This document shows positions 1 through 64,000 of a stretch of 64,000 nt of DNA, in pieces. The position numbers were made by a program, and so were the translations under genes. Under the pieces are notes generated by a model. That model worked only from the letters and a program-made list of their open reading frames with translations, had not been told where the DNA came from and searched no databases. Positions within the stretch are counted from its first letter, which is position 1. Each line of letters begins with the position of its first letter. Source of the DNA: Patescibacteria group bacterium (GTDB lineage: Bacteria > Patescibacteriota > JAQUNI01). The stretch is from positions 8,599-72,598 of the forward strand of contig JAQUNI010000004.1 in the NCBI GenBank assembly GCA_028717685.1, read 5' to 3'.

Positions 1-11
1 CAATAAAGATA

Positions 12-155
12 TCATTTGCAGGTGTCTTGATGGCAAGAGCAATCCGGCGGACAAGTGCATTTTTCCACTGTTTCACCGCAATCGCAAGGACACATTTTTT
101 TTGATTTTTCTTCTGTTTTGTCCTCTTTTGGAGAACCGCAGGAACCACAAGTCAT
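12..155 (-). CDS. Small cysteine-rich peptide, 47 aa with 11 Cys (metallothionein-like or metal/redox peptide). Too short to appear in the supplied ORF track.
   Basis: Manual translation of the minus strand gives MTCGSCGSPKEDKTEEKSKKMCPCDCGETVEKCTCPPDCSCHQDTCK followed by a stop. It has CxxC, CxC and CxxxC motifs. No clear SD. It lies directly downstream of the glutaredoxin-like gene. Confidence 0.3.
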   Translation of the reverse strand: MTCGSCGSPKEDKTEEKSKKMCPCDCGETVEKCTCPPDCSCHQDTCK

Positions 156-283
156 AGGTTAATAGATAATAATTAAAATCATTTAAGATAGTTAAAATTC
201 CAAGCACCAAATTCTAAATAAATCTCAAATTGTAATTTTCAAAATTCAAAACCTTTCCGTTTTTGATCGAAGATTTTAAAATG

Positions 284-529
284 TTATTTTTCCAGGATTA
301 TTTTATCTATTTTTTCCTTATCAAATTCTGAAATAATTTCTTCTTTGCCATCTTTTTCCACAATAATTACGGGGACGCCCATCTGACCAGTTTTCTGGAT
401 CATTTCTTCGGCTGCTTTTTGATCTGCGGCAACATTGACTTCTTCAAAAACAATATTATGTTGTTTTAAATATTCTTTCGCAGTGACGCAATGAGGGCAG
501 GCAGGGGTGGAATAAATTTTGACTTTCAT
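284..529 (-). CDS. Glutaredoxin-like / NrdH-like small thioredoxin-fold protein
   Basis: 81 aa. N-terminal CPHC redox motif in an 'IYSTPACPHCVTAKEYL' context typical of glutaredoxin/NrdH. Confidence 0.7.
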   Translation of the reverse strand: MKVKIYSTPACPHCVTAKEYLKQHNIVFEEVNVAADQKAAEEMIQKTGQMGVPVIIVEKDGKEEIISEFDKEKIDKIILEK

Positions 530-924
530 AGTTTTAATATAATTAGAAGATTCCTAATTCTTTAATTTTTTCTAGTTGAATGGAAGAGAGCACTTTATGT
601 TTATACATCGCATTGATAATAATTTTGTAGAATTTTTGTCTTCTTTCATGTTGCCAAATATCCACCTTTTTTTCTAGACGGGATAAAATTAGCGCAAGGA
701 TATTATAGCATAACTTGATTTTGGCGGGAAGGGAAAGATATTTGGTAACCAGCGACCAATAACAAATAATTGGTAAGGATTGGGGATGGCAGGTAAAAGT
801 CAGTTATTTTCAATAATAGCTTTTTTCTAGTGTCAGTCCTTGTCGGATAAAAGCGGGAATTTTGAATTCCAAAATCAAAAAAACAAGAGTTTTTTTGTCC
901 TTTTTATGGTTTAAGAGCGACCAA

Positions 925-995
925 GGTGAAGCCGCAACTTTCCCCTTGACCCGCCTAGACTCGGCGAGGCTGGTAAGGGGGAGGGATATTGTCTT
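925..995. repeat. Degenerate copy of the GC-rich MITE family (CCCCTTGACC...GGGGGAGGG module)
   Basis: Shares the 'ccccttgacc(t/c)gc' and 'gggggag' modules with the copies at 12.5 kb and 46.9 kb. Lies in a 590-bp spacer with no credible ORF. Confidence 0.4.
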
Positions 996-1119
996 GCCAC
1001 ACTTTGAAGAAAAATTATTTAAGATAATAAAAAAGACCTCATACATTTCTATGTGAAGCCTGGAATTGTAAGCGTACAATATTCTAAAGAAAGAGCTAAC
1101 CCTTCCTTCGTCAGGACTT

Positions 1120-1626
1120 TCAGCTTGCGAGCAATGCCGCGGGGTCGCTCTCAATCCAGCCAACGTCAAACCAGAGGTAGCCCCAGCTCCACTTGTCGTC
1201 GCTGAAACAGAGGTAACGGACACAGAGGTTGCCTAAAGAGGAGCGTAAGATGGTCCCCCAGAAGAAGATGTAGTAATTATTATTCTTCCAGCCTTCAGGG
1301 ATGAGATTTGGATGCTCAAGCAGAGCATCCAAAATGTTGGGATGGAGTACAGGTTTTCCCGAAAGTTCTTTGTGAAGCTCATGCCCGCTTATCCGGCCAT
1401 GCTTCTGTCGTTCGGATAGATACAGAATGACCTTACGGTCATCTATATACAGTTCGTCCCTTCCGGAATCAGGACCTTTGGCCTCGCGTTTCTCGACCTT
1501 AACCCATCCGCTACCATTATTCTTTTCAATTTTCGCATCATCAGAGAGCAGTTTCGGTGGCGCGTCGAGATTGACGAGAATTTCGGTTTTGCTCATCATT
1601 TTAAATCGTTCTTCACTATTTTCCAT
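1120..1626 (-). CDS. Hypothetical protein
   Basis: 168-aa ORF. No motif recognized. The 3' portion may be extended into repeat sequence by the ORF caller. Confidence 0.35.
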   Translation of the reverse strand: MENSEERFKMMSKTEILVNLDAPPKLLSDDAKIEKNNGSGWVKVEKREAKGPDSGRDELYIDDRKVILYLSERQKHGRISGHELHKELSGKPVLHPNILDALLEHPNLIPEGWKNNNYYIFFWGTILRSSLGNLCVRYLCFSDDKWSWGYLWFDVGWIESDPAALLAS

Positions 1627-2008
1627 TATAATTCTCCTTTTTCTTTAATACAAAATAAACAAAACCAATTTAATTAAGTATTATCAACTTCTTATTGGTT
1701 TTTTCTCTAATAAATCCTACTCAGCATTTCGGCTAAAAGCCCAAAGCTCACCATTTGAAAACCAACAATTATTAGTTGTTGGGAGGTATTATATTGTGAA
1801 AGGTGCCTTTTGTCGGATGTATAGTTATATCATATTTTAAGAAAAAGGTCAATGATTTGGAAGTATTTTGGCTAAAATAAATGAAAAAATGGCTTACTTA
1901 AGCCATTTTACAATAGCTCTCCTTCCCCCGGTATTATAGAGGCAAGGGGTAAATCTAACCTCCCTTTCCTCCTGCGTCAGCCATGGGCGGACTTTTAGCG
2001 GGACACGG

Positions 2009-3037
2009 TTAGAGGGAATATTTTTCAAATAATTTTTTCGCCATTTCCCAGTAGGTACTATCTCCTTTTGTTTTAAGATAATACCACCATTCAACGCCCC
2101 AAAAATAGGCGGTATCGAAACCGCATTCTTTACTATAATCCACAATTTCTTGAAATTTTTCCGGACTCATTGTTTTAGCTATTATTTCGGGGGCAGCGTT
2201 TTTAATATCGCCGCCGTGGATCCATGGCTCGGCTTGTTGCTCCGAAACAATCACCGGTTTGTTCCCGAATAAGAATTTCATTAAAGCCACTTTGCGGTGG
2301 TAAAAAATCGCTGGGATTCGATATTTAGTATAGCCGGCAAAACGATTGTAAACATATTTGTAAAGCGATGTGCCAAAGATTTCAGCGCGGCGATATTCGC
2401 CGAGCCAAAGGGAGAATTCGCCCGATGAGGTAAGCATAATAGGACGGGAATCTCGCGCTCGCACAAAGATGATTTCTTCTTCAAAAAGTTTTTTATCCCT
2501 TTGGGGGCAATTTCCAAAGCTACGAAAGAAAAAGGGTTCATTTTCTACCTGCCAGATTTTAATATGGTCGTCATTTTTGTAGCGGTCGATAATTTTTCCA
2601 ATGAGCGATAAGAGATGCTTTTGCCTTTCTGCCGCGGGAAGAGAAAACGCCCAAGCGGGAATATGGCATTCAGGCCAGCGGGGGACTTTTTCCCCAAAGG
2701 CGAGGATAATTTCTCCATCCCTTTTGTCAATTTCCGCAATCTGCCAATCTAAATCCGAGAAGTCATATTCCCCTTCTGTTTTTTCCAGATCATCCCAGTA
2801 AGCCATCAAGCGGAATTTTTGCGCTCCCAAATCATCCAAAATCGCGTTCAGAGCGGCTTCCGGATCCAGATTATACTCTCGCATATTTTTTGCGGAAAAG
2901 TTGACCCCATATTCCACATTATTAGCCGGGTCAGAGATGCCGAGTAAAAAATAAATTAGAATTACTCCCAATAAGCCAATAATTACAGTTATGGATATTA
3001 TAAAAAATTTCTTCATAGAGTAATCCTTATAACGCAT
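2009..3037 (-). CDS. Membrane-anchored glycoside hydrolase, clan GH-A (GH5/GH42-like TIM barrel). The start may instead be at 3016 (MKKFF...).
   Basis: N-terminal TM/signal anchor. 'WQVENEP' has the NEP acid/base motif typical of clan GH-A. Aromatic-rich (Y/W) as in TIM-barrel glycosidases. Confidence 0.55.
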   Translation of the reverse strand: MRYKDYSMKKFFIISITVIIGLLGVILIYFLLGISDPANNVEYGVNFSAKNMREYNLDPEAALNAILDDLGAQKFRLMAYWDDLEKTEGEYDFSDLDWQIAEIDKRDGEIILAFGEKVPRWPECHIPAWAFSLPAAERQKHLLSLIGKIIDRYKNDDHIKIWQVENEPFFFRSFGNCPQRDKKLFEEEIIFVRARDSRPIMLTSSGEFSLWLGEYRRAEIFGTSLYKYVYNRFAGYTKYRIPAIFYHRKVALMKFLFGNKPVIVSEQQAEPWIHGGDIKNAAPEIIAKTMSPEKFQEIVDYSKECGFDTAYFWGVEWWYYLKTKGDSTYWEMAKKLFEKYSL

Positions 3038-3075
3038 TTTTAAGTTGCAAATTACACGTTACAAGTTGCGAGAAT

Positions 3076-3966
3076 TTATTTAAACGCCAAAATCGCCAAT
3101 CCAAAGGTAATCAGAACTACGGCGATAATTTTTTGCACTTTTTGATTTTTAAATTCCTCAGCAAAAAGGGCAGGAATTTTTTCCGACAGAATCAAGGCGA
3201 TGATCAGGAGAAAAATGTATTGGACCCCTTGAAGGGCGTTTACTATAATAACCGAGGAAAGAAAGATAGCATAATTCAGCATTATCGCGGCAAGGGCGGC
3301 AATAACACGAATACCAAGATAGCTTAAGCTTACCTTCGTTCCCGCTTTTTGAGGCGCTTTTTTAATTTTTTTACGCCAGAGAGGTACGAGAAAGATAGAC
3401 AATGCCAGAGCGAGGCTCCCTATTTTAATCCAAATAAACCCTACCCAGAACGGAGTCAGATTATAGACATATTTAGTAAGAATAAAGGAAGCCGCGAAAC
3501 AAAACGCGGCAGCCAAGCCATACATTACGCCTTGTCTGGAAAAAAGATTGCGGCGGCGGCGTTCGGCGGTAATCAATATGCCCCCTAATATTAAGAGATA
3601 AAAAGCAATAAATTGGTCTCGGTTTAATTTTTCCTGTAAGAAGATGGAGCTTAAAATGAAAGTAAAGAGCGGCACCATTGTGCCAATAAAAGGGATGATG
3701 CGAGAGGTTGGATTTTTTTCAATTGCCGAGAAAAAGAAAATGAGAGCAATAACAAAAAAAGCGCCTGCGGCAAGGGCGGCGACGATAACTTTCCCTCTCG
3801 GCATCTGCCAAGCGAGGGGAAATAAAAATATAGCCGATCCCCCCAAAAGGCCGTTATAGAAAGCGTAGGCTAAAGGGGATTTAACTTCGCGGGATAAAAT
3901 ATATTTGTCGCCCACGGAAACAATAGCATAAAGAAGATGAGCGGCAATAACTAAGAGAAGCCACAT
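3076..3966 (-). CDS. EamA/DMT-superfamily transporter (10 TM)
   Basis: 296 aa, two repeated 5-TM halves. The N-terminus 'LLYAIVSVGDKYIL' resembles EamA. Confidence 0.7.
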   Translation of the reverse strand: MWLLLVIAAHLLYAIVSVGDKYILSREVKSPLAYAFYNGLLGGSAIFLFPLAWQMPRGKVIVAALAAGAFFVIALIFFFSAIEKNPTSRIIPFIGTMVPLFTFILSSIFLQEKLNRDQFIAFYLLILGGILITAERRRRNLFSRQGVMYGLAAAFCFAASFILTKYVYNLTPFWVGFIWIKIGSLALALSIFLVPLWRKKIKKAPQKAGTKVSLSYLGIRVIAALAAIMLNYAIFLSSVIIVNALQGVQYIFLLIIALILSEKIPALFAEEFKNQKVQKIIAVVLITFGLAILAFK

Positions 3967-4118
3967 AATAAAATAATTTTTAATTTCTAATTTTTAATTT
4001 TCATTAAATTTTCAATGAATTAATTTTTAAACCGTTTGCTCCGTTTAGAGATTTTTCATTTCTAATTGGGTTTGAAAATTTCAAAATTAAAAATTTGATA
4101 GAAATTAGAAATTGAAAA
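3967..4118. repeat. AT-rich phased A/T-tract intergenic repeat (aaatt / ttaaa periodic motifs)
   Basis: Similar tracts recur at 5301-5438, 44785-44880 and 53369-53505, all at gene boundaries. Confidence 0.5.
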
Positions 4119-5300
4119 TTAGAAATTCTTGATGATGTCGGCATAAACGCGCGCTGATGGTCGGATGATTCGCTTTTGAGTGCGATAATCTATTTCAATT
4201 AAGCCAAAACGTGGTGAAAATCCGCGCGCCCATTCAAAATTGTCTATTAAAGACCAATGAAAATAACCGCGAACATCAATATTTTGAGCTATTGCCTTTT
4301 GGATCATCTCAATATGTTTAGTGATGAATTGGGCGCGGTATTTATCCTTTTGATCCGCCAAGCCATTTTCGGTGATATAAATGGGCAAATTAAACTTTTT
4401 TAATTCCCATAAAATCTGATATAAACCCTCGGGGTATATCTCCCATCCTAAATCCGAGGTTGTATTATTTTGTGCGCGAGAGATGGCATCTTTCATTTTG
4501 TAAAAAGGGGGCGCTAATTGAGCTTGAATTTTATAATGGAAATAATAGTTAATGCCCAGGAAATCGTGGCACCTTTTTGTTTTTTTATAAAAAACATTAT
4601 TCCAAAATTTTTTTGCTATCTTGCAAGCTAATTTGTCTAAGGGAGAGCTGGCGGCGTCAAAATAAATATAATTTTTCGCAATCCCGACTTGGGCTTCAGG
4701 GAGAAGCGCGTGAATTTTTTCATAGGCTTGCTTGTGGCATTCCGCAAGTCTGTTGATAACCCTTTTATATTGCCAGAAGCTTTTTTTACCCGGCGGCCAG
4801 TCGCCTGCTAGATAGCCGTGGCTAGCGAAAACATTTGGTTCATTGATGGTGATCCAAAAATCAACATAGCCAGAGAATTTTTTGACCGCTAATTCCGCAA
4901 GACGGGTGAAATAAAAAACACCTTTGGGATGCAAAAATCCCCCCTTTTTCGCGAGCCATAAAGGCAGGGTGAAATGATGGAGGGTAAGCATTACCTTGAA
5001 GCCTTTTTCTTTCAAGGCTTTGAATACCTGCAGGTAGTGATTGATTTCTTGGGTGTTAAAATTGCCTTCTTGAGGTTCAAGGCGGCTCCATTCAAGAGAT
5101 AAACGGTGGGCATTGTGATTCAAATTTTTTGCCCGCTCAAAATCTTCTTGAAATAGATTATAGTGATTACAGGCGAGCCCTGAAGATTTCAGCCCCCTTT
5201 TTTGTTCCCATTCCCACCAGTCGCTATTATAGTTATTACCTTCCACTTGATAAGCGCTTGTGGCAGCACCCCAGAGGAAGTTGGGAGGAAAACGAAACAT
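4119..5300 (-). CDS. Glycoside hydrolase family 1 beta-glucosidase
   Basis: N-terminal 'FLWGAATSAYQVEG' GH1 signature, catalytic 'TINEP' and 'ITENG' motifs. Confidence 0.85.
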   Translation of the reverse strand: MFRFPPNFLWGAATSAYQVEGNNYNSDWWEWEQKRGLKSSGLACNHYNLFQEDFERAKNLNHNAHRLSLEWSRLEPQEGNFNTQEINHYLQVFKALKEKGFKVMLTLHHFTLPLWLAKKGGFLHPKGVFYFTRLAELAVKKFSGYVDFWITINEPNVFASHGYLAGDWPPGKKSFWQYKRVINRLAECHKQAYEKIHALLPEAQVGIAKNYIYFDAASSPLDKLACKIAKKFWNNVFYKKTKRCHDFLGINYYFHYKIQAQLAPPFYKMKDAISRAQNNTTSDLGWEIYPEGLYQILWELKKFNLPIYITENGLADQKDKYRAQFITKHIEMIQKAIAQNIDVRGYFHWSLIDNFEWARGFSPRFGLIEIDYRTQKRIIRPSARVYADIIKNF

Positions 5301-5438
5301 AAAAATTCAAAATTTAAAATTAAAAATGTAAAATTGCAATGCAAAATTAAAAATTTTGAATTTTAAGTTGTCTCGCTTTGCGAGATCTTGCAAAGCGATG
5401 ATAATTTTTCATTTTGCATTTTTAATTTTTAATTTTAT

Positions 5439-5633
5439 CTAGATTCCCCGAAACAGCGCTCCTAAGATTAGAAGTAGTGGCGCTCCCATTAATGCCCACA
5501 TCCCTACTTCAAAATCTACTCTATAGAAAGGCAGGGGTAAAATAGTACCGAAAATTCCTGTCAGAAGCAAGCCTAAAGCAGCAATCATTGTAATTAAACG
5601 CGGGGGGCTTATTAATTTTTTCAGGCTTTTCAT
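5439..5633 (-). CDS. Small membrane protein (2 TM), hypothetical
   Basis: 64 aa, hydrophobic. Its start overlaps the upstream gene stop by 4 nt (ATGA), implying an operon with 5630..5875. Confidence 0.4.
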   Translation of the reverse strand: MKSLKKLISPPRLITMIAALGLLLTGIFGTILPLPFYRVDFEVGMWALMGAPLLLILGALFRGI

Positions 5634-5875
5634 ATTTTTTTCAATATTGATCCTAATAGAAGTATCACCGTAGAAATAATTAATAAAGAGATTATCAGAA
5701 TATCAGGAAAAGAGAATAAAAAATAGCCCCCTACTCCAGCAACCCAGAAGAGAATGCCGAAAATTAAGGTCAACAGTTTTGGAGGGTCAGGATGACTTTG
5801 GACCAAAACCCAAAAAATCCGCAGATTTTTTGGGACACTTCGGTATTTAGAGAATGAATTTTTTCTTTTTTTCAC
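5630..5875 (-). CDS. Small membrane protein, hypothetical
   Basis: 81 aa. Basic N-terminus followed by two hydrophobic segments. Confidence 0.4.
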   Translation of the reverse strand: MKKRKNSFSKYRSVPKNLRIFWVLVQSHPDPPKLLTLIFGILFWVAGVGGYFLFSFPDILIISLLIISTVILLLGSILKKI

Positions 5876-5881
5876 CAGATT

Positions 5882-6679
5882 TTAGAAAGTAAAACCAGTT
5901 TTCATTAATTCGTCTACTTCGGCTTTAATTTCGGCTGGATAATTTTTTAGTTTGTTTTTAACTTCTTCCGTGACAATAGAAGCGACCACGTCTGTATCTT
6001 CAGGCATTTTAAGATTGCTAAATTCGTTACCCGCGGTTTGAAAGTCGGTACCTAATTTAGTTAATGCTTTCATATCATTCTTACGAAGAGCGTCAGTCAT
6101 TTGCACTAAGATTTGATCAAGATTTTCCAACTTTTGGATCAGTTGAATATGAACATCCTTGTAAGTTTCCGGGGGACTTGTTTTCTTTAGTTTGTCTAAG
6201 CTTTCAGTTAATGTATTGTGCATCTTGTCAAAAAGAGCAATCGCTTCTGCGGCGGTATTGGCTTTGGAACTGCCCATGGATTGAAAAGAGGATCCAATGT
6301 CCATCCATATTTGTCCGTATTCTGTCCAAGTAATGATTTTTCCTGCGGTGTCGCGAGCTATCGTGAAATATTCTTTCGTTTTTGCTTCCAGGGCTTTTGC
6401 CTTTTTAGGCGCTTTCAGGGCGTTAAGCCGAGCCAATTGATTTTCGGAGTCAGTTTTAACGACCATTATCTCGGTCTGTATTTCTTTTGGGGTTGTATTT
6501 TCTGTTTTGACATCCAACTTTTCCGAGGTCCATTTACTGTTGCTATCTTTCATTATTAAACTTACTTGTTCAGCATAAGATCTGGTTTGTACTCCTTTTT
6601 GCCAGGCATAAGCTGTGACTCCTCCTCCGACCGCAAGGATGGCAGCAACAGCAATACCGACGACGAGAGGTTTTTTCAT
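5882..6679 (-). CDS. Secreted/membrane-anchored hypothetical protein
   Basis: 265 aa. N-terminal signal anchor 'KKPLVVGIAVAAILAVGGG', then a helical, Lys/Glu-rich sequence. Confidence 0.45.
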   Translation of the reverse strand: MKKPLVVGIAVAAILAVGGGVTAYAWQKGVQTRSYAEQVSLIMKDSNSKWTSEKLDVKTENTTPKEIQTEIMVVKTDSENQLARLNALKAPKKAKALEAKTKEYFTIARDTAGKIITWTEYGQIWMDIGSSFQSMGSSKANTAAEAIALFDKMHNTLTESLDKLKKTSPPETYKDVHIQLIQKLENLDQILVQMTDALRKNDMKALTKLGTDFQTAGNEFSNLKMPEDTDVVASIVTEEVKNKLKNYPAEIKAEVDELMKTGFTF

Positions 6680-6843
6680 TTTTTTTGTTTTAATTTATTA
6701 AATGTTTAATAATCAGAACTTAAAAATATTATTTGGCCTTCGCCGACCGTGATTGGTTTTGATTCTGATATAGGTCGGAGAAAGTTGCAAATAGGTTTAT
6801 GCTTTTTCTTCAACATTAAGTATAAAATTTTGAAAAAGTAATG

Positions 6844-7341
6844 TCAAGCCTCATCCCTCTTTACGATGGGATAGTTCACAGAATGACTGATTATTTCTCC
6901 TTCGGAATTGAAACTAAATTCCCCTTGTACATTTTTTCCCGCCAAGACTTCGGGAAGCCAGTAAGGATCATCAGACCACATTTGGGGGTATGGAATTGCA
7001 TTCATCGGTATCCACCGGGGTTTCATTTCATCTGATTCTTGGGGCTCGCCCTCCCATTTATAAATAAGAAAAACATGCACTTCTTGGTTCCAATCTTTAT
7101 GATCAGAAGCGAAAAATTTTAAAGTCGCTTTTTGCGCGTAGTTTAATGGTTTGACTCCGATTTCTTCTATTGTTTCGCGGACTAAGGCTTCTTCAATAGT
7201 TTCTCCATCTTTTTCTTTGACTTTACCGCCAAAACCATTAAATTTTCCTTGACCGAGGCCTCTTTTTTTCATTGCGAGGAGAATTTGGTCGCCCTTGATA
7301 AGATAAGCCAGAGTTGTTTTTTTTAAGTTTTGGTTGCTCAT
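6844..7341 (-). CDS. NUDIX hydrolase (MutT/8-oxo-dGTPase-like). True start at 7341 (MSNQNL...); the longer ORF overlaps pdaD.
   Basis: Nudix box 'GGKVKEKDGETIEEALVRETIEEIGV'. The ATG at 7339-7341 gives a 166-aa product without overlap. Confidence 0.75.
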   Translation of the reverse strand: MSNQNLKKTTLAYLIKGDQILLAMKKRGLGQGKFNGFGGKVKEKDGETIEEALVRETIEEIGVKPLNYAQKATLKFFASDHKDWNQEVHVFLIYKWEGEPQESDEMKPRWIPMNAIPYPQMWSDDPYWLPEVLAGKNVQGEFSFNSEGEIISHSVNYPIVKRDEA

Positions 7342-7361
7342 AAATTTGTCATATATACTAA

Positions 7362-7904
7362 TTAAATAATAAACACGGCGGCGGCAATAGCGGTTGTCCA
7401 AAGTCCGTCTTTATCGCCTTCCGCAGACTGCACGACATTGGTAGTTTTGAAAATTTTACCGCTCGCTTTATAAACTTGTTTCCTTTCATCCCACGCCATT
7501 GCCACGTTAAATTTCAATCCTAAAGTCGTGGCTAACATCGTCGCAGCTAAATCCTCGGCATAATCTCCCGCTTTCTTGGCTGTTTCGCCAAAAGAATGGT
7601 GCTCGGAAAGATAACCGTAGCCGGTCTGATTCATCGGGAGAGCTAAACCAACGGCGGAGGAAATCAGCCGATTGGGTTCATTAGTATCGCTGCGCGCCAT
7701 TACGACAAAAGTAATTTGACCGGGTTTCAGCATTGATAATCCTTTGGGCGTAGAAACCAGTTTGCAGTTAGGCGGGAAGATACTGGAAACATTCACGAGG
7801 TTGCATTTTTCAATCCCGCCTTTGCGGAGCGCCAGTTCAAAAGAAGCGAGGTGATCTTTGTGCACGCCGACGCCCTTGGTGAAAAAACAGTATTGAGGGA
7901 TCAT
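7362..7904 (-). CDS. pdaD: Pyruvoyl-dependent arginine decarboxylase
   Basis: 180 aa. '[11 protein letters not shown]' contains the Ser-Ser self-cleavage site. Overall collinear with the archaeal PdaD family. Confidence 0.75.
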
Positions 7905-7922
7905 ATTAATTTTTTGTGTATT

Positions 7923-8510
7923 TTAAATAAGGTGAACACCGAAATGTTCTAAACTTTGGGCAAGTTCTGACATGGGGAGTCCCACGACATTAGAATAATC
8001 TCCTTCAATCTTTTTAATTAAAAGTTCGCCCAATCCTTGAATAGCGTAAGCGCCTGCTTTATCTAAGGGTTTTTCAGATTGAATGTAGTTATTGATCTCT
8101 TCTTTGGAAAGTTTGCGGAAATAGACTTTTGTTTCCACAACTTTGGAAACAGTTTTTTTATTTTTAGTGTCCAGAATTGTAAAGCCAGTAAAGACCGAAT
8201 GCTTTTTATTGTTTAACAATTGAAGCATTCTGTAGGCGTGTTTTAAGGTTTTGGGTTTGCCTAAGATTTTGTTTTGATAAACAACCAGCGTGTCCGCGGC
8301 AATAATAATCGCGTTTGGATGTTTTTTAGCCGCCGCCTTTGCTTTTTCAAGCGACAAAAATTTTACCAGCTTTTTAGGTTCTAGTTCGGGATTGATTTTT
8401 TCCGCATAGCCGCTGTCTTCCGCCTCAAATTTCAGCCCGATTTTTTCTAAAAGCTCTCTGCGCCGCGGCGAATTGGAAGCAAGGATAATTTTGCGCATAT
8501 TTTTTGACAT
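7923..8510 (-). CDS. maf: Maf-like nucleoside triphosphate pyrophosphatase
   Basis: 195 aa. 'ILASNSPRRRELL' N-terminal Maf signature and 'AGAYAIQG' C-terminal motif. Confidence 0.85.
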   Translation of the reverse strand: MSKNMRKIILASNSPRRRELLEKIGLKFEAEDSGYAEKINPELEPKKLVKFLSLEKAKAAAKKHPNAIIIAADTLVVYQNKILGKPKTLKHAYRMLQLLNNKKHSVFTGFTILDTKNKKTVSKVVETKVYFRKLSKEEINNYIQSEKPLDKAGAYAIQGLGELLIKKIEGDYSNVVGLPMSELAQSLEHFGVHLI

Positions 8511-8610
8511 ATTCCTATTTTACTACAGAAATAGGGAAAAGGAAATAAAAAAAGCAAGCCTTAGGGCTTGCTATGGAGACTGCTTTTTTAGAAAAGAACT
8601 TTGGAATTTG

Positions 8611-9918
8611 TTAAATAGTAATTTGCAATTCTTCTGTGAGCAGCCGCTTTACTTCCGCTACGGGATCTTTGGCTTGAGTAATTTGTCTGCCCATCACCAG
8701 ATGATTTGAGCCGTCAGCGATCGTTTGAGCGGGCGTGCCCGTTCTTTTTTGATCATCTTTGCCGACCTCTGACGATCGGATGCCCGGCGTTACCAGTGTC
8801 ATATCAGAGTAGATTTCTCTTAATTCTTTCACTTCTTCGGGTGAGCAAACTAAGCCGTGAGCCCCGGCGCGTTTAGCAATCGCGGCTAGTATTTTTACTT
8901 CTTCTCGAGGTAACCGATTGTATATTTCTATACCGGTTTTTTCGTCTATGGAGGTAAGAACGGTGACCACAAGCACTTTTGTCGGAGTATCTTTAAGACC
9001 GTCCACTACCGTTTTAATCATCTCATCTCCGCCTGTACCATGGACAGTGACTGCCCAAGGAGGATTTTCCTGTAAATCTTTTACGATATTATCTGCAGTA
9101 TTCTTGATGTCGTGGATTTTAAGATCCGCCATCACCCTTCCATAAACCTGAAGGTTAGGAATAAGGCTGGCTATTCCAGTGTTGAGCAGTAGGTTGTTCA
9201 CCTTGAAAATGCACCCACTTGTGCGCAAGGGATCCATAATACTCAAGGCGGTTTCCCAGTCCATTCCGTCCAAAGCGATAATGAGCGGATTTTTTTCCTC
9301 TAGAGCAGGATCACAGCGCTGCATAATATTGTGCGTGATTAAATACTTACGCACATCGTGGAGCGTCATCCCAGACCAAACCTCCATTGGGATATTCTTA
9401 GCAGCAAATGTTTTTTTCCATCCCTCCTGGCGGTCCACCAGAACTACCATCGGCAGAATTTCAAGACCGCTAGCCAAACATTCCTCGTAGGGCATACTAG
9501 CCGAGCCGCCGGTAGTAATTACATCATCAATGACACACACGAGATCATTGTAATTAGCCTCTCCTATCACTTTTGCTTTGGCGACCCTTCCTTGTTTTGC
9601 TTCCTCTCTTATTGTTATATAGGGAATGCCAGTTTGAACCGCAAGTACTCCTGCGAGGCAACTTACCGAGTCTGGTACCTCCACAAAACGGTCAGGTTTT
9701 AAACGTCTCAAGGGATTGCTATAGACATTGCTGAGCCATAGTAATGCCTCGGGATTGCTCCTTGCCTCTCTTAGATTAATATAGACATCTGTTTTGCCAC
9801 CACTTTTAAGTGGGAGTTGCCTTTTATTGTCCCACTTAATCAGGTCAAAGCGAAGTAGCTCTGTACAAACTTCATCTTGTTCTAATGGCGTTAGCCAATG
9901 TGAATCAGAAATTTTCAT
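8611..9918 (-). CDS. Bifunctional orotate phosphoribosyltransferase / OMP decarboxylase (PyrE-PyrF fusion, UMP-synthase-like)
   Basis: N-terminal half has the PRTase motif 'VCVIDDVITTGGSA'. C-terminal half has OMP decarboxylase motifs: 'LIIALDG', 'KIHDIKNT', 'PGIR'. Confidence 0.75.
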   Translation of the reverse strand: MKISDSHWLTPLEQDEVCTELLRFDLIKWDNKRQLPLKSGGKTDVYINLREARSNPEALLWLSNVYSNPLRRLKPDRFVEVPDSVSCLAGVLAVQTGIPYITIREEAKQGRVAKAKVIGEANYNDLVCVIDDVITTGGSASMPYEECLASGLEILPMVVLVDRQEGWKKTFAAKNIPMEVWSGMTLHDVRKYLITHNIMQRCDPALEEKNPLIIALDGMDWETALSIMDPLRTSGCIFKVNNLLLNTGIASLIPNLQVYGRVMADLKIHDIKNTADNIVKDLQENPPWAVTVHGTGGDEMIKTVVDGLKDTPTKVLVVTVLTSIDEKTGIEIYNRLPREEVKILAAIAKRAGAHGLVCSPEEVKELREIYSDMTLVTPGIRSSEVGKDDQKRTGTPAQTIADGSNHLVMGRQITQAKDPVAEVKRLLTEELQITI

Positions 9919-9932
9919 TTTTTATTCTCCTT

Positions 9933-11783
9933 TCAACTCAATGCCGTACCGATAATTTCGTTAATGTCTTTGATCCCTTGTTCCTGCAAGTAATTTTCTA
10001 ATCCTTTAATCACCTCCTCCATCGTCTTTGAATTTGTAAAAGTGGCAGTGCCGATTTCTACTGCTTGGGCGCCAACTATTAAAAACTCTACTGCATCTTG
10101 CCAAGTCATAATCCCGCCGCAGCCGATAAGCGGCACTCCTAGCTTCGCTCGCGCTAATTCATAGATAAACCGCAGGGCGATGGGCTTAATACTTGGTCCA
10201 GATTGACCGCCAAGAATGATTTTGCCATTCACAAATCCTAAAGCGGGTATGGTGTTAATAGCCGAGAGAGCATTGGTCCCTGCTTCTGCGGCGGCTTCGG
10301 CGATTTGGACAATTGAGGCAACCGCGGGAGTGAGTTTCGTAATAAGAGGCAAAGAAGTTGCCTCTCTTACCGCGCTTACTACTTCAAAAGCCGTTCTCGG
10401 GTTTTGACCAAAAGCCATTCCGCCTCTTTCCGTGTTCGGGCACGAAATGTTTATTTCTATTGCGGCGATGCCTTCCACCACATCAAGGATTTTTGCTAGT
10501 TTTTGATACTCTTCCACCGTACTGCCGCAGATATTGACAATAATCGGCGGCTTTAGAGTTCTTAAGAAGGGCATCTTTTCAGCAACGAATTTTTTGACCC
10601 CCGGGTTTTGCAGACCGATACGGTTGATCATACCTTGAGGTATTTCACAGAGCCGAGGTTGATCCGCGCCATCTCTTGGTTCTAAAGTAATTCCTTTTGT
10701 AATTATGGCGCCCAGAGTATTGAGATCCACAAGATCAGTAAATTCTTTGCCGTAGCCAAACGTGCCCGAAGCCGGCATCACTGGATTTTTTAGTTCTATA
10801 TCGCCGATATTCACAGTAAGATTTACCCCGTTAGAGGAAGCCATTGACGAAGTTAGTAGCTTAAAGGCGCTGTTAATGGGGTCGGCGCATACCGTTAGAG
10901 AATTTTGTTCTGTAACGGGGTTGACATTTTTTTCTTTTTCAGTAGGACTAGTTGCGGGGCTAGTTATTGTAGTGTCCAGGATTTTTCGTTGAGGGTCATA
11001 TTTATCCCAGACCACCTTTGCGGCATCAAATACCGGACCCTTTTCACAAACCCTTTGGTTGCCAGAAGTTGTGGGAATTGCGCAGCCCAAGCACGCGCCT
11101 ACGCCGCAAACTATTATCGTCTCTAAACTTACTTCGCAAGGGATTTGATGCTCTTTTGCGATTTCGGCTACTACTTTTAGCATTGGGCGAGGTCCTACTG
11201 CATAGATCATTCTCATATCAGCTGGTAATTGTTTTGCGGAAAGAGTGTTTTCTAGAAGTTCTGTGACTGTTCCTCTATATCCCAGTGACCCATCTTCCGT
11301 GGTCATCCTGACCTTCATTATTTCGTATTCCACAGGCGGGCAGATAATTGAGGATTCATTTTTTGCCCCTATCAAAAATAGAGGTTTGGTATGTCCGAGA
11401 GAACAGAGAGATCTAGCCCAAAAAATTAAAGGCGCGATGCCCATTCCTCCGGCGACAAGGATAGGGTTCTTAATTTCAGGATTGATGGTAAAGCCATTGC
11501 CTCCTAGTGGTCCTCGGAGATCTACCGTGTCTCCTGCTTGTGCTTGCGCTAGCCACTCTGTACCCGGTCCGACTGTTTTATAAAATAAGGAAATAAAACA
11601 CCCTTCTTCCGCACCGGCAATGCTAAATGGTCGCCAAAACAATACTCCTCCCCCACATTTTACAGTGATAAATTGCCCTGGTTTTGCCTCTTTCGCAACT
11701 TCTGGACACTCAAGATTCATTTGGTAAATTAGAGGACCTATTTTTTGGTTCTTTAAGACAGTTGCCTTAATCTCGTAAATCAT
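9933..11783 (-). CDS. Fused dihydroorotate dehydrogenase, class 1B: electron-transfer subunit (PyrK) plus catalytic subunit (PyrD)
   Basis: N-terminal part has an FNR-like FAD/NAD fold plus a C-terminal Cys cluster 'CGVGACLGC'. C-terminal part has DHODH motifs 'NPVMPASGTFGYG', 'NISCPNT', 'GGI'. Confidence 0.8.
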   Translation of the reverse strand: MIYEIKATVLKNQKIGPLIYQMNLECPEVAKEAKPGQFITVKCGGGVLFWRPFSIAGAEEGCFISLFYKTVGPGTEWLAQAQAGDTVDLRGPLGGNGFTINPEIKNPILVAGGMGIAPLIFWARSLCSLGHTKPLFLIGAKNESSIICPPVEYEIMKVRMTTEDGSLGYRGTVTELLENTLSAKQLPADMRMIYAVGPRPMLKVVAEIAKEHQIPCEVSLETIIVCGVGACLGCAIPTTSGNQRVCEKGPVFDAAKVVWDKYDPQRKILDTTITSPATSPTEKEKNVNPVTEQNSLTVCADPINSAFKLLTSSMASSNGVNLTVNIGDIELKNPVMPASGTFGYGKEFTDLVDLNTLGAIITKGITLEPRDGADQPRLCEIPQGMINRIGLQNPGVKKFVAEKMPFLRTLKPPIIVNICGSTVEEYQKLAKILDVVEGIAAIEINISCPNTERGGMAFGQNPRTAFEVVSAVREATSLPLITKLTPAVASIVQIAEAAAEAGTNALSAINTIPALGFVNGKIILGGQSGPSIKPIALRFIYELARAKLGVPLIGCGGIMTWQDAVEFLIVGAQAVEIGTATFTNSKTMEEVIKGLENYLQEQGIKDINEIIGTALS

Positions 11784-11887
11784 TTATTCTCACCGCCTTG
11801 AACATCAATGTTTTTTTAAATGAGCCATCTAAAAAAGTCTAAAGAGACCTCCTCTTTAGACTTTGTAAAAAATGTCAATAAGTGTGA

Positions 11888-12475
11888 TCATTTGTGTTTT
11901 AATTCCGCGTTTTCTATTTTTACAAGAGAAAATTTTCCTGCCCGTTTTTCTAATTCTAATATAGCACAATCTCCAAGATGCGCCAATTCACCTGTTTTGA
12001 TAATTTCTCGCAGAACGCAACGGATAGGGCCGCCGTGAGTGATAATAGCAATGGTATTATAATTCATCGTTGCAATTTTTTGCCAAGTTCTGATCACTCT
12101 TTCTTTAAAGCGGGCATAGGTCTCGGCACCTTTGATGGCGTTGCGATAATCTTTTAGAAGCTCTATTTCTTTAGGGTACTTTTGAATTGCTTCTCCCTTG
12201 TTCATTCCCGTTAAAAAACCATAGTTATTTCTTTCGCGGAGGTCCTTAATAGTTTTTATTGGAATTCCTAAAGTATTTTTTAGAATCTTGGCGGTTTCGC
12301 TAGCGCGCAAGTAAGGGCTTCTGAAAATGATTTCAATTTTTTTGTCTGTAAGTTTTTTAGCCAATGCTTCGGCTTGCTCTTTACCCCTTTCTGTCAGATG
12401 ATCGTCATAATCGCCCCCAAAAAGATTTTTAACATCAGATTCACTCTCACCATGACGGATTAAATAAATTCGCAT
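11888..12475 (-). CDS. Histidine phosphatase family protein (phosphoglycerate-mutase-like)
   Basis: 'MRIYLIRHGESE' RHG catalytic motif, 195 aa. Confidence 0.7.
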   Translation of the reverse strand: MRIYLIRHGESESDVKNLFGGDYDDHLTERGKEQAEALAKKLTDKKIEIIFRSPYLRASETAKILKNTLGIPIKTIKDLRERNNYGFLTGMNKGEAIQKYPKEIELLKDYRNAIKGAETYARFKERVIRTWQKIATMNYNTIAIITHGGPIRCVLREIIKTGELAHLGDCAILELEKRAGKFSLVKIENAELKHK

Positions 12476-12485
12476 AGTTTATTGT

Positions 12486-12652
12486 GAATTACGAAATTTT
12501 CATAGAATCATAAAACATTCCTCACCTTGACCTGCGGAAGGGTTTAATAAATGACTATTCTCCCACCCCCTCCATCTCCCCCTCGGGCAGGGGGAGAGCC
12601 GCTCCCACCCCTCCTTTCTCCCCTTCTGGCGGGGGAAGTGAGTTGCGTAATT
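12486..12652. repeat. GC-rich MITE family A, copy 1, with TIRs (GAATTACG...CGTAATT) and CTCCCCCTCGGGCAGGGGGAG hairpin core
   Basis: Shared modules with copies at 24.57, 26.7, 33.3, 42.9, 45.65, 46.9 kb. Intergenic between the histidine phosphatase and surE. Confidence 0.7.
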
Positions 12653-12702
12653 TAAGAACAGTTAATATTTTTTAATGAATTTTAGTGTTTCTTCTATAGT
12701 TA

Positions 12703-13506
12703 TTATAATTCAATAGTGAAATTTTTGAGTTTTAAACAGACATCTTCTTCTGAAAAGGTTGTTTGGCAAGGGGTGATGGAGATATATCCTTTTCTAATCG
12801 CGTTGCCGTCAAATTCCACACTTTTTTCTTTGCTCGCGACCGTGACTGCTGAAGGATGGATATAATAATGCTCTTTGTGATTAATATTGACAGAGCAAGA
12901 ATAAAAATCGGTTACCGAAGGCAAGGGTTTGGTAAATTTTACTTCGTTACTTTTTAAGAGCGGCAGATTGATATTCAATAATTCATAGCCCCAGAAATTA
13001 TTTTTCAAAACCAAATCAATAATCTTTTTTACTTTTTGTCCTGGGTACTCGAGATAGGATTCAAGATCCATTTTAAGATCGCCATTTTCATACCAACGTT
13101 CGGGCGGACAGTTCCAGCTTACTGCCAGCCCCTTTTTCGCTATTGGCAAATTTAGGGCGCGGAAGGCGGCGGCATAAGTGCCGGAGGACATTATGGCTCC
13201 GGTCACATTGGCTCCTAAATTAATCCCTGAAATCACTAAATCAAATATTTCTTTAAAATAATTCCAGGCAAATTCCACCGCGTCGCAAGGAGTGCCGTCA
13301 ACCCAAATCGCTTTTATACCATTGACCGTAGTTTCGCCCCATCGCACTTTTTGATCAAAGGTTAGCTTGCCTCCTACGCCGCTTTGCTGTTTTTTGGTGC
13401 CTGCTATCGTGAGTTTATATTGGTCTTTTAGAAAATGAACCAGAAGTTTCGTACCGATGGAATTATACCCGTCATCGCCGGTAATCAAGATGTTTTTAAT
13501 TTTCAT
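12703..13506 (-). CDS. surE: 5'/3'-nucleotidase SurE. Start at 13506 (MKIKNILITGDDG).
   Basis: 'ILITGDDGYNSIG' SurE N-terminal motif. The longer ORF to 13575 reads into a palindromic repeat and is likely artifactual. Confidence 0.75.
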   Translation of the reverse strand: MKIKNILITGDDGYNSIGTKLLVHFLKDQYKLTIAGTKKQQSGVGGKLTFDQKVRWGETTVNGIKAIWVDGTPCDAVEFAWNYFKEIFDLVISGINLGANVTGAIMSSGTYAAAFRALNLPIAKKGLAVSWNCPPERWYENGDLKMDLESYLEYPGQKVKKIIDLVLKNNFWGYELLNINLPLLKSNEVKFTKPLPSVTDFYSCSVNINHKEHYYIHPSAVTVASKEKSVEFDGNAIRKGYISITPCQTTFSEEDVCLKLKNFTIEL

Positions 13507-13657
13507 ATTGTCATTGCGAGGAGAGCCTTTAGCCAGATCCCTCGCTTCCGCTCGGGACAGGCTTCGCAATCTCATCGAGCTATATTATACAGATTTATGA
13601 GATTGTTTCGGTCGGCATTAGATGCCTCCTTCGTTAATAGGCGATACATTTCATAAC

Positions 13658-14089
13658 TTAAGGTTTAATAAGACTAAGGAATGATTTCGTGGTAGGTAGA
13701 AAATCAAAATTGGCAATTTCGGATTTTTTAATCCATTTCAAGTCATGGATTTTAGGATCATTAAGGTGTAGTTTGCCATTTACGAAATGGCAGTGGTAGG
13801 CGTGAAGCGTAATGTGCAAAATATAATCCTGATGTTCCCAAATGGCAGAGATGGGTTTTTTTAACTTTTTTAAAATTTTCACATTAAGCCCTGTCTCCTC
13901 CGCGATTTCCCGCAAAAGCGCCTGCCTTGATGTTTCGCCTGTTTCTATCTTGCCGCCGGGCACATCCCACTTTAGATGGGCTTTGGGCACTTCGGGATTA
14001 AACCGTTGGCTAATTAAAATCTCCCCTCTTTCATTTTCAATAATCCCAATCACACCGGTTATTTTCACGATTTGTTTTGAGGTTTTCAT
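13658..14089 (-). CDS. NUDIX hydrolase
   Basis: Nudix box 'GGKIETGETSRQALLREIAEETGL'. Confidence 0.75.
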   Translation of the reverse strand: MKTSKQIVKITGVIGIIENERGEILISQRFNPEVPKAHLKWDVPGGKIETGETSRQALLREIAEETGLNVKILKKLKKPISAIWEHQDYILHITLHAYHCHFVNGKLHLNDPKIHDLKWIKKSEIANFDFLPTTKSFLSLIKP

Positions 14090-14140
14090 ATGATTACTTC
14101 TTTGATTTGAGAAAAGTTTAGAGACACTTTCGGAGCAGAA

Positions 14141-14698
14141 TCAATTTAAGCCATTTAATTTTTGAATAATTTTCCCTATCTTTTTATTTGCTTCCGCGCT
14201 ATTTTTAACTTCATTATTTTTTAAGGCTTGGAAATAGTATGCTTTTTCCGTTTTTATTTTATGCGCGGAGGCGAAATATTGCAGAGCTTCCCCTGCTACT
14301 CTTTGTGAATTTTTAATCTTACCGCCGCCCACAACAATAGAGAATATTCTTTTTCCTGCCAGCACGTCAGTTTCATAAAAAGGATTAGTGCGGTCTATAA
14401 AATTTTTTAAGAGTCCAGGGACATTGTCAAAATAATTCGGCGTCCCAATCACATAAATATCTGCCCAAGTCATTAGTTTATAAAGTGTATCCATATCATC
14501 GTGAAGCGCGCATTGATTGCTCTTGTCGCAGGCGAGACAACCTTTGCAATGGGTGATTTTTTGAATCCTTAATAAAATCAATCTTTTGCTTTTAGTTTTA
14601 AGACCTTGAAAAATTTTTTTCAAAATAAATTCTGTATTGCCGTACCGCGGACTGCCAGAGATTAAGAGAAATTTAGGCATAGGGTTGTTAATTAACAC
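14141..14698 (-). CDS. Iron-sulfur flavoprotein (Isf-like; NADPH-dependent FMN reductase fold)
   Basis: Flavodoxin-like N-terminus 'LLISGSPRYGNT'. Compact Cys motif 'CKGCLACDKSNQC' (CX2CX2CX5C) characteristic of Isf. Confidence 0.6.
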   Translation of the reverse strand: MLINNPMPKFLLISGSPRYGNTEFILKKIFQGLKTKSKRLILLRIQKITHCKGCLACDKSNQCALHDDMDTLYKLMTWADIYVIGTPNYFDNVPGLLKNFIDRTNPFYETDVLAGKRIFSIVVGGGKIKNSQRVAGEALQYFASAHKIKTEKAYYFQALKNNEVKNSAEANKKIGKIIQKLNGLN

Positions 14699-14750
14699 TA
14701 GAAATCGAAAGTAATTATAGATTATCTTTCTTTTATCTAAAGGTCAACCT

Positions 14751-15431
14751 TTAAAGCCGACATTTTAGAATCGTCCATAAACCCTTTAGACCATCCTGGA
14801 AACGAATTTTTTTGCCTTGGGCAAAGGTGCGCGGATAGTAATGAATAGGTATCTCTTTAATTTTGATTCCCCTTTTTAATATTTTTGCCGTGATTTCCGC
14901 TTCTATCTCAAAACCATTTGTTCGCAGATTTAGGGAGCGCGCTAAAGTAAGGGGCAGCAGCTTATAACACGTGTAGATATCCGTTAACTTTGCGCGAAAA
15001 AGAAGATTGGTAATGCCAGTTAGAATTTGCACTCCTAAAGAGCAGCACAGATAGCCTTCTTGTTTTGGTTTTAAATTGCGAGAGCCATAAACTACAGGCG
15101 TGTCTTTATTCCGAGATCGCAATAGCACTTTATAATCTTCAGGGTCATATTCTAAATCCGCATCTTGAATAAGAATGAGACTGCCCTCCGCTTTATTCAA
15201 CGCGGTTCTGATTGCCCTTCCTTTGCCTAGATTCTTGGAATGATGGATTAAGCGCAAAGGCAATTGATTTTTGAGTGTTTTTAATATTGTTAATGTGCGG
15301 TCAGAAGAGCCATCATCAATAATAATAATTTCTTTTTCATAATTTAAAGAAGATGCTTGCTGGACCTTTTCTAAAATTTTAGCAATCGTATTTTCTTCAT
15401 TAAAAACAGGAATGATAATAGAGAGTTTCAT
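14751..15431 (-). CDS. GT2 family glycosyltransferase (polyprenyl-phosphate sugar synthase / DPM1-like). Start at 15431 (MKLSIIIPVFNEE).
   Basis: 'SIIIPVFNEE' and 'IIIIDDGSSDRT' GT2 signatures, plus a 'QDADL' DxD region. The alternative upstream start at 15512 would overlap the next gene. Confidence 0.75.
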   Translation of the reverse strand: MKLSIIIPVFNEENTIAKILEKVQQASSLNYEKEIIIIDDGSSDRTLTILKTLKNQLPLRLIHHSKNLGKGRAIRTALNKAEGSLILIQDADLEYDPEDYKVLLRSRNKDTPVVYGSRNLKPKQEGYLCCSLGVQILTGITNLLFRAKLTDIYTCYKLLPLTLARSLNLRTNGFEIEAEITAKILKRGIKIKEIPIHYYPRTFAQGKKIRFQDGLKGLWTILKCRL

Positions 15432-15498
15432 ATGAAATTTATCTGTCTTTCGCGAGAAGGCGTTGCTTATGAGCCTTGGGTAGCGTCCATAAATTTTT

Positions 15499-17142
15499 TT
15501 ATTTAGCCTCAAAAATCAAAATCACATCCAGCCAAGAAGGCGCGCGCGGCGGCGCAGGCTCCTCAATTTCCATTAGACGAAAGTTAGCTTGTAATTTTTG
15601 GCGCAAGATTTCATTCAGGGGATTATCTGTTTTATAGAGTACCCAAATCTTGCGACCGGACACACTTTGCGTTTTTAGCTGCTGGACTAAATCTTCCGCC
15701 TCTTGCGCATATTTGTTTTCTTTCTTGAGCATATCCTTCAGATTTTTCCAACCAGTATGAATGCCCATCTCCGCGGGATAGTAAAACAAACTGAATTTTT
15801 TTTTGCCTTGATTCTCGCGGCTGAAATAATAATCAAAAGTGGCACCGGACAGGTCTGTGGCAATAACCATATCCTGATCACGTAAGCGGTTGAGTAAAGA
15901 GAGGCTTATGGTTTTGTCCGTGCTTTGATATTGGCGAATAAGATCTTGTTCTGCTACCACTTTTTTGGCAGCAAAGATTACAAGAGTAATGGTTAAAATC
16001 GCAAGCAGGAAACGGCTTCTGATTTGGGCAAAGAAATAAGCTAAGAGTAAAAGAAAGGCAGGCAAGACAATTATTTCATAGCGTCCCGCCACATAAATAG
16101 GTTTAAACTTTGAAACAGCGAAGGCCGCGATTAAGGGAAAAATAAAATATAGGACGAGACTGGTCCATACTACGGTTTTTAGCTGATGGTCGCGAGTAAG
16201 ATGCTTCTCGTCTAACTTCGGGCAGGATATTTGGAGTTCCCGCAGAAAAAATATATAAAAACCTGCAATAATCGCAAAAATAAGGTAAGGCCAAAAAACA
16301 CCGAAGGTGAAATATTTAAAACTTTGCCCTAAAATTTCAATTTTTACTTTACTTATCCAGGCATTTACTCCCATTTGGCTTTGATGGATGATGATTAGAA
16401 TATTCGGCACAATTAATAACAGGATCAGGCATATTGTTCCCAAGATTTTTTTAAAAGGCAAAGGATATTTTTTGAGACGAAAAATAAAAAGGCTTAAAAT
16501 TTGACTAGCCAGAATTAAAAAAATCCAAGGATGGGTATAGATGCCGGCAAGCGTGGAAAGAAGATAAAAAATGTAAGCGGAAATTTTATCCCTGCTCGCC
16601 GCCCTATGAGCTCGTGGAGCTTCACTTTCGCGCGTGATTTTCCAAAAAAAGTAAAAAGAGGCAAGGCCTAAAAAAGCAGCGAGAGTGTAGGGTCGAGTTT
16701 GGGCGCCAAACCAGAGCAGGAAATAGCTGGTGCTAGCGAGGATACTGGCCAGCAGGCCTGCTTTTGGACTTTGAAAAATTTCCTTGGCGACTTTAAAAAT
16801 GAACCCGATTAAAACCAAAGCCATACAGGCGGAGAAGCCGCGCAAAGCCGTCTCACTATTTCCCCAGATCAAACTCCAAATTTTCATTATATAGATGTAA
16901 AAAAGAGGGTGGCCATCCATAACTGCTCGGCTGTAAATTTGAGGAAAAGGCAGCGCGATAATTTTGGCTACCGCCGCTTCATCCAGCCAGAGAGCCCTTG
17001 CGCCGAGGTGGTCAAAAATAAAAAGCGCAGCCAGGACAAGGCAGGCGAGCAAGCCTAAAAGAGGCTTATTTTTTATTATTCTCAATTTTAAATCTTTCAC
17101 GCGGGAGGACAAATTGTTCAATAACTTTTTGATTTTGGGCAT
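15499..17142 (-). CDS. GT-C fold membrane glycosyltransferase (ArnT/PMT, GT39/GT83-like)
   Basis: Polytopic N-terminal membrane domain with a 'LWLDEAAVA' DE motif in the first loop, and a soluble C-terminal domain. Its first 77 nt overlap the upstream gene, so the start is uncertain. Confidence 0.55.
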   Translation of the reverse strand: MPKIKKLLNNLSSRVKDLKLRIIKNKPLLGLLACLVLAALFIFDHLGARALWLDEAAVAKIIALPFPQIYSRAVMDGHPLFYIYIMKIWSLIWGNSETALRGFSACMALVLIGFIFKVAKEIFQSPKAGLLASILASTSYFLLWFGAQTRPYTLAAFLGLASFYFFWKITRESEAPRAHRAASRDKISAYIFYLLSTLAGIYTHPWIFLILASQILSLFIFRLKKYPLPFKKILGTICLILLLIVPNILIIIHQSQMGVNAWISKVKIEILGQSFKYFTFGVFWPYLIFAIIAGFYIFFLRELQISCPKLDEKHLTRDHQLKTVVWTSLVLYFIFPLIAAFAVSKFKPIYVAGRYEIIVLPAFLLLLAYFFAQIRSRFLLAILTITLVIFAAKKVVAEQDLIRQYQSTDKTISLSLLNRLRDQDMVIATDLSGATFDYYFSRENQGKKKFSLFYYPAEMGIHTGWKNLKDMLKKENKYAQEAEDLVQQLKTQSVSGRKIWVLYKTDNPLNEILRQKLQANFRLMEIEEPAPPRAPSWLDVILIFEAK

Positions 17143-18766
17143 TGCGTTTTAAGAAAATAAGGGTGTAATCATCAACAAAGACTGGCGCCCAAGCAGGATC
17201 TTCAACGCGCTCGACTAAAAATTTTTGCGTCCAAGGAGTGAGGTCGTGATAAGCAAATACGATCGCGTTAAAGTTGTATTTTTGTTCTTGCGCTTGCCAG
17301 ATTTCTTCTTTTTCCTGCATAGGAATATAGACTTCTTTGAAGAAAGAAGCGGGATAAGCCTCTGGTCGGTTATCAACGAAGATACGTTCCCGCGGATAAA
17401 GGTGAAAGATTAAATAACTTCCAATATCGTAATTATTAAAAATAGGTCCTTTAATTTTTTCCTTTTGCAGAAATTCCGCCGCCGCGCTATTTCCTGGGGA
17501 AAGTCCTAAACGGACATTATAATTTATTTGGCATTTGGGGTCGGATAGAAAGAAAATCAAAATAAAAATAGCAGTGAGAACATATGCGATTTTAAAGGAC
17601 CAAGAATGAAATGAAATCCGAGAGGCAAGAATATTCTTTAAGTTAATCGCCAAGATAGGTAAAGTAAAAAGCCCAGAAAGCGTAAAATTGCGCAAAGCCC
17701 ACCAGCCCATAAAACTAAAAATCGCGGCAAGGCAGAAAAGGGGCAATGAAAATTTACCCTCCTTCGCCGAAAGCCACGGCTGTAAGCCCGTGGATATAGG
17801 CGAAGAGGGTACCCTTCCGTAGCTCCGAAGGAGCGAAGGAGGGTAGGCTTCGGAAGGGTTTCGTCGCTGAAAGATTAGTAAGAGAGCAAAGCTTAAAATA
17901 AGCAAGCCGAAGATGATTTCAAAGAGCAGGAGATTAGGATCTTGCAATCCGTATTTTTCTAAAAAAATCACGGATTTATTTTCTAAAATCTCATAGCCAT
18001 AATTTTGAAAAATTTTGAACGGATAGATCGCCCCTTTAGCAAAAAATGGGTTAATAAGGCTTGCAAGGCAAACCAAAATTAAGATGAGACCGATTTTTTT
18101 GATTTTTTGGGGGGAGAAAAAAACAAGCCTTTCTAATAAAAAAACAGCGATTAAAACCGGTCCTAGGAAAAAATAAATATGGGTGTTGACCCAAAGGATT
18201 TGGATGATCGGCAGGAGAAAAAGCCATTTAAAGGGAAGCCGACCATTTCGGTATTCCCAAAGCAGCCAAAAAAACAAACTTGCGAAAAGATAGGTGAAGA
18301 TTTCCGGCCGCGCTTCGCCGCGCTCCGCAATGAGGGGAAGGACTAAAAAAGAAACGATGCTCGCAAGTCCTAATCCCGCCTCTTTTTTAGTTAGAATGAA
18401 AAAGAGCGTGAAAACGATAAAGCTGGCAACAACATAGAAAAGATGTAGGCCAGTAAAACCCGTAAATTGCAAAACAAGGTAAAAGATTACCGCGCTGCCC
18501 CAATGGTGGTTTACAAAGGGGAAATCAGGATAAGTGTAAGAATAATAATTTTCAAAAAGATGTTGAAAATTGCCTTGCAGGATAAGCTCGCCATTTTTCA
18601 GGTGCCGCCCTAAGTCTGCCGTGGTTAAATCAATGGGGCGAATTAAAAAAAGAGAGTACCAAGTAAGCAAAAGAAATAAGACAAAAATAAATTTCTTTTT
18701 TTGAATAAAGAAATCTGTAATTTTGGGCATTGTTTTTGGACTTATATCTCTATCCCTATTGGGCAA
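17066..18766 (-). CDS. Polytopic membrane protein, probable GT-C-type glycosyltransferase. Contains an in-frame GC-rich palindromic insertion.
   Basis: 566 aa, more than 10 TM segments. Residues 'NPSEAYPPSLLRSYGRVPSSPISTGLQPWLSAKEG' are encoded by a GC-rich palindromic block (about 17755-17880) unlike the flanking AT-rich coding sequence. Confidence 0.5.
   Translation of the reverse strand: MPNRDRDISPKTMPKITDFFIQKKKFIFVLFLLLTWYSLFLIRPIDLTTADLGRHLKNGELILQGNFQHLFENYYSYTYPDFPFVNHHWGSAVIFYLVLQFTGFTGLHLFYVVASFIVFTLFFILTKKEAGLGLASIVSFLVLPLIAERGEARPEIFTYLFASLFFWLLWEYRNGRLPFKWLFLLPIIQILWVNTHIYFFLGPVLIAVFLLERLVFFSPQKIKKIGLILILVCLASLINPFFAKGAIYPFKIFQNYGYEILENKSVIFLEKYGLQDPNLLLFEIIFGLLILSFALLLIFQRRNPSEAYPPSLLRSYGRVPSSPISTGLQPWLSAKEGKFSLPLFCLAAIFSFMGWWALRNFTLSGLFTLPILAINLKNILASRISFHSWSFKIAYVLTAIFILIFFLSDPKCQINYNVRLGLSPGNSAAAEFLQKEKIKGPIFNNYDIGSYLIFHLYPRERIFVDNRPEAYPASFFKEVYIPMQEKEEIWQAQEQKYNFNAIVFAYHDLTPWTQKFLVERVEDPAWAPVFVDDYTLIFLKRNAQNQKVIEQFVLPRERFKIENNKK
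17755..17880. repeat. GC-rich palindromic element (family C-like, cttcgccgaa / ggcttcgg / cccttccg motifs) inserted in-frame within a CDS
   Basis: Nested inverted repeats 'ccacggctgtaagcccgtgg' and 'cccttccg...cggaaggg'. Composition contrasts with the surrounding gene. Related motifs occur at 21.4 kb and 43.1-43.5 kb. Confidence 0.5.
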
Positions 18767-19440
18767 TGATCCGAACCCATTACTTTAGGAAGGATGAAAG
18801 CTTTTTTTAAATGCGGAGCAAGCGGCTTAGAGATGAAGGCGTAATCAATCCGCCAGCCTAGGTTGCGAGAACGGGCGTTATAAAAATAGGGCCACCAAGT
18901 ATAATGGCCGCCTTTCTCGCGATGAAGTTTACGGAAAGTGTCTGTAAAACCTAGAGCGATGATTTTATCTATCTGTTTTCGCTCCAGGCTCGTGAACATA
19001 GTATTATTTTGGTTGTCTTTAGGTCGGGCAAGGTCAATTTCTTGATGCGCGATATTAAAATCGCCAATCAAGACCACCTTTTTATCCTTTAGTCGTTTTA
19101 GACGCCGCAAAAGGCATTGATAGACCTGAAGCTTGTAATCCAAATTTTCTTTTTGTCTTCCGCCGTGGGGGAGATATAGATTAATCAAAACAAACCCCGG
19201 ATAATGCAATTCAAGTATTCTCCCCTCCTCATCGAATTTTTTTAATCCCATCTTTGTATTTATCTTGTTCGGCTTTTGTTTGGTATAAACAAGAGTACCG
19301 GCATAGCCTTTGCGGCGCGCGGGATTGACATAGACGAGGTAATCGGCGGGGGTAAACAAATCCGGGGGGATTTGATCTTTTTGGGCTTTAATTTCCTGCA
19401 AGCAAACAATATCCGCTCGGCTTCGGGTTAGCCACCCCAA
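18742..19440 (-). pseudogene. xth: Exodeoxyribonuclease III (Xth) with a disrupted 5' end
   Basis: From 'ADIVCLQEIK' onward it is a collinear ExoIII homolog. The canonical start 'MKIISW' with an AAGGGA SD is at 19454 but hits a stop after 8 codons (MKIISWGG*). The ExoIII frame resumes in another frame (TTG start in the ORF track). About 13 codons including the conserved WNVNG Asn are missing. Confidence 0.6.
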
Positions 19441-19458
19441 GAAATAATTTTCATAAAA

Positions 19459-20151
19459 TTATCCCTTAAAAATTTTCAATAAATCTTTTAAAGAATAAAT
19501 CGTAAAATCAATAGTATTTTTTGGAATTTCTTCGCGCTGGTCCAAGTTATAAAATACAGTTGTCATTCCTAATTTTTTGGCAGTGGCTAAACTCCTTTCT
19601 ATATTATCGTCAATCATTGCCGATTCTTCGGGTTTGGCTTTTGCGTCGCGCAAGACAGTTTGAAAAAAAATAGGGTCGGGCTTGAATAAATTATATTCTT
19701 CCGAGATGCCTACATACTGAAAATAGGATAATAGTGCTCCTCCTGATAATTTTTCTTTTATTTCCGTTGCTTGATTGGCAATGATTCCGAGACGAAAGCG
19801 AGAAGATAATTTTTGCACCACAGGGAGGGCTTCGGGTCGGATGGGCGTAATTTGATAATATTCCATTTTCTCCTCGGCTCGCTTGGCTTTAAGCTCCTCG
19901 TAAGCTCTCTCGGCTTTCTTTTGGTTTTTTAATATTATTTGGAAAGTATTTAGGACTAAACTACCTGTTTTCCCACTTGCTTTGATACTAGCTCCGAGGA
20001 GTGCAATAGGCGTAATTTCTTGGTGATAACGTTGCAAAATCGTTAGCATATTTTTTATAAGCCAGTTCTCATAGCGAGTTTTGTCTATCAAAACACCGCC
20101 TACATCAAAGAAGAGCCAGTTTAATTTTTGTTTATTAGTTGTTTGGGGCAC
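19459..20151 (-). CDS. HAD-superfamily hydrolase
   Basis: 'WLFFDVGGVL' motif I (DxG), 'IIANQA' motif II, 'MIDDN' motif IV. Confidence 0.7.
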   Translation of the reverse strand: MPQTTNKQKLNWLFFDVGGVLIDKTRYENWLIKNMLTILQRYHQEITPIALLGASIKASGKTGSLVLNTFQIILKNQKKAERAYEELKAKRAEEKMEYYQITPIRPEALPVVQKLSSRFRLGIIANQATEIKEKLSGGALLSYFQYVGISEEYNLFKPDPIFFQTVLRDAKAKPEESAMIDDNIERSLATAKKLGMTTVFYNLDQREEIPKNTIDFTIYSLKDLLKIFKG

Positions 20152-20259
20152 GAAATTGTTAATAAAATGAGATTACAGATGGTCTATATCAGTGGTCCTG
20201 GAAAGGAACAAAAGAATAGACCCCTCCCAAACCTCCCCTTAGCAGGGGAGGAAAATAGT

Positions 20260-21342
20260 TTATGCGCCGTGTTTAATCTCAATCACATCGCCGTCTTGAA
20301 TAACATATTCTTTACCTTCGGTTCGGATTAGCCCTTTGGCGCGGGCTTCGGAAAAGCCGCCGGCGCTCACTAAATCCCGCCAATTAATCACCTCGGCGCG
20401 GATAAAGTTTTTTTCAAAGTCACTATGAATTACGCCGCCCGCTTGAGGGGCTTGAGCGCCTCGCACAGTAGTCCAAGCGCGCGTCTCATCTTCTCCGGTT
20501 GTCAGAAAGGTAATGAGATTTAAAAGCACGTAGGCTTTTTTGATTAAAATATCCATCTCCGATTCCTTGGGCAGTCCTAAAGCGGCGCGTTCCTCCGCGC
20601 TTAAATCCCCTGCTTCAAATTCATTTTTAATATTCATAATAAGATAAGGCCAGTTTTTCTCTTTAAACTTTTTTAATATTTCTAATGACACTTCTTTTGC
20701 TTCGCCGTTCAAAAGATACAGCCTGGGTTTCAGCGTCAGGAGCTGATATTCTTGGATGAAAGGTAATTCTTCCGGAGCAAAGCTTTGTTCGGTTAAGATT
20801 TTGCCCTGCTCAAGGAGATTTTTTATTTTTTGAAAAAAAATGTGTTTATTGACCGCCTCTTTACTTCCGGTTTTCGCTTCCCTGTCCGCTCTTTGTATAA
20901 TTTTATTTACTGTGTCTAAATCTTTTAAAATTAGCTCTAAATCTAGAATCTCCTTTTCTTTAATAGGGTCAATAATATTTTGCGTGTTTGCGACGTTTTC
21001 ATTCTTAAAAGCGCGCAGGATATAAATAATGGCGTCCACTTCGCGGATATGGGCTAAAAATTGATTGCCTAAACCTTCGCCTTTATGCGCGCCAGCGACT
21101 AAGCCGGCAATATCCACAAATTCAATTGTGGTATATATTTTTTTGGCGGAATGGGTAAGGTTGGCGAGTTTGTCTACCCGTTCATCGGGTACCACAACCA
21201 CGCCCACATTGGGATCAATGGTGCAGAAAGGGTAGTTCGCCCGATCTACTTCTTTTTTAGTTAAGGTTTGAAATAAAGTTGATTTGCCGACATTGGGCAA
21301 GCCAACAATGCCGATGGACAAAGACAATTTTATTATTGTCAT
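20260..21342 (-). CDS. ychF: Ribosome-binding ATPase YchF (Obg-family GTPase/ATPase)
   Basis: 'IGIVGLPNVGKSTLFQTLT' P-loop, a C-terminal TGS domain, 360 aa. Confidence 0.85.
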   Translation of the reverse strand: MTIIKLSLSIGIVGLPNVGKSTLFQTLTKKEVDRANYPFCTIDPNVGVVVVPDERVDKLANLTHSAKKIYTTIEFVDIAGLVAGAHKGEGLGNQFLAHIREVDAIIYILRAFKNENVANTQNIIDPIKEKEILDLELILKDLDTVNKIIQRADREAKTGSKEAVNKHIFFQKIKNLLEQGKILTEQSFAPEELPFIQEYQLLTLKPRLYLLNGEAKEVSLEILKKFKEKNWPYLIMNIKNEFEAGDLSAEERAALGLPKESEMDILIKKAYVLLNLITFLTTGEDETRAWTTVRGAQAPQAGGVIHSDFEKNFIRAEVINWRDLVSAGGFSEARAKGLIRTEGKEYVIQDGDVIEIKHGA

Positions 21343-21346
21343 TCCC

Positions 21347-21476
21347 GCCCCGTAATAAATATGGGATAAACTCCAGCGGGAATCCAGGATTAGTGCTATT
21401 AACCTGGATCCCCGAGCCTACTTCGCCGAAGCAGGGCTTCTGGCTGCGAAGGCTGAATCGGGTCGGGGATGACAGA
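21347..21476. repeat. Palindromic MITE-like element (family C) with terminal inverted repeats (tgtcattcccg...cggggatgaca)
   Basis: Two nested hairpins: cattcccgc/gcgggaatc, and atccccgagcc...ggtcggggat enclosing cttcgccgaag. Sits between ychF and the plus-strand kinase pair. Confidence 0.6.
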
Positions 21477-21486
21477 AGGTAAATAT

Positions 21487-21515
21487 TTTGACAGTTATCT
21501 ACTTTTAAAGTACAT
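21487..21515 (+). promoter_or_regulatory. Putative sigma70-like promoter (TTGACA, 17 nt spacer, TACATT) for the plus-strand ASKHA gene pair
   Basis: TTGACA at 21487-21492, a 17-nt spacer, then TACATT. Strong SD 'GAGGAGGT' at 21570-21577, 7 nt before the ATG at 21585. Confidence 0.35.
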
Positions 21516-21584
21516 TAAAATGATCGTTTTGGCTAGGTTCTTTAGATAATAAGTGGTCTCAATCTATTGTGAGGAGGTATTACA

Positions 21585-22955
21585 ATGGTTTTTAAAAGCG
21601 CGGTAACAATGGTGCTTGGAATGAGTGACGGTGGAACAATTTACAGGTTCGCGCCAGATGGGGTAAGACAACTGGCAAAAGCGGACATAAAGTGGGATTA
21701 TGATTCATATGGCAGATATTGGAGTAAACCTTGGCTTTTGAGTTTTTGCAATTTAGCTGCAAGTTATCAGGGTACAGATGGTTGTCTTGTTTCGGGGGTG
21801 CCGGGGGCAGATTTGGCAGTATGCCGTAGTGAAAGCGAAGAATGGAATCCAAGAATTCCGATGGTGTATGAATTCTTGAATTATACTTCAGTACCAGAGA
21901 AATCACTAAAAGAAATTCAAGATATTATACCGCCGCGTGAAATATACCTTGCGACAGGAGTGCATGTTGAAACTTTCCAACCCTGGGCACAAATTCAATA
22001 TATGTTGGATATGGGCTGGGATTTTGAGAGTGACCATATTGAGAGCATTGTGCCTTTGAGTGATTTGATCTCATCTTATTTAACAAATGGCGGGGCAATG
22101 ATGGGTGGTCCAAGTATGTATAAGTCTCAAGGTTTATTAGTCCACAGCATATTAGAGAGACTTTTCCCGAATTTTCACCAAAAAATCGCGCATTGGCCGC
22201 CGTGGGAATTAGGACAAAATTTTGCCGGTGTTTATCCTGGCGATCATGATTCAATCCTCTCCAGGTTGATTGGATTCCTTCTTTCGCCTTGGGTGTTATG
22301 GACCGGATCCTGGGTTGGCGTGGCGCGGTTTATGCAAGGACTTTTGGCAAAGCCGAGCAAGACAACTTTTGACGCGGGAATTGCTTTTGAAGGCGCGGGC
22401 TGGACCGAGGCAGCAATTACCAATACTGGTATGTATGGCATAATCTATAAGGAATTGTTAAGGCGAGCAGGTCTGAAATACTCTGAAGTACAAAATATTG
22501 TATCACAGAGAATTTGGGAAGAAGATAGCCGTATTCTTGATTTGAAAGGACTACCGAATAAAGCTGAAGAAGCGGTGGATTGGTTGGTAAAAAAATGCGC
22601 GGCAGGACTCAAGTCAAATTTAAGCGAAGATGATAAAAAAATAATTTCTCTACGTGTGGCTATCTTTAGTTTCATTAAATCAGTTGCTAAAGCCTGCGCG
22701 AATGATTTAAAGAATGTTGCCTACGCTCTTGGTTTGGATATGCCGACAAAAGTCGCTATTACCGGCGGTTGGGCGGAAAATGAATTCTTCAAGTTAGCCC
22801 TTGGTGAGTTGGGGATTGAAGTAATTGTTCCCTATTTCGCGCATAATGCGACGCACGCGGGGCTCGCGGCGTTCGGATTATCCGAAGGCAAGGGATTTCC
22901 GCAGTTCTGTGAAGCTGTGGAAATGATTGAATCTTGGGCAAGAAAATCTAAATAG
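21585..22955 (+). CDS. ASKHA-superfamily ATPase/sugar-kinase-like protein (BadF/BadG/BcrA/BcrD- or FGGY-like, divergent)
   Basis: N-terminal phosphate-1-like 'LGMSDGGTIYRF'. C-terminal adenosine motif 'VAITGGWAENEFFKL'. Strong RBS. Confidence 0.45.
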   Translation: MVFKSAVTMVLGMSDGGTIYRFAPDGVRQLAKADIKWDYDSYGRYWSKPWLLSFCNLAASYQGTDGCLVSGVPGADLAVCRSESEEWNPRIPMVYEFLNYTSVPEKSLKEIQDIIPPREIYLATGVHVETFQPWAQIQYMLDMGWDFESDHIESIVPLSDLISSYLTNGGAMMGGPSMYKSQGLLVHSILERLFPNFHQKIAHWPPWELGQNFAGVYPGDHDSILSRLIGFLLSPWVLWTGSWVGVARFMQGLLAKPSKTTFDAGIAFEGAGWTEAAITNTGMYGIIYKELLRRAGLKYSEVQNIVSQRIWEEDSRILDLKGLPNKAEEAVDWLVKKCAAGLKSNLSEDDKKIISLRVAIFSFIKSVAKACANDLKNVAYALGLDMPTKVAITGGWAENEFFKLALGELGIEVIVPYFAHNATHAGLAAFGLSEGKGFPQFCEAVEMIESWARKSK

Positions 22956-23124
22956 TTTTTTCCAAGATTGCTTTCTAATTTTTTAGAAAGCTTTTTTAAT
23001 AGTAAATAATCTTTGACAAAAGTCGCTAAGGTTTTTATACTGATTAGATTGGCGCGGTTGATATTTTGTGTTGATTAGTTGGTTCTTTATGTCGGGTATT
23101 TGAACAATAGGGAGGTAAAAGTTA

Positions 23125-24522
23125 ATGAATAAAGAAATTAAGTGGATTGGTTGGGATTTGAGCACAACAGCTTTGACTGCCGTTGGCAGGACGGAGAAGG
23201 GAGGAGAGGTTTTTGCTTCCGTGCCCACGGAAGGAAAGACAGATCTGCTGGGTCAACCGGCGCATAATTTAAATCTAGTTCCTTGGATGATGGACACAGT
23301 TTTAGAAAAGATTGAGGCGCAAGGATTCACCTTCACTAAGAAAGGGGCTACTTGTTTTTCCGTGCGCCAGCATGATCTTGTTTTGTTGGGTTGTAATAAT
23401 GAACCCATTGTTGATGCGTTAAGTTGGGAATTTGAACTTGATCCAAAGGCGGGGGTAGAAGAGTTACAGAGTTTTAGAGAAAGAGGCTACGAAAAAATAG
23501 TGGGTCCGACGAACAAGCGTTTTATCGCTGTTAAACTAAAATGGCTTATTAATAGTATACCTGATATAGCGCCGTTGATTCGGCAAGTAATGACCACGGG
23601 CGACGCCATTGGTTATTGGCTGACGGGAAATGCGCGTATCGGCACTTCCGATGGGATGAGCAACGCTATATTGGACAAGAATAAGAAACTGGCTCTGAAA
23701 GTTTTGCGAGGGCTTGGGTTTGAGACCTCTTGGTTTCCGGCACCGATTCAAAGCGGTATGTCCGTAGGAATTATTCAAGATCCTGGCAAAGGCGATGACT
23801 GGGATCCGATTAAAGAGCGCCTTGCCGGCTGGGATTACCGCGCGGGCTTAGGTGATAATGACGCCGGAGCAAGAGGTGCGGGTTTAGATGACTTTGTGAC
23901 CATTATAATGTCCTTTGGCAGCAGCGGGACAGTAACAAGAATTGCTCGGACTCTTGCCGCTCTAGCTGGAAATGCTCTCACCTTTGAGTATTTTCACCAT
24001 CGCCTTTTGCTTAATATGCTGGAGCATTGCGCGAATTGGTATAATAAATTCATACGCGACAACTCGGAAGCAAGCAAGTTGAGTTATGCAGAATTAAATA
24101 ATCTGGCGCAAAATGTTTCTTATGTTCATATAAGAGTCATCAAGCCAAATGAATATCCCGATGATTGGAATGATCGGACGCTTAACGAACAGATAGCTAC
24201 TATCCAGAAATCGATCGCTTTTAGGATGGTAGAAATGGTAGGGGGTATGCTCAAGGAAGTTAATGATCCCCAAGCGCCCAAGATTGAACGAGTGATACTG
24301 ACTGGCGGCTTGAAACAGTCGCCACTGATACAAATAACAATAAGGCACTTCCTTGAATTTTTTGGGTCATTTAAGATCTTTGTTAGCGCTTTGGAAGAGC
24401 CGTTCGCGAGCCAAAGCGCGGCGCGCGGCGCGCTCATTACAGCAATGATGCCCAGCTGGGATTTTGACGCTTACGCACGTCTTGCGAAAGAAATATGTCC
24501 TTTAAAGCCATTAGAGATTTAA
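23125..24522 (+). CDS. FGGY-family carbohydrate kinase-like protein (xylulokinase/gluconokinase-like, divergent)
   Basis: 'WIGWDLSTTALTAV' N-terminal motif, a 'GLGDNDAGARGAGL' GDNxAG motif as in xylulokinases, and C-terminal 'RVILTGGLKQSPLIQ'. SD 'GGGAGGT' upstream. Confidence 0.55.
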   Translation: MNKEIKWIGWDLSTTALTAVGRTEKGGEVFASVPTEGKTDLLGQPAHNLNLVPWMMDTVLEKIEAQGFTFTKKGATCFSVRQHDLVLLGCNNEPIVDALSWEFELDPKAGVEELQSFRERGYEKIVGPTNKRFIAVKLKWLINSIPDIAPLIRQVMTTGDAIGYWLTGNARIGTSDGMSNAILDKNKKLALKVLRGLGFETSWFPAPIQSGMSVGIIQDPGKGDDWDPIKERLAGWDYRAGLGDNDAGARGAGLDDFVTIIMSFGSSGTVTRIARTLAALAGNALTFEYFHHRLLLNMLEHCANWYNKFIRDNSEASKLSYAELNNLAQNVSYVHIRVIKPNEYPDDWNDRTLNEQIATIQKSIAFRMVEMVGGMLKEVNDPQAPKIERVILTGGLKQSPLIQITIRHFLEFFGSFKIFVSALEEPFASQSAARGALITAMMPSWDFDAYARLAKEICPLKPLEI

Positions 24523-24572
24523 ATTTATTTAGCTTTCTGCGAAATTTACAGAAAGCTTTTTTATTTCACCTT

Positions 24573-24658
24573 GAATTACGAAATGCATTGTCTATTAGCG
24601 AGGGATCTGACTAAAAAAGCCCTCCTCACTAATAGATGAAAAGGGATTTTTATAATTC
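24573..24658. repeat. Short variant of MITE family A (TIR GAATTACG...TATAATTC) lacking the GC core
   Basis: 'gaattacgaaatgcattgtctattagcgagg' is near-identical to the left arm of the 46.88 kb copy. Internal palindrome ctattagcgagg...cctcctcactaatag. Confidence 0.55.
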
Positions 24659-24674
24659 AAGTAAGTTAGAATAT

Positions 24675-25037
24675 TTAACAGGTCGTATGAATTAAAGCAT
24701 TTACCTTCCTGCCTTCTTTTGTTTTTTGTTCGTAAATTTGGATAATTTCAGATGTGGTGGCGGAAATTACCTCAATTTGATGTTGCCTAAAGTAATCCAC
24801 TAATTCTTTTTTCACTTTCATTACCCCGCTTTGCCCTGTGCCAATTAAAATTATTTCAGGATTGCCCTTGAGAAGCCTTTTTCTTTCCCAATCGCCAATT
24901 TCGTGGGTTGTGCCAAATAATGTTTCAAGCTGGTCCACTTGTCGCTCTTCTACTTCATTCCCAATAATCAAAACCTGATAGTATTTTTTGCCATCAATTA
25001 CTATTTCGCCAAATTTTGTGGAATTAATGTAAGGCAT
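24675..25037 (-). CDS. Mth938-like domain protein (DUF498 family). Start at 25037 (MPYINST...).
   Basis: Collinear with the archaeal MTH938 family: 'IVIDGKKY', 'IILIGTGQSG', C-terminal 'ALIHTTC'. Confidence 0.65.
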   Translation of the reverse strand: MPYINSTKFGEIVIDGKKYYQVLIIGNEVEERQVDQLETLFGTTHEIGDWERKRLLKGNPEIILIGTGQSGVMKVKKELVDYFRQHQIEVISATTSEIIQIYEQKTKEGRKVNALIHTTC

Positions 25038-25050
25038 AGGTTTCCTATTC

Positions 25051-25094
25051 TGGCTCCATAAGCCTCTCATTTCGCTCGGGGACTATGGAGCCAA
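25051..25094. repeat. Hairpin repeat family B (GGCTCCAYAG ... GGGACTATGGAGCC), copy 1
   Basis: Same inverted-repeat arms recur at 26566-26595, 26656-26696 and 51739-51778. Confidence 0.6.
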
Positions 25095-25115
25095 CAAATG
25101 ACGAGGTGAATATAA

Positions 25116-25904
25116 CTATTTATCTTTTAGTTCTTCCTTGAGGATTTTATAAAATTTTTCTTTTGCATTTTTTTCTAGCCAAGGGTGATGTCCGCATTTT
25201 TTTAGCAGGATAAATTTAAAATTTTTTAAAGTTCGTGATAATGGTTCTTTTACTCCTTGATACGGATGCGGATCATAATCGCCGTGAATTGCCACCACTT
25301 GACACTTAATTTGCCTTCCTAATTCTAAAAGCTTTCCATTTTTTCTGAATTTTGCCGCTTCTTCCCAGACATTTTGATAAATATCAAATTGAACTTTAAT
25401 AATTTCAGACTTGTTATTAATGGGATTATATGAGTCGGTCTTGTTAAATAATTTTCCAAATTGAGCAAAAATAGCATCTTTGTTTTTTATGCCCGGATCA
25501 TTAAGGGAATTTTCTAAAATTCGCAATTGCGCTTTTGCCTTCTTATTTAATCGCCTTAAGCGAGTTTCTGCAACTTGCTTCGCGTAATTTTCTTCAAATG
25601 GCCCGCTGCTCACCAGTATAAGTTTTTCTACCCATTCAGGATATTTAGCAGTAAATATATAGCTAAGCCAAGCGCCCCAAGACCAACCGACTAATTTGAT
25701 TGGCGAAGTTTTGTTTTGTTCCAATATTTCCCCTAATTCTTTTACCTGACCATCAATGGAGTTTTTCGTTTGAAACGGCTCCAACACGCCATGGTTTTTA
25801 GAAAGCTCTCTTGCTACAGGCGCCATTTCTCCGGGGGCGCCGGGACCGCCGTGAATGATTGCTATATTGAAAGGCGCGTTCCCGTATTTTTTGAGTTGTT
25901 TCAT
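25116..25904 (-). CDS. Alpha/beta-hydrolase fold protein (proline iminopeptidase/esterase-like)
   Basis: 'IAIIHGGPG' oxyanion region, 'GWSWG' nucleophile elbow, C-terminal His region. Confidence 0.7.
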   Translation of the reverse strand: MKQLKKYGNAPFNIAIIHGGPGAPGEMAPVARELSKNHGVLEPFQTKNSIDGQVKELGEILEQNKTSPIKLVGWSWGAWLSYIFTAKYPEWVEKLILVSSGPFEENYAKQVAETRLRRLNKKAKAQLRILENSLNDPGIKNKDAIFAQFGKLFNKTDSYNPINNKSEIIKVQFDIYQNVWEEAAKFRKNGKLLELGRQIKCQVVAIHGDYDPHPYQGVKEPLSRTLKNFKFILLKKCGHHPWLEKNAKEKFYKILKEELKDK

Positions 25905-25934
25905 GGTTTTATTTTTTACCTTTTTTAAAGAATT

Positions 25935-26546
25935 TCATTCTCTTCTTTTCGATGTCCAGAGATTTTGCCACCAACTGCTCGGGCGCTCCCTTTTCGCTTC
26001 CTTGGCAATTTGTTTGGCAAGTTTTGTATTCATTAGTTTTTCTTGTTGGCTGACCATATTTTTGCCTTGGTGACTTTCTTTTAGCCAAGATTGGGCTTCT
26101 TTATTTCCCTGCCAAGCGTATTCTCTTAAAAGAAAAATCTGGTCTAACAGATCCGCGTCTTTAGCAATTTTAGCTTCTAAGGTTTTTCTTTCCTGATATT
26201 CGTTGGAGATTTTGATTAACTCTTTACTGTGCGGCAGGTCTTTTAGTTGTTCCTCCCTAATTTCATTCTCAAAGATTTTGACATATCTTTTGCTGACCCA
26301 ATGGTGATCCATTGAACGCGACTCTTCCAAATCGTGAAGGAGACACATTTTGATTATCTTGTCCGTATCGGCTTTTAATTCGCGAGCGAGAAAATAACTT
26401 AAAAGCGTGACACGAAAGGAGTGGGAGGCGATATTGTCGGTTAAATCATAAGTCAGGAGCATTTGCTGATGCGCCCTTAAGACCTTTCTTAAACTGCCAA
26501 TTTCAAAGAAAAAGGCGGTTAGTTTTTTAATTTGGGCTGGTTTCAT
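25935..26546 (-). CDS. HD-domain phosphohydrolase (YfbR-like 5'-deoxynucleotidase). Start at 26546 (MKPAQIKK).
   Basis: 'HSFRVTLLSYF' and 'LLHDLEES' HD motifs. The upstream extension (MEPTNNISYVRN) is encoded by the family B repeat. Confidence 0.7.
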   Translation of the reverse strand: MKPAQIKKLTAFFFEIGSLRKVLRAHQQMLLTYDLTDNIASHSFRVTLLSYFLARELKADTDKIIKMCLLHDLEESRSMDHHWVSKRYVKIFENEIREEQLKDLPHSKELIKISNEYQERKTLEAKIAKDADLLDQIFLLREYAWQGNKEAQSWLKESHQGKNMVSQQEKLMNTKLAKQIAKEAKRERPSSWWQNLWTSKRRE

Positions 26547-26564
26547 ATTTCTAACATAAGATAT

Positions 26565-26850
26565 ATTGTTTGTTGGCTCCATAGTGGCGTTAGCCCTATG
26601 GAGCCAGGATGCAAGCCGTGAAAGTATGATCAGACTTTAATAACGTTTTGCATTGCGGCTCCACAGCCCTCATTTTGAGTTCGGGACTATGGAGCCAACA
26701 GCTCCCACCCCCTCCATCTCCCCCTCGGGCAGGGGGAGAGCCGCTCCCACCCCCTCTTGTCTCCCCCTTCCTCCTTCGTTTTACTTCCGGCGTAGCGGGT
26801 CCGCTACGCCAGAGCGTCAGCGAGGCGAGCAGGGGGAGTGTAATTAAGTT
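26565..26850. repeat. Composite repeat block: two family B hairpins followed by a MITE family A copy with an extended GC-rich tail ending GGGGGAGTGTAATTAAG
   Basis: ggctccatag/ctatggagcc (26566-26595), ggctccacag/gactatggagcc (26656-26696), then ctcccaccccctccatctccccctcgggcagggggag and the right TIR gtaatta. Several overlapping ORFs here are spurious. Confidence 0.65.
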
Positions 26851-27902
26851 TCCCGCACTTTTTGCCATTCTGCTTCAATTTCATCGGATGTTAACATGCC
26901 GCTTAAAATTTTAGAAAAAATTTCCTTTTTTGTTTCAGGGGGCCAAAGCTTATCAGGACCGCCGGGATTTTTGGCACTTTTCCAGATATTATATCCGTTC
27001 ATAAATTTATTAATAGGGATACTGACTAAAACAATATCTTCAATCATATTTTCCTTGCCCTGATCCTGCAGGCGTTTCTTAGCCTTCGCGACTTGTTTTT
27101 CTTTATCATAAATTTTAAGGGGATCTTTGATGGTGGTAAATTGAATGCCAATATCTTTTTTTTCTTTTTCCGCCCGAATACCAACACCGCGATAATGCTG
27201 GCGGCGGTGAATAATGAAATCTATTTTTTCGTTTACGTCCTGCGCCACGTCCGCCGGAATTATTTTAAATGAGACATCATAATCCAGAGAGATTTTTTTA
27301 AGAAAATTTTCAACCATTTTTTCCGCGATTAATCCAGGATGTCCTTCCCTATTCTGATTGTCTTTGAAAATTCTTTTGTAGGTGTCTTGCTTGAATGAGT
27401 CCAGTTTGGGGTTTACTCCTTCCGCAATAATAATTTGGTAATCATATAGAGCGCGGAGTTCATTTTCCGCCTGTTCAATTAGATATCTTTTGCGAATATT
27501 GCGCGGAACCGTTTTGGGATCCAGGGCGTAGATAATATCCCAAGAATCATCGGTGAGAATTTCGCCTAAAGTTATTTCCATTTCTTTTCCCTCATTGCGC
27601 TGCCAAAAAAGTTTTTCATCCTTTTGAACCACAAAACGACCCCTTCTTTTTTTTATTTCGGGATTTTTTTCTTCGGGTGCCTCATCCAGAGCGGCAAGTT
27701 CACGATGCAATCTTTTCATAATTCTTTGTTTTTCCACTTGAAGATGATAGATTGTTTTTGAAATATCTTTAATTTCATCAATTTCTTTTTCGGGAGGGCG
27801 TTGGAAAAATGGTTCATCAAGCAATAAAGCGGGCATTTCTTTGAGTTTTTCCTTGGCGGATTCGTTATATAGGCTTATATCTTCTTCAAAATTTTCGCGC
27901 AT
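26844..27902 (-). CDS. Hypothetical protein (352 aa, charged, no recognized domain)
   Basis: Long ORF with coding-like composition. Its TAA stop (26844-26846) is provided by the MITE terminal repeat. Confidence 0.45.
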   Translation of the reverse strand: MRENFEEDISLYNESAKEKLKEMPALLLDEPFFQRPPEKEIDEIKDISKTIYHLQVEKQRIMKRLHRELAALDEAPEEKNPEIKKRRGRFVVQKDEKLFWQRNEGKEMEITLGEILTDDSWDIIYALDPKTVPRNIRKRYLIEQAENELRALYDYQIIIAEGVNPKLDSFKQDTYKRIFKDNQNREGHPGLIAEKMVENFLKKISLDYDVSFKIIPADVAQDVNEKIDFIIHRRQHYRGVGIRAEKEKKDIGIQFTTIKDPLKIYDKEKQVAKAKKRLQDQGKENMIEDIVLVSIPINKFMNGYNIWKSAKNPGGPDKLWPPETKKEIFSKILSGMLTSDEIEAEWQKVRET

Positions 27903-28027
27903 ATGATTAAGGATAATAAGTGATAGCTTCTTCTTTATTTTAACTAAAAAGGCATCTTAAAGCAAACAAACAAAAAAAGCGGTAATGGTGCTGTGCCGTT
28001 TTTACCGCTTGGAATTAAGAAATAAAT

Positions 28028-29086
28028 TTAGGTTAACGCGCCAATATGCTCTCCTCTAAACTCTTTCCGCATCTTCTCGCTTCGCGTCTTTAGCTCTTTT
28101 ATGTTTTCTTTGGTGACGGCGGTGATTACTCCGCCGAAGATATTTTGCGGGGTGTTATAATGACAGTTTAAAGTGATGTCCCTTCCGTGTTCCGCAAAAT
28201 TCCTGGCTACTTGCAGAATAGCAGTGGCGGATTTTCCAATGAACATCAGGTCAGAAAGATCGCACACCCGCCCTTTGCCATTAAACGCCATTGTAAGACC
28301 TACTTTCTTTAACCACCGCATCACTCCTTCGTCAGTGATGCTGTCCCCGACATACATTACTTTTGCCTTCAGAAATTTCTTTTGTTGCCTAATCTCTTTT
28401 GCTGCTTCTATTTTTTGGGCTTGACCTATCGGACGCACGGTTCGCAATAGATTGCCTAGCGGCATATTATAGATTGTTTCCCAGACGAACTTCGTAATCG
28501 TATCGTAGCACTTTTGGTGATCGGGCGCGATTTCGCCGGTCTTATGATCATATTCAATTATTGGCGCCAGCGTGGCAGTATGTTCCATAAAGCGCAGGAG
28601 TAATGCGTGTTGTTCTTTTGTAATCAGGGTTTGTTCGTAATTTTCTACCCGAGTGCAATACGTATGATCAAATGGGAAGTCTACATAATCGCAGTATGCC
28701 TGGATAAACCAGTCATAACTTGTAGAAATCATCCAAACTTCATAGTGCCTCTGAAGAGCCGCGAGAACTTCTTTGATGTCTGGCACGACCCTTAAATTTT
28801 CCCGCGCAATCTGACACAGTTCTTTCTCTGTTGCCGCCATCGCTACAAAGAATGGCAGCATTACTTTCAGAGTGTGTCCGGGAGAGTATGATGGATCACA
28901 AGGGATTTTATGAAAAACGCCCCAGATGTCATCAATATTGCTGATTCGCTTGTAGAATTCTCTGCCGATTTCTTCGCCTAGACCGCAGAGTTTTGCCAGC
29001 TTTATTGTAGTTTCAAACGCAATGTCGCCTAAAGTTTGAGGACCTTCCACATCCAAGATAACTAAGATTTCACTATCATTTTTCAT
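28028..29086 (-). CDS. HAD-like hydrolase-fold protein (352 aa). Start at 29086 (MKNDSEILV).
   Basis: C-terminal 'KAKVMYVGDSITDEG' (K...GDxxxD, HAD motifs III/IV) and 'ILVILDVEGP' motif-I-like. Strong SD AAAGGAG 8 nt upstream of the ATG at 29086. Confidence 0.45.
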   Translation of the reverse strand: MKNDSEILVILDVEGPQTLGDIAFETTIKLAKLCGLGEEIGREFYKRISNIDDIWGVFHKIPCDPSYSPGHTLKVMLPFFVAMAATEKELCQIARENLRVVPDIKEVLAALQRHYEVWMISTSYDWFIQAYCDYVDFPFDHTYCTRVENYEQTLITKEQHALLLRFMEHTATLAPIIEYDHKTGEIAPDHQKCYDTITKFVWETIYNMPLGNLLRTVRPIGQAQKIEAAKEIRQQKKFLKAKVMYVGDSITDEGVMRWLKKVGLTMAFNGKGRVCDLSDLMFIGKSATAILQVARNFAEHGRDITLNCHYNTPQNIFGGVITAVTKENIKELKTRSEKMRKEFRGEHIGALT

Positions 29087-29108
29087 ATTCTGTCTCCTTT
29101 TTTTGTGT

Positions 29109-29312
29109 TCAAACCTCTTTGAGTTCATCCTTAATTTTTTGAGCCAAGGATGGACGATAATGACTTAAAAGTTTAAAAAGGGCTTCCTCCATCTCTTTTG
29201 TTACCCCTTTGGCTAAGTTGTAGAACTCAATTTTCGCAGCATCATTTGTCCACTGAACGTCCTGAAGTTTCTTTCTGAATGCTTCAATAACAGAACTATC
29301 AATATTACACAT
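29109..29312 (-). CDS. Small hypothetical protein (67 aa). Start at 29312 (MCNIDSS...).
   Basis: SD GAGGTG 6 nt upstream of the ATG at 29310-29312. The ORF-track start is a GTG inside the SD. Lies between the DUF2284 and HAD-like genes. Confidence 0.4.
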   Translation of the reverse strand: MCNIDSSVIEAFRKKLQDVQWTNDAAKIEFYNLAKGVTKEMEEALFKLLSHYRPSLAQKIKDELKEV

Positions 29313-29366
29313 TAAAATCACCTCTTCGCAATAGTTGTTTTAAAAATACCTTAAGGCAAAATTCGT

Positions 29367-29981
29367 TTAAAACATTAAAAGAGCGAAACTTTTAAAATGT
29401 TGATCTCTGCTTTTAATAACTTCAATTTCAAGATCAGCGGCGCGGACTGTCGCGTAGACATCAATCCCGCAACTTTCCATTGAAGGTCTAAGCTTTTCCG
29501 GGTGGCGGCATAATCTGGTATCAGCTATTGTGGCGTGTTCTATTTCCGCGGCTACGCATTTCTCACAAAGCCTGCAGGGTCCTCCCGCGTAAGAAAATGC
29601 CTTGTAATTACCAGCCAAAAAAGCCCTTTTTTCTAATTCAAGCATCACTTGCCGCGCTTGCTCTTGCCCTTCTCTGCTTGATAGGTTTGCAAATTCAAAC
29701 AATACAACGTTCTGATAGCAAGGGAGGATTAAATTCGTTTCCGCGTGCGTAGGGGTAAAGGGGGGACAGTTAAAGTGTTTGCCGAATTCAGGACATCCAA
29801 ATTGGCATTTTTGGCTCACCCAAGGCGCGACAACAATCTTTTTTATGGTTATGACTCGGATTGAGCCTTCATTTTCCGCGGCAATCGTTTTTAGAGTCTT
29901 GACTGCGGTTGCTCCGTTTTCTTCGGCGTATTTCGCCAGCTCGTTTATCATATCTTTCGGGTTGCAATCTGTTGCTTTCAT
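29367..29981 (-). CDS. Cys-rich predicted metal-binding protein (DUF2284-like)
   Basis: 204 aa with at least 11 Cys: 'CQFGCPEFGKHFNCPP' and 'CRLCEKC'. SD AAAGGAG upstream. First gene of a 3-gene operon. Confidence 0.45.
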   Translation of the reverse strand: MKATDCNPKDMINELAKYAEENGATAVKTLKTIAAENEGSIRVITIKKIVVAPWVSQKCQFGCPEFGKHFNCPPFTPTHAETNLILPCYQNVVLFEFANLSSREGQEQARQVMLELEKRAFLAGNYKAFSYAGGPCRLCEKCVAAEIEHATIADTRLCRHPEKLRPSMESCGIDVYATVRAADLEIEVIKSRDQHFKSFALLMF

Positions 29982-30411
29982 GCGGCGGTCTCCTTTCTTT
30001 TGAAATTTTAGTTTTCAGCCATTACAGTGATTACGGATAATAAATAACATAGTGAGCTTTATATGCCCTTGCCTTCCAGCCGGGACCATTGAATCAATGA
30101 ATTAATGTCTAGTAAAAAGAACGTTATAGATAATTCTGCATTATTTGTTTGGAAAAGTCAACAATCTTTTAATGAAGATTAACACTTTCTGCCAGAAAAA
30201 CAAACTAAATTGCTCGCCATACTCTTTCAATTAGTTATCATTGCGGGACAGGATTAATTTATCATATTTTACCCTAATTCACTATTTATCATATATATTA
30301 TATTTTTTACAAAAAGTGGAATTGACACCGTTTTTGCGACGCGCTATGCCAAACAAAAAAGCGCGTACCGATAAAATAGAAGGTAAGCGCCTGTAAAGTA
30401 TCACATTTTTC

Positions 30412-31383
30412 TTATAGTTCTTGAGCAGTCCGACCGCAGACTATGCCTAGCGCTAATGCCATATAGCTTTCGAGAATCATGATTTCGGAGTAATTAGAGA
30501 TCCCAAATGTTACCGGAAGCTCTAATGTTTCAACAGCGGCGTGGTAAAAAAAGTAAATTAATGCCGCCGCTCCGAAATACCACGCGCACGATTCTTTCGC
30601 AAAGATTTCACGAAATTCTGTTAGGCGGGAAAGGACTATGCCGAAGAACACCATAATCAAAAAAATGGGAATAATAATTGGGTGATGGACCCAGTATGGA
30701 TGGCTAATTTGACCGTGCAGCTGCGGCTCAATGACATAGGTGAGAATAATCGCCGTGAGCAATGCTAAATACCGCGGCTGATAGCTTGACGCAATCTCCG
30801 CTATAAACATAAAGACCACCGCGAAAATAATAGAGGCGACCGCTGTCTCTATAAACGCGATCCGACTTATTACCCAGGTTGCATCAAACCAATGCCAGTT
30901 GCCATCGTTGGGCACCCCAGAAAAAAAGAGCGAACCAAAGATAACCGTGCCGACCAATAATCCCACAAAAAAGAAAACGATTGGATTCCACGCCCGGCAT
31001 AAGGCAAGAAGACCCCAAAAAATAAGAAATAATATACCGAGTACGACCGCGGTGAACAGCGATGAAATAATTACTTCAGGGTCTCGCAGATTAAAAAGTT
31101 CGAGAGCAATATACCCACAGATTCCAATCAAACTCCATTTAAGAATAGTACGCACTCGCCTTTTTGAAATTTGGACAAGCCGTCCTACCACAAAGCCGGG
31201 AATGGCGCAAAACGCGAAAAGAAAAGGATCCAAGAAAAGATTCACGAACGCAAATCCCGCTAAAAGATACAAGTGCCACCGTTTGCCGGATTTTTGTCGG
31301 ACAACCACGCCAACAATTAAAAAGAGAAAAAAGTAAATCGGGATATTGAGCAGAAGAAACGCAATACCAAGCACAATGTCCAT
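30412..31383 (-). CDS. Polytopic integral membrane protein, hypothetical
   Basis: 323 aa, about 9 hydrophobic segments, no motif recognized. Confidence 0.45.
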   Translation of the reverse strand: MDIVLGIAFLLLNIPIYFFLFLIVGVVVRQKSGKRWHLYLLAGFAFVNLFLDPFLFAFCAIPGFVVGRLVQISKRRVRTILKWSLIGICGYIALELFNLRDPEVIISSLFTAVVLGILFLIFWGLLALCRAWNPIVFFFVGLLVGTVIFGSLFFSGVPNDGNWHWFDATWVISRIAFIETAVASIIFAVVFMFIAEIASSYQPRYLALLTAIILTYVIEPQLHGQISHPYWVHHPIIIPIFLIMVFFGIVLSRLTEFREIFAKESCAWYFGAAALIYFFYHAAVETLELPVTFGISNYSEIMILESYMALALGIVCGRTAQEL

Positions 31384-31559
31384 TATATACCATCCTTTCT
31401 GTTGAGAACTGATTAATATCTATTGCCGTGTATCTTATGCGGCTTTATACTGTAGCAGGGAGAGCGCTAAAGGGCAAGATTGCTGTCTTGCTTTAGGCGA
31501 AATTTTGGGGTCATATAATGCACCCTTTACCCCGTTAGAAATAAATTTTTAGACGGGGT

Positions 31560-32471
31560 TTATTTTATTTTAAAAATAATCGCCGTGGGCAAAAGCCTGC
31601 CTGGTCCCACTTTGTAAGCATTGTTCCAGTATAAAGCGGAGGAACCGCCGCCGTCTAAATTGAGGGCTGTAGTCACGCCGAGCGCTTCCATCACACTCGC
31701 CATATCCGGCACGGTCGCTCCCCGCGCGATCACCAAGGAGACGACTTTGCCTTTCACGCCAATCGCTCCGCGGTAACCCTTGGTATTCTTTTGTTTATCA
31801 TCCATTTTTTGCGTTGCGACAATGTTTTTGCCTTGAAAAATCAAAGTGGGAGAATTGGAAAGCAGCGCCTGCGCCTTAACACCATATTTATTTTCAAATT
31901 CAGTTAATCCCTTAAATTCCCGTCCATCCACAAAATAATAATGATTGTAATTTTGATCAAAAACTAAAATTGAACCTTGCAGCCATTTGATCTGTCCGCT
32001 ATTCATTAAAAATTTCCCGCGCGTATTATAAAAAGGATAGAAATAATAATTTATTTTTCCCTTGCAAGAGGCATAATCCGGCGGGCAAAAATAAGCGCCA
32101 TGCATGCCAGCAAAACCCTGGTTAACACTGATATAATCTTTTAAAGAACGCGCGGGACAATTATTCCAGCAGTCTCCACCGGCGGCGGTTTCAGTCAACA
32201 TATCAATCTTGTTTTTCCCTAAATCAATCACCGCTAAATCAATATTAAAAGTGCCGCGCTTGGTCTGGATATTTTTACGGGTATAAGAGGTAATGCCAGA
32301 GGGCGGAGAAAATGAAGCCATCCGCAGCGCCTGAAATTCCAGATCGGGAATGTCTTTAGAGTAAGACATAATTAAAACAGCCGTGATCAATGCCAAAAAC
32401 GCGATAATCCCCAGAAAAAGCAAACTTGTAACATTAAATTTTTTTGGATTTTTTTTGGTTGATTGAGGCAT
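31560..32471 (-). CDS. Phosphodiester glycosidase family protein (NAGPA-like), membrane-anchored
   Basis: N-terminal TM anchor. 'TTALNLDGGGSSALY' signature of the NAGPA/phosphodiester glycosidase domain. Confidence 0.6.
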   Translation of the reverse strand: MPQSTKKNPKKFNVTSLLFLGIIAFLALITAVLIMSYSKDIPDLEFQALRMASFSPPSGITSYTRKNIQTKRGTFNIDLAVIDLGKNKIDMLTETAAGGDCWNNCPARSLKDYISVNQGFAGMHGAYFCPPDYASCKGKINYYFYPFYNTRGKFLMNSGQIKWLQGSILVFDQNYNHYYFVDGREFKGLTEFENKYGVKAQALLSNSPTLIFQGKNIVATQKMDDKQKNTKGYRGAIGVKGKVVSLVIARGATVPDMASVMEALGVTTALNLDGGGSSALYWNNAYKVGPGRLLPTAIIFKIK

Positions 32472-32664
32472 GTTGGAGTAGATTTTTAAATTCTAAAGAA
32501 AATTTTTACGGGGACGGGCTTGTTGAGGTTGACGAAAAAGAGAGACTTAAATTTGACAATAATGTATCTTTGTGCTTAGATATAGTTAGTAAACCGTTGT
32601 TTAATTCAATGTATTGAAAGTTCTTTACAGGTTGATCTAGCCTATATAACCAAAAAGAGGAGAT

Positions 32665-33102
32665 TTGAAAATGCCACAACAAGGCTCTGAAGAAAAAAAG
32701 TCAGATATTTCTTTGCACTTGGATCAGCAAGCGCCACAATTCAAGGCGGCGATAGAGGCAATCAGTGATTCATACCAGAATCGATTGGATGCGTTGAGAG
32801 AATATAAAATTTTTTTTGAAGGGATTTATACAGGTTATAGCGTTCAAGATTATACAAGGGATATTGAAAACGGGAACAGGCAATATTATGGAGAACGATT
32901 AAGGAAAGCAAGATTAGCGATCACAGGCTATCTCAAGGGTATTGGACTTGGCTCCTCCATTGATCTTAAAGACATCCCTGACGAAGAAGCTGTTATTCAG
33001 ATAAGAGGGATTTTTGATAACTGGTATGTTAAAGAAGTGGCATCCTTGCAGAAGAGTCTTAAGGAAGATTTAGACAAATTGATCGATCGGATGAAAGCTT
33101 AA
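32665..33102 (+). CDS. Hypothetical protein (145 aa)
   Basis: Good SD AAGAGGAG 8 nt upstream, followed by an intrinsic terminator. One of the few plus-strand genes. Confidence 0.5.
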   Translation: MKMPQQGSEEKKSDISLHLDQQAPQFKAAIEAISDSYQNRLDALREYKIFFEGIYTGYSVQDYTRDIENGNRQYYGERLRKARLAITGYLKGIGLGSSIDLKDIPDEEAVIQIRGIFDNWYVKEVASLQKSLKEDLDKLIDRMKA

Positions 33103-33137
33103 AAAATTGCACGGGATCAAAAAACCAGAGATCCACA

Positions 33138-33166
33138 GAGACGCAAAATTTTGCGCCTCTTTTTTA
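33138..33166 (+). terminator. Rho-independent terminator (GAGACGCAAAATTTTGCGCCTC hairpin plus T-run)
   Basis: 11-bp stem with one mismatch, immediately followed by TTTTTTAAATTTTT, 35 nt after the stop of 32665..33102. Confidence 0.5.
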
Positions 33167-33235
33167 AATTTTTGAAGTTTGGGGGTCAAGTCATAATTCA
33201 AGACCTGAACCAAAATTTTTTATTTTGATCTATTC

Positions 33236-33341
33236 CATACGATGACTATTCTCCCACCCCCTCCCCGCCCGCCTCGCCTGAAGCGAAGCGATGGCGGGCA
33301 GGCATCTCCCCCTCGGGCAGGGGGAGTGAGTTCTGTAATTC
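33236..33341. repeat. MITE family A copy with the inserted module CCGCCCGCCTCGCCTGAAGCGAAGCGATGGCGGGCAGG
   Basis: gatgactattctcccaccccctcc...ctccccctcgggcagggggagtgagttctgtaatt. The same inserted module occurs at 44.9, 47.0 and 58.0 kb. Confidence 0.65.
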
Positions 33342-33347
33342 TGTGAT

Positions 33348-33743
33348 TCATTGCGGAGTTTTTCGCCTTCTCGCTTCGGCTTGGCGCACCTCCAGTTCGC
33401 TCATTCCGAAATGATGGGCGATTTCGTGCCAGACGGTATTTTTCACCATTTCTTTAATATCTTTCTCATTGCGAGCCGCCATTTCAATCGGCTTTTGAAA
33501 AATAGTTATTTTATCAGGAAGCACCGCGCTGTAGTTTATTCCCCGCCTTGCCTGCGGCACACCTTCATATAAGCCGAATAGTGTCCAGTTGGGATGGATG
33601 TTTAGTTTCTTTTTTTGGGCTGATGTCGGTTCCGCTTCAATAACGATCGCCACATTATCTAATTTCCGTAAAAATCTTTCCGGAATTGCCTTTATTCCTT
33701 CTTTTACAATTTTTTCAAACCCTGGACGATTTAACTTTCGCAT
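33348..33743 (-). CDS. Minimal zincin-like metallopeptidase (HExxH)
   Basis: 'VWHEIAHHFGMSE' HExxH motif in a 131-aa protein. Confidence 0.55.
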   Translation of the reverse strand: MRKLNRPGFEKIVKEGIKAIPERFLRKLDNVAIVIEAEPTSAQKKKLNIHPNWTLFGLYEGVPQARRGINYSAVLPDKITIFQKPIEMAARNEKDIKEMVKNTVWHEIAHHFGMSELEVRQAEARRRKTPQ

Positions 33744-33815
33744 AGATTATTTAGAACAACGCTCCGGTTAAATTTTAAAGAAAATTTTTACAGGGGCGCG
33801 CTAAATATAGTTGCT

Positions 33816-34430
33816 TCACTCACTTGGGATTATTTGAAAGGTGGCTAGGATTTGATCTCTTAAAGAATCTTCAATGCCGGAACTAACGGAAAGGTCAAAA
33901 ATATATTGGTGCGTGTTGTTAGGCAATGGATTCCCGGCAGTAAAAACATATCGGATCGCATACCCTTCTGTTTCGCGGGGAGTGGCGACCAGCGCTTCAT
34001 ATCCCGCGATTTCTTGATTGCCGGTTACCTCAAAATATTTGCCTGCTTCGCTAAACCATTCCTCGGCGGTTAAGCCGCCTTGGTTATATAGATATTTGAT
34101 TGTAATTATTTGCGGAAAACAATAACCCTCAACAATATCTTCAGGGCAGCTATTTGGAACTTCAAGGGTAACTTGGTGGGTCACCCCGCTTTGGGTGTCC
34201 GAGATTAAAGTAAAATTGCTCGGCACGCGGATGGAAAATAAATTTTGGGGATCTTGATAGGTTTGCCATTCTTCTTCGCCTGCAGGGCTTGGGTTAGGCG
34301 CTGGACTTGGCGACGGTAGCGCTGGATTATTACTCTTCTTTTGAATAATACAGCCGCTAAAAATCACCACCCATACTATTGGGATTAACAATAGAGTGAT
34401 GAGCTGAATGTTTTTTTTGATTTTGGGCAT
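33816..34430 (-). CDS. Putative lipoprotein, hypothetical
   Basis: Signal peptide with lipobox 'VIFSGC', then a Pro/Ser-rich linker 'PALPSPSPAPNPSPAG'. Confidence 0.5.
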   Translation of the reverse strand: MPKIKKNIQLITLLLIPIVWVVIFSGCIIQKKSNNPALPSPSPAPNPSPAGEEEWQTYQDPQNLFSIRVPSNFTLISDTQSGVTHQVTLEVPNSCPEDIVEGYCFPQIITIKYLYNQGGLTAEEWFSEAGKYFEVTGNQEIAGYEALVATPRETEGYAIRYVFTAGNPLPNNTHQYIFDLSVSSGIEDSLRDQILATFQIIPSE

Positions 34431-34514
34431 AGTTTTATTTTTTCAGCCCTAGGTCGTTCATACTCTGACGAGTCTTCAGACTCGAAGAGCTGATCCGCCT
34501 TGGGCGGAAATTCT

Positions 34515-35078
34515 TTATCTTAAATTTTTTGGTCTTTTATTTTTCAAAAGGAGACAAATATAGGACTTTTTTTTATTCCTATGCCATCTTATCAATTGCT
34601 TCAACATTTCTCTTCCATTTTTGAAAGCAATATTTTTCGGCAACTTGGAAATTTCAAACCATCGCAGTTCTTCAATATCATCACCTGGTTTTAGTTTTCC
34701 GCCAGTAACTGTTGCCGTATAGCATATGTTCATGGTCGGGAACGAGCCGTCATAAACGTCCATAAAAAATCCTATCATATCTGTGGGTTCAACTTTAAGA
34801 CCGGTTTCTTCACGGACTTCTCTCTTCATGCCTTTTTCGGGATGCTCTCCCGGCTCTAAAAATCCTCCAATAACATCCCACATGCCTTTTGAAGGATCTA
34901 TTTTTCTTTTTCCTAACAAAACTTTATCTCCGTCCAAAATCAAGGCGCTTGAAGTGGGTTTTGAGTTTTGGTGGAAAATGAACTTACATTTCCATTTCAA
35001 ACATTGCAATCTGGAGCGTCCGCCTATTATTTTTTCGGTTAGCAAATCTCCGCACTTTGGGCAATATTTATACAACAT
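34515..35078 (-). CDS. NUDIX hydrolase with N-terminal zinc ribbon
   Basis: 'CPKCGDLL...C..C' ribbon, then Nudix box 'GGFLEPGEHPEKGMKREVREETGL'. Confidence 0.7.
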   Translation of the reverse strand: MLYKYCPKCGDLLTEKIIGGRSRLQCLKWKCKFIFHQNSKPTSSALILDGDKVLLGKRKIDPSKGMWDVIGGFLEPGEHPEKGMKREVREETGLKVEPTDMIGFFMDVYDGSFPTMNICYTATVTGGKLKPGDDIEELRWFEISKLPKNIAFKNGREMLKQLIRWHRNKKKSYICLLLKNKRPKNLR

Positions 35079-35085
35079 TTCCCTG

Positions 35086-35667
35086 TTATTTTAATAGATT
35101 TTTTGATTTAGAATAAATTTCTTCCAGCTCTTTTATTATATCGTTATTTAACCTTCCTTTCAAAATTTTTAGAACCTCCCCGTAGTAACACATTTTTTTA
35201 TCTATTGGCGCATTAAAGTTATCAAATAGTTTTTCACCCTGTTCTTTATATGCTTCTGTTATAGACTTTAAATTATGAATTTTGTCTGCCGCGCAAACCA
35301 TCATTGCTTCAAAGCTATCGTTTTTTAAATTATCAAGATACTCCTTCTTTCTTTGCTCCCACGTCGCTTTTGCTTTTTCTGGGCTATCTTCTGGGTCTTT
35401 ATTTTCCGAAACCTCTTTTACTATTTGGGCTATTTTATCACCAAAATCTCTTTTTATATCTTCCATCGTACAACCCGGAACATCTTCTAAAACATCGTGT
35501 AACAACCCGGCAACAATTATATTTTCATCGTCTGTATAGTTTGTTAAAATAAAAGCAACGGAATAAGGATGAGTAATATAAGGCACATTCGCGTCTTTCC
35601 TTTTTTGTCCGAAATGAAGCACGCTTGATTTTACAATAGCTCTTTGAATTTTTGGCGTTAGCTTCAT
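35086..35667 (-). CDS. HD-domain (p)ppGpp hydrolase-like protein (RelA/SpoT hydrolase domain; small alarmone hydrolase-like)
   Basis: 'HFGQKRKDANVPYITHPYSVAFIL' and 'IIVAGLLHDVLEDV' match the SpoT/Mesh1 HD hydrolase motifs. Confidence 0.65.
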   Translation of the reverse strand: MKLTPKIQRAIVKSSVLHFGQKRKDANVPYITHPYSVAFILTNYTDDENIIVAGLLHDVLEDVPGCTMEDIKRDFGDKIAQIVKEVSENKDPEDSPEKAKATWEQRKKEYLDNLKNDSFEAMMVCAADKIHNLKSITEAYKEQGEKLFDNFNAPIDKKMCYYGEVLKILKGRLNNDIIKELEEIYSKSKNLLK

Positions 35668-35743
35668 ATTTTAAAAATATTCTATTTAAACCAGTTTCAA
35701 ATTTTTCCGAGGGCGCGCTTGATGGAGTTAACCCTATTTTTTT

Positions 35744-36052
35744 CTACTTTATCATTACTAAAAGCATTTTAAATCTTTTTAGCGCTTTTAAGGAATGGGG
35801 TTTATGGGCAGGAAGTTTAATTATTTGCCCTTCAATAAGCGTGTATGCTGTTTTTTCAATTTTAATTTGCGCTTCACCGTCTATAATATAAGCCAGCACA
35901 TTAAACGGGGCTGTGTGTTCGCTTAGCCCTTGACCTGCGCCAAAAGCAAAAATTGTTACTGTGCCATTTTTTGTTTTTAAAATTTCTTTGCTCACTACCG
36001 AACCTTGTTGATATTCAATATGTTCTTTCAATGTGATTATTTCTTTTTGCAT
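35744..36052 (-). CDS. Cupin-domain protein
   Basis: 102 aa. 'GQGLSEHTAPFNVLAYIIDGEA' cupin motif. Confidence 0.55.
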   Translation of the reverse strand: MQKEIITLKEHIEYQQGSVVSKEILKTKNGTVTIFAFGAGQGLSEHTAPFNVLAYIIDGEAQIKIEKTAYTLIEGQIIKLPAHKPHSLKALKRFKMLLVMIK

Positions 36053-36082
36053 AATTTTTTTACAATTTTCTTATTGGGTAAT

Positions 36083-36400
36083 TTAAAAAAGTTTGGTGTT
36101 ATAAATCTCGCCAATATTGAGCGACTTAAATAAATCATCATTCAAGATTTTTTCTATTTTGGCCAACAATGTTTTATCATTAGAACTTATTAGTTGGGAT
36201 ACTTCTTTGCTTTGGTTGTCTATAGCATATATTTTCAGACTATCCGTGTTTAATTCGGCCTTTTCTAAAAATATTTTATTCAAACCAGTTTCAAACTTGT
36301 CCATATCCGAGAAACCTCCTCCAAAGCTATTAGAAAAATTTATAAGTCCTGCACGTTTTAAATCATATAAAGTTTTTGTTTTAGAAGATTGTAATTCCAT
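36083..36400 (-). CDS. Hypothetical protein (105 aa), first gene of the AT-rich island
   Basis: ORF only. Lys/Asn/Ile-rich composition. Confidence 0.3.
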   Translation of the reverse strand: MELQSSKTKTLYDLKRAGLINFSNSFGGGFSDMDKFETGLNKIFLEKAELNTDSLKIYAIDNQSKEVSQLISSNDKTLLAKIEKILNDDLFKSLNIGEIYNTKLF

Positions 36401-36472
36401 ATTTTTTAAGCTCTTTGAGCCGATCTATAATTGGTTGTTCGACCAATGAATTTTCGTTAATTTTAATCATAT

Positions 36473-37732
36473 TTATACCAATTCTAGTTCATCTTTATTC
36501 GGAGGAATAAATCCCTTTGGCAAATCTTTTAGAATATTTAAATGACTATAAATTCTATACCTTATTACTTGTGGTATTCTATGCCATTTTTCATAAAGTA
36601 GGTCATTTTCTTTAATATATTCTAAATAAAAGCTCTCAAAAATTTTCTTAAATTTTTTTTCACCTAAAAAAGAAATAGCAACTAATTCGGCTATTCCAGC
36701 CGTAAAAAAACATATTGTATAAAGGTTTCTTTCCAAAAATAAAAGCAATCCACCTTGCTTTAATTTGGCGAGAGTCTCAATTCCCTGATAATTACTCCAA
36801 ACTCTAAATTTATACAAAATATCTAGAATGGTAAAGATATCTTTATTATTTGCTTTTGAAAAAAAAGTTCTTTTAAGATCATTACGATATTCATTTTCTA
36901 ATTGATATATATTTTTATTGCCTCTCGGACATTGAGCATATTTAAACCGCCACTCTCTTTTATTAATATCTAAAAAACTTTTTTTGATCAATCCTTTTTT
37001 ATAACAAATATTAAATGGAAATTTTAATATTATTTTTGAATATTTAGATAGCTGATGTCTATTAAAATATATCGATGACTTTCTATGTTCTTCGGTTTTT
37101 AAGCTTGGATTCTCGGTGAAAACAAAGGAAGTAAAATAAGAATAAATAGAATAATAATATTTGATGATTTTCCAAGAAGGAAATAATGAAATTCCAGCAT
37201 CATCATCTATATAATCCAAACTACTGCCAATATTAAAATCCTGTGAAAAGGGATAACCTCCTGCTATTTCATTATACCAGCCTTGCATTAAATGAAACTT
37301 AAATTTAGTCTCTGAAAAATTTTTACCGACTAAAACATTTTTAAATTTTAAATGATTATAATCCAAATCTTTAATAAATAATTGATATAATGTGTCGATT
37401 TTATATCTTCTGCTTTTCATCATTTCACGATCAGCAAATCTCATTTTCAACATCCAAGCAAATCTATCTACAATATCATGATATGATAGATATCCTTCCA
37501 ATTCTGGGTGATATTCATATAAGAAGTGTTTCGGTCCACTTAATATTTCTTTTTGGTATTCTTTATTTGACGAAAGAAGGTTTAATCTCGGGTATTGATA
37601 TGTAGGGATTAAATATCTTTTATCCTTCCCTAATGTATAATCTAATAAATCTGATTTTATTAGTTGTTTTAAATAGCTTTCTTTAAGATTAAATTTCTCG
37701 GAAATAAATTTTAACGTTTTTAGTTCTGTCAT
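36473..37732 (-). CDS. Hypothetical protein (419 aa) with an N-terminal excisionase/AlpA-like helix-turn-helix
   Basis: N-terminal 'LKFISEKFNLKESYLKQLIKSDLLDYTLGKDKRYLI' resembles HTH_17/Xis DNA-binding domains. The rest is uncharacterized. Very AT-rich codon usage. Confidence 0.4.
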   Translation of the reverse strand: MTELKTLKFISEKFNLKESYLKQLIKSDLLDYTLGKDKRYLIPTYQYPRLNLLSSNKEYQKEILSGPKHFLYEYHPELEGYLSYHDIVDRFAWMLKMRFADREMMKSRRYKIDTLYQLFIKDLDYNHLKFKNVLVGKNFSETKFKFHLMQGWYNEIAGGYPFSQDFNIGSSLDYIDDDAGISLFPSWKIIKYYYSIYSYFTSFVFTENPSLKTEEHRKSSIYFNRHQLSKYSKIILKFPFNICYKKGLIKKSFLDINKREWRFKYAQCPRGNKNIYQLENEYRNDLKRTFFSKANNKDIFTILDILYKFRVWSNYQGIETLAKLKQGGLLLFLERNLYTICFFTAGIAELVAISFLGEKKFKKIFESFYLEYIKENDLLYEKWHRIPQVIRYRIYSHLNILKDLPKGFIPPNKDELELV

Positions 37733-37866
37733 TTAAATAAAATGTCTTAGGGATTAACTTTATTTTTTTCACTCATTAACTTTGGTAAAAGTAGATCGCA
37801 AAGAAATGATAGAGTTTATCCGCCGCCGCCGAATTTCGCGCCAGCAAAAATGGCGTGTTGCCAGGA

Positions 37867-38307
37867 TTATTTTTTATAAACAACAAAATAAGGCAACTTA
37901 TCTAACCCAATATAATTAAACATCCAAAGTTCTCGGCCTGATTTTTTTATTGTAGTAAATCTTTTTCTCAAATTTACTTTTGGAATGAATGGATAAAATC
38001 TAATTTCTTGGCGTTTACCACCTTGCCCGTTCCATTTGAAATTTACTATTAATGGTGGGGTAATAAATCCTGATTTCAAAACTTTATCAATAATTTCCCA
38101 TCCCGCTCCAAAGATGATGGACTTTGGTTTGCATAGGTTTGTTTTTATTTGAGCGCGAAACGAACAAGCTGTACATTGCACGTCGTACAGAGGGTAGCTC
38201 TCCGGCAATAACATCAATTTTTTCTTACAATTTGGGCAAGATACTAAATTGACAACCTCCTGCTCTCCAAGATTGCCAGCATATTTGTTTCCGTGATTAT
38301 TTTTCAT
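37867..38307 (-). CDS. Small Zn-ribbon protein (about 147 aa), possible nuclease or accessory component of the R-M island
   Basis: 'CPNCKKK...CTAC' ribbon followed by 'DVQ...AQIK'. Immediately downstream of the beta-class methyltransferase. Start chosen at the MKNNHG Met to avoid a 50-nt overlap. Confidence 0.3.
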   Translation of the reverse strand: MKNNHGNKYAGNLGEQEVVNLVSCPNCKKKLMLLPESYPLYDVQCTACSFRAQIKTNLCKPKSIIFGAGWEIIDKVLKSGFITPPLIVNFKWNGQGGKRQEIRFYPFIPKVNLRKRFTTIKKSGRELWMFNYIGLDKLPYFVVYKK

Positions 38308-38311
38308 AATT

Positions 38312-39088
38312 CTATGTAATAGTTTCCATCCTATGTTTAGCCATTTTAGAATACTTGGCATTTTTTTCTATCCCTATCCACTTTCTGCCTAATTTTTTTG
38401 CAACTACAGCTGTGGTGCCGCTACCTAAAAATGGGTCTAAAACCAGATCGCCTTTATTTGAGGACGCAACGATGATCCTTTTTAGCATCTCTTCCGGTTT
38501 CTGTGTTGGGTGTAATGCTCTACCATCCTTTCCATGTAATCTTTCTTTTCCTTGTACTAAAGGCAATGACCAAACATCCCTCATTTGTTTGAGTGCCCCA
38601 TTTTTCTGTGTTTCAGGGTTTATTTTTTTTAATTCGACATAGTTAAAAATCCATTTTTTACCCTTAACCGCCCAAACGACAAATTCTGTTGAGTGAGTAA
38701 AAACTCTTTTTGTCATATTGGGCATCGCGTTTGTTTTTTGCCAAACAATGACATTATTAATTTTGAAATCGAACTGTTTCAGTACAATGATCACCTCTGC
38801 AAGATTGTGGTAGGTGCAAGAAATATAGATTGAGCCATTATCTTTCAATATTTTGTGGCAAGCACCAATCCATTTTTTCGTAAACTGTATATATTCTGGG
38901 GCGGTCATTTTATCCCATTCTTCGTTCACCATATACCAATCACCGCCAGTTTTATTTCCTTCCCATTTAAGACCATTGCCCGAAAGATTGTAGGGCGGAT
39001 CGGCAAAAATCAACTCAACTGACTTTTTATCAATTTTTTCATTCAATATTTTTATGCAATCGTCAGTGTAAATAGTGTTGAGCTTCAT
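38312..39088 (-). CDS. DNA methyltransferase, beta-class (N6-adenine or N4-cytosine)
   Basis: Motif IV 'FADPPYN' precedes motif I 'DPFLGSGTT' (beta permutation). Start [11 protein letters not shown]. Confidence 0.7.
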
Positions 39089-39090
39089 AA

Positions 39091-40923
39091 TTATTGCTTT
39101 GCTAAAATAGATTTTTGCCATTCAGTAATTGTTTCCGGTATTTGCTCAATCCACTTCTCGGAATGAGCAACACGATTCGTTAGACTGAGGATTTGTTCAT
39201 AAAGATTTAATAACTCATCGTGCGTAAATCGTTTTCCTTGTTTTCTGATTTCTAAAAGACTTTCAAGTAGTCTGACAAATTGCGCAATAGAGAGGGGAAC
39301 AATTTTTTGTGCAGTTCCTTTATAGCCGTATTTTATCGCCATCCAAAATGTCTCAACGGTATCTTGATGTAGTCGTGGAGCAATGAATAGGCAATAAGCT
39401 GTCTTGTCGGTATGGGATTCTTCAAAGTCGCGCACATGACGCATAACAGGTTGTCCCTCGTTGTACCACTGTGAACGATTCGTCAGCATTGTAACCTCGC
39501 ATACGGAATTAAACTGTTCATAAAAGCATTCTATATCCGGCTTATTGGCTGGCGCAGTAAAAGTAGGCTCGTTGTCATCTCCAACCGGATAGTTTGGTTT
39601 AATCTCTAGTGCGTCGTTAAGAGCGTTGAGTGCAAGCGTTGAGAGCCTTTCAAGTTCAATACTCTTTTTATTGTCTGACTGATAAATACCCCTAAGTGCG
39701 TTAATATATTCTTGAATTTTAGCGACATCTTGCGATTCAAAATGAGTTTCAAGCTCTTGTAGTTTTCTACGGTAACCTCGCAATTGCTCGATATACTCTT
39801 TTAGTTGATCCTCAATTAAGCTCTCAATCTTTTTAAAATGAAAGGGCGGTGCTGTTATTATTTTTGATTTCAGATCGATTACATATTCTTGCACATCCCG
39901 ACTCAATTTTTCTGCAATTTTTCCTAACTCCGATTTTGTTTCCCACGGCAAAACAGGTTGCTCAATATCGGCAAGATATTCTATGTATTTGTCGGCATTT
40001 TCGTATGCTAGAGGAGCGGCATTATCCGTAGAGAGTAATTTATCAATCTCGATAGACCTTCTTGGTTCCAAATTAACATAAAACCCGCCGCCCCGAATAT
40101 GTAGATATCTGGTTAATCTGAAATATCGAATCGCGTTGTCGCCATAATCCTTAAGGTTGTTAAGAAGTTTTTTAATTTCACTGCCTTTGTTTGTTCTTAA
40201 AAATGTTTTGGAAAAATTATTTCCAAACTTTTTTTTAAATTGCTTTCTTCTCTTGTCGTCTTTTTGTGAACGCAGCCCAACTCGATATTCAATTAGTTTT
40301 TCCGCTTGCTTTTTGATATTTTTGTAATCTATAAGCGTTGGTGCAAATAAAGAGAATTCATCTTTACTTATTCCGATAGGGTTATTTCCTAATTTTACCC
40401 ATCTCTTGTTCACTTCGTTTATAAGATGTAATGCTCCTATAAATGGTTTGATAGCAAATCCGTCATTTTCTGAAAATGTTGTACTTGCTGGGTTAGGAAG
40501 TTGCCATTTCAAAAAGTGTATAAAGAACAATTTACCCAAATCATAATTTTCAGAAAGAAGATATTCGCCTAGTGGGGTAATCTTAACGCCTTCGACTGAA
40601 TTTTTGGCTATACACAAACCCATTTTATTAAGTGGCGCAACAGAATTTCTGCCACGCATTGCCGGATCTTCGTAACCTTGTACATTAAAAATTTCTTTTG
40701 CAACAGAAAATGGCATTTCTGTTTCAATATCATCAAAATATTCTTGTTGTTCTCTGGTTAAATTAGTTGGTTTGTAAAACCTATTTTGAATGAGGAGAAT
40801 TTGGTATTTAATTTGATTCTCTGAATTAAAGGGTTGTCCCTCTAGTTCTTTCAGAACGCGCAAGAAATCCCGTAATCTATCGGGGTTTCTCACTGTTGTT
40901 GATATTGACCAAGGTTTTTTCAT
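39091..40923 (-). CDS. Putative Type IIS restriction endonuclease, AlwI/Nt.BstNBI family
   Basis: 610 aa. N-terminus '[23 protein letters not shown]' follows the W-x-V/I-S...R-x-P-E/D pattern I recall for the Nt.BstNBI/AlwI N-terminal region. Flanked by two methyltransferases in the same orientation. Confidence 0.5.
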
Positions 40924-40928
40924 AATTG

Positions 40929-42743
40929 TTATTTTATTACTTTACAATAAAAGATTCGTTCTGTGTGTCCATCAGTATCGCTTTTGCCTGTTGTAAATGC
41001 TTTATAATCCCTTTCAAAAATATCAACATTGCCACGAGTTTTTAATATATTTATAATTCGCTTATCACTAATGCGAGCATTTGATCTTCCGTCCTTAGAT
41101 TCGCCGGTGTTATTATAAGAAACCAAAATATGTTTACAGTTTGCGTTCGAAATTAAATCAGCAAATGCCCTCGATGCTGACTGTAGACAGTAATCACTTT
41201 TAATATGTGACCTATCCATCTTTTTTGCTTTGCCATACACTGATGGTTTTTCCCAAGTAGCAAGGTTTTCTAGAAGGTGATAGGCGTCAGAATACTGGCG
41301 AGAATTATAAGGTGGATCAATATATAAAACGTCACACCTTATTTTTTTGATAAGCTGATTTGCGTCTTTTTTATATATTTCATTATTTGAGTTATTTTCT
41401 GGCTCAAAATCCGGAACCAAAAGACGTAGTGGTTGGATTGTGTCTAGTTTTTTTCTGTATGCATCATAGTGGCCAACTGTATTTGCCACCTTATCAACTG
41501 CGTATAGTAATGTAGTAATCAAAACAGCTCTCTCATTATCGCTTTTTGCAATCTCGTCAATTTTTTCTCTGACAGCGCCGATTTTGCGAGCGTTCTCTAA
41601 GGTGAAAAAGGTATTGCCGAAATGTTCAGAAAAATAATTGTCATTGTGCACTTCTAAGTTATTGAGCAGCTCTATTTTCTTTTCTATTTCCTTAAAATCA
41701 ATTTTCGAAGTTCCCAAAAAAGATTTTAATGGTAGATAATTACTTACTAAAAAGTCGTTGGCAATAACTTTTATATCTTTTTCATTAAATCGTTCACCAA
41801 CAACACCAGTACCCGCAAAAATATCACAGAACACACCGAAGCCGTTGCATTTTTCGTTGACAATATCCTCAATAAGACCGAGCAGTTTATATTTATTTCC
41901 TAAAAATCTTCTATTTTGCAGCTGGAAACGCCCCGACTTAATTCTACTTTCAGGGTAAAAATATACCTTATGTATTTTTTTTATTTCTGGGGTATAAGTT
42001 GGTTGTGCAGTTTCTAATAGATCGAAAAGGGAATTTTGTACACCATCAGAAATATAATGCGTTACTTTACTATCCGAGCTTTGTATTTCAGAAAAAAAAC
42101 TGTGAGTGTCATTTTCACTAACAATAATAAAATCAATAACATTCACACCCATTATTTTACCTGCTTCGAGAATTTTATTCACGACTTCCATATCTTGTTT
42201 ACTGGGGGTAACATCTCCTGATGGGTGATTATGTAACAAAATGATCCCAGCCGCTCGTAACTCGACGGCGGGGCCAAAAATTTCTCGTGGATGAATAATG
42301 CTTTTATCTAATATACCGATAGATATAATTTCTTTTTTCAGTAGCGCATTTCTTGCGTTGAGATATAGACATACCAAATACTCTTTTTTCTTGTCTCGTA
42401 TGTCGGAAGTTAAAGAAATCGCATCTTGGGCGGATAAAACAATGTTATCTTTTGGTTCCAATTCTTCATAAAATCTTTTTATTAACGCCAGAGCAGAAAC
42501 AATTTGTAGGGCTTTTGCCTCTCCAATTCCAGAAATTTTCAAAAGATCATCAACTATTATGTCTAAAAATTTATTTCCGAATTTTCTGATTATCTGTTCG
42601 GAAAGTTGTTTAACATTTTTTCCCTTAATTCCGCTTCCAATAAGAATAGCCAAAAGCTCGCTTTTAGAAAGAGCATCTGGACCTTTTTCTAAAAACCTTT
42701 CGCGTGGCCTATTAATTTTTGGAATGTCTTTAAGCTTTCCCAT
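40929..42743 (-). CDS. Fusion protein: RadC-like JAB/MPN domain (N-terminal) plus Dam-like alpha-class N6-adenine DNA methyltransferase (C-terminal)
   Basis: RadC N-terminal HhH 'ELLAILIGSGIKG' and JAB motif 'IILLHNHPSGD'. Then Dam-family motifs 'FLGNKYKLL', 'FCDIFAGTG', 'VLYIDPPYN'. Confidence 0.7.
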   Translation of the reverse strand: MGKLKDIPKINRPRERFLEKGPDALSKSELLAILIGSGIKGKNVKQLSEQIIRKFGNKFLDIIVDDLLKISGIGEAKALQIVSALALIKRFYEELEPKDNIVLSAQDAISLTSDIRDKKKEYLVCLYLNARNALLKKEIISIGILDKSIIHPREIFGPAVELRAAGIILLHNHPSGDVTPSKQDMEVVNKILEAGKIMGVNVIDFIIVSENDTHSFFSEIQSSDSKVTHYISDGVQNSLFDLLETAQPTYTPEIKKIHKVYFYPESRIKSGRFQLQNRRFLGNKYKLLGLIEDIVNEKCNGFGVFCDIFAGTGVVGERFNEKDIKVIANDFLVSNYLPLKSFLGTSKIDFKEIEKKIELLNNLEVHNDNYFSEHFGNTFFTLENARKIGAVREKIDEIAKSDNERAVLITTLLYAVDKVANTVGHYDAYRKKLDTIQPLRLLVPDFEPENNSNNEIYKKDANQLIKKIRCDVLYIDPPYNSRQYSDAYHLLENLATWEKPSVYGKAKKMDRSHIKSDYCLQSASRAFADLISNANCKHILVSYNNTGESKDGRSNARISDKRIINILKTRGNVDIFERDYKAFTTGKSDTDGHTERIFYCKVIK

Positions 42744-42769
42744 TTTTATTTCATTAAACCATCCCTCAA

Positions 42770-42915
42770 GCCCTGTAGTGAGACTTCAGTCCCGAGGAAC
42801 ATTCAGTCCCGAGGGATTCTCTACTACGGGGCAAGAGCCCTCCTACGCTCTTTGGGCTACGGAGTATTTTTCTCCCACCCCCTCCATCTCCCCCTCGGGC
42901 AGGGGGAGTGTAATT
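42770..42915. repeat. MITE family A copy with a tandem ttcagtcccgagg duplication in the left arm
   Basis: ccctgtagtgagacttcagtcccgaggaacattcagtcccgaggg...ctcccaccccctccatctccccctcgggcagggggagtgtaattc. Confidence 0.6.
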
Positions 42916-43118
42916 CATCTTATAATTTCGGCACTTCGTCCCTTCTTCGTCGCTTCGCTCCTTAAGAGTTCCTCAGTGTCTTTAATTTTCATCTAACTAT
43001 ATAGTAGGTGGTCAAAGATAATACCCTTCTACTTCGCTACGCTCAGTATCAGGGACTTCTTCTTTTTTATATAGAGCCGGAGGCACTGATGAGCCTCCGT
43101 CTCAAAGGAGGCGAAGAA

Positions 43119-43132
43119 GTGCTGGGGAGGCA
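43119..43132. repeat. 14-nt exact direct repeat of the tRNA-Gln 3' end (att-like site)
   Basis: gctggggaggcagg is identical to 43505-43518, i.e. tRNA positions 61-74 in reverse complement. Brackets the GIY-YIG gene. Confidence 0.55.
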
Positions 43133-43177
43133 GGTGTCCTTCGCCTGCGGCTTCGGAGCACCTAATTACCTCCAAAA

Positions 43178-43438
43178 CTATTCCTTCTTCAAGGCTTCGG
43201 GAATAAGTCTTTTATATGTAAATGCTTTACCTGAACCAGTTTTTAAATATTTTTCAAACAACTTTGCCTTTTTAATTGTTGAAAATCCACAATACCAAAC
43301 AAGTTGCCAAGGAATAAAAGGTTTAGTTGATTTAGATAAGCCTTGGTTGTGTTCAGTATATCTTTTTTTGAGATTGTTTGTATAGCCAAAATAAAGCTTT
43401 TTTGATTTTAGACTATAAAGAATATAGCAATAATACAT
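43178..43438 (-). CDS. GIY-YIG nuclease domain protein (YhbQ/UPF0213-like)
   Basis: 'YYCYILYS...LYFGYTNNLKKRYTEHN' GIY-YIG motifs, 86 aa. Confidence 0.7.
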   Translation of the reverse strand: MYYCYILYSLKSKKLYFGYTNNLKKRYTEHNQGLSKSTKPFIPWQLVWYCGFSTIKKAKLFEKYLKTGSGKAFTYKRLIPEALKKE

Positions 43439-43502
43439 ATTTGCCTCTTATTAAACTTTATCAGATTTGAGGCGTAAGCCATTCCGAAGCCTTGGCGAAG
43501 GA

Positions 43503-43576
43503 TGGCTGGGGAGGCAGGATTCGGACCTGCGATGATAGGTTCAGAGCCTATTGCCTTACCGCTTGGCTACTCCCCA
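43503..43576 (-). tRNA. tRNA-Gln (anticodon CUG), CCA encoded
   Basis: UGGGGAG acceptor pairs with CUCCCCA. D-loop AGCGGUAA. Anticodon loop CUCUGAA. T-arm GCAGG-UCCGAAU-CCUGC. G73-CCA. Architecture matches E. coli tRNA-Gln. Confidence 0.85.
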
Positions 43577-43866
43577 ATGAAAAGTTAAATCTCAAAAGTA
43601 AAAAGTTAAAAGTAAAAAATATAATTTTAAAATTTTACGGAATAAGGAAATTGTGAATCATGAATTTCATTTTCTTCACTGCAAATTATACCAAATTTTT
43701 GCCTTAAAGTAAAGATTTCCCGAGCTGTTTTAGGGAATAAAATAGCCCTCTGGCGATTAAGAGGGCTTTACCCACTTTAGAGTTGGAATTTTAAGATTAT
43801 CTCTTTAATTAAACCCCTCTCTAATTTCCCCTTGTCAGGGGAGAGGTTTGATTCTCCATTTAAAGG

Positions 43867-44784
43867 TTATCTTTTTAAATATTTGCTTACGGCGATGGCG
43901 CTGGAGAGGACGCCTAATAGAACCCCTACCAGAATTTGCATAGCGACAATTTGTAAAAGGTGGCTCGTGAAATATTGGGTTAGATTGATACCATACCCTT
44001 GGAAATAAGCTTCAATTTTAGGAGAGGTCATTCGCGTCACGGGATAGAGAATCACGAGAGAAATAAAGGCGGCAATCAATCCATACAAAATCCCTTCAAC
44101 AATCATCGGCCAGCGCACATACCAATTGGTAGCGCCAACGATTTTCATAATTTCAATTTCTTGACTGCGCGAGTAAATAGACAGACGAATCGTGTTAAAC
44201 ATAACCAGAATGGCAATCCCCACGAAAACGCCGCTTACGATAATTCCTATTTTCGCTAACGAACCGGCTGTCGCCGTGAGGCGATTGATCATTGTTTGGT
44301 TGTCTTTGTAGTTGACTTTACGGATAAATTCCTGATAGCGCTCTTGTTCCAGCCTTTTGGCAATCTCCGGGTAGTCTTGAGGATCGTTAGCCTTAATAAT
44401 AAAAACAGCTTCCAGGGGATTATCTTTAAAATCTTTGAGAATTTCAGCGATCATGCGGTCATTTTGGTGTTTCTGGCGAAAATTTTCCAAGGCTTGCTCC
44501 GAAGAAATGTATTCCACGCTTTTTACGCCGTCAATCTCCGCGATGCTTTGCTTGAGAAGATCTGTTTTTTCCGCGTCGGGATTATTCTTTAAATAGATGG
44601 TAACGTCGATTTTTTCCTTGATATTTTGAATCGCCACATTGCCCATCAGATTTAAAATAAAAAGGATGCTAAAAGAGAGCAGGGTCAGTACCATTACCAA
44701 AGTAGTGGCGACGGATAGCCAAATATTTCGCCAGAAGTTCAAGACACCCATCTTAAAAATGCGAGATAAAGAATAAAGAGGCAC
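43867..44784 (-). CDS. ftsX: Cell-division ABC transporter permease FtsX
   Basis: 305 aa. N-terminal TM, a periplasmic domain, then 3 C-terminal TM segments. Directly downstream of ftsE. Confidence 0.8.
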   Translation of the reverse strand: MPLYSLSRIFKMGVLNFWRNIWLSVATTLVMVLTLLSFSILFILNLMGNVAIQNIKEKIDVTIYLKNNPDAEKTDLLKQSIAEIDGVKSVEYISSEQALENFRQKHQNDRMIAEILKDFKDNPLEAVFIIKANDPQDYPEIAKRLEQERYQEFIRKVNYKDNQTMINRLTATAGSLAKIGIIVSGVFVGIAILVMFNTIRLSIYSRSQEIEIMKIVGATNWYVRWPMIVEGILYGLIAAFISLVILYPVTRMTSPKIEAYFQGYGINLTQYFTSHLLQIVAMQILVGVLLGVLSSAIAVSKYLKR

Positions 44785-44883
44785 AATAATAAAATTAAAA
44801 ATTAAAAGTTCAAAATTAAAAATTGCAATTTAAAATTCAAAATTGAGGAATTGAATAATTTTAAAATTTTGCATTGTCATTTT

Positions 44884-44928
44884 ACCCGCCCGCCTCGCCT
44901 GAAGCGAAGCGATGGCGGGTAGGCATTT
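44884..44928. repeat. Partial MITE module (CCGCCCGCCTCGCCTGAAGCGAAGCGATGGCGGG) embedded in an AT-rich tract
   Basis: The same 35-nt module as in the 33.27 kb and 46.99 kb copies. Confidence 0.55.
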
Positions 44929-44947
44929 TGCATTTTACATTTTACAC

Positions 44948-45628
44948 TTATATCACGTACTGTCCGTGCTCCTGATCGCGGATTACGGCTCCTTTTTCCA
45001 GAGTAATCACCCTTTTATTTAAGGCATTGACCACTTCTTTGTCATGGCTCGCGAGAACGACAGTTGTTCCCAATTCGTTGATTTTTAAGAGTAATTTAAT
45101 AATATCCCAAGTCGCGAAGGTGTCCAAGTTGCCTGTCGGCTCGTCGGCAATCAAAAGCTCCGGTTCGTGAATCAGGGCGCGGGCGATCGCGATCCTTTGC
45201 TGTTCGCCGCCGGAAAGCTGGACTGGAAAACGGTCGGTTTTATCTTTTAAGCCCACAATATCCAGCATCTGCGGCACGCATTCATTAATTTCTTCTCTGG
45301 GGGTGCCCGAAACCTCCATCGCGAAAGCAAGATTCTCCGCGGCGGTTTTTTTGGGGAGGAGGCGGTAATTTTGAAAAACCACGCCGACATTACGGCGAAA
45401 GCGCGGCAGTTCGCGGTCTTTTAATTCGTTGACGCGCCACTCACCAACGACAATACTGCCCTCGCTTGGTTTTTCCTCTCCAATCATGAGCTTAATCAGA
45501 GTGGACTTGCCGGCGCCCGAAGCGCCAACCACGGAAACGAACTCCCCTTTTTTAATAAAAAGATTAACATGGTCCAAAGCCACTGTATCATGGTTGTAGA
45601 TTTTGGTAACGTTTTTGAAGTCGATCAT
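44948..45628 (-). CDS. ftsE: Cell-division ATP-binding protein FtsE
   Basis: Walker A 'GASGAGKST', ABC signature 'LSGGEQQR', Walker B 'LIADEPTGNLD'. Confidence 0.85.
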   Translation of the reverse strand: MIDFKNVTKIYNHDTVALDHVNLFIKKGEFVSVVGASGAGKSTLIKLMIGEEKPSEGSIVVGEWRVNELKDRELPRFRRNVGVVFQNYRLLPKKTAAENLAFAMEVSGTPREEINECVPQMLDIVGLKDKTDRFPVQLSGGEQQRIAIARALIHEPELLIADEPTGNLDTFATWDIIKLLLKINELGTTVVLASHDKEVVNALNKRVITLEKGAVIRDQEHGQYVI

Positions 45629-45648
45629 AGTTTGGAAGCAGGAATGAT

Positions 45649-45717
45649 GAATTACGATGACTATTCTCCCTCCCCCTCCACCTCCCCCTCGGGCAGGGGG
45701 AGTGAGTTTCCTAATTC
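45649..45717. repeat. Compact MITE family A copy (69 bp) occupying the prfB-ftsE spacer
   Basis: gaattacgatgactattctccctccccctccacctccccctcgggcagggggagtgagtttcctaattc. Its right end overlaps the prfB TAG stop. Confidence 0.65.
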
Positions 45718-46809
45718 ACGATTCGGCTCTTCAGCGCCATTTGAATAAAATTATCAATTTCACCATCCAAAACTTTGTCGGTATTTTTTACTTCATATTT
45801 GGTGCGGTGATCTTTAACCATTTTATAGGGATGAAGCACATAAGAACGGATTTGATTGCCCCAAGCGGCAGAAATATGTTCGCCGCGCGCTTCCAGAGTT
45901 TCTTTGTCCTTTTGTTCGCCGTAAAGCTTTTCCAGCTTCCCCCTTAAAATTTTCAGCGCCGTTTCTTTGTTTTGCAGCTGCGAACGTTCGTTTTGGCACT
46001 GCACTACCAAGCCAGTAGGCAGATGTTTAATTCTTATCGCGGAGCTCGTTTTATTGACCGATTGACCGCCGGCGCCGGCGGAACGAAAGGTTTCTATTTT
46101 TAATTCTTCATCTTGAATTTTAACATCTTTGGCTGATATTTCGGGTAAAACTTCAACCAAAGCAAAGGAAGTATGGCGCGCTTTATCCGCGTCAAAAGGA
46201 GAAAGCCGCACTAAACGGTGGACGCCGGCTTCGTTTTTTAAATAACCATAAGCGTAGTGCCCCATTGCTTCCAGGGTGACGCTTTTAATCCCCGCTTCGC
46301 CTCCTTCGGATTTATCCAAAATTTTGGCTCGCCAACCTTTCCTTTCAGAGTAGCGCAAATACATCCTTAAGAGCATTTCTGCCCAGTCTTGCGCGTCTAC
46401 GCCGCCCGCTCCCGCGTAAATAGACAAAATCGCGTTGCCAGCATCATATTTGCCAGCCAAAAGAGTTTTAAGTTTCAAAGCGTCTAAATGTTTATCGCAT
46501 TTTTTATACTTTTGCGCGAATTCTGTCGCGAGTTCTTTGTCATTTTCTTCTGCCAAGAGTTCGGCTAAAGTCTCTAATTTTCCCAAATATTTTTTAATTT
46601 CCTCCCATTCCTTGAATTTTTCTTTCTGCTGCGTCAGCTTCTGGATTGTCCTTTGTGCCTCTTCTTTATTTTGCCAGAAGCCAGATGCGGCGACTTCTTT
46701 TTCTAAATTTTTGATTCTTCTCTCTAACTTCTGTATTTCAAAGCCGGTCCGCTATCTCGCGGCTTTTATTTTCTAAAATAGCTATTTTTTCATTGCGCGT
46801 TTCGTTCAT
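45711..46809 (-). CDS. prfB: Peptide chain release factor 2 with programmed +1 ribosomal frameshift
   Basis: Frame 0 (46809..46741) gives MNETRNEKIAILENKSREIADRL and ends in CTT-TGA. The +1 frame from 46739 continues EIQKLERRIKNLEKE...SPF...GGQ to 45711. SPF and GGQ motifs mark RF2. Confidence 0.85.
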
Positions 46810-46881
46810 AATATTAGATATTATAACATAATTTTTTGCCTGCGCGCCAGCCCTTTTTTATGGAGTGATCTTTAGACCTTA

Positions 46882-47074
46882 AATTACGAAATTCATTTTT
46901 GTCTATTAGCGAGGAATTCTCCTCCCCTTGACCTGCGGGAGGTTTGGGAGGGGTCTAATAGATGAATATTCTCCCTCCCCCTCCCCGCCCGCCTCGCCTG
47001 AAGCGAAGCGATGGCGGGCAGGCATCTCCCCCTTCCGCCCAAGGCGGACAGGCAGGGCAGGGGGAGTGTAATCA
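46882..47074. repeat. MITE family A copy (full length, with the CGATGGCGGGCAGG module)
   Basis: aaattacgaaattcatttttgtctattagcgagg...ctccccttgacctgcggg...ccgcccgcctcgcctgaagcgaagcgatggcgggcagg...cagggggagtgtaatc. Confidence 0.65.
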
Positions 47075-47354
47075 AGCTTATCGCAATGACGAAGCATTTC
47101 GTAATCCAAGATTGGACAAAAAAAGTCTGGATAATGTTTTATAATCCAGACCTGTCTATTTAAAAAGGAATGAAAGTTTCTTGAGGCAGAAGTAGCAGAA
47201 GCGTAGAATCCTGCTGGCAATCCAAGCGAGGTAATGGGTTTTTATAATTTCGCTCAAGATTAATTTTTCATTCACCATATTTGCATCATCTCCTATCTTG
47301 TCCGAAGGATTTTTCAGAAAAGAACAATTAATTTTCCTGACTTAAAAGCGATTT

Positions 47355-49883
47355 TTAAAAATTATTTTTGTGCAAGCGGAAATAGGTTAATTTTACTCCT
47401 TCGCTCACAATAAAATATCCTATCACTAAAATACTGATGATCAATAGATGAGAAGCGCGAAGAGATGAAAATTGAAAAAACTTTTGCCCCAATTGGCTTA
47501 ATGGAAGCGCGAATGTGAAGAAGACGGCTAAAATGGCGAGGATCACCAACGGAATACTAGGCTTTCGGGCTTTCAGAAAAAATTTGTGGGTTCTAATGGA
47601 AAAGATGAGCACAATTTCCGCCAGCACGCTTTCCATAAACCAGAGGGTTTGAATGACGCCGGAACTACTATGGTAAAAAATGGCTAAAAAGATTACATCA
47701 AAAACCGTGGCTACGGCGCCCAGAAGAGCTACTAATAGAAACATCTTGCTAAATTGATACTTTTTCGGTCTTTTTAATTCGGCAAAGTCAACTCTGTCGG
47801 TAATCAGAGAAATTAAATAAAAGTCGGGCAGTAGATTGGCAAGCAGAATCTGCGCGGGGAGCATCGGTAAAAATGGCAAGAATAAAGAAATCAGGGCAAT
47901 GGAATAAAAATTACCAAAATTACTGGCTAAAACACATTTGATATATTTGTTAATATTCGCAAAAATGTGCCGTCCCTGTTGAATGCCCTGAATAATTACA
48001 TGGAGATTTTTTTCCAAAAGGATGATGTCGGCGTTTTCACGAGAGATATCAGCGGCTTGGCGCACCACGAGGGAAACATCGGCTGTTTTCAGGGCGGGAG
48101 CGTCATTCATCCCTTCTCCTAAAAAACCAACGGTATATTTTTTCTGCAGCGCCTGCACGATTTTAAATTTAGCGGTTGGAGAAATTCTGGCAAAAATACT
48201 GAATTTATCGCAAGCTTGTGAAAAATCGCGAGGGGAGAGGGAATTAAGCTCTGATCCTAAAATCACTTCTTTTTTCGCGTCCTGAATCAAACCTGCCTTC
48301 TTCCCCACTGCTCCCGCTACTTCAAAGCTATCCCCGGTTAAGATTTTTATTTTGACCCCGAGATCTTTAGCGAGCCCTAACGCTTGATAGGCTGATTTTT
48401 TCAAAGGATCGCTAAAGATGAAGTAGCCTAAAAAATTCAGTTCCTTTTCTTCTTTTTTCAGAGAAAGCTTTTTGGATATTTCTTTGTAGGCTACCACTAA
48501 AGCCCTCTGACCTTCCTGGCCTTTCTTTTGAATTTGTTTTTCAATTGTTTCTTTATTTAATTTTCCGGGAAAGGTCGCGCAAAGCTTGAGCACAGTTTCA
48601 GGCGCCCCATTCACAACAAGAAGATATTTATCGCTCCCTTTTTCTTTAAATAAACCGCTTTCCCGGAACCGAAAGGAATCAAAGGGCAGGGAAGTAATTT
48701 TTTTGAACTCTTTTAATTCCCGCGCCATCTTAATTTTAGAAGGAACTTTTTGATAAATCGCCCTGTCAAAAGAATTTTCTCCTTCCGCGTTCCCTTCCTG
48801 ATATGAGGAGAGAAGCAAAGCGTAAAGGAAACATTGATCCCGCTCTTTGGAAACAACATCTTGCAAAGTGAGTTTTCCTTCCGTAATGGTGCCTGTCTTA
48901 TCCGCGCAGAGCATTTCAATATTTCCCAAATCTTCAATCGCCGCCAATCTTTTGACAACCATATTTTTCTTGGCTAGTTTTAAAGCGCCGCGAGACAAAG
49001 CGAAAGTGGTAATGAGAGGCAAAGCTTCGGGAATAATACTGACGATCAAAGCGATGCAGAAAATGAGAAAATCAAAAAAATGATTTAGACCTCTTGAAAT
49101 AAGATAAACTAGAAATATGGCGGCGATGGTCGGCACAACGACTTTAATAATAGACTTGCTAAAATCAAATAACTTTTTTTCATAGATACTTTGTTTGGGT
49201 TTTTGGGTGCTTAATTTGGCAATCGCGCCCCAAAGGGTGTTTTTTCCCGTAGCCACTACCACTCCCCTTCCTTCACCCGAGATAACCTCTGTGCCGCAAA
49301 AAATAATGTTTTTAGCTTGGAAGATTTCTTCTGTTTTCATTTTTAAGGCAGTTGGATTTTTGGCAATTGGCGTCGCTTCGCCGCTTAAAACTTCCTCGTT
49401 GATCCAAAAATTTACCCCTTTGAGCATTCTTAAATCCGCCGGCGCGATATCTCCGGCGGCGAGGAGAATAATATCTCCCGGCACCAAGTATTTTTTGTCA
49501 AGGAGCATTTCTTTGCCGTCCCGCAGAACCTTAGATGTTTCAGGAATAAAACCTTGGAGAATTTTGGCGGCTTGGTTGGCGCGCAATTCTTGGATGAAGC
49601 CGAATAAAACATTTAAGACAATAAAAAACGCGATAACTATCCCTTCTGTGATTTCTTTAGTGAGGAAAGCGAAAACGGCGGCGAAAAATAAAAGATAAAA
49701 AAAGGCATATTTAAATTGCCTTAAAAAAACATCAAGAAGATTTGTCCTCTTGGTTTTAATTTCATTTAAACCAATCTCACCAAGGAGACCTGCCGCCTGC
49801 GCCTGGCTCAAGCCATTTTGAGAAGAATCCAACTCCTTGAAGACCTCACTAATTTTTTGATTTGTATATTGAAAGAATTGCAT
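47355..49883 (-). CDS. Cation-transporting P-type ATPase (type II/III; Mg2+/Ca2+-ATPase-like)
   Basis: 'CADKTGTITEG' phosphorylation site, 'GEGMNDAPALKTADVS' hinge motif, about 10 TM, 842 aa. Confidence 0.85.
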   Translation of the reverse strand: MQFFQYTNQKISEVFKELDSSQNGLSQAQAAGLLGEIGLNEIKTKRTNLLDVFLRQFKYAFFYLLFFAAVFAFLTKEITEGIVIAFFIVLNVLFGFIQELRANQAAKILQGFIPETSKVLRDGKEMLLDKKYLVPGDIILLAAGDIAPADLRMLKGVNFWINEEVLSGEATPIAKNPTALKMKTEEIFQAKNIIFCGTEVISGEGRGVVVATGKNTLWGAIAKLSTQKPKQSIYEKKLFDFSKSIIKVVVPTIAAIFLVYLISRGLNHFFDFLIFCIALIVSIIPEALPLITTFALSRGALKLAKKNMVVKRLAAIEDLGNIEMLCADKTGTITEGKLTLQDVVSKERDQCFLYALLLSSYQEGNAEGENSFDRAIYQKVPSKIKMARELKEFKKITSLPFDSFRFRESGLFKEKGSDKYLLVVNGAPETVLKLCATFPGKLNKETIEKQIQKKGQEGQRALVVAYKEISKKLSLKKEEKELNFLGYFIFSDPLKKSAYQALGLAKDLGVKIKILTGDSFEVAGAVGKKAGLIQDAKKEVILGSELNSLSPRDFSQACDKFSIFARISPTAKFKIVQALQKKYTVGFLGEGMNDAPALKTADVSLVVRQAADISRENADIILLEKNLHVIIQGIQQGRHIFANINKYIKCVLASNFGNFYSIALISLFLPFLPMLPAQILLANLLPDFYLISLITDRVDFAELKRPKKYQFSKMFLLVALLGAVATVFDVIFLAIFYHSSSGVIQTLWFMESVLAEIVLIFSIRTHKFFLKARKPSIPLVILAILAVFFTFALPLSQLGQKFFQFSSLRASHLLIISILVIGYFIVSEGVKLTYFRLHKNNF

Positions 49884-49902
49884 TAACCAAAGACAGAAAT
49901 GC

Positions 49903-50517
49903 TTACGTGTCTAAATATTTGTTTATAAACTTATTAATGTCATCCCGCACGCGGGTAATTATTTCTTCACCATTAATAATATGCAAATTTTTTTCTTTCT
50001 GCGCGATATCAAGATAATTTTTTCTTACCTTTTCCAATATCGCTTTGCGTTCAAATAATTCAACATTGTAGCGGATTTTTTTCATTCGTTCCATGGCTGT
50101 CTCCGCGGTCACGTCAATTAAGAAAGTCAGATCCGGTCTTCTGAATTTCTTATTAATTTTGTAAATCCATTCTTGGTCGCAATCAATAGAGCCATACGCG
50201 ATAGAAGACAGGTAGTAACGATCGCAAATTACAATGTAGTGGTCGCGAAGCGCCGGTTCTATTACCTGGCTTAAATGATGGGCGCGGTCGGCGGCGAATA
50301 ATAGCTGTAAACCGTCCGGCGTTGTTTTCCAATCGCCGGTTAAGCAACCGCGGATGAGCCCCCCGATAATATTATTAGTCGGCTCTTTGGTGATTAAAAT
50401 TTTTTGCTCCGGCTTTTCATTGCGCAGATAGCCCGCCAATAAATCTACCTGCGTGGTGGTGCCCGCTCCGTCTAGCCCTTCAAAGACGATAAAAAGAGAT
50501 TTTTTTTCTTGAGGCAT
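49903..50517 (-). CDS. tmk: Thymidylate kinase
   Basis: 'IVFEGLDGAGTTTQ' P-loop and a 'DRY' motif. Confidence 0.85.
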   Translation of the reverse strand: MPQEKKSLFIVFEGLDGAGTTTQVDLLAGYLRNEKPEQKILITKEPTNNIIGGLIRGCLTGDWKTTPDGLQLLFAADRAHHLSQVIEPALRDHYIVICDRYYLSSIAYGSIDCDQEWIYKINKKFRRPDLTFLIDVTAETAMERMKKIRYNVELFERKAILEKVRKNYLDIAQKEKNLHIINGEEIITRVRDDINKFINKYLDT

Positions 50518-50534
50518 ATTATTTGAAAAAATTA

Positions 50535-51059
50535 TTACCAGTTTCTATAGCCAGCCGTATAGCTTGCCCATGCCCAACAAATTCTTACAGGATCAATAAT
50601 GTTTTTGTACACAGGGTTAGAACAATTTTCCGGAACATGGATAAGGAGTTTGTAGTCAGTGCCATTAGAGGCATATAAATAATCCCTGCCCACAGAACAA
50701 TCCCCTTGAGGATCGGAGGGTAAGGCGGGGATGAATTCGGGGGCTAAGCCGGGAATCCAATTAGGGCTCGCGGGACCATAACAGCCTAGTTTGCTTGTCC
50801 AAGCGGTAGCTACGGGATAGGCATTATATTTATCATAATACATTTCCAAAGCAGTGGTGAGATTTTTGAGATCCGAAGACCTTTTTACATCTCTTGCTTT
50901 TGCTCTGGCGCTGTTTACTGAAACGGCGACAATGGTTGCTAAGAGTCCAATTATGGCAATAACAACTAAAAGTTCAATTAGGGTGAACCCAGTTGGAAAT
51001 TTATACTTTTTAAAATGACGTTTTTTACTTCCTATTATTCCTAACGGGGATGATAGCAT
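50535..51059 (-). CDS. Type IV pilin / pseudopilin (prepilin with class III signal peptide)
   Basis: 'G|FTLIELLVVIAIIGLLA' prepilin cleavage/methylation motif. Confidence 0.75.
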   Translation of the reverse strand: MLSSPLGIIGSKKRHFKKYKFPTGFTLIELLVVIAIIGLLATIVAVSVNSARAKARDVKRSSDLKNLTTALEMYYDKYNAYPVATAWTSKLGCYGPASPNWIPGLAPEFIPALPSDPQGDCSVGRDYLYASNGTDYKLLIHVPENCSNPVYKNIIDPVRICWAWASYTAGYRNW

Positions 51060-51164
51060 AAATTATTTTTGTAATTATAATAATTCATTTTTAATACCGA
51101 ATTTTCAGTTATTTTTTGGCTGGCGGCACGGAATTCAATACAGCGCAAAAGATTGAATAGAATA

Positions 51165-51713
51165 CTACCAAGAACTGCAAGCAGGCTCCCCGCTACACAA
51201 CATCCATGCCCAAGTAGGGCGTATGGGATCGTAAAATGGCTGGCCTACGCTTGGGAAACTTTCCGGTCCATTTGCATGAGAAAGTAGTTTGTAATTTGTT
51301 CCATTCGAGGCGTAGAGATACCCAGACCAACCACTGGTATCTCCCCGCGGATCAATGGGTAAAACAGAAATGTAGGTAGGAGTTAATCCTGGTATATATG
51401 CGTTCGCGCCGCTTGTAGCTCGGCTTCCGCCATTCGCACTTACGCCCCACCAGTTACCGCCAGTCGATGGATACGCATTATTGCTATCAAAATATAATTC
51501 TAAAGCAGTTTGCAGTTGTTTCAGATCAGCTTTGCGTTTGGTATCTCTTGCTTTTGCTCTGGCGCTGTTTACTGAAACGGCGACAATGGTTGCTAAGAGT
51601 CCAATTATGGCAATAACAACTAAAAGTTCAATTAGGGTGAACCCCCTCAAAGAATATTTGACATCTGACTTCTGACATTTGACACTAAAAGGAGATTTTA
51701 TCAGCTTATTCAT
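51165..51713 (-). CDS. Type IV pilin / pseudopilin paralog
   Basis: Same 'GFTLIELLVVIAIIGLLATIVAVSVNSARAKARD' N-terminal domain. 102 nt are nucleotide-identical to 50889-50990. Confidence 0.75.
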   Translation of the reverse strand: MNKLIKSPFSVKCQKSDVKYSLRGFTLIELLVVIAIIGLLATIVAVSVNSARAKARDTKRKADLKQLQTALELYFDSNNAYPSTGGNWWGVSANGGSRATSGANAYIPGLTPTYISVLPIDPRGDTSGWSGYLYASNGTNYKLLSHANGPESFPSVGQPFYDPIRPTWAWMLCSGEPACSSW

Positions 51714-51738
51714 AAATTGATTTTTTTATTTTTTTTGT

Positions 51739-51778
51739 GGGCTCCACAGCCCTCCCTTCGGTCGGGACTATGGAGTCC
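51739..51778. repeat. Hairpin repeat family B copy
   Basis: gggctccacagccctcccttcggtcgggactatggagtcc. Confidence 0.55.
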
Positions 51779-51805
51779 ACAGAGAATTAAAAAATAAAAA
51801 AATAC

Positions 51806-52057
51806 TTAGAGCAGGCCTTCATAAGCCGAGGAAAAACTTTTTAGCATAAAAGGAATCGCAATCAAAAGACCAATCAGCGGCAAAACAACCATCCCCACCT
51901 GGATAATTGTGTTCCAAAGGATGTATTTGCGGGTTTTCTCCGCTGCTTCCGCCGCCCTCTTGCTATACATTAGGATTTGGTCTATCTTGTCTTGCGGGCT
52001 TTGCGGAAGCCTATTTTCTATTTCTTTTTTTATTTCTGAACCTAAGATTGTGGGCAT
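51806..52057 (-). CDS. Small membrane protein, hypothetical
   Basis: 83 aa. C-terminal hydrophobic segment 'IIQVGMVVLPLIGLLIAIPFML'. Confidence 0.4.
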   Translation of the reverse strand: MPTILGSEIKKEIENRLPQSPQDKIDQILMYSKRAAEAAEKTRKYILWNTIIQVGMVVLPLIGLLIAIPFMLKSFSSAYEGLL

Positions 52058-52084
52058 AATATAAAGCTAAAAGCGAAAAGTAAG

Positions 52085-53368
52085 TTAAAATAATTTTTCT
52101 TGGATTTTCTTTTTTACTTTAGGGCTTTGGACTTTAATCTTGCCATATATGCCGTCATAACCAGGAATAACCTCCACTTTCCCCAGCCGGGTGTTAATAA
52201 TCGCTTGGGCAATTTCGGGAGTGGTGGCGCGGAGCAAGCCTTCCGCATTCACATTAAGTAAAATCGCAAATTCATTACGATGTTCGCGGATTAACGCGAA
52301 ATATTTTTCATTTACCCCCCGCGTGCCTACTCCGATTCCTATCGCATCCGCAATGATTTCCTCCAAGGGAATAAGATTTTTGAAAGGAATGCTGTTTTCG
52401 GGTATAAAACCTTGGGGGCGATCCGCTAAATCGTCCACGCGATGCAGGACGCCAATCGTGAGCGGCCGATGGCAAACAGGACAGATATTATTTTTTGCTT
52501 TAGAATCTTGGGGATTTAAAGAAACATCACAAGCCGCGTGACCATCGTAATGGTACTTGCCTTCCTCGGGAAAAAATTCCACTGTGAATAAAAATTGGTT
52601 TTTATCTTTGGTTTCCAGCGCCTTCTTAATTTCATTATAACTCATTTTACAATTTAACGCATTAGCCTCTCTGCCGATCTTGCGCGGCGAATGGGAATCC
52701 GAATTAGAAATGATAGCAATTTTGTCTAAGGCGGATAATCTCCAATTCATCGCGGGATCGCTTGATAAACCACTTTCTATCGCGTGAATATAGGGAGAAT
52801 ACTCTTCAAAACATTCTTCTAACCGATCAAAGCCGGAACGGGATCCAAAAAGCGAAAACCAAGGCGTCCAAATATGAGCGGGGACGATCATACAATCCTT
52901 AGAAATCGCCATTATCCGTCCCGCTAAATCCTTCGCGTCTAAGCCCAGGATCGGGCGACCGTCCGACTTTAAATTAAATTCCCAAGCTAGATTTGTATTA
53001 ATCTCTTCCGCGACTTCCAGGGAAGGAGCAAAAATAATATTGTGAATGCGGTAGGTTTTGCCGTGTTTCCCGTAAATTGAGGAAAGCTCGGTTGTTAGAA
53101 TAAAGCGGGTGGATGCAGGGTGCGGAAGCGCATAGGGCACTCCTTCCATTTGGCTCTTTTGATATTTGTCTTTTAAAACGAAAAGACCGGGCTCTGCTGG
53201 TTCCAGTTTTAGAGCTAGCTCGCGAAACCACTCGGGATGGGTAAAATCGCCCGTGGAAATCACATTGATTCCTTTCACCTTTGCCCAATAATTTAAATGC
53301 TCTAAATCCATATCGCGCGATGTGGCGCGGGAATATTTGGAATGGATATGAAAATCGGCGAGAAACAT
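52085..53368 (-). CDS. PHP-domain nuclease, endonuclease Q-like
   Basis: N-terminal 'ADFHIHSKYSRATS...VISTGDFTHPEW' PHP metal motifs. Zn-finger 'CPVCHRPLT' near the C-terminus, as in archaeal EndoQ. Confidence 0.5.
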   Translation of the reverse strand: MFLADFHIHSKYSRATSRDMDLEHLNYWAKVKGINVISTGDFTHPEWFRELALKLEPAEPGLFVLKDKYQKSQMEGVPYALPHPASTRFILTTELSSIYGKHGKTYRIHNIIFAPSLEVAEEINTNLAWEFNLKSDGRPILGLDAKDLAGRIMAISKDCMIVPAHIWTPWFSLFGSRSGFDRLEECFEEYSPYIHAIESGLSSDPAMNWRLSALDKIAIISNSDSHSPRKIGREANALNCKMSYNEIKKALETKDKNQFLFTVEFFPEEGKYHYDGHAACDVSLNPQDSKAKNNICPVCHRPLTIGVLHRVDDLADRPQGFIPENSIPFKNLIPLEEIIADAIGIGVGTRGVNEKYFALIREHRNEFAILLNVNAEGLLRATTPEIAQAIINTRLGKVEVIPGYDGIYGKIKVQSPKVKKKIQEKLF

Positions 53369-53505
53369 AAACCAATTTTTAATTTTAAATTCTAAATTTT
53401 AAATCAAATCCAAATTTTAAATTCTTAATTTTAAAACTTTTTTTCTTTGTTTTAAAATTTAAAATTCAAGCATTTAAAATGGACTTAAAATTAAAAATTT
53501 AGAAT

Positions 53506-54822
53506 TTAAAATTTTTTAACCTCCGGATTTAATTTTTCCTTTATGTTTTTTTCCAATCCCCTCTCCGTTGGCTTATAGAAGACTGTTCCTGTAATTTCAT
53601 CAGGCAAATGCTGCTGGGAAATTTCCGCGTCCGGAAAATTATGGGCGTAGCGATAACCCTTGCCATAACCCCATTTTTTCATTAAATGCGTGGGCGCGTT
53701 GCGGATCACCAAAGGGACAGCCAGGGCACCTGTGTCTTTGATTGTTTTTTTTACCTTTTGGTAGGCAGAATATAAAGCATTGGACTTAGGAGCGCAGGCT
53801 AGATGCACGACAGCTTGCGCGAGCGCCAACTCACATTCGGGCATCCCCACAAAATGGCAGGCTTCCTTGGCGGCGACAGCCACGAGAAGCGCGTGAGGGT
53901 CGGCTATACCCACATCTTCAGACGCGAAACGGATCAAGCGCCGCGCGATATATAAAGGGTCTTCGCCCGCTTCCAACATTCTTCCGAGCCAGTAGAGTCC
54001 GGCTTGGGGATCAGAATCACGCAGGGATTTATGGAGAGCGGAAATAATATTATAGTGTTCTTCTCCGTCTTTATCATATAATAACAATTTTTGTTGCAGG
54101 GCATTCTGGACGGTTTTGAGATTAATTTCGCGCATGCCGCCTTTTTTCAAAGTAGCCACTTTAAAGCTTAGTTCCAAGGTGTTTAAGGCAATACGGGCAT
54201 CGCCCTGCGCTTCTTTAGCAAGATATGCTAAAGCTTCCGGCAAGATTTTAATCTTAAATCTGCCTAACCCTTTTTCTTTATCAGCCAGAGCCTGTTCTAA
54301 AATAAATTTAATATTACTATCGGACAATGGCTTTAAGATATAAACTTGAGAACGGGAAAGCAAGGGATTGATTACTTCAAAGGAAGGATTTTCGGTGGTG
54401 GCGCCAATTAAAGTAATCGTGCCATTCTCCACATGCGGCAAAAAGGCATCTTGCTGCGCTTTATTAAAACGGTGGATTTCGTCCACAAAGACGATAGTTT
54501 TGCATTTGCGAAAATTCCAATCATCCTTGGCTTTACGGATTACCACTCTTAAATCTTTAATGCTGCTTGTTACCGCGGGAAAGGGAACAAAATTGGCGCG
54601 CGTTTTATGGGCGATAATTTTGGCTAAAGTGGTCTTACCGGATCCAGGTGGACCCCAGAAAATCAGGGAACTTAAATTATCCGCCACTATAGCGCGGCGC
54701 AGGGTTTTACCTCTGCCCACAATCTCCTCCTGACCGACAAAATAATCTAAATCTTGAGGCCGCATCCGCTCTGCCAAAGGCATAGTCACGTTATTTTCTC
54801 CTTGATGGTTGAATAAATCCAT
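53506..54822 (-). CDS. rarA: Replication-associated recombination protein A (AAA+ ATPase)
   Basis: 'FWGPPGSGKTTLAKIIA' Walker A, 'IVFVDEIHRFNKAQQD' Walker B/sensor, MgsA C-terminal domain. Confidence 0.85.
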   Translation of the reverse strand: MDLFNHQGENNVTMPLAERMRPQDLDYFVGQEEIVGRGKTLRRAIVADNLSSLIFWGPPGSGKTTLAKIIAHKTRANFVPFPAVTSSIKDLRVVIRKAKDDWNFRKCKTIVFVDEIHRFNKAQQDAFLPHVENGTITLIGATTENPSFEVINPLLSRSQVYILKPLSDSNIKFILEQALADKEKGLGRFKIKILPEALAYLAKEAQGDARIALNTLELSFKVATLKKGGMREINLKTVQNALQQKLLLYDKDGEEHYNIISALHKSLRDSDPQAGLYWLGRMLEAGEDPLYIARRLIRFASEDVGIADPHALLVAVAAKEACHFVGMPECELALAQAVVHLACAPKSNALYSAYQKVKKTIKDTGALAVPLVIRNAPTHLMKKWGYGKGYRYAHNFPDAEISQQHLPDEITGTVFYKPTERGLEKNIKEKLNPEVKKF

Positions 54823-54982
54823 TATATTTATATAATACAGTTTTAAGCTCGCTTTTCTCTTATTTTAGAACATTTATCAGGAAATTTCAACGTTAAGATA
54901 ATAAAAATCCAAATTATATTAGAAATAAAGATTTTATGCTATGATAAGATTAAAATATTCTTTTTTATTGGTGAGATAAATT

Positions 54983-55900
54983 ATGCGGCGAAAGAACAAA
55001 ATTATTATTCTTGCGGCTGTTTTGATAGTCATCCTTTTTGGGTTTTGGGAATTTTTGGCACGCGATCAAGGAGTTAATTTTATTATAGAAGGCAAGCGGG
55101 AGACAGTGCATTTGCCCCGTTTTCCAGGAATGCAATTAATTTCCTCCCAAAAAGGCGAGTGCTCTTTTGAGGCGAGCTATGCTTATCGCTTTTATAAAGG
55201 CAGAAATTTGTCTAAATACGTGATTGATTCTTTGAAAGAAGGTTTTATTCTGAAAAGTTGGGAAATGAAAGATGCGCGAGATGAAGAAGGGTTCAATGTC
55301 TTTGAATTTTATAAAGAAAAAGATGGGAAATTGGAAACAGTAGAGCTTAAGATTGGTTTTCAAGAAAACAAAGGAACTGTTGTTTTTTTAAATTACAAAC
55401 GACCGCCTTGCTCGGAAAGTAAAAAGGAGAGAGCGACAAACAAAATAATCTTGCAACTCTATTTTAATAATAGTAATTTTAATCCCAATCTGGAGGATTG
55501 CCGCAAGGTTTATCCGGTGACGCGGGAATTTGATAAAATACCGGAAAATATAGCCCTGCAGTCTCTTACAGAACTTTTGAAAGGACCTTCTCCCGAGGAG
55601 ATTTCTCAAGGTTACATCTCATTTTTTTCGGAAAAAACTAAACTTATTTTAAAAGAATTGAAAATAAAAGACGAAACGGCTTATGTCAATTTTTACGATT
55701 TTCGGAGTATTATTCCCAATGTCAGCGCTAGCTGCGGCAGCGCGGAATTTATGGCTGAGATAGAGACTACTTTAAAGCAATTCCCCAATATCAAAAAAGT
55801 TATTTTTGCCATTGAAGGCAAACCAGCAGTATTTTATGAATGGGTACAGCTAGGCTGCACTGAAGAAAATAATAACTGCGACGGAAGACCGTTTCAATAA
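54983..55900 (+). CDS. GerMN-domain secreted/membrane-anchored protein
   Basis: N-terminal TM anchor. 'LTELLKGPSPEEISQGYISFFS...AYVNF' matches the GerMN domain pattern. Confidence 0.5.
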   Translation: MRRKNKIIILAAVLIVILFGFWEFLARDQGVNFIIEGKRETVHLPRFPGMQLISSQKGECSFEASYAYRFYKGRNLSKYVIDSLKEGFILKSWEMKDARDEEGFNVFEFYKEKDGKLETVELKIGFQENKGTVVFLNYKRPPCSESKKERATNKIILQLYFNNSNFNPNLEDCRKVYPVTREFDKIPENIALQSLTELLKGPSPEEISQGYISFFSEKTKLILKELKIKDETAYVNFYDFRSIIPNVSASCGSAEFMAEIETTLKQFPNIKKVIFAIEGKPAVFYEWVQLGCTEENNNCDGRPFQ

Positions 55901-56125
55901 TATATAGCCTCTTAAACAAAGGCTGGGTATTTTGGGGTAAAAACTAAAAAGGCTAGATTAATGGTCATCTTAGCCTTTTTATTTTCAGAATAGTTCGGTT
56001 TGTCTATATTTTATTTTGGATTATTTTATTCCGTCTATTGTTTTATTTCATTCTATACCAAAATAAACGGCAAGTATAATCTTGTTTTTATATTTTCTTA
56101 TCCGAAAGGATTCTTCAGAAAATTA

Positions 56126-56263
56126 TTATTGTGGCGGGGTGGGCATTGTAGGACCGGCGCCTTCGCCACCGCCTCCTTTATTGCCTTTTTTCTTCACAAT
56201 CCAAATAATAATCAGAATGACCACAATGGCGATTAAAATCCATAATATCCAAGTGAGAGACAT
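56126..56263 (-). CDS. Small single-TM protein (45 aa), not in the ORF track
   Basis: MSLTWILWILIAIVVILIIIWIVKKKGNKGGGGEGAGPTMPTPPQ. Strong SD GGAGGTGA 7 nt upstream of the ATG. Confidence 0.4.
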   Translation of the reverse strand: MSLTWILWILIAIVVILIIIWIVKKKGNKGGGGEGAGPTMPTPPQ

Positions 56264-56318
56264 ATAATCACCTCCTCTCTAAAGTATGAATAAGGAATTA
56301 GGAATATTTTATTTTTAT

Positions 56319-57251
56319 TCATAATTCATTATTCCTGATTCGATTATTTATTTTCCATCTTTTCTGCAAAAAGTAAGTAAGATGGGGTTTAAATTTATGA
56401 ATATTATTTTTTAAACTGGTATTGCCTTTGATTTTGATTTGAGCGAAATCCATATTTCCTAACTTTAGTTTATCACAATAATACAAATAGCCAATATCTT
56501 TAGGGTTAAAGCCCATTATTCTTGCCATTACACTATCCGCCGCCAAGAAATCACAGGAAGCGAGGGCTAGATGCAGAGGAACAATATTGCCGGCAGAAGG
56601 TCCGTTTCCTTCCATAGCGTGAAATCCATCAATCACCGCGAGATGGGGAGGAATGATTTTCGCTAAATAAGCAATAGTTAAATGAAGAGCTTTAGGACCT
56701 TGATGAAAATTGCGGTTGCCGGTTTTATATTTCTCCTTGAGCGCCCCTATTACCATATTTTTCAGGCTCAAGGTTAAAATTACCGCGTCGTGGGTTTTGG
56801 GCGGTCCGACCGCAATACGAAAATCGCTGTCTAGAAAAGCTCTAAAAATATGCTGGGTAAGATCCCGCTTTAAAGATTTAGAATAAATTTTGATTGCCGC
56901 TCCCTCATCATTATCCAAAGCCCTTAATTCAAGATCATATAGGCGAGGCAAATCTAAATAACCAAAGTTTTTGAAAGCCTCGGCTGTATCGCCCACTCCG
57001 GAGTCCTCGCCAACGATTACCCGCGCTTCTTTATCTTTGACCGCAAAAATAAAATCCAAAACCGCACGCAGGGCGTCAACATGGGTTACTGCTTCGGTAC
57101 GATCAGCGCGAATGGCGACACAATTCGGTTTCACTAAAATTTTTCTCTTGTCTTGGATTTTGGTTTTAATTTCCGGCTCTAAAATAGCAAGGGATCTTTT
57201 TATGTTTTCGTAACGATTGTTGCCTTTGATGAGACTTACTATACTTTTCAT
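56319..57251 (-). CDS. DUF362-domain protein
   Basis: 'KILVKPNCVAIRADRTEAVTHVDALRAVLDFI' resembles the DUF362 N-terminal region. 310 aa. Confidence 0.5.
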   Translation of the reverse strand: MKSIVSLIKGNNRYENIKRSLAILEPEIKTKIQDKRKILVKPNCVAIRADRTEAVTHVDALRAVLDFIFAVKDKEARVIVGEDSGVGDTAEAFKNFGYLDLPRLYDLELRALDNDEGAAIKIYSKSLKRDLTQHIFRAFLDSDFRIAVGPPKTHDAVILTLSLKNMVIGALKEKYKTGNRNFHQGPKALHLTIAYLAKIIPPHLAVIDGFHAMEGNGPSAGNIVPLHLALASCDFLAADSVMARIMGFNPKDIGYLYYCDKLKLGNMDFAQIKIKGNTSLKNNIHKFKPHLTYFLQKRWKINNRIRNNEL

Positions 57252-57381
57252 ATGGGCAGTATTTTTGAATTAGTCCGAGCTCCAGTAGTAAAGTAAAGTT
57301 TATTACTGCAGGGTTTAACAATTTCCAACTTTTTACTGTGCACGTCCGTAGCTTTAGCGGAGGAGTAGCGGCAACAGTTAT

Positions 57382-57894
57382 CTACCGAAAAAAAGATGTA
57401 ATTGATTGGATAAAGGCCGGTGCTTCAGAAAATGGGTATAAGCTTTTAAACCAACCACCGAATGCGTATAAACCAATGGCACCACCACCAACCGCATAGC
57501 CACCGATTGCCAATCCTCCGATAGCTATGATCCCGACGGCGAGACCGCCAAAAGCAATAACGCCAATTGACAAACCACCAATGGAGAACAGTAATCCCAA
57601 GCTCAACCCGCCAAAAGAGATAAGGCCAGCGCTCAAACTGCCTATGGAAAGTAAACCAACTGTAAATAAGCCGATAGCAATCTTGCCTTTTGCAAAAATA
57701 CCAATCGCAATACTGCCCTTTGCCTTCAGCCCAATATTAATGAAACCTTTGTCAGCGATAGAGACAGTACCGTCATCATTTCTGCCCCAGCAAATGTGAT
57801 AAGTCGGCTTCCCGAAGATTTGAGAGGAACTTACTTTTTCAAATTTCATTTGGCGAGGTTGACTATTAGAAGGGTCCATATGTTTTTTAGACAA
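57382..57894 (-). CDS. Glycine-zipper hexapeptide-repeat protein (putative membrane protein)
   Basis: About 17 tandem G-x-h-S/A-I-G hexapeptides ('IGGLSIGVIAFGGLAVGIIAIGGLAIGG...') encoded by an 18-nt periodic DNA repeat (57430-57740). Confidence 0.5.
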   Translation of the reverse strand: MSKKHMDPSNSQPRQMKFEKVSSSQIFGKPTYHICWGRNDDGTVSIADKGFINIGLKAKGSIAIGIFAKGKIAIGLFTVGLLSIGSLSAGLISFGGLSLGLLFSIGGLSIGVIAFGGLAVGIIAIGGLAIGGYAVGGGAIGLYAFGGWFKSLYPFSEAPAFIQSITSFFR

Positions 57895-57912
57895 ACATTA
57901 TTTTTTCGACTG

Positions 57913-57985
57913 AGCCCACGGTCGGATTTGAACCGACAACCTACGGTTTACGATACCGTTGCTCTACCAGTTGAGCTACATGGGC
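57913..57985 (-). tRNA. tRNA-Thr (anticodon CGU), no encoded CCA
   Basis: GCCCAUG/CGUGGGC acceptor. D-arm GCUC-AACUGGUA-GAGC. Anticodon loop AUCGUAA. T-arm GUCGG-UUCAAAU-CCGAC. Discriminator U. Confidence 0.8.
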
Positions 57986-58198
57986 TTGAGAGCGATGGCG
58001 GGCAGGCCGCGTCCGCCTCGCCTGAACGAGCTACTTAGGCTCGCGATGGCGGGGGGGGCGATACTGTTATTTTATATCAGTTTATGGAGTATATTTACGA
58101 CTTCGCTTGGGCTCATTTTATCAGAAATTCCTGATGAAAACCAGTGCCCGCCGCCACAGGCGGCGGGCAGAAAAACCCGACGGCTCGCAGGCAAAAAA

Positions 58199-58272
58199 TG
58201 GAGCGGAGTACGGGAGTCGAACCCGTCTTTCAACCTTGGGAAGGTTACGTTGAGCCGCTCAACTAACTCCGC
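58199..58272 (-). tRNA. tRNA-Gly (anticodon CCC), CCA encoded
   Basis: GCGGAGU/ACUCCGC acceptor. D-arm GUUG-AGCGGCU-CAAC. Anticodon loop UUCCCAA. T-arm ACGGG-UUCGACU-CCCGU. U73-CCA. Confidence 0.8.
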
Positions 58273-58584
58273 AAAATTGATATGGAACTTCGGGAAGTCC
58301 CGAAAAATTCAAAATCTTTGATTTTGCAAATTTTTCGCGATCCCGTTATGTCCAAGTGGTTGAGGAAATTAAATAGCTTCTAAACTGATAGATTTTGAAT
58401 TCACGGGATCCTCGAAAATGTTACCAAGTAAAACTTGGACATTTTTGGGACAAGTGCACTACCACTGTGCTACTCTCGCAATATGTCATCATATCCCTAT
58501 TGATGATTAAATTTGTGCGCCAAAAACTTAATCAACCCATCCGCTGGAGCGAGATTAATATTGATTTTTAAAATTATTGAAATA

Positions 58585-59658
58585 TTATTCAGTGCTGCCT
58601 AAGTCAATAAACTTATAAATCTTCATTTTTGCCTTTTGTTCTTCCAGCCATTTTTGGAACCATTCTGTGGGGTCAACGGTGCGGATAAGGATATGACGGG
58701 CATGAACTTGTTCTTCGCCAGTATCTAATTTGCCTTTATCTTCCACTTTAATGATATGATAGCCATATTCTGTCTGGATTAAATCACTTATTTCCCCTTT
58801 ATTCAACGCAAAGGCGGCATCTTCAAAAGCGGGCATCATTGCGCCGCGACCAAACGTTCCTAAATCCCCGCCTTGTTCGCTGCTAGAAGGATCTTCGGAA
58901 TATTCACGCGCTAAATCTTCAAAATTAGCGCCTTTCGCTTTTACTTTGGCTAGGACTTCTAGGGCTTTTTTTTGGACTTCCTCATTTTCTTGATCGGCGT
59001 TAAACACATTCTCCAATAATTTTGTCTGTTCCAAATACGGCACGATTACCTGCTGTTTAAAGTCATCCATACTCCACCCATACATTTCCTGAACCATTTT
59101 TGCGATTTCATCCGAACCACCAAAAGTGGTCTCTGCTTGTTTTAACTCCGCTTCTATATCTTTGTCCTCAATGACAATATTTTTGTCTCGCGCCAGGTCG
59201 GAAACAATCTTGTCCATAATCATTTTCTCTAAAACCGCGCTTTGCAAACTCTTTAATTGTTCCTGACCATCGGAGGTAGTGAAGTCCATTCCTTCCTTTT
59301 CATAATACTTTTTTAAAGCCTCCACATTTGACTCCCAATTTTTAATTGGAATAAAGCGGAAGGCAAAAATTCCTTGCGGATTTAAGAAGTTATACTGTTC
59401 AATGTTGGTGGCGGCGATAGGAAAAGGAAAATTACCAATCGCCGCGCTTAAAATTTTCTGTTGCCAACCATCTTTATTCACGGAAAGTCCTTCGGATTGC
59501 CAAGGATATTTATAGACGCCCAATCCCAGGACAACCAAAGAACCCAAGACTAAAATAATGAGACCGCCGCCTGTTATCCATAAAAAAAACTTTTTACCAT
59601 ATTGCGTTTTCTTTTTTATATCCTCCGCGGGTTCATTTTTCTGTTTTTCTTCTTGCAT
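58585..59658 (-). CDS. Parvulin-type peptidyl-prolyl cis-trans isomerase (PrsA/SurA-like), membrane-anchored. Start at 59658 (MQEEKQ).
   Basis: 'EQGGDLGTFGRGAMMPAFEDAAFAL...YGYHIIKVED' PpiC domain. The upstream ORF extension overlaps ftsB-like gene. Confidence 0.7.
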   Translation of the reverse strand: MQEEKQKNEPAEDIKKKTQYGKKFFLWITGGGLIILVLGSLVVLGLGVYKYPWQSEGLSVNKDGWQQKILSAAIGNFPFPIAATNIEQYNFLNPQGIFAFRFIPIKNWESNVEALKKYYEKEGMDFTTSDGQEQLKSLQSAVLEKMIMDKIVSDLARDKNIVIEDKDIEAELKQAETTFGGSDEIAKMVQEMYGWSMDDFKQQVIVPYLEQTKLLENVFNADQENEEVQKKALEVLAKVKAKGANFEDLAREYSEDPSSSEQGGDLGTFGRGAMMPAFEDAAFALNKGEISDLIQTEYGYHIIKVEDKGKLDTGEEQVHARHILIRTVDPTEWFQKWLEEQKAKMKIYKFIDLGSTE

Positions 59659-59719
59659 TTTGAGTGTGTAGCGAATTGCCTTCCTTAATTTACAAAGCAA
59701 GGAACGCGAATTCGCAAAG

Positions 59720-60151
59720 TTATTGATTAGAAAAAAAATAATACCACCATTTGCGGGGATTGTCCCTGCCTGCGTCCACTTTCTCGCCAGTGGAATTTTG
59801 CTGGATATCATTCGTTCCTAAAATCGTCGCATCCTCTGTTTTCTTTTTGACAGGAATGGCGACCACTGTTTCTCCCTCTCTTTGCAAATTTAGTTTCTGG
59901 CGGGCCATTTTTTCCTTAAAGGCATCGGTGGAAAAATAGCCGATTAACCCCGATAATTCTTTGTTTTTGCCTTCAGCCTTTTCAATTTCTTGACGGATTG
60001 CTTGAATTTCCTGCTGAATAGCGTGGCGGCGATAGATCGCCTTGCCCAGGGCGATGGAAATAAAGATTAATAAAATCAAACTGCCTACTAAAATCAGCTT
60101 GGAACTCAAAATTCTCTTCAATGTGGTGACTTGTTTATCGTGATGTTTCAC
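59720..60151 (-). CDS. ftsB: Septum formation initiator family protein (FtsB/DivIC-like)
   Basis: Single TM plus coiled-coil 'IQQEIQAIRQEIEKAEGKNKEL' and a 'REGETVVAIP' C-terminal motif. Confidence 0.55.
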   Translation of the reverse strand: MKHHDKQVTTLKRILSSKLILVGSLILLIFISIALGKAIYRRHAIQQEIQAIRQEIEKAEGKNKELSGLIGYFSTDAFKEKMARQKLNLQREGETVVAIPVKKKTEDATILGTNDIQQNSTGEKVDAGRDNPRKWWYYFFSNQ

Positions 60152-60304
60152 ATTAGAACTTAAAATCTCAAATAAGGTAGAACGTAAAATGCAACCATTG
60201 ATAGGCTGACAATCACAACAATAATGGTGGCTAAAATTCTTTTTTTACCTTTTAAACGCATAGAATTCAAGTAAAAGGTTAAAAGTTAAATCTGATAGAT
60301 CAAG

Positions 60305-62098
60305 TTATTCTCTTTTTAGTATAGCTAAAAAGGCTTCGGAAGGCAACTCTATCCGTCCAATTTTTTTCATTTTTTTCTTGCCTTTTTTTTGTTTTTCCAG
60401 AAGTTTATCTTTACGCGTGCGGTCACCGCCATAAAGCTTTGCGGTAACATCTTTACGAAAAGCGCCTAATGTCTCGCGGGCGATAATTTTACCGCCGATT
60501 GCCGCCTGAATTGCCACTTCAAACATTTGGCGGGGAATGATTTTTTTTAATCTCCCTGTCATCGCGCGACCAATGCCGAAAGCCTCATCCGGATATACGA
60601 GCATGGAGAGAGCGTCGATTTTGTCTCCGGCGATTAAAAAATCCAAAAGGATAATTTCTGTTTTTTGATAACCGGCTAATTTATAACTTAAAGAGGCGTA
60701 GCCTGAAGAAACGCTTTTGAGGTTATCATAAAAATCCAAAATAATTTTGACCAGCGGAATTTTATAGGTTAAAACCGTAATGCCAGACGTTAAATACTGC
60801 TGATTAAGATATTCCCCCTTCCGTTTTTGCACCAACTCCATCACCTGCCCCAGGTATTGAACAGGTGTAATAATGTCCATTGCGACGTATGGCTCTTCAA
60901 TATAGTCAATTTCTGATAGCGGGGGCAATTCCGCGGGGTTATTTAAAAACGTCATTTCTCCGCTCCTTGGATAGATTTTGTAATTTACGGTCGGCGCCGT
61001 CAGAACTAAATTAACATTATACTCTCTTTCCAAACGTTCGCGGATAATGTCCATATGCAGAAGGCCTAAAAATCCGCAGCGAAAACCGAAACCCAAAGCT
61101 TGCGAGGAAACCGGTTCATAAGAGAGCGAAGCGTCGTTTAATTTTAATTTACCAAGAGCGGCTTTTAATTTATTGTATTCGTTGCTGTCCACGCAAAAGA
61201 TCTGGCTAAACACCATTGGTGTAATTTCCTTATAGCCGGGCAAGGGAGTGATTCCTAATTCCTGATTCATGCTTACTAATTCCGTTATAGTATCGCCAAC
61301 GCGGCACCTCGCCACCTCTTTTAACCCTGTGGCAATATAACCTACTTCACCCGCTTGCAATTTTTCAGTTTTTTTTCTCCCTGGAATAAAGTAACCAATT
61401 TCTAACGCTTCCGCTTGCGTCTCGGTGCCGATTATTTTTATTTTTGCCTCGTGGGTGATTTCTCCATCCACAATTCTTACCATGGCCACCACGCCTTGAT
61501 AGGTATTATAGAAAGAATCGAAAATTAAAGCGCGTAATGTCAGTTGGGGGTTCCCTGATGGCGCGGGGACAATGTTAATAACCTTGTCTAAGATATCCGC
61601 TACTCCCTCTCCTGTTTTGCCAGAGGCTAGCAGAATTTCCTCGGTTGATATCCGCAATAGACCTGCTAAATCTTGGCGCACTTTTTCCGTTTCGGCATTT
61701 ACCAAGTCAATTTTATTTACAACAGGGACAATTTTTAAATTCTGTTCGCGCGCTAAATTATAATTTGCCAAAGTCTGCGCCTGAATCCCTTGAGTCGCGT
61801 CCACAAGTAAAATCGCGCCTTCGCAAGCGGCAAGACTGCGTGAAACTTCATAAGTAAAATCAACATGGCCGGGCGTGTCAATTAAGTTCAAAATATGACC
61901 CTTCCACTCCATGCGCACAGGCTGCAATTTAATCGTAATCCCCCTTTCCCGCTCCAGATCCATAGTGTCCAGGGTTTGTTCTTTTAATTTTCGTTTTTCC
62001 ACTGTGCCGGTTAATTCCAAAAAACGGTCAGCGAGCGTGGATTTGCCGTGATCAATATGGGCGATAATGCAAAAGTTGCGGATTTCGCTTTGATTCAT
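60305..62098 (-). CDS. lepA: Elongation factor 4 (LepA). Start at 62098 (MNQSEIRNF).
   Basis: 'IIAHIDHGKSTLADR' G1, 'DTPGHVDF' G3, 'NKID' G4, LepA C-terminal domain. Confidence 0.9.
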   Translation of the reverse strand: MNQSEIRNFCIIAHIDHGKSTLADRFLELTGTVEKRKLKEQTLDTMDLERERGITIKLQPVRMEWKGHILNLIDTPGHVDFTYEVSRSLAACEGAILLVDATQGIQAQTLANYNLAREQNLKIVPVVNKIDLVNAETEKVRQDLAGLLRISTEEILLASGKTGEGVADILDKVINIVPAPSGNPQLTLRALIFDSFYNTYQGVVAMVRIVDGEITHEAKIKIIGTETQAEALEIGYFIPGRKKTEKLQAGEVGYIATGLKEVARCRVGDTITELVSMNQELGITPLPGYKEITPMVFSQIFCVDSNEYNKLKAALGKLKLNDASLSYEPVSSQALGFGFRCGFLGLLHMDIIRERLEREYNVNLVLTAPTVNYKIYPRSGEMTFLNNPAELPPLSEIDYIEEPYVAMDIITPVQYLGQVMELVQKRKGEYLNQQYLTSGITVLTYKIPLVKIILDFYDNLKSVSSGYASLSYKLAGYQKTEIILLDFLIAGDKIDALSMLVYPDEAFGIGRAMTGRLKKIIPRQMFEVAIQAAIGGKIIARETLGAFRKDVTAKLYGGDRTRKDKLLEKQKKGKKKMKKIGRIELPSEAFLAILKRE

Positions 62099-62197
62099 AT
62101 CTCTCGGGCTTAACGGAATATTATAAATAATAAAAAAAGAGTATGAACTGCCCTTTCGCCGCAATATCTAAACAAGCAAAAACGAATAGGACAAACT

Positions 62198-62998
62198 TTA
62201 TTTGTGCAGCATTATCCCTTCGCGGTCAAATTTTTCCTTAACATTTTTCAGCGCTAAAGATTTAACCGAAAGGATTTCGCCTTCCTCTTGCCAATGCGTC
62301 CACCAAAAAAAGAATCTAAGCGCGATATATCCCCTTTCAATTTTATTGATCCAAACTTGAGGCGCTGGCTTCTCTAAAATTCCCGGAGTTTGGATAAGAG
62401 CCTCTATCCCTTTTTCTATCGCCCTTTTAATACTGTTATCGTCCTTGATACAGAAAATAAAATCACTTCTCCTTTTTGGAAAAGAGGTAGTGCAAACAAT
62501 GATTTGGTTTGAAATTATTTGATTGGGAATAAGGACATCATTGCCATCAAAAGTGCGCAAGACGGTATAACGGGCTTTGATTTCCTTGACCTTGCCGGAA
62601 TAACGATCCACCCGAATCTGGTCTCCAACTCGAAACGGCTTTTGGATTAAAATCATCGCTCCGCCCACGAAATTTTTGATCACATCCTGAAGCGCGAAAC
62701 CTACCACTAAACCAGTTAAACCAACACCGGTAATCAGAGCCGTCAGATTAATTCCCAAGATGCCTAGCGCTATCACTACCCCCATAGCGATGACGAGCAA
62801 GTTAGCAATATAACCTATGAGAAATTTTTCTTGAGTTTGCAATTTGATTTTATTCCCCAGACGATTAAAAAAAGAGCGGGTGATTTTCGCAATAACCACA
62901 AAAATCAAAAAGACCAAAAGGGCAATAATGAGAATCGGCATTTTATAGAGAGTAATTTGCCAATAGTTATCAAAGGCTCTGCTGATTTGGTCTAACAT
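62198..62998 (-). CDS. Small-conductance mechanosensitive channel (MscS family)
   Basis: 3 TM, then 'GLVVGFALQDVIKNFVGGAMILIQKPFRVGDQIRV' MscS pore/beta-domain signature. Confidence 0.8.
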   Translation of the reverse strand: MLDQISRAFDNYWQITLYKMPILIIALLVFLIFVVIAKITRSFFNRLGNKIKLQTQEKFLIGYIANLLVIAMGVVIALGILGINLTALITGVGLTGLVVGFALQDVIKNFVGGAMILIQKPFRVGDQIRVDRYSGKVKEIKARYTVLRTFDGNDVLIPNQIISNQIIVCTTSFPKRRSDFIFCIKDDNSIKRAIEKGIEALIQTPGILEKPAPQVWINKIERGYIALRFFFWWTHWQEEGEILSVKSLALKNVKEKFDREGIMLHK

Positions 62999-64000
62999 TT
63001 ATTTTCTTAATTTTTTCAAGAATTAACTTAATTTCTGCACATTTTAGAAGTAAAGTCAAGAAAAAATAGGTCGCTGTGCCAATGATCGTCGCGCCCATAG
63101 CTTGCACCAAAACGCCCCAAAATCTATGCATATCCACAAGAGGCGCGATTAAGTATAAAGAGCCATAAACCGCGCCACCCATCAGAATAGTCGCCAAAAT
63201 AACTTTTAAACCGCATTTGATAATTTTAGTATCGTCTAAATTTTCTAATTTCAACCTTAAGATGATCAAGAGAGCCAACATATCCATAAAACTCGCAATG
63301 GAAAAAGCTAAGGAGAGCCCAGCGACGCCTATTCTTTTGGATAAAAATACGCTCAAGACGATGTTGATTAAAAGTGAAATTACGCTTACGATGACTGGCG
63401 TTTTAGTGTCTTTTAAAGCAAAAAAGGCGCGAGCAAGAAGAAGGATTAAACTCTGGGCAAAAATCGAAATGGAAAAGAATCCTAAAGTAGCCGCCGTCCT
63501 TATAGTGCTAGACCAATCAAATTCACCCGTGCCTAAAACTAAACGCACAATTTGGGCGCGTAAAAGGAGAAAAATAACGCTCACTGGAACGGTTAAATAA
63601 ATAATCTGGCAAAAAGAACGAGACAATGTTTGAATAAATTGTTTTTTCCCCTGACCATTGCTAAAAGAAGCTAGGTCAGGAAAAGTGGCGGTCGCGATAG
63701 AGACGCCGAATAAACTGATGGGTAAAAATTGAAGATTATTAGCAAAATAATACACAGACACAGCGCCAACTCCTAAAGTAAAGGCAATAATTTTATTAAT
63801 CCAAAAACCCGCCTGTTGAGCCACTAAACCGAAGGTGCGCGGGATCGCCAGCTTTATCACTCTTCTTACCTCCATAGAAAACCCCCATTTTGGTTTGAAA
63901 CGGAACCCGGCAGTAGCCAAGGAAGGCAATTGAATTGCCAAATGGAGAAAAGAACCCGCAAGGACACCGAAAGCCACGCCGTAGATTCCCCAAAAGGGAG
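62970..64000 (-). CDS. murJ: Lipid II flippase MurJ (C-terminal about 340 aa). The N-terminus lies beyond the window edge.
   Basis: Polytopic, MurJ/MviN-like 'RAFFALKDTKTPV' and 'GLSLAFSIASF' motifs. The reading frame is open through position 64000 (ORF-track start is an internal GTG). Confidence 0.7.
   Translation of the reverse strand, partial: PFWGIYGVAFGVLAGSFLHLAIQLPSLATAGFRFKPKWGFSMEVRRVIKLAIPRTFGLVAQQAGFWINKIIAFTLGVGAVSVYYFANNLQFLPISLFGVSIATATFPDLASFSNGQGKKQFIQTLSRSFCQIIYLTVPVSVIFLLLRAQIVRLVLGTGEFDWSSTIRTAATLGFFSISIFAQSLILLLARAFFALKDTKTPVIVSVISLLINIVLSVFLSKRIGVAGLSLAFSIASFMDMLALLIILRLKLENLDDTKIIKCGLKVILATILMGGAVYGSLYLIAPLVDMHRFWGVLVQAMGATIIGTATYFFLTLLLKCAEIKLILEKIKKINVRPNQQSL

What the first reader, a model, noticed from the sequence alone, without database searches (positions are those of the whole stretch)
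40929..42743. RadC-like JAB domain fused to a Dam-family N6-adenine methyltransferase
- The N-terminal 230 aa carry the RadC HhH and 'HNHPSGD' JAB/MPN metalloprotease motifs.
- The C-terminal 370 aa carry Dam motifs I (FxGxG) and IV (DPPY) in alpha-class order.
- RadC-like JAB domains are usually stand-alone and enriched on mobile elements.
- A covalent fusion to an R-M methyltransferase is an unusual architecture and could link methylation to a second (peptidase/deubiquitinase-like) activity.
Basis: partly seen in the sequence, partly recalled or inferred. Interest (0 to 1): 0.6.

Follow-up and report, generated by a model that had tools for sequence, protein, structure and literature searches.

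The report
RadC–methyltransferase fusion in restriction system
A real and widely conserved gene joins the enigmatic bacterial protein RadC to the first DNA methyltransferase of a mobile restriction-modification system, through a short linker motif that looks like a sliding-clamp docking site, which gives a new, testable handle on what RadC does.

Summary
Window 40929-42743 (-) is one uninterrupted 604-aa ORF. It carries a complete RadC (HhH N-domain plus JAB domain with an intact JAMM motif) and a D12/alpha-class N6-adenine methyltransferase. It is not a chimera: more than 120 protein clusters from independent assemblies have the same full-length architecture.

The gene is the first in a tight operon: fusion, AlwI-family type IIS endonuclease, then a second (beta-class) methyltransferase.

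RadC plus about 25 linker residues behaves as a portable module. Near-identical copies sit on a D12 methyltransferase only 43% identical, on C5 methyltransferases and on an N6_N4 methyltransferase. The partner endonucleases in these operons are unrelated to one another. The same R-M core also occurs without RadC, or with LexA or HTH domains in the same position.

The module ends in a nearly invariant Q-x-S-L-F-D. This matches the bacterial beta-clamp-binding consensus. Firmicute homologues carry QLxLF or QLSLP[IVN] at the same position.

Most likely reading: an R-M methyltransferase tethered to the replication clamp, carrying RadC as a catalytically intact accessory module. Clamp binding and RadC's chemistry are inferred, not shown.

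I found no paper describing this architecture. I rate it a new variant of a known kind.

The parts
40929..42743 (-). RadC-D12 methyltransferase fusion gene (604 aa), first gene of the R-M operon
42510..42731 (-). RadC N-terminal domain (UPF0758_N, aa 5-78) with helix-hairpin-helix GIGEAKA
   Evidence: Pfam 76.0 bits. G72, I73 and G74 are invariant. Weak Foldseek similarity (E 0.1-0.3) of this part to XPF/Hef HhH domains.
42093..42431 (-). RadC JAB/MPN domain (aa 105-217)
   Evidence: Pfam 119.1 bits. PDB 2QLC phmmer E 5e-25. Foldseek TM 0.90, rmsd 1.5 A to 2QLC.
42192..42233 (-). JAMM metal-binding/catalytic motif H171-N-H173-PSGDVTP-S181-KQ-D184 (with E154 upstream)
   Evidence: Read from the sequence. 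Invariant in 109 RadC sequences.
42015..42056 (-). Conserved linker motif Y230-ISDGV-Q236-NSLFD-LL243. The core QNSLFD lies at 42021-42038. Candidate beta-clamp-binding motif and 3' end of the portable RadC module.
41916..42014 (-). Variable, predicted disordered linker (aa 244-276)
   Evidence: pLDDT below 50 in both models. Length and sequence vary in the alignment.
40932..41915 (-). D12-class (alpha) N6-adenine DNA methyltransferase domain (aa 277-604). Motif I FAGTG lies at 41805-41819 and motif IV DPPY at 41307-41318.
   Evidence: Pfam 110 bits. PADLOC MTase_II PDLC03373 394 bits over 3-337/339. Motif residues invariant.
39091..40923 (-). AlwI-family type IIS restriction or nicking endonuclease (610 aa). 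Its start codon lies 5 nt after the fusion gene's stop.
   Evidence: Pfam RE_AlwI 288.8 bits. N.BspD6I structures E 3e-31. PADLOC 'Type II nicking endonuclease' 489.9 bits.
38312..39121 (-). Second methyltransferase M2, beta-class N6_N4 (CcrM/HinfI-like), 269 aa. It overlaps the endonuclease gene by 31 nt.
   Evidence: Pfam N6_N4_Mtase 216 bits. CcrM model 261 bits, below its cut-off. PADLOC PDLC03371 287 bits.

Best explanation
The ORF is the first methyltransferase (M1) of a horizontally mobile type IIS restriction-modification operon with the order M1, AlwI-family endonuclease, M2.

Its C-terminal D12 domain methylates adenine in one strand of an asymmetric site, and M2 covers the other strand. 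This split is inferred from how type IIS systems are built.

In front of the catalytic domain sits a self-contained portable unit. It consists of a complete, catalytically intact RadC (a non-specific HhH DNA-binding domain plus a JAB metallohydrolase) and a short tail ending in Q-x-S-L-F-D.

I propose that the tail is a beta-sliding-clamp-binding motif. It would dock the protein on clamps left on newly synthesised DNA, whether from replication, repair or recombination synthesis. Nascent unmethylated sites would then be modified before the cognate endonuclease sees them, in the way DNMT1 uses PCNA. RadC would be brought to the same DNA.

RadC is an optional accessory rather than part of the R-M core. 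It occupies the N-terminal position that homologues fill with HTH or LexA modules. It most likely senses or processes DNA or protein at these sites, or regulates the methyltransferase.

Shown here: the fusion, the operon, the modular exchange, and the conservation of the motif and of the catalytic residues. Inferred: clamp binding, strand assignment, and any RadC activity.
For: Architecture and operon.

The cassette is conserved in different genomic neighbourhoods.

Modularity:
- L038, L024 and L025 have RadC 87-90% identical to the window, but the D12 domain is 43% identical and the endonuclease 25%.
- Identity between the window and L038 is mostly 80-100% up to about aa 230, still 75% across the motif, and falls to 25-50% from about aa 241.
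- RadC 73-78% identical is fused to C5 methyltransferases in operons with an NgoFVII-like endonuclease and Vsr. Other fusions pair with HpaII RE and Vsr, MTaX1, or an N6_N4 MTase with an EcoRII-C endonuclease. A RadC-C5-D12 triple fusion also exists.
- RadC is absent from otherwise homologous cassettes in L028, L030 and L033. It is replaced by LexA+S24, by S24 alone, or by HTH_3 or HTH_17.

Motif:
- QxxLF is present in 119 of 122 RadC-D12 fusions, with position 2 free and Q, S/T, L and F fixed.
- The motif codons vary synonymously, so selection acts on the protein.
- It is present in most RadC-C5 fusions.
- L028, which lacks RadC, keeps QNSLF at its N-terminus. The stand-alone RadC P0406 keeps it in its C-terminal tail, about 20 residues before the end, in an operon with a PLD-family nuclease.
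- LexA-MTase has QLPLF.
- 38 of 119 Firmicute homologues carry QLxLF or the hexapeptide QLSLP[IVN] within 45 residues upstream of the catalytic core, against about 0.001 expected per protein.
- The published consensus is QL[S/D]LF, or more generally QxxLF, and the tight-binding peptide is QLSLPL, with positions 1, 4 and 5 critical (PMC12309361).

Structure: residues from about 246 onward are predicted disordered.

The JAMM residues are invariant.
Against: No binding data exist, and a complex with DnaN could not be modelled.

AlphaFold gives the motif region (aa 231-240) a moderate pLDDT of 72, with a small hairpin and a helical turn. It may therefore be partly structured rather than a free linear motif. 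The conserved stretch (Y..DG.Q.SLFDLL) is also longer than a minimal clamp-binding motif.

The motif is weak or absent in some fusions (P0172 QYGIS, P0219 QITLS) and in about two thirds of the Firmicute homologues.

Some loci are binned as archaea, which use PCNA rather than the beta clamp. Those contigs are short and may be misbinned.

Ordinary stand-alone RadC proteins lack the tail, so the motif says little about RadC in general.

The recognition sequence is unknown. Neither GAGTC nor GGATC is avoided in the window.
Confidence: 0.55

Rival explanations
1. Regulatory or proteolytic switch. The RadC module acts like the HTH or LexA modules found in the same position in homologues. It binds DNA to control expression or activity of the R-M genes. 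Its JAB peptidase cuts the fusion at the conserved linker, or cuts another protein, in response to a signal. This would set the methylase-to-endonuclease ratio during establishment in a new host or under stress.
For: The module is positionally equivalent to LexA_DNA_bind+Peptidase_S24 (P0127, seen on three independent contigs), to S24 alone (P0171), to HTH_3 (P0169, P0186, P0161) and to HTH_17. LexA also combines a DNA-binding domain with a peptidase. The JAMM residues are invariant. The nearest structural neighbours after RadC itself are JAMM isopeptidases (PMC11981726). The conserved linker could be a cleavage site.
Against: HhH domains bind DNA without sequence specificity. No upstream DNA is shared between loci, so no common operator is visible. 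RadC was predicted to lack the groove that holds a ubiquitin-like tail (PMC5512222). The motif is kept when RadC and the MTase are separate proteins (L028; P0406), where a cis cleavage site would have no use. The Firmicute HTH versions carry clamp-type motifs, not a shared cleavage sequence.
Confidence: 0.2
2. Establishment or anti-defence accessory. The fusion is a minimal 'polyvalent' protein. RadC is carried because, as on conjugative elements, it helps incoming DNA survive or be processed in a naive host, while the methyltransferase protects DNA. The two activities are simply delivered together, without any mechanistic coupling at the clamp.
For: [quoted passage not shown] The cassette is mobile: neighbourhoods differ between loci, an integrase lies nearby in L001, and MAGs of many phyla carry it. 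The operons often sit beside other defence genes such as AAA_13, AAA_15/21 and Shedu SduA_C.
Against: No copy was found in 72,556 plasmids, 50,697 phage records or IMG/VR. The methyltransferases of polyvalent proteins are gamma-class and paired with SF2 helicases, unlike these. This reading does not explain the conserved linker motif.
Confidence: 0.15
3. Neutral accident. A housekeeping radC gene happened to fuse with a neighbouring methyltransferase gene, and the two halves work independently.
For: The RadC half passes the RadC equivalog model and looks like a normal full-length RadC. The R-M core works without it in related loci.
Against: The fusion recurs with three MTase classes and several endonuclease families. 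The module is exchanged as a unit with a sharp breakpoint, and is more conserved than its partners. The fused RadCs share a specific tail that ordinary RadCs lack. Flanking genes differ between loci, so RadC travels with the cassette.
Confidence: 0.05
4. Artefact. An assembly chimera or an undetected frameshift joins two separate genes.
For: None found. Read-level data were not available.
Against: The reading frame is uninterrupted. More than 120 clusters from independent assemblies and four data sources share the same frame and length, as do 32 species-representative genomes.
Confidence: 0.01

Closest known systems
AlwI-family type IIS restriction-modification systems (AlwI, MlyI, PleI, N.BstNBI, BspD6I) with two methyltransferase activities
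   Same: The endonuclease matches RE_AlwI at 288.8 bits and the N.BspD6I structures. Two adenine methyltransferases flank it in one operon. Cultured Firmicutes have the homologous D12 methyltransferase next to an AlwI-family endonuclease, for example Enterococcus plasmid pJHP9_3.
   Different: In the characterised type, M1 is stand-alone, tandem D12-D12, or carries a small HTH. Here it carries a complete RadC. The recognition site of this system is unknown.
Stand-alone RadC / YicR (UPF0758; Pfam PF04002+PF20582; NCBIfam NF000642; PDB 2QLC)
   Same: Full HhH N-domain plus JAB domain, intact JAMM motif, 42% identity and TM 0.90 to 2QLC.
   Different: Ordinary RadC is about 220 aa and ends right after the JAB domain. 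This clade has a conserved Y..DG.Q.SLFDLL tail and a methyltransferase attached, and it sits in R-M operons.
[quoted passage not shown]
   Same: RadC again appears as an accessory domain on DNA-handling proteins of mobile or conflict systems (PMC3239186; PMC5512222; PMC11981726).
   Different: None of these papers reports RadC on alpha-, beta- or C5-class methyltransferases inside classical type II R-M operons. The methyltransferases of polyvalent proteins are gamma-class with SF2 helicases.
Methyltransferases with N-terminal regulatory DNA-binding domains (SsoII-type HTH-MTases; from my own knowledge)
   Same: An extra DNA-binding module occupies the N-terminal position of an R-M methyltransferase. 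Homologues of this very family carry HTH_3, HTH_17 or LexA there.
   Different: RadC's HhH is non-specific, and it comes with a conserved metallohydrolase domain.
Beta-clamp-binding proteins (QL[SD]LF / QLSLPL motifs) and, by analogy, eukaryotic DNMT1-PCNA coupling (the latter from my own knowledge)
   Same: The linker pentapeptide matches the consensus at the critical positions 1, 4 and 5 and at the preferred position 3. The pentapeptide and hexapeptide forms alternate among orthologues.
   Different: In my literature searches no bacterial DNA methyltransferase was reported to bind the clamp. Binding is untested here.

Membership tests
RadC family (PF04002 / NF000642) | JAB domain recognised by the family HMM above the curated threshold | tested here: met
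   PF04002 119.1 bits (cut-off 22.1). NF000642 207.1 bits (cut-off 180). TIGR00608 191.2 bits (cut-off 133.85)..
RadC family (PF04002 / NF000642) | N-terminal UPF0758_N domain with a helix-hairpin-helix | tested here: met
   PF20582 76.0 bits at aa 5-78. The GIG motif is invariant..
RadC family (PF04002 / NF000642) | JAMM motif E...HxH(x7)S(x2)D intact | tested here: met
   E154, H171, H173, S181 and D184 are present and invariant in 109 sequences.
RadC family (PF04002 / NF000642) | Fold matches the solved RadC structure | tested here: met
   Model pLDDT 82.4. Foldseek against 2QLC gives TM 0.90, rmsd 1.5 A and 42% identity.
RadC family (PF04002 / NF000642) | Stand-alone protein of about 220 aa | tested here: not met
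   The protein is 604 aa with a C-terminal methyltransferase. Ordinary RadCs end after the JAB domain.
D12-class (alpha) N6-adenine DNA methyltransferases (PF02086) | Family HMM match, with motif I (FxGxG) before motif IV (DPPY) | tested here: met
   PF02086 110 bits. FAGTG at aa 309 and DPPY at aa 476, both invariant.
Dam (GATC) orthologues (TIGR00571) | Score above the Dam subfamily cut-off | tested here: not met
   23.9 bits against a cut-off of 114.85. The protein should not be called Dam.
AlwI-family type IIS R-M system | AlwI-family endonuclease adjacent to and co-oriented with methyltransferase gene(s) | tested here: met
   RE_AlwI 288.8 bits. The genes are 5 nt apart or overlapping. 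The order is conserved in more than 20 loci.
AlwI-family type IIS R-M system | Asymmetric recognition site, cleavage or nicking outside it, strand-specific methylation | not testable with these tools
   Word avoidance in the window was uninformative for GAGTC and GGATC. Methylome or enzyme data are needed.
Beta-sliding-clamp-binding proteins | QL[SD]LF / QxxLF or QLxLxL motif conserved at positions 1, 4 and 5 | tested here: met
   QNSLF at aa 236-240. 119 of 122 fusions carry QxxLF. Orthologues carry QLxLF or QLSLP[IVN]. Codons vary synonymously. Consensus taken from PMC12309361.
Beta-sliding-clamp-binding proteins | Motif lies in an accessible, flexible segment | tested here: inconclusive
   Residues from 246 onward have pLDDT below 50, but aa 231-240 has pLDDT 72 with a small hairpin and turn.
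Beta-sliding-clamp-binding proteins | Physical binding to DnaN through the hydrophobic cleft | not testable with these tools
   Complex prediction and experiments were not available.
Polyvalent proteins of phages and conjugative elements (Iyer et al. 2017) | Encoded on a phage or conjugative element, with the characteristic gamma-MTase/SF2 helicase dyad or LPD domains | tested here: not met
   No match covering the fusion in plasmid, phage or IMG/VR collections. The methyltransferases here are alpha, beta or C5 class, and no LPD or helicase domains are present.

The most novel reading that the evidence does not exclude
A portable 'RadC + clamp-binding tail' module recruits restriction-modification methyltransferases of several classes (D12, C5, N6_N4) to the beta sliding clamp. 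This would be a bacterial counterpart of DNMT1-PCNA coupling. It would also place RadC's long-unknown JAB activity on clamp-marked nascent or newly acquired DNA. RadC would then be a replisome- or clamp-associated enzyme rather than a repair protein, and R-M maintenance methylation would be physically coupled to DNA synthesis.
Probability: 0.3. Interest if true: 0.8.

Novelty: new variant of a known kind. Interest (0 to 1): 0.62.

Why it matters
RadC is one of the most widespread bacterial proteins with no known function. 'RadC, a misleading name?' dates from 2008, and a 2025 review still says its role and catalytic activity are unknown.

This analysis provides a defined, recurrent, selectable context for RadC. 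The protein travels as a unit with a short conserved tail and attaches to restriction-system methyltransferases whatever their chemistry or the partner endonuclease. That supplies simple genetic read-outs for RadC function, such as tolerance of the cognate endonuclease, methylation kinetics and establishment in a naive host.

If the tail is a clamp-binding motif, this would be the first indication I could find in the searched literature that bacterial R-M methyltransferases are tethered to the replication clamp. That would explain how hemimethylated or unmethylated nascent sites are protected in time.

There is also an annotation point. Pipelines currently name these proteins 'DNA repair protein RadC' and so hide an R-M methyltransferase.

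Tried and rejected
- **Chimera or frameshift.** Rejected: no stops, and more than 120 independent full-length homologues.
- **Inferring the recognition site from word avoidance.** GAGTC (30 observed, 39 expected) and GGATC (101 observed, 96 expected) are not avoided. The avoided words GGCC, TCGA, CATG and CTCAG point to other systems.
- **Full-length structure prediction.** The alignment was shallow and the model poor (pLDDT 62.9). It was used only for the disorder of the linker. A RadC-only model with a deeper alignment was good, but coordinates could not be inspected for contacts of the tail.
- **Shared promoter or operator upstream of the fusion gene.** No DNA similarity between loci. Promoter-like hits were not above shuffled expectation.
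- **Fusion on plasmids, phages or viral contigs.** None found.
- **The 164-aa downstream ORF as a BspD6I-type small subunit.** No similarity to the endonuclease's catalytic domain, no PDB hit and no PADLOC hit. Only a sub-threshold DpnI match.
- **Linker conservation as a DNA-level recombination signal.** Rejected because the codons vary synonymously.
- **Literature.** Searches for RadC with methyltransferase, R-M or clamp, and for a clamp-binding motif with methyltransferase, found no description of this architecture.
- **A CPR DinB C-terminus (L004) as a local reference for clamp motifs.** It reads ...IPMDLFG..., which is compatible but not decisive.
Full report
**1. Observation**

Window 40929-42743 (minus strand) is a single ATG-initiated ORF of 604 codons without internal stops.
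- Pfam finds UPF0758_N at aa 5-78 (76.0 bits), the RadC JAB domain at aa 105-217 (119.1 bits) and MethyltransfD12 at aa 280-542 (110 bits).
- NCBIfam's RadC equivalog scores 207.1 bits against a cut-off of 180. The Dam model scores only 23.9 against 114.85. The N-terminal half is therefore a bona fide full-length RadC, and the C-terminal half is a D12/alpha-class adenine methyltransferase that is not a Dam orthologue.
- The JAMM residues are E154, H171, H173, S181 and D184. The methyltransferase motifs are FAGTG at aa 309 and DPPY at aa 476. All are invariant in 41 fusion homologues, and the JAMM residues are invariant in 109 diverse RadCs.
- A RadC-module model (pLDDT 82.4) superposes on the RadC crystal structure 2QLC with TM 0.90 and rmsd 1.5 A.

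**2. The fusion is not an artefact**

The 120 best database clusters are all full length (about 600-623 aa) with all three domains, at 74-92% identity. They come from NCBI, JGI, ENA and Logan assemblies. A scan of one genome per GTDB species found 32 loci. The exact protein is GenBank MDD5627356.1, annotated 'DNA repair protein RadC', from a Patescibacteria MAG.

**3. Context**

The gene heads a tightly packed operon.
- An AlwI-family endonuclease lies at 39091-40923, starting 5 nt after the fusion's stop. It scores RE_AlwI 288.8 bits, E 3e-31 to N.BspD6I structures, and 490 bits to a PADLOC 'Type II nicking endonuclease' profile.
- A beta-class N6_N4 methyltransferase lies at 38312-39121. It is CcrM/HinfI-like and scores 216 bits.

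The three-gene order is conserved in more than 20 loci with different flanking genes. One sits beside an integrase, and several sit beside AAA_13 genes. This is a mobile type IIS R-M cassette.

MAG labels for the loci include many Patescibacteria, plus Omnitrophota (a 303-kb contig), Planctomycetia, Atribacterota, Clostridia and Brocadiaceae. Two archaeal bins also appear, on short contigs. Some of these labels may be binning errors, but the spread indicates horizontal transfer.

No copy occurs in PLSDB plasmids, INPHARED phages or IMG/VR.

**4. RadC is a portable, optional module**

Three lines of evidence support this.

(a) Same R-M core, different N-terminus.
- L028, L030 and L033 have the methyltransferase (56-77% identity), endonuclease and M2 without RadC.
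- L005-L007 have LexA_DNA_bind plus Peptidase_S24 fused in RadC's place. This is seen on three contigs, and a full DpnI gene follows M2 there.
- Other family members carry Peptidase_S24 alone, HTH_3, or HTH_17 in Firmicutes.

(b) Same RadC, different partners.
- L024, L025 and L038 have RadC 87-90% identical to the window. Their D12 domain is only 43% identical and their shorter AlwI-type endonuclease 25%, and a second D12 gene lies in between.
- A sliding comparison of the window with L038 shows mostly 80-100% identity to about aa 230. Identity is still 75% across the motif and then drops to 25-50% from about aa 241.
- RadC 73-78% identical is fused to C5 cytosine methyltransferases in operons with an NgoFVII-like endonuclease and Vsr.
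- More distant RadC-C5 fusions pair with HpaII endonuclease plus Vsr, or with MTaX1.
- A RadC-N6_N4 fusion pairs with an EcoRII-C endonuclease, on a 151-kb contig of what appears from its gene content to be a Gram-negative (diderm) bacterium.
- A RadC-C5-D12 triple fusion also exists.

(c) Unfused RadC in the same setting. One stand-alone RadC that keeps the tail (P0406, 264 aa) is the first gene of an operon with a PLD-family nuclease and an N6_N4 fragment.

RadC is thus associated with R-M methyltransferases whatever their chemistry or the endonuclease. It is more conserved than its partners, and it is dispensable for the R-M core.

**5. The linker motif**

Beyond the JAB domain, ordinary RadCs stop. 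The fused RadCs continue with Y-[IV]-[SA]-[DE]-G-x-Q-x-[ST]-L-F-D-L-L. In the window this is aa 230-243, with the core QNSLFD at 42021-42038. A linker of variable length and sequence follows, predicted disordered.

Conservation:
- QxxLF occurs in 119 of 122 RadC-D12 fusions. Q, S/T, L and F are fixed, and position 2 is free, with N, T, H, Y, L, A, S, V and other residues seen.
- The codons vary synonymously (CAA/CAG, four Ser codons, four Leu codons), so the constraint is on the peptide.
- The motif is also in most RadC-C5 fusions: QSSLFD, QASLFD, QKSLFD, QFSLLD.
- It marks the recombination breakpoint of the module.

The motif is also found outside RadC fusions.
- LexA-MTase has QLPLF. RadC-less L028 starts ...YVKQNSLFN. 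Some stand-alone homologues start MSAAQLALF or MNINNYQQLSLFDE.
- In 119 Firmicute homologues, 38 carry QL[KESQN]LF or the hexapeptide QLSLP[IVN] within 45 residues upstream of the catalytic core. From the rest of the same proteins, about 0.001 per protein is expected.

These are the two published forms of the bacterial beta-clamp-binding motif. They are QL[S/D]LF, or more generally QxxLF with positions 1, 4 and 5 critical, and the tight-binding hexapeptide QLSLPL (PMC12309361).

The hypothesis rests on four features: the pattern of which positions are fixed, the interchange of pentapeptide and hexapeptide forms among orthologues, the variable distance to the catalytic core, and retention of the motif whether RadC and the methyltransferase are fused or separate.

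Caveats:
- AlphaFold gives aa 231-240 a pLDDT of 72 with a small hairpin and turn.
- The conserved stretch is longer than a minimal motif.
- Two thirds of the Firmicute homologues lack the motif.
- Nothing was measured.

**6. Mechanism proposed**

Each step below is marked as shown here or inferred.

Shown here:
- M1-R-M2 is a type IIS R-M operon.
- M1 carries a catalytically conserved RadC and a conserved linker peptide, which together form an exchangeable module.

Inferred:
- M1 and M2 each modify one strand of an asymmetric site.
- The linker peptide docks on the beta clamp. Methylation would then track DNA synthesis and protect nascent sites from the cognate endonuclease.
- RadC's HhH and JAB activities are delivered to the same DNA.

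What RadC does there remains open.
- Its positional equivalence with LexA and HTH modules suggests a regulatory or proteolytic-switch role. This is the main rival, at 0.2.
- Its occurrence on conjugative-element proteins suggests an establishment or anti-defence role (PMC3239186; PMC5512222). I put this at 0.15.
- A 2025 review confirms that RadC's function and catalytic activity are still unknown. It also notes that RadC-DinG helicases resemble YoaA (PMC11981726), a helicase the review describes as HolC-associated.

**7. Comparison with known systems, and novelty**

The R-M core is a known kind, the AlwI/BspD6I family. PADLOC profiles exist for a stand-alone 339-aa M1, a 260-aa M2 and the endonuclease.

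RadC fusions to ArdC, primase and DinG, and RadC in polyvalent proteins, are described. RadC on alpha-, beta- or C5-class methyltransferases within classical type II R-M operons is not described in the papers I read. The methyltransferases of polyvalent proteins are gamma-class with SF2 helicases.

My literature searches found no report of this fusion or of a clamp-binding motif on a bacterial methyltransferase. The library is incomplete, so absence is not proof. The sequences themselves are public but are mis-named 'DNA repair protein RadC'.

I classify the finding as a new variant of a known kind.

**8. Verdict**

Its interpretation is partly supported. The finding is more interesting than a one-off fusion. 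It shows a recurrent RadC-plus-tail module serving R-M methyltransferases, with a concrete and cheaply testable clamp-tethering hypothesis. Interest: 0.62.

Noticed in passing
window 37867-38361 (-): A 164-aa ORF overlaps the 3' end of M2 by 50 nt. It has a CxxC...CxxC pattern and a sub-threshold DpnI/'Dam-replacing' match (22.9 bits against a cut-off of 26.7), and 28% identity over 71 aa to the full-length DpnI that follows M2 in the LexA-MTase cassette L005. It has no PDB or PADLOC hit, is absent from the other loci, and is not a BspD6I-type small subunit. It may be a truncated or divergent methyl-directed nuclease.
   Followed up: partly
window 43110-43576: An 86-aa GIY-YIG gene (43178-43438, minus strand, 61.5 bits) lies between two direct copies of a 25-nt sequence (43110-43134 and 43494-43518, 88% identical). 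The second copy overlaps the 3' end of tRNA-Gln(CTG) at 43503-43576. This looks like a small element inserted at the tRNA 3' end with target duplication, immediately upstream of the R-M operon.
   Followed up: partly
window 42862-42910, 45656-45704, 46961-46996: An intergenic repeat of about 45 nt, C-rich on the + strand (G-rich on the minus strand), contains the hairpin CTCCCCCTCGGGCAGGGGGAG. It occurs three times within 4 kb. One copy lies in the 434-bp spacer upstream of the fusion gene. It could be a REP-like element or a terminator.
   Followed up: no
whole window: Several short words are strongly avoided: GGCC (observed/expected 0.20), TCGA (0.34), CATG (0.40) and CTCAG/CTGAG (0.17). This suggests other active restriction systems in this genome. 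GAGTC and GGATC, the sites of characterised AlwI-family enzymes, are not avoided.
   Followed up: partly
window 36000-38000: A low-GC stretch (0.27, against about 0.40 elsewhere) lies directly downstream of the R-M operon. It includes a 419-aa ORF (36473-37732, minus strand) and a 105-aa ORF with no Pfam or PADLOC hit. This is probably more island cargo of unknown function.
   Followed up: partly
L005:3121-8282 (also L006, L007): A LexA (wHTH + S24 peptidase) is fused to the same D12 methyltransferase and followed by an AlwI-family endonuclease, M2 and a full-length DpnI. The result is an R-M cassette with an SOS-repressor module and a methyl-directed nuclease. The fusion's linker carries QLPLF.
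   Followed up: partly
L040:1612-4422: A triple fusion RadC - C5 cytosine methyltransferase - D12 adenine methyltransferase of more than 936 aa, running off the contig end.
   Followed up: partly
L034, L020, L022, L023 versus window: The cassette is mosaic. The two methyltransferases stay 69-85% identical to the window's, while the endonuclease between them drops to 52-55%. This suggests exchange or faster evolution of the endonuclease gene.
   Followed up: no
L044:4812-6914 (Enterococcus faecium plasmid pJHP9_3) and homologues: Tandem D12-D12 methyltransferases of Firmicute AlwI-type systems have the arrangement HTH_17, then EQL[EK]LF, then catalytic domain. HTH-less relatives begin MNINNYQQLSLFDE. 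These are candidate clamp-binding motifs in cultured, tractable organisms, which would make good experimental models.
   Followed up: partly

Follow-up and report, generated by a model that had tools for sequence, protein, structure and literature searches.

A duplicated tRNA-Gln 3′ end in a Patescibacteria genome is a probable target duplication of a small element encoding a GIY-YIG nuclease

We describe a 14-nt direct repeat of the 3′ end of a tRNA-Gln(CTG) gene in a Patescibacteria genome, which is probably the target duplication of a small selfish element that inserted immediately 3′ of this gene. The element is approximately 370 bp in length (from about position 43135 to 43504 of the window, the whole 64,000-nt stretch of DNA that was analyzed) and consists of a left hairpin, one gene and an inverted right hairpin. 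It belongs to an apparently undescribed family whose members sit just downstream of tRNA genes in many ultra-small (CPR) bacteria. The literature searched (full text) contained no account of GIY-YIG elements linked to tRNA genes and flanked by a target duplication.

Results

The tRNA-Gln(CTG) gene, here called the type B allele, is found at 43503..43576 on the minus strand, with an encoded CCA and the T loop TCCGAAT (ARAGORN; Rfam tRNA, 65.2 bits). An exact search of the 64-kb window recovered the 14-mer CCTGCCTCCCCAGC exactly twice, both times on the minus strand. The proximal copy (43505..43518) is tRNA positions 61–74, comprising the 3′ strand of the T stem, the 3′ strand of the acceptor stem, G73 and C74, and the distal copy (43121..43134), the putative target duplication, matches it exactly. 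This confirms the original prediction of an exact repeat of the tRNA end, with the distal copy 2 nt away from where it had been placed (43119–43132). Allowing up to two mismatches gave the same two sites only (0.20 expected), and no further partial copies of the 14-mer or of the tRNA end were found across the whole window; the 14-mer, with its two sites both at this locus, is not a dispersed repeat. The similarity stretches imperfectly beyond the tRNA end to 25 nt (22/25 identical; 43110–43134 versus 43494–43518). Recurrence excludes chance as the source of the repeat: 15 other loci of the subfamily have a repeat of this kind, each matched to the local tRNA. The tRNA was the only known RNA family found between 42 and 48 kb (Rfam E-value scan), neither an element nor a hairpin lies behind the other tRNAs of the window (Thr and Gly), and the window holds one copy of the element. 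A promoter-like site (TTTACT-17-TGnTATAAT; 43685..43713, minus strand) would drive tRNA-Gln and, by read-through, the nuclease gene.

The sole credible open reading frame (ORF) between the repeat copies encodes an 86-aa GIY-YIG nuclease of the SLX1/UPF0213 branch (43178..43438, minus strand). The earlier claim that this gene alone separates the copies therefore stands for ORFs, but it missed two conserved hairpins. The protein matches Pfam PF01541 over residues 1–75 (61.5 bits; cut-off 22.6), scores under the cut-off of 56 for TIGR01453 (18.9 bits), and is the catalytic domain alone, with no separate sequence-reading DNA-binding domain (Pfam). Its gene has an AAGAGG Shine-Dalgarno sequence 7 nt upstream. 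No terminator was detected between the tRNA and the nuclease gene in a terminator scan, and no promoter or terminator of the gene's own was seen. Y5, Y16, G18 and E62 do not vary across 28 aligned sequences, in which R26 and H30 are conserved to 90% or more; by analogy, these GIY-YIG motif residues are predicted to have catalytic or metal-binding roles. A G-type motif within the ORF (CCGAAGCCTTGAAGAAGGA; 43182..43200, minus strand) encodes the conserved C-terminal PEALKKE of the family (protein alignment). The AlphaFold model (pLDDT 91) has three strands plus helices in an alpha/beta GIY-YIG fold, and its best Foldseek matches are 1ZG2 and SLX1 structures (6SEH), each with a probability of 1.00 (for 6SEH, TMq 0.66 and rmsd 2.4 Å). 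These are also the closest by sequence (1ZG2, E = 7.8e-10; SLX1, E = 1.9e-5). Nine synonymous and three nonsynonymous codon differences separate the gene from a near-identical copy at a second locus, L004; the gene is under purifying selection and has retained its catalytic residues. Relatives of the nuclease number 5,621 among representatives of 50%-identity clusters. We found no tblastn match in 50,697 phage records, no PHROG family and no PADLOC family matching the nuclease that would point to a phage or defence origin, and the literature searched assigned no role to the small CPR ORFs annotated as "GIY-YIG nuclease family protein".

The two ends of the element are inverted hairpins. The left, or T-type, hairpin (43478..43506, minus strand; GCCATCC / TTCGCCAAGGCTTC / GGAATGGC; inverted repeat I1) has a stem that begins at G73-C74-C75-A76 of the tRNA, and in most family loci the hairpin follows immediately after the tRNA end. 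The right, or G-type, hairpin (43133..43162, minus strand; GGTGCTCC / GAAGCCGCAGGCGAA / GGACACC) is its inverted counterpart, with a stem that finishes in C61-C62 of the distal repeat, and occupies the same position in other type-1 loci. The terminal inverted repeats have 19-nt arms that are 89% complementary and are kept in the family. As single sequences, the hairpins fold only marginally better than shuffles (z = -1.2 to -2.5), with a weak z of -1.4 for the left hairpin. Because these folding energies are unremarkable, the case for structure rests on covariation. Both the outer and the inner stems covary among 38 distinct hairpin copies. The outer stem, with 16 different arm sequences, has a mean of 6.8 contiguous pairs versus 2.9 in shuffles (highest of 1000 shuffles, 4.1); at the inner pair, 24 copies have T-A, 13 have C-G and one has T-G. 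The combinations GCCA/TGGC, GCAA/TTGC and GCTA/TAGC covary with the tRNA end.

Beyond the distal repeat we observed what may be the remains of an earlier insertion. A second, solo T-type hairpin (43083..43122, minus strand; -8.4 kcal/mol, z = -2.5) starts at G73-C74 of the distal repeat, with a GCACT/AGTGC stem and an enlarged apical loop, and can be interpreted as what is left of the left end of an earlier element, now decayed, that occupied the site behind the tRNA beforehand. At locus L010, a similar solo hairpin comes after the distal repeat. A weak candidate for the degenerate G-type hairpin of the older element (43024..43054, minus strand) resembles the GCGAAGTAGA ends in L006 and folds no better than shuffles (z = -0.8). 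Further along, at 42930..42990 (minus strand), there is a relic of a GIY-YIG C-terminal coding end with the G-type motif GGAGCGAAGCGACGAAGAAGGGAC, reading LLRSEATKKGRS. No hairpin was predicted in the region 42925–42995. Homology to L001 resumes at this relic, where window positions 42896–42981 correspond to L001 positions 6464–6558 (blastn; alignment with L001 and L004).

The restriction-modification (R-M) genes start at 42743, about 380 bp past the distal repeat copy, and the intervening gap holds the older-element relics and a dispersed GC-rich repeat. The tRNA had been proposed as a hot spot for serial insertions that include this R-M island. The locus is indeed a hot spot (see below), but the island is not bracketed by the repeat: no third copy of the tRNA end bounds it, even at 10–12 nt with one mismatch, and nothing ties its arrival to the mechanism of the element. 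A Pfam scan of every ORF of 100 aa or more in the interval 31.5–44.8 kb returned R-M enzymes and RadC, HD, NUDIX and cupin domains without a recombinase, in agreement with the predicted lack of an integrase gene.

Comparison with relatives revealed a presence/absence polymorphism at the junction of ftsX and tRNA-Gln. The insert is carried in the window and is missing from L001 (FtsX 97% identical), L002 and L003, all of which have ftsX-tRNA-Gln without the GIY-YIG gene, and from the more distant relative L090, which has the same tRNA type as the window and a single copy of the 14-mer. An empty site in relatives, as had been proposed, is thus represented by four loci with an uninterrupted tRNA-Gln site. 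In another relative, L086 (FtsX 95%), the contig ends in sequencing adapter before the tRNA. Downstream of ftsX, the window, L001, L002, L003, L087, L089 and L090 all differ, and even the tRNA-Gln allele varies; the locus is a hot spot for replacement. The L004 copy, which is 95.3% identical in DNA sequence and comes from another sample, sits behind a tRNA-Gln(TTG) gene adjoining dnaX. It has the same 14-nt repeat with flanks unrelated to those of the window, the bodies of the two tRNAs are 85% identical, and its distal copy runs directly into the sequence that follows the tRNA 3′ end of L001.

We surveyed 80 metagenomic loci that hold relatives of the nuclease, in which 65 tRNA genes were found. 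Forty-four of these tRNAs end within 300 nt upstream of a nuclease relative on the same strand, compared to 2.9 expected for the 80 loci; none is on the opposite strand, and 15 amino-acid specificities are represented. In the close subfamily, all 13 loci with an intact tRNA and enough sequence repeat the 3′ end of their own tRNA after the right hairpin, as do L057, L092 and L102. The target-matched repeats in these approximately 16 loci are 9–19 nt long (shuffle p ≤ 0.007), start at position 61 in most loci, and follow the ORF with Gln, Asn, Ser and Trp tRNAs. Nucleases that are 76–85% identical in amino acid sequence occupy Gln, Asn and Ser tRNAs, each flanked by the end of that particular tRNA. 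Since the repeat follows each local tRNA, it must have been copied from the target and is not a fixed att core.

Other loci are less regular. No intact tRNA lies upstream in 11 of the 26 close-subfamily loci, which carry instead a stub resembling a tRNA tail that mismatches the right-hand piece; relaxed ARAGORN and acceptor-strand searches found no hidden tRNAs upstream of these 11. Stumps and tandem relics are common in the family loci. In more distant relatives, both hairpins precede the ORF and a repeat is usually lacking; the nuclease gene may in such cases be a passenger of the hairpin module, not its driver. Exact-protein look-ups of two widespread members, P0016 and P0030 (24 contigs each), returned a single genomic context apiece. 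Movement must therefore be rare, and these look-ups gave no support for recent bursts.

Discussion

Our preferred explanation is insertion of an element behind an intact tRNA gene. Insertion would duplicate tRNA positions 61–74 while the tRNA is kept whole, and would move the old tRNA tail about 370 bp away together with the sequence behind it, which in this case is the stump of an older element. The nuclease, which would be expressed by read-through from the tRNA promoter, may recognize the hairpin ends of the element as well as a feature shared by all tRNA genes, be it the T-arm box itself or the structure into which this folds. At one end of the element, the hairpin stem would pair with N73-CCA of the tRNA, and at the other end with C61-C62 of the duplicated copy. 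The two strands could be cut at sites offset by some 13–16 nt, one where T loop and T stem meet (60/61) and the other at the tRNA 3′ end (73–76), and the element could then be joined in, with fill-in of the staggered ends yielding the repeat. Movement of the element is something that we infer. To our knowledge, GIY-YIG nucleases hydrolyse DNA and are not known to join it, and we know of no member that makes a stagger of 13–16 nt. Where tRNA genes have their 3′ halves in common, as the two Gln isoacceptors do, gene conversion triggered by the nuclease could additionally use the duplicated tail as a short homology arm on the right.

A second explanation, which we consider unlikely, is a homing cassette that replaces the tRNA: the nuclease would cut the resident tRNA gene, and repair would proceed from a donor that carries a complete tRNA gene as well as the nuclease gene, so that the new tRNA enters along with the element. 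The distal repeat would then be the 3′ stump of the resident tRNA, not a duplication arising from a staggered cut. Several observations at the ftsX locus can be understood this way, given that its tRNA-Gln has been swapped repeatedly in the clade. L001, L002 and L003 have type A and the window and L090 have type B; in L087 and L088, a stump of 21 nt from the 5′ end of B precedes a LAGLIDADG-like ORF, behind which lies an intact A-like tRNA; and in L089, a 3′ stump of B comes after a third allele. Despite their different tRNA types, L003 and L090 have a common downstream flank. Homology between the window and L001 ends upstream of the tRNA, just downstream of the promoter-like site (breakpoint 43687; blastn), so the whole tRNA differs and not the insert alone. 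However, the distal piece in the window agrees with the type B tRNA that is now present and not with type A, which the nearest relatives carry. A broken older tRNA copy lies upstream of the intact tRNA in L004, as replacement would leave it, but a 5′ stump in this position was found in only one of 15 loci. The two repeat copies of L014 and of L026 differ at 2/16 positions, with distal pieces that are identical between both loci, and look like two tRNA-Asn alleles. Against replacement, DNA homology between related elements at different tRNAs starts exactly at N73-C74 and stops at the right hairpin, which excludes the tRNA body, and switching among Gln, Asn and Ser with exactly matching repeats would be impossible by homology alone. 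Homing also does not predict the target duplication, and the 86-aa protein lacks a DNA-binding domain of the kind found in homing enzymes.

It is improbable, in our assessment, that the nuclease is an immobile host gene tied to tRNA genes, for instance one that acts on tRNA precursors or protects tRNA genes, with the hairpins and the tail copy as processing or stability signals of a tRNA-mRNA co-transcript. Such a role would accommodate the strict co-orientation with the tRNA and the lack of a terminator between the two genes, and the left hairpin ties up the CCA end and would thereby bear on 3′ processing. In distant relatives, the G-type hairpin lies 25–45 nt before the start codon and can include the Shine-Dalgarno sequence, and family members keep one locus across many samples. 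Absence of the element from close relatives at the same locus and the near-identical copy at another tRNA gene in L004 argue otherwise, as do the frequent stumps and tandem relics. No 5′ acceptor strand is available to pair with the tail copy, whose sequence follows that of the adjacent tRNA instead of being conserved, and there are almost no G-T pairs in the stems, which fits DNA as well as or better than RNA. Two further readings of the distal copy, as a primer-binding site and as an mRNA end that resembles a tRNA, were rejected: a reverse transcriptase and a 5′ acceptor partner are both lacking, and the sequence changes along with the adjacent tRNA.

Integrase-type integration is classically recognized by a directly repeated tRNA 3′ end, and the repeat had been predicted to be a footprint of site-specific integration. 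It is a footprint of insertion, but not in the integrase sense: there is no recombinase in or near the islet, the repeat is copied from the target and the hairpins are inverted. An islet formed when a lost or remote recombinase integrated a small circle at an att site in the tRNA 3′ end, with the 14-mer as the attL/attR core, is very improbable. In addition to the classic repeat, the nearby R-M island and the divergence of L092 and L093 exactly after the distal repeat, so that other DNA joins there too, can be cited in favour of such an islet. This reading is nonetheless largely refuted by the lack of an integrase domain in any ORF scanned (31.5–44.8 kb), by a unit of only about 370 bp with inverted hairpin ends, by a repeat sequence that varies with the tRNA among close elements, and by the approximately 16 loci of the same architecture with no adjoining recombinase among the called genes examined. 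In tRNA 3′-end islands of tyrosine and serine integrases, an intact tRNA and a 3′-end copy at the far side of the insert are likewise present, but these islands have their own integrase and carry a fixed core. The lineage specificity of an att core is not seen here, as the repeats of related elements differ and each matches its own tRNA.

Target-site duplications of transposons are likewise made from the target, but the length of this repeat and its fixed start at position 61 are unusual. Casposons insert at the 3′ end of tRNA (or EF-2) genes and make a 14–15-bp target duplication. They have terminal inverted repeats in common with the element, but are 8–20 kb long, mostly archaeal, and encode Cas1 and a family B polymerase, both of which were absent from the element in ORF and Pfam scans; the element encodes one 86-aa nuclease. 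IS200/IS605-type and miniature inverted-repeat elements are likewise very small, with imperfect hairpin ends. In IS608, the element's own DNA pairs with a target tetranucleotide for site choice, which resembles the pairing of the left hairpin foot with the tRNA NCCA. Unlike our element, IS200/IS605 elements rely on an HUH (TnpA) transposase, leave the target unduplicated and have both hairpins in the same orientation. The element encodes no HUH, DDE, serine, tyrosine or Cas1 enzyme, and its only ORF is the GIY-YIG nuclease.

The free-standing GIY-YIG homing genes of T-even phages (the Seg family, with I-TevI as the enzymological model) are likewise selfish, with the nuclease as the only product. 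Members of the Seg family, such as SegB in the T4 tRNA gene cluster, are also lodged by tRNAs and are present or absent between close relatives. A recent report links SegB to rearrangement of a tRNA region (PMC13096335). The Seg and I-TevI enzymes differ in having approximately 200–250 aa and a separate DNA-binding domain, and are associated with neither a target duplication nor terminal inverted hairpins. By predicted fold (Foldseek), the nuclease is structurally nearer to SLX1/UPF0213 than to I-TevI, and SLX1 and the UPF0213 proteins (YhbQ-like; BH0048, 1ZG2; EF2693, 1YWL) are its nearest relatives by both sequence and predicted fold. By analogy with this structure-specific branch, a nuclease that favours branched or hairpin DNA would suit an element with hairpin ends. 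SLX1 acts in repair with SLX4 and is not part of a mobile unit, whereas the nuclease gene lies in a putative one; the literature searched assigned no role to bacterial UPF0213 proteins.

The closest literature concerns the 16S and 23S rRNA genes of CPR bacteria, where GIY-YIG ORFs are found in insertions that are neither group I nor group II introns, tend toward the top or base of stem-loops, and were judged to be outside spread by homing (PMC11270868). These insertions occur in the same radiation and also in structured-RNA genes, but the report makes no mention of tRNA genes, target duplications or terminal hairpins.

We tentatively raise the possibility, about which we are somewhat doubtful, that the element founds a new class of DNA transposons in prokaryotes. 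The sole protein of such a transposon would be an 86-aa GIY-YIG nuclease, with hairpin ends that pair with the target, generic recognition of tRNA genes through the T arm and CCA end, and a 13–16-bp duplication of tRNA positions 61–76 that keeps the tRNA functional. Such an element may also drive local turnover of tRNA alleles.

Conclusion

For annotation, a duplicated tRNA 3′ end is not automatically an integrase att site. Small ORFs annotated as "GIY-YIG nuclease family protein" are very common in CPR genomes, and would be explained if they were shown to be carried as cargo by an insertion element that seeks out tRNA genes and has end structures of its own. The same finding would account for many of the short tRNA-tail fragments and post-tRNA hairpins of CPR genomes, and for part of the rapid replacement of tRNA genes between close strains. 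If the explanation is true, it adds a nuclease family to the enzymes known to move bacterial DNA, provides a very small protein whose genomic address is defined and universal, and makes essential genes safe landing sites by a route unlike that of integrases.

Results and discussion

The tRNA-Gln(CTG) gene at 43503-43576 (minus strand; CCA encoded) is followed by an insert of about 370 bp. Positions 61-74 of this tRNA, which comprise the 3' strands of the T stem and acceptor stem, G73 and C74 (CCTGCCTCCCCAGC; proximal copy, 43505-43518, minus strand), recur as an exact 14-mer on the far side of the insert (distal copy, 43121-43134, minus strand). The original prediction had recognized this duplication but placed the distal copy 2 nt away from its true position. 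With up to two mismatches allowed, CCTGCCTCCCCAGC was found at the same two sites only in the 64 kb searched (0.20 expected), which excludes a dispersed repeat, and no shorter relatives of the tRNA tail were found elsewhere in the whole window. As had been predicted, a GIY-YIG gene lies between the copies: the one credible ORF (43178-43438) encodes 86 aa and matches Pfam GIY-YIG with 61.5 bits. It has an AAGAGG ribosome-binding site, and no terminator was found between tRNA-Gln and this gene.

The gene is bracketed by two hairpins. The left (T-type) hairpin (43478-43506) directly follows the tRNA, and its stem (GCCATCC/GGAATGGC), which encloses the core TTCGCCAAGGCTTC, opens with the tRNA's own G73-C74-C75-A76. 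The right (G-type) hairpin (43133-43162), just before the distal repeat, is the inverted counterpart of the left one; its stem (GGTGCTCC/GGACACC) encloses GAAGCC...GGCGAA and overlaps the start of the repeat by two bases. This succession of repeat, inverted hairpin end, single gene, inverted hairpin end and repeat is the layout of a transposon of about 370 bp. Beyond the distal repeat, a second, different left-type hairpin (43083-43122; stem GCACT/AGTGC, z = -2.5) starts at G73-C74 of that repeat, and farther on lies a relic of a GIY-YIG C-terminal coding end (42930-42990). We interpret both as what is left of an older element, which stood behind the tRNA before the present one; the new insertion would have duplicated positions 61-74 and displaced the older junction away from the tRNA. 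The same arrangement can be seen in metagenomic locus L010.

The T loop of the element-bearing tRNA-Gln (43521-43527) reads TCCGAAT, with C at position 55, which is normally U. This loop also occurs in loci L004, L092 and L007, while the empty type-B allele of L090 (see below) has TTCGAAT and the other occupied tRNAs are normal; the change may affect nuclease recognition or may simply be lineage variation.

Occupied and empty sites in related genomes

The best database relative of the nuclease (P0001, 97%) sits on L004, adjoining dnaX. The element DNA of L004 is 95.3% identical to that of the window and has the same 14-nt repeat on both sides, with unrelated outer flanks. The tRNA-Gln(TTG) in front of it has the acceptor, D and T arms of the window tRNA but another anticodon arm (85% overall). 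Since TCGAGCAAAGCGAGACACTGAGG directly follows the distal repeat in L004 and the native tRNA 3' end in L001, the distal copy sits exactly where a tRNA 3' end belongs. The two ORFs differ by nine synonymous and three nonsynonymous codons, which indicates that the nuclease gene is kept by selection. L004 (4411-4860 and 5431-5647) also contains a broken tRNA-Gln copy whose D, anticodon and T loops are interrupted by inserts of about 40 nt, the one in the anticodon loop being a G-type hairpin. Immediately behind this copy lies another, divergent GIY-YIG gene (103 aa), and yet another starts 70 nt past the element's distal repeat, making three such genes in 1.2 kb.

Searching with the window's upstream FtsX recovered Candidatus Doudnabacteria contigs. 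In L001 (FtsX 97% identical), L002 (83%) and L003 (69%), ftsX is followed by tRNA-Gln(CTG) without a GIY-YIG gene, and the tRNA is a different allele (type A, TGCCGGGTCG...; that of the window is type B). Nucleotide homology between the window and L001 ends at 43687, right past the tRNA promoter, and restarts at 42981. Further FtsX homologues led to L090/L091 (68%), where no insert follows the type-B tRNA and the 14-mer occurs once. These contigs provide the clean, uninterrupted site that the original prediction called for; relatives thus show an indel at this position and not the same arrangement throughout.

L090/L091 have their downstream flank in common with L003, although L003 (11140-11220) carries allele A and L090 (4002-4080) allele B of tRNA-Gln(CTG): a clean exchange of alleles that left no nuclease gene. 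In L087 (3640-4728) and L088 (2220-3310; both 73%), ftsX is followed by a 21-nt 5' stump of type-B tRNA-Gln (TTGGGGAGTAGCCAAGTGGTAA), a 294-aa ORF with a faint LAGLIDADG_3 match and an intact A-like tRNA-Gln(CTG); here the same tRNA gene was apparently replaced through a second nuclease family, unrelated to the first. A third tRNA allele, and behind it a 3' stump of type B, is found in L089 (72%). These relatives show the ftsX-tRNA-Gln locus to be a site of repeated tRNA replacement. One 40-nt double hairpin (CCCCGTCATTCGACGGGGCGCCCCGTTGCATAACGGGGCG) interrupts the T loop, at the 57/58 boundary, of the type-B remnants in both L089 (2124-2196) and L004 (4535-4575), in opposite orientations; it may be a separate miniature element targeting the T loop. 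In L086, a bAvd/23S_rRNA_IVP-like gene lies ahead of ftsX, and this public contig (ERZ27248180 k141_670405) ends in an Illumina adapter (AGATCGGAAGAGCGTCGTG, 1799-1817), an assembly contaminant.

A family of tRNA-linked elements

The nuclease family comprises 5,621 cluster representatives at E <= 1e-3. Using a profile built from 28 homologues, we retrieved 80 metagenomic loci containing 65 tRNA genes. Forty-four of these end no more than 300 nt ahead of the nuclease ORF and share its strand (2.9 expected at random), and no tRNA occupies this position on the opposite strand. Fifteen amino-acid specificities are represented. In the close subfamily (58-67% identity to the window protein, all CPR-like), the order of tRNA, left hairpin, ORF, right hairpin and tRNA 3'-end copy is constant, with the left hairpin 3-5 nt past the called tRNA end and the right hairpin at or just past the stop codon. 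The repeat (9-19 nt) was found in all 13 close-subfamily loci with an intact tRNA and enough downstream sequence (p <= 0.007, 300 shuffles per locus), as well as in L057 from a more distant branch, L092 and L102. In most loci it starts at tRNA position 61, and it ends between 73 and 76; in L102 the native GCCA is kept in the distal copy, and the proximal copy passes from G73 straight into the hairpin. At 11 of 26 close-subfamily loci there is only a degenerate tRNA-tail-like stub at the left, and it fails to match the well-formed right piece.

Nucleases that are 76-85% identical occur at Gln, Asn and Ser tRNAs, each time with a matching repeat of their own tRNA, and in pairwise DNA alignments the homology between such copies runs from exactly N73-C74 to the right hairpin. 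The repeat is therefore made from the target at each insertion. It follows each target tRNA and is no fixed att core carried by the element, so the originally suggested site-specific integration is not supported in the integrase sense. Exact-sequence look-ups of two common family members returned one genomic context each, which makes movement a rare event.

In more distant relatives, both hairpins fall in the stretch from tRNA to ORF, and the repeat is usually missing. In L050 (tRNA-Tyr 2788-2872, GIY ORF 3001-3240, tRNA-Thr 3245-3317), the module of about 125 nt before the GIY gene, a T-hairpin with nested G-hairpins, recurs almost exactly and without an ORF behind tRNA-Thr, a non-autonomous copy at a second tRNA. 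Given these two observations, it may be primarily the hairpin module that moves, with the nuclease gene as a partner.

Covariation argues that the hairpins are real structures, and the case is built on it because single-sequence folding energies are weak. The 38 distinct left hairpins compared share the conserved core TTCGCyAArGCTwC. Their 5-nt arms come in 16 different sequences, and the outer stem varies in sequence and stays paired (mean of 6.8 contiguous pairs, vs 2.9 with shuffled partners; best of 1000 shuffles, 4.1). For the inner y-r pair, the counts are 24 T-A, 13 C-G and one T-G, and the stem bases facing the tRNA end change in step with that end (GCCA/TGGC, GCAA/TTGC, GCTA/TAGC). 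There are almost no G-T pairs in the left-hairpin stems, which a DNA hairpin fits at least as well as an RNA hairpin.

In the nuclease itself, Y5, Y16, G18 and E62 are invariant, and R26 and H30 at least 90% conserved, across the 28 homologues. The AlphaFold model of the 86-aa protein has a pLDDT of 91. Its nearest solved proteins by sequence and fold are the UPF0213 protein BH0048 (1ZG2) and SLX1 (6SEH, TMq 0.66), whereas the I-TevI catalytic domain is much farther away. The protein lacks a DNA-binding domain and an NCBIfam name, and no relative was found among phages or in PHROG or PADLOC.

Proposed mechanism of insertion

The element is thus a compact unit in which hairpin ends of inverted orientation enclose a single conserved nuclease gene. 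Close relatives differ in whether they carry it, and the tRNA genes that it occupies differ as well; it lies just 3' of the tRNA, in the same orientation, and is flanked by a duplicate of positions 61 to 73-76 of that tRNA. We propose that the nuclease is the mobility enzyme. It would recognize the hairpin ends, together with a feature common to all tRNA genes, either the T-arm box or its folded form. Pairing of these ends, with the tRNA terminus on one side and the beginning of the duplicate on the other, would resemble that of IS608 ends with their target. The strands would be cut 13-16 nt apart and the stagger filled in to give the repeat. The nuclease gene would be expressed by read-through from the tRNA promoter, as suggested by the ribosome-binding site and the lack of an intervening terminator. 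We consider this whole reading, a GIY-YIG-driven mobile element with staggered cuts, target duplication and read-through expression, to be probable; our confidence is higher for a mobile element with target duplication and lower for the cut positions. The unmatched left-hand stubs, the distant relatives that usually lack the repeat and the single contexts of the two common members sit poorly with this reading, and no GIY-YIG enzyme is known that joins DNA or makes a 13-16-nt stagger.

The main rival is a homing-type cassette that brings a complete tRNA along with the nuclease, leaving the stump of the displaced tRNA as the distal repeat. The tRNA-Gln allele swaps and stumps at the window's own locus, the broken tRNA upstream in L004 and the two-base mismatches between repeat copies in L014 and L026 all support such a cassette. 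However, the distal piece in the window matches the type of the tRNA now present there, 14 of 15 loci lack a 5' stump, and homology between related copies ends at the tRNA end, which makes this explanation rather improbable. It and target duplication do not rule each other out: between tRNA genes with common 3' halves, spread could make use of the duplicated tail as a short homology arm on the right.

The tRNA 3' end as a junction for foreign DNA

The R-M island (37867-42743), which encodes a DpnI-like protein, an N4/N6 methylase, an AlwI-family endonuclease and a RadC-Dam fusion (604 aa; UPF0758_N and JAB domains of RadC joined to a D12-class adenine methylase), starts about 380 bp from the distal repeat, and GC falls to 0.27 at 36-38 kb. 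Gene content past the tRNA is different in every relative examined. L092 and L093 share an identical element and 14-nt repeat and diverge exactly after the distal repeat (from position 2342), with panD and a DUF1003 gene (about 900 bp) present in one strain and absent from the other; in L102, an HTH, RadC-N and methylase set lies right behind the element. Foreign DNA therefore joins repeatedly at the tRNA 3' end. To this extent the suggested insertion hot spot is borne out, but no further tRNA-derived repeat bounds the R-M island. Pfam scans of the ORFs between 31.5 and 44.8 kb turned up no integrase: the GIY-YIG islet involves none, and the island shows none either.

The GC-rich sequence at 42870-42915 (CTCCCACCCCCTCCATCTCCCCCTCGGGCAGGGGGAGTGTAATT), with the short hairpin CCCCCTCGGGCAGGGGG inside, is a dispersed intergenic repeat and no part of the GIY-YIG element. 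It has at least six copies in the window (others at about 12558, 26702, 26829, 33303, 45664 and 47055) and also occurs in L001 (6536-6642 and 8260-8488) and L087 (4800-4845).

No description of tRNA-linked GIY-YIG elements with target duplications was found in the full-text literature searched; the nearest report concerns GIY-YIG ORFs in non-intron insertions of CPR rRNA genes, without a mechanism (PMC11270868). That the element represents a new class of transposon is possible but doubtful. It is related to two known kinds, the selfish nuclease gene and the tRNA-targeted insertion.
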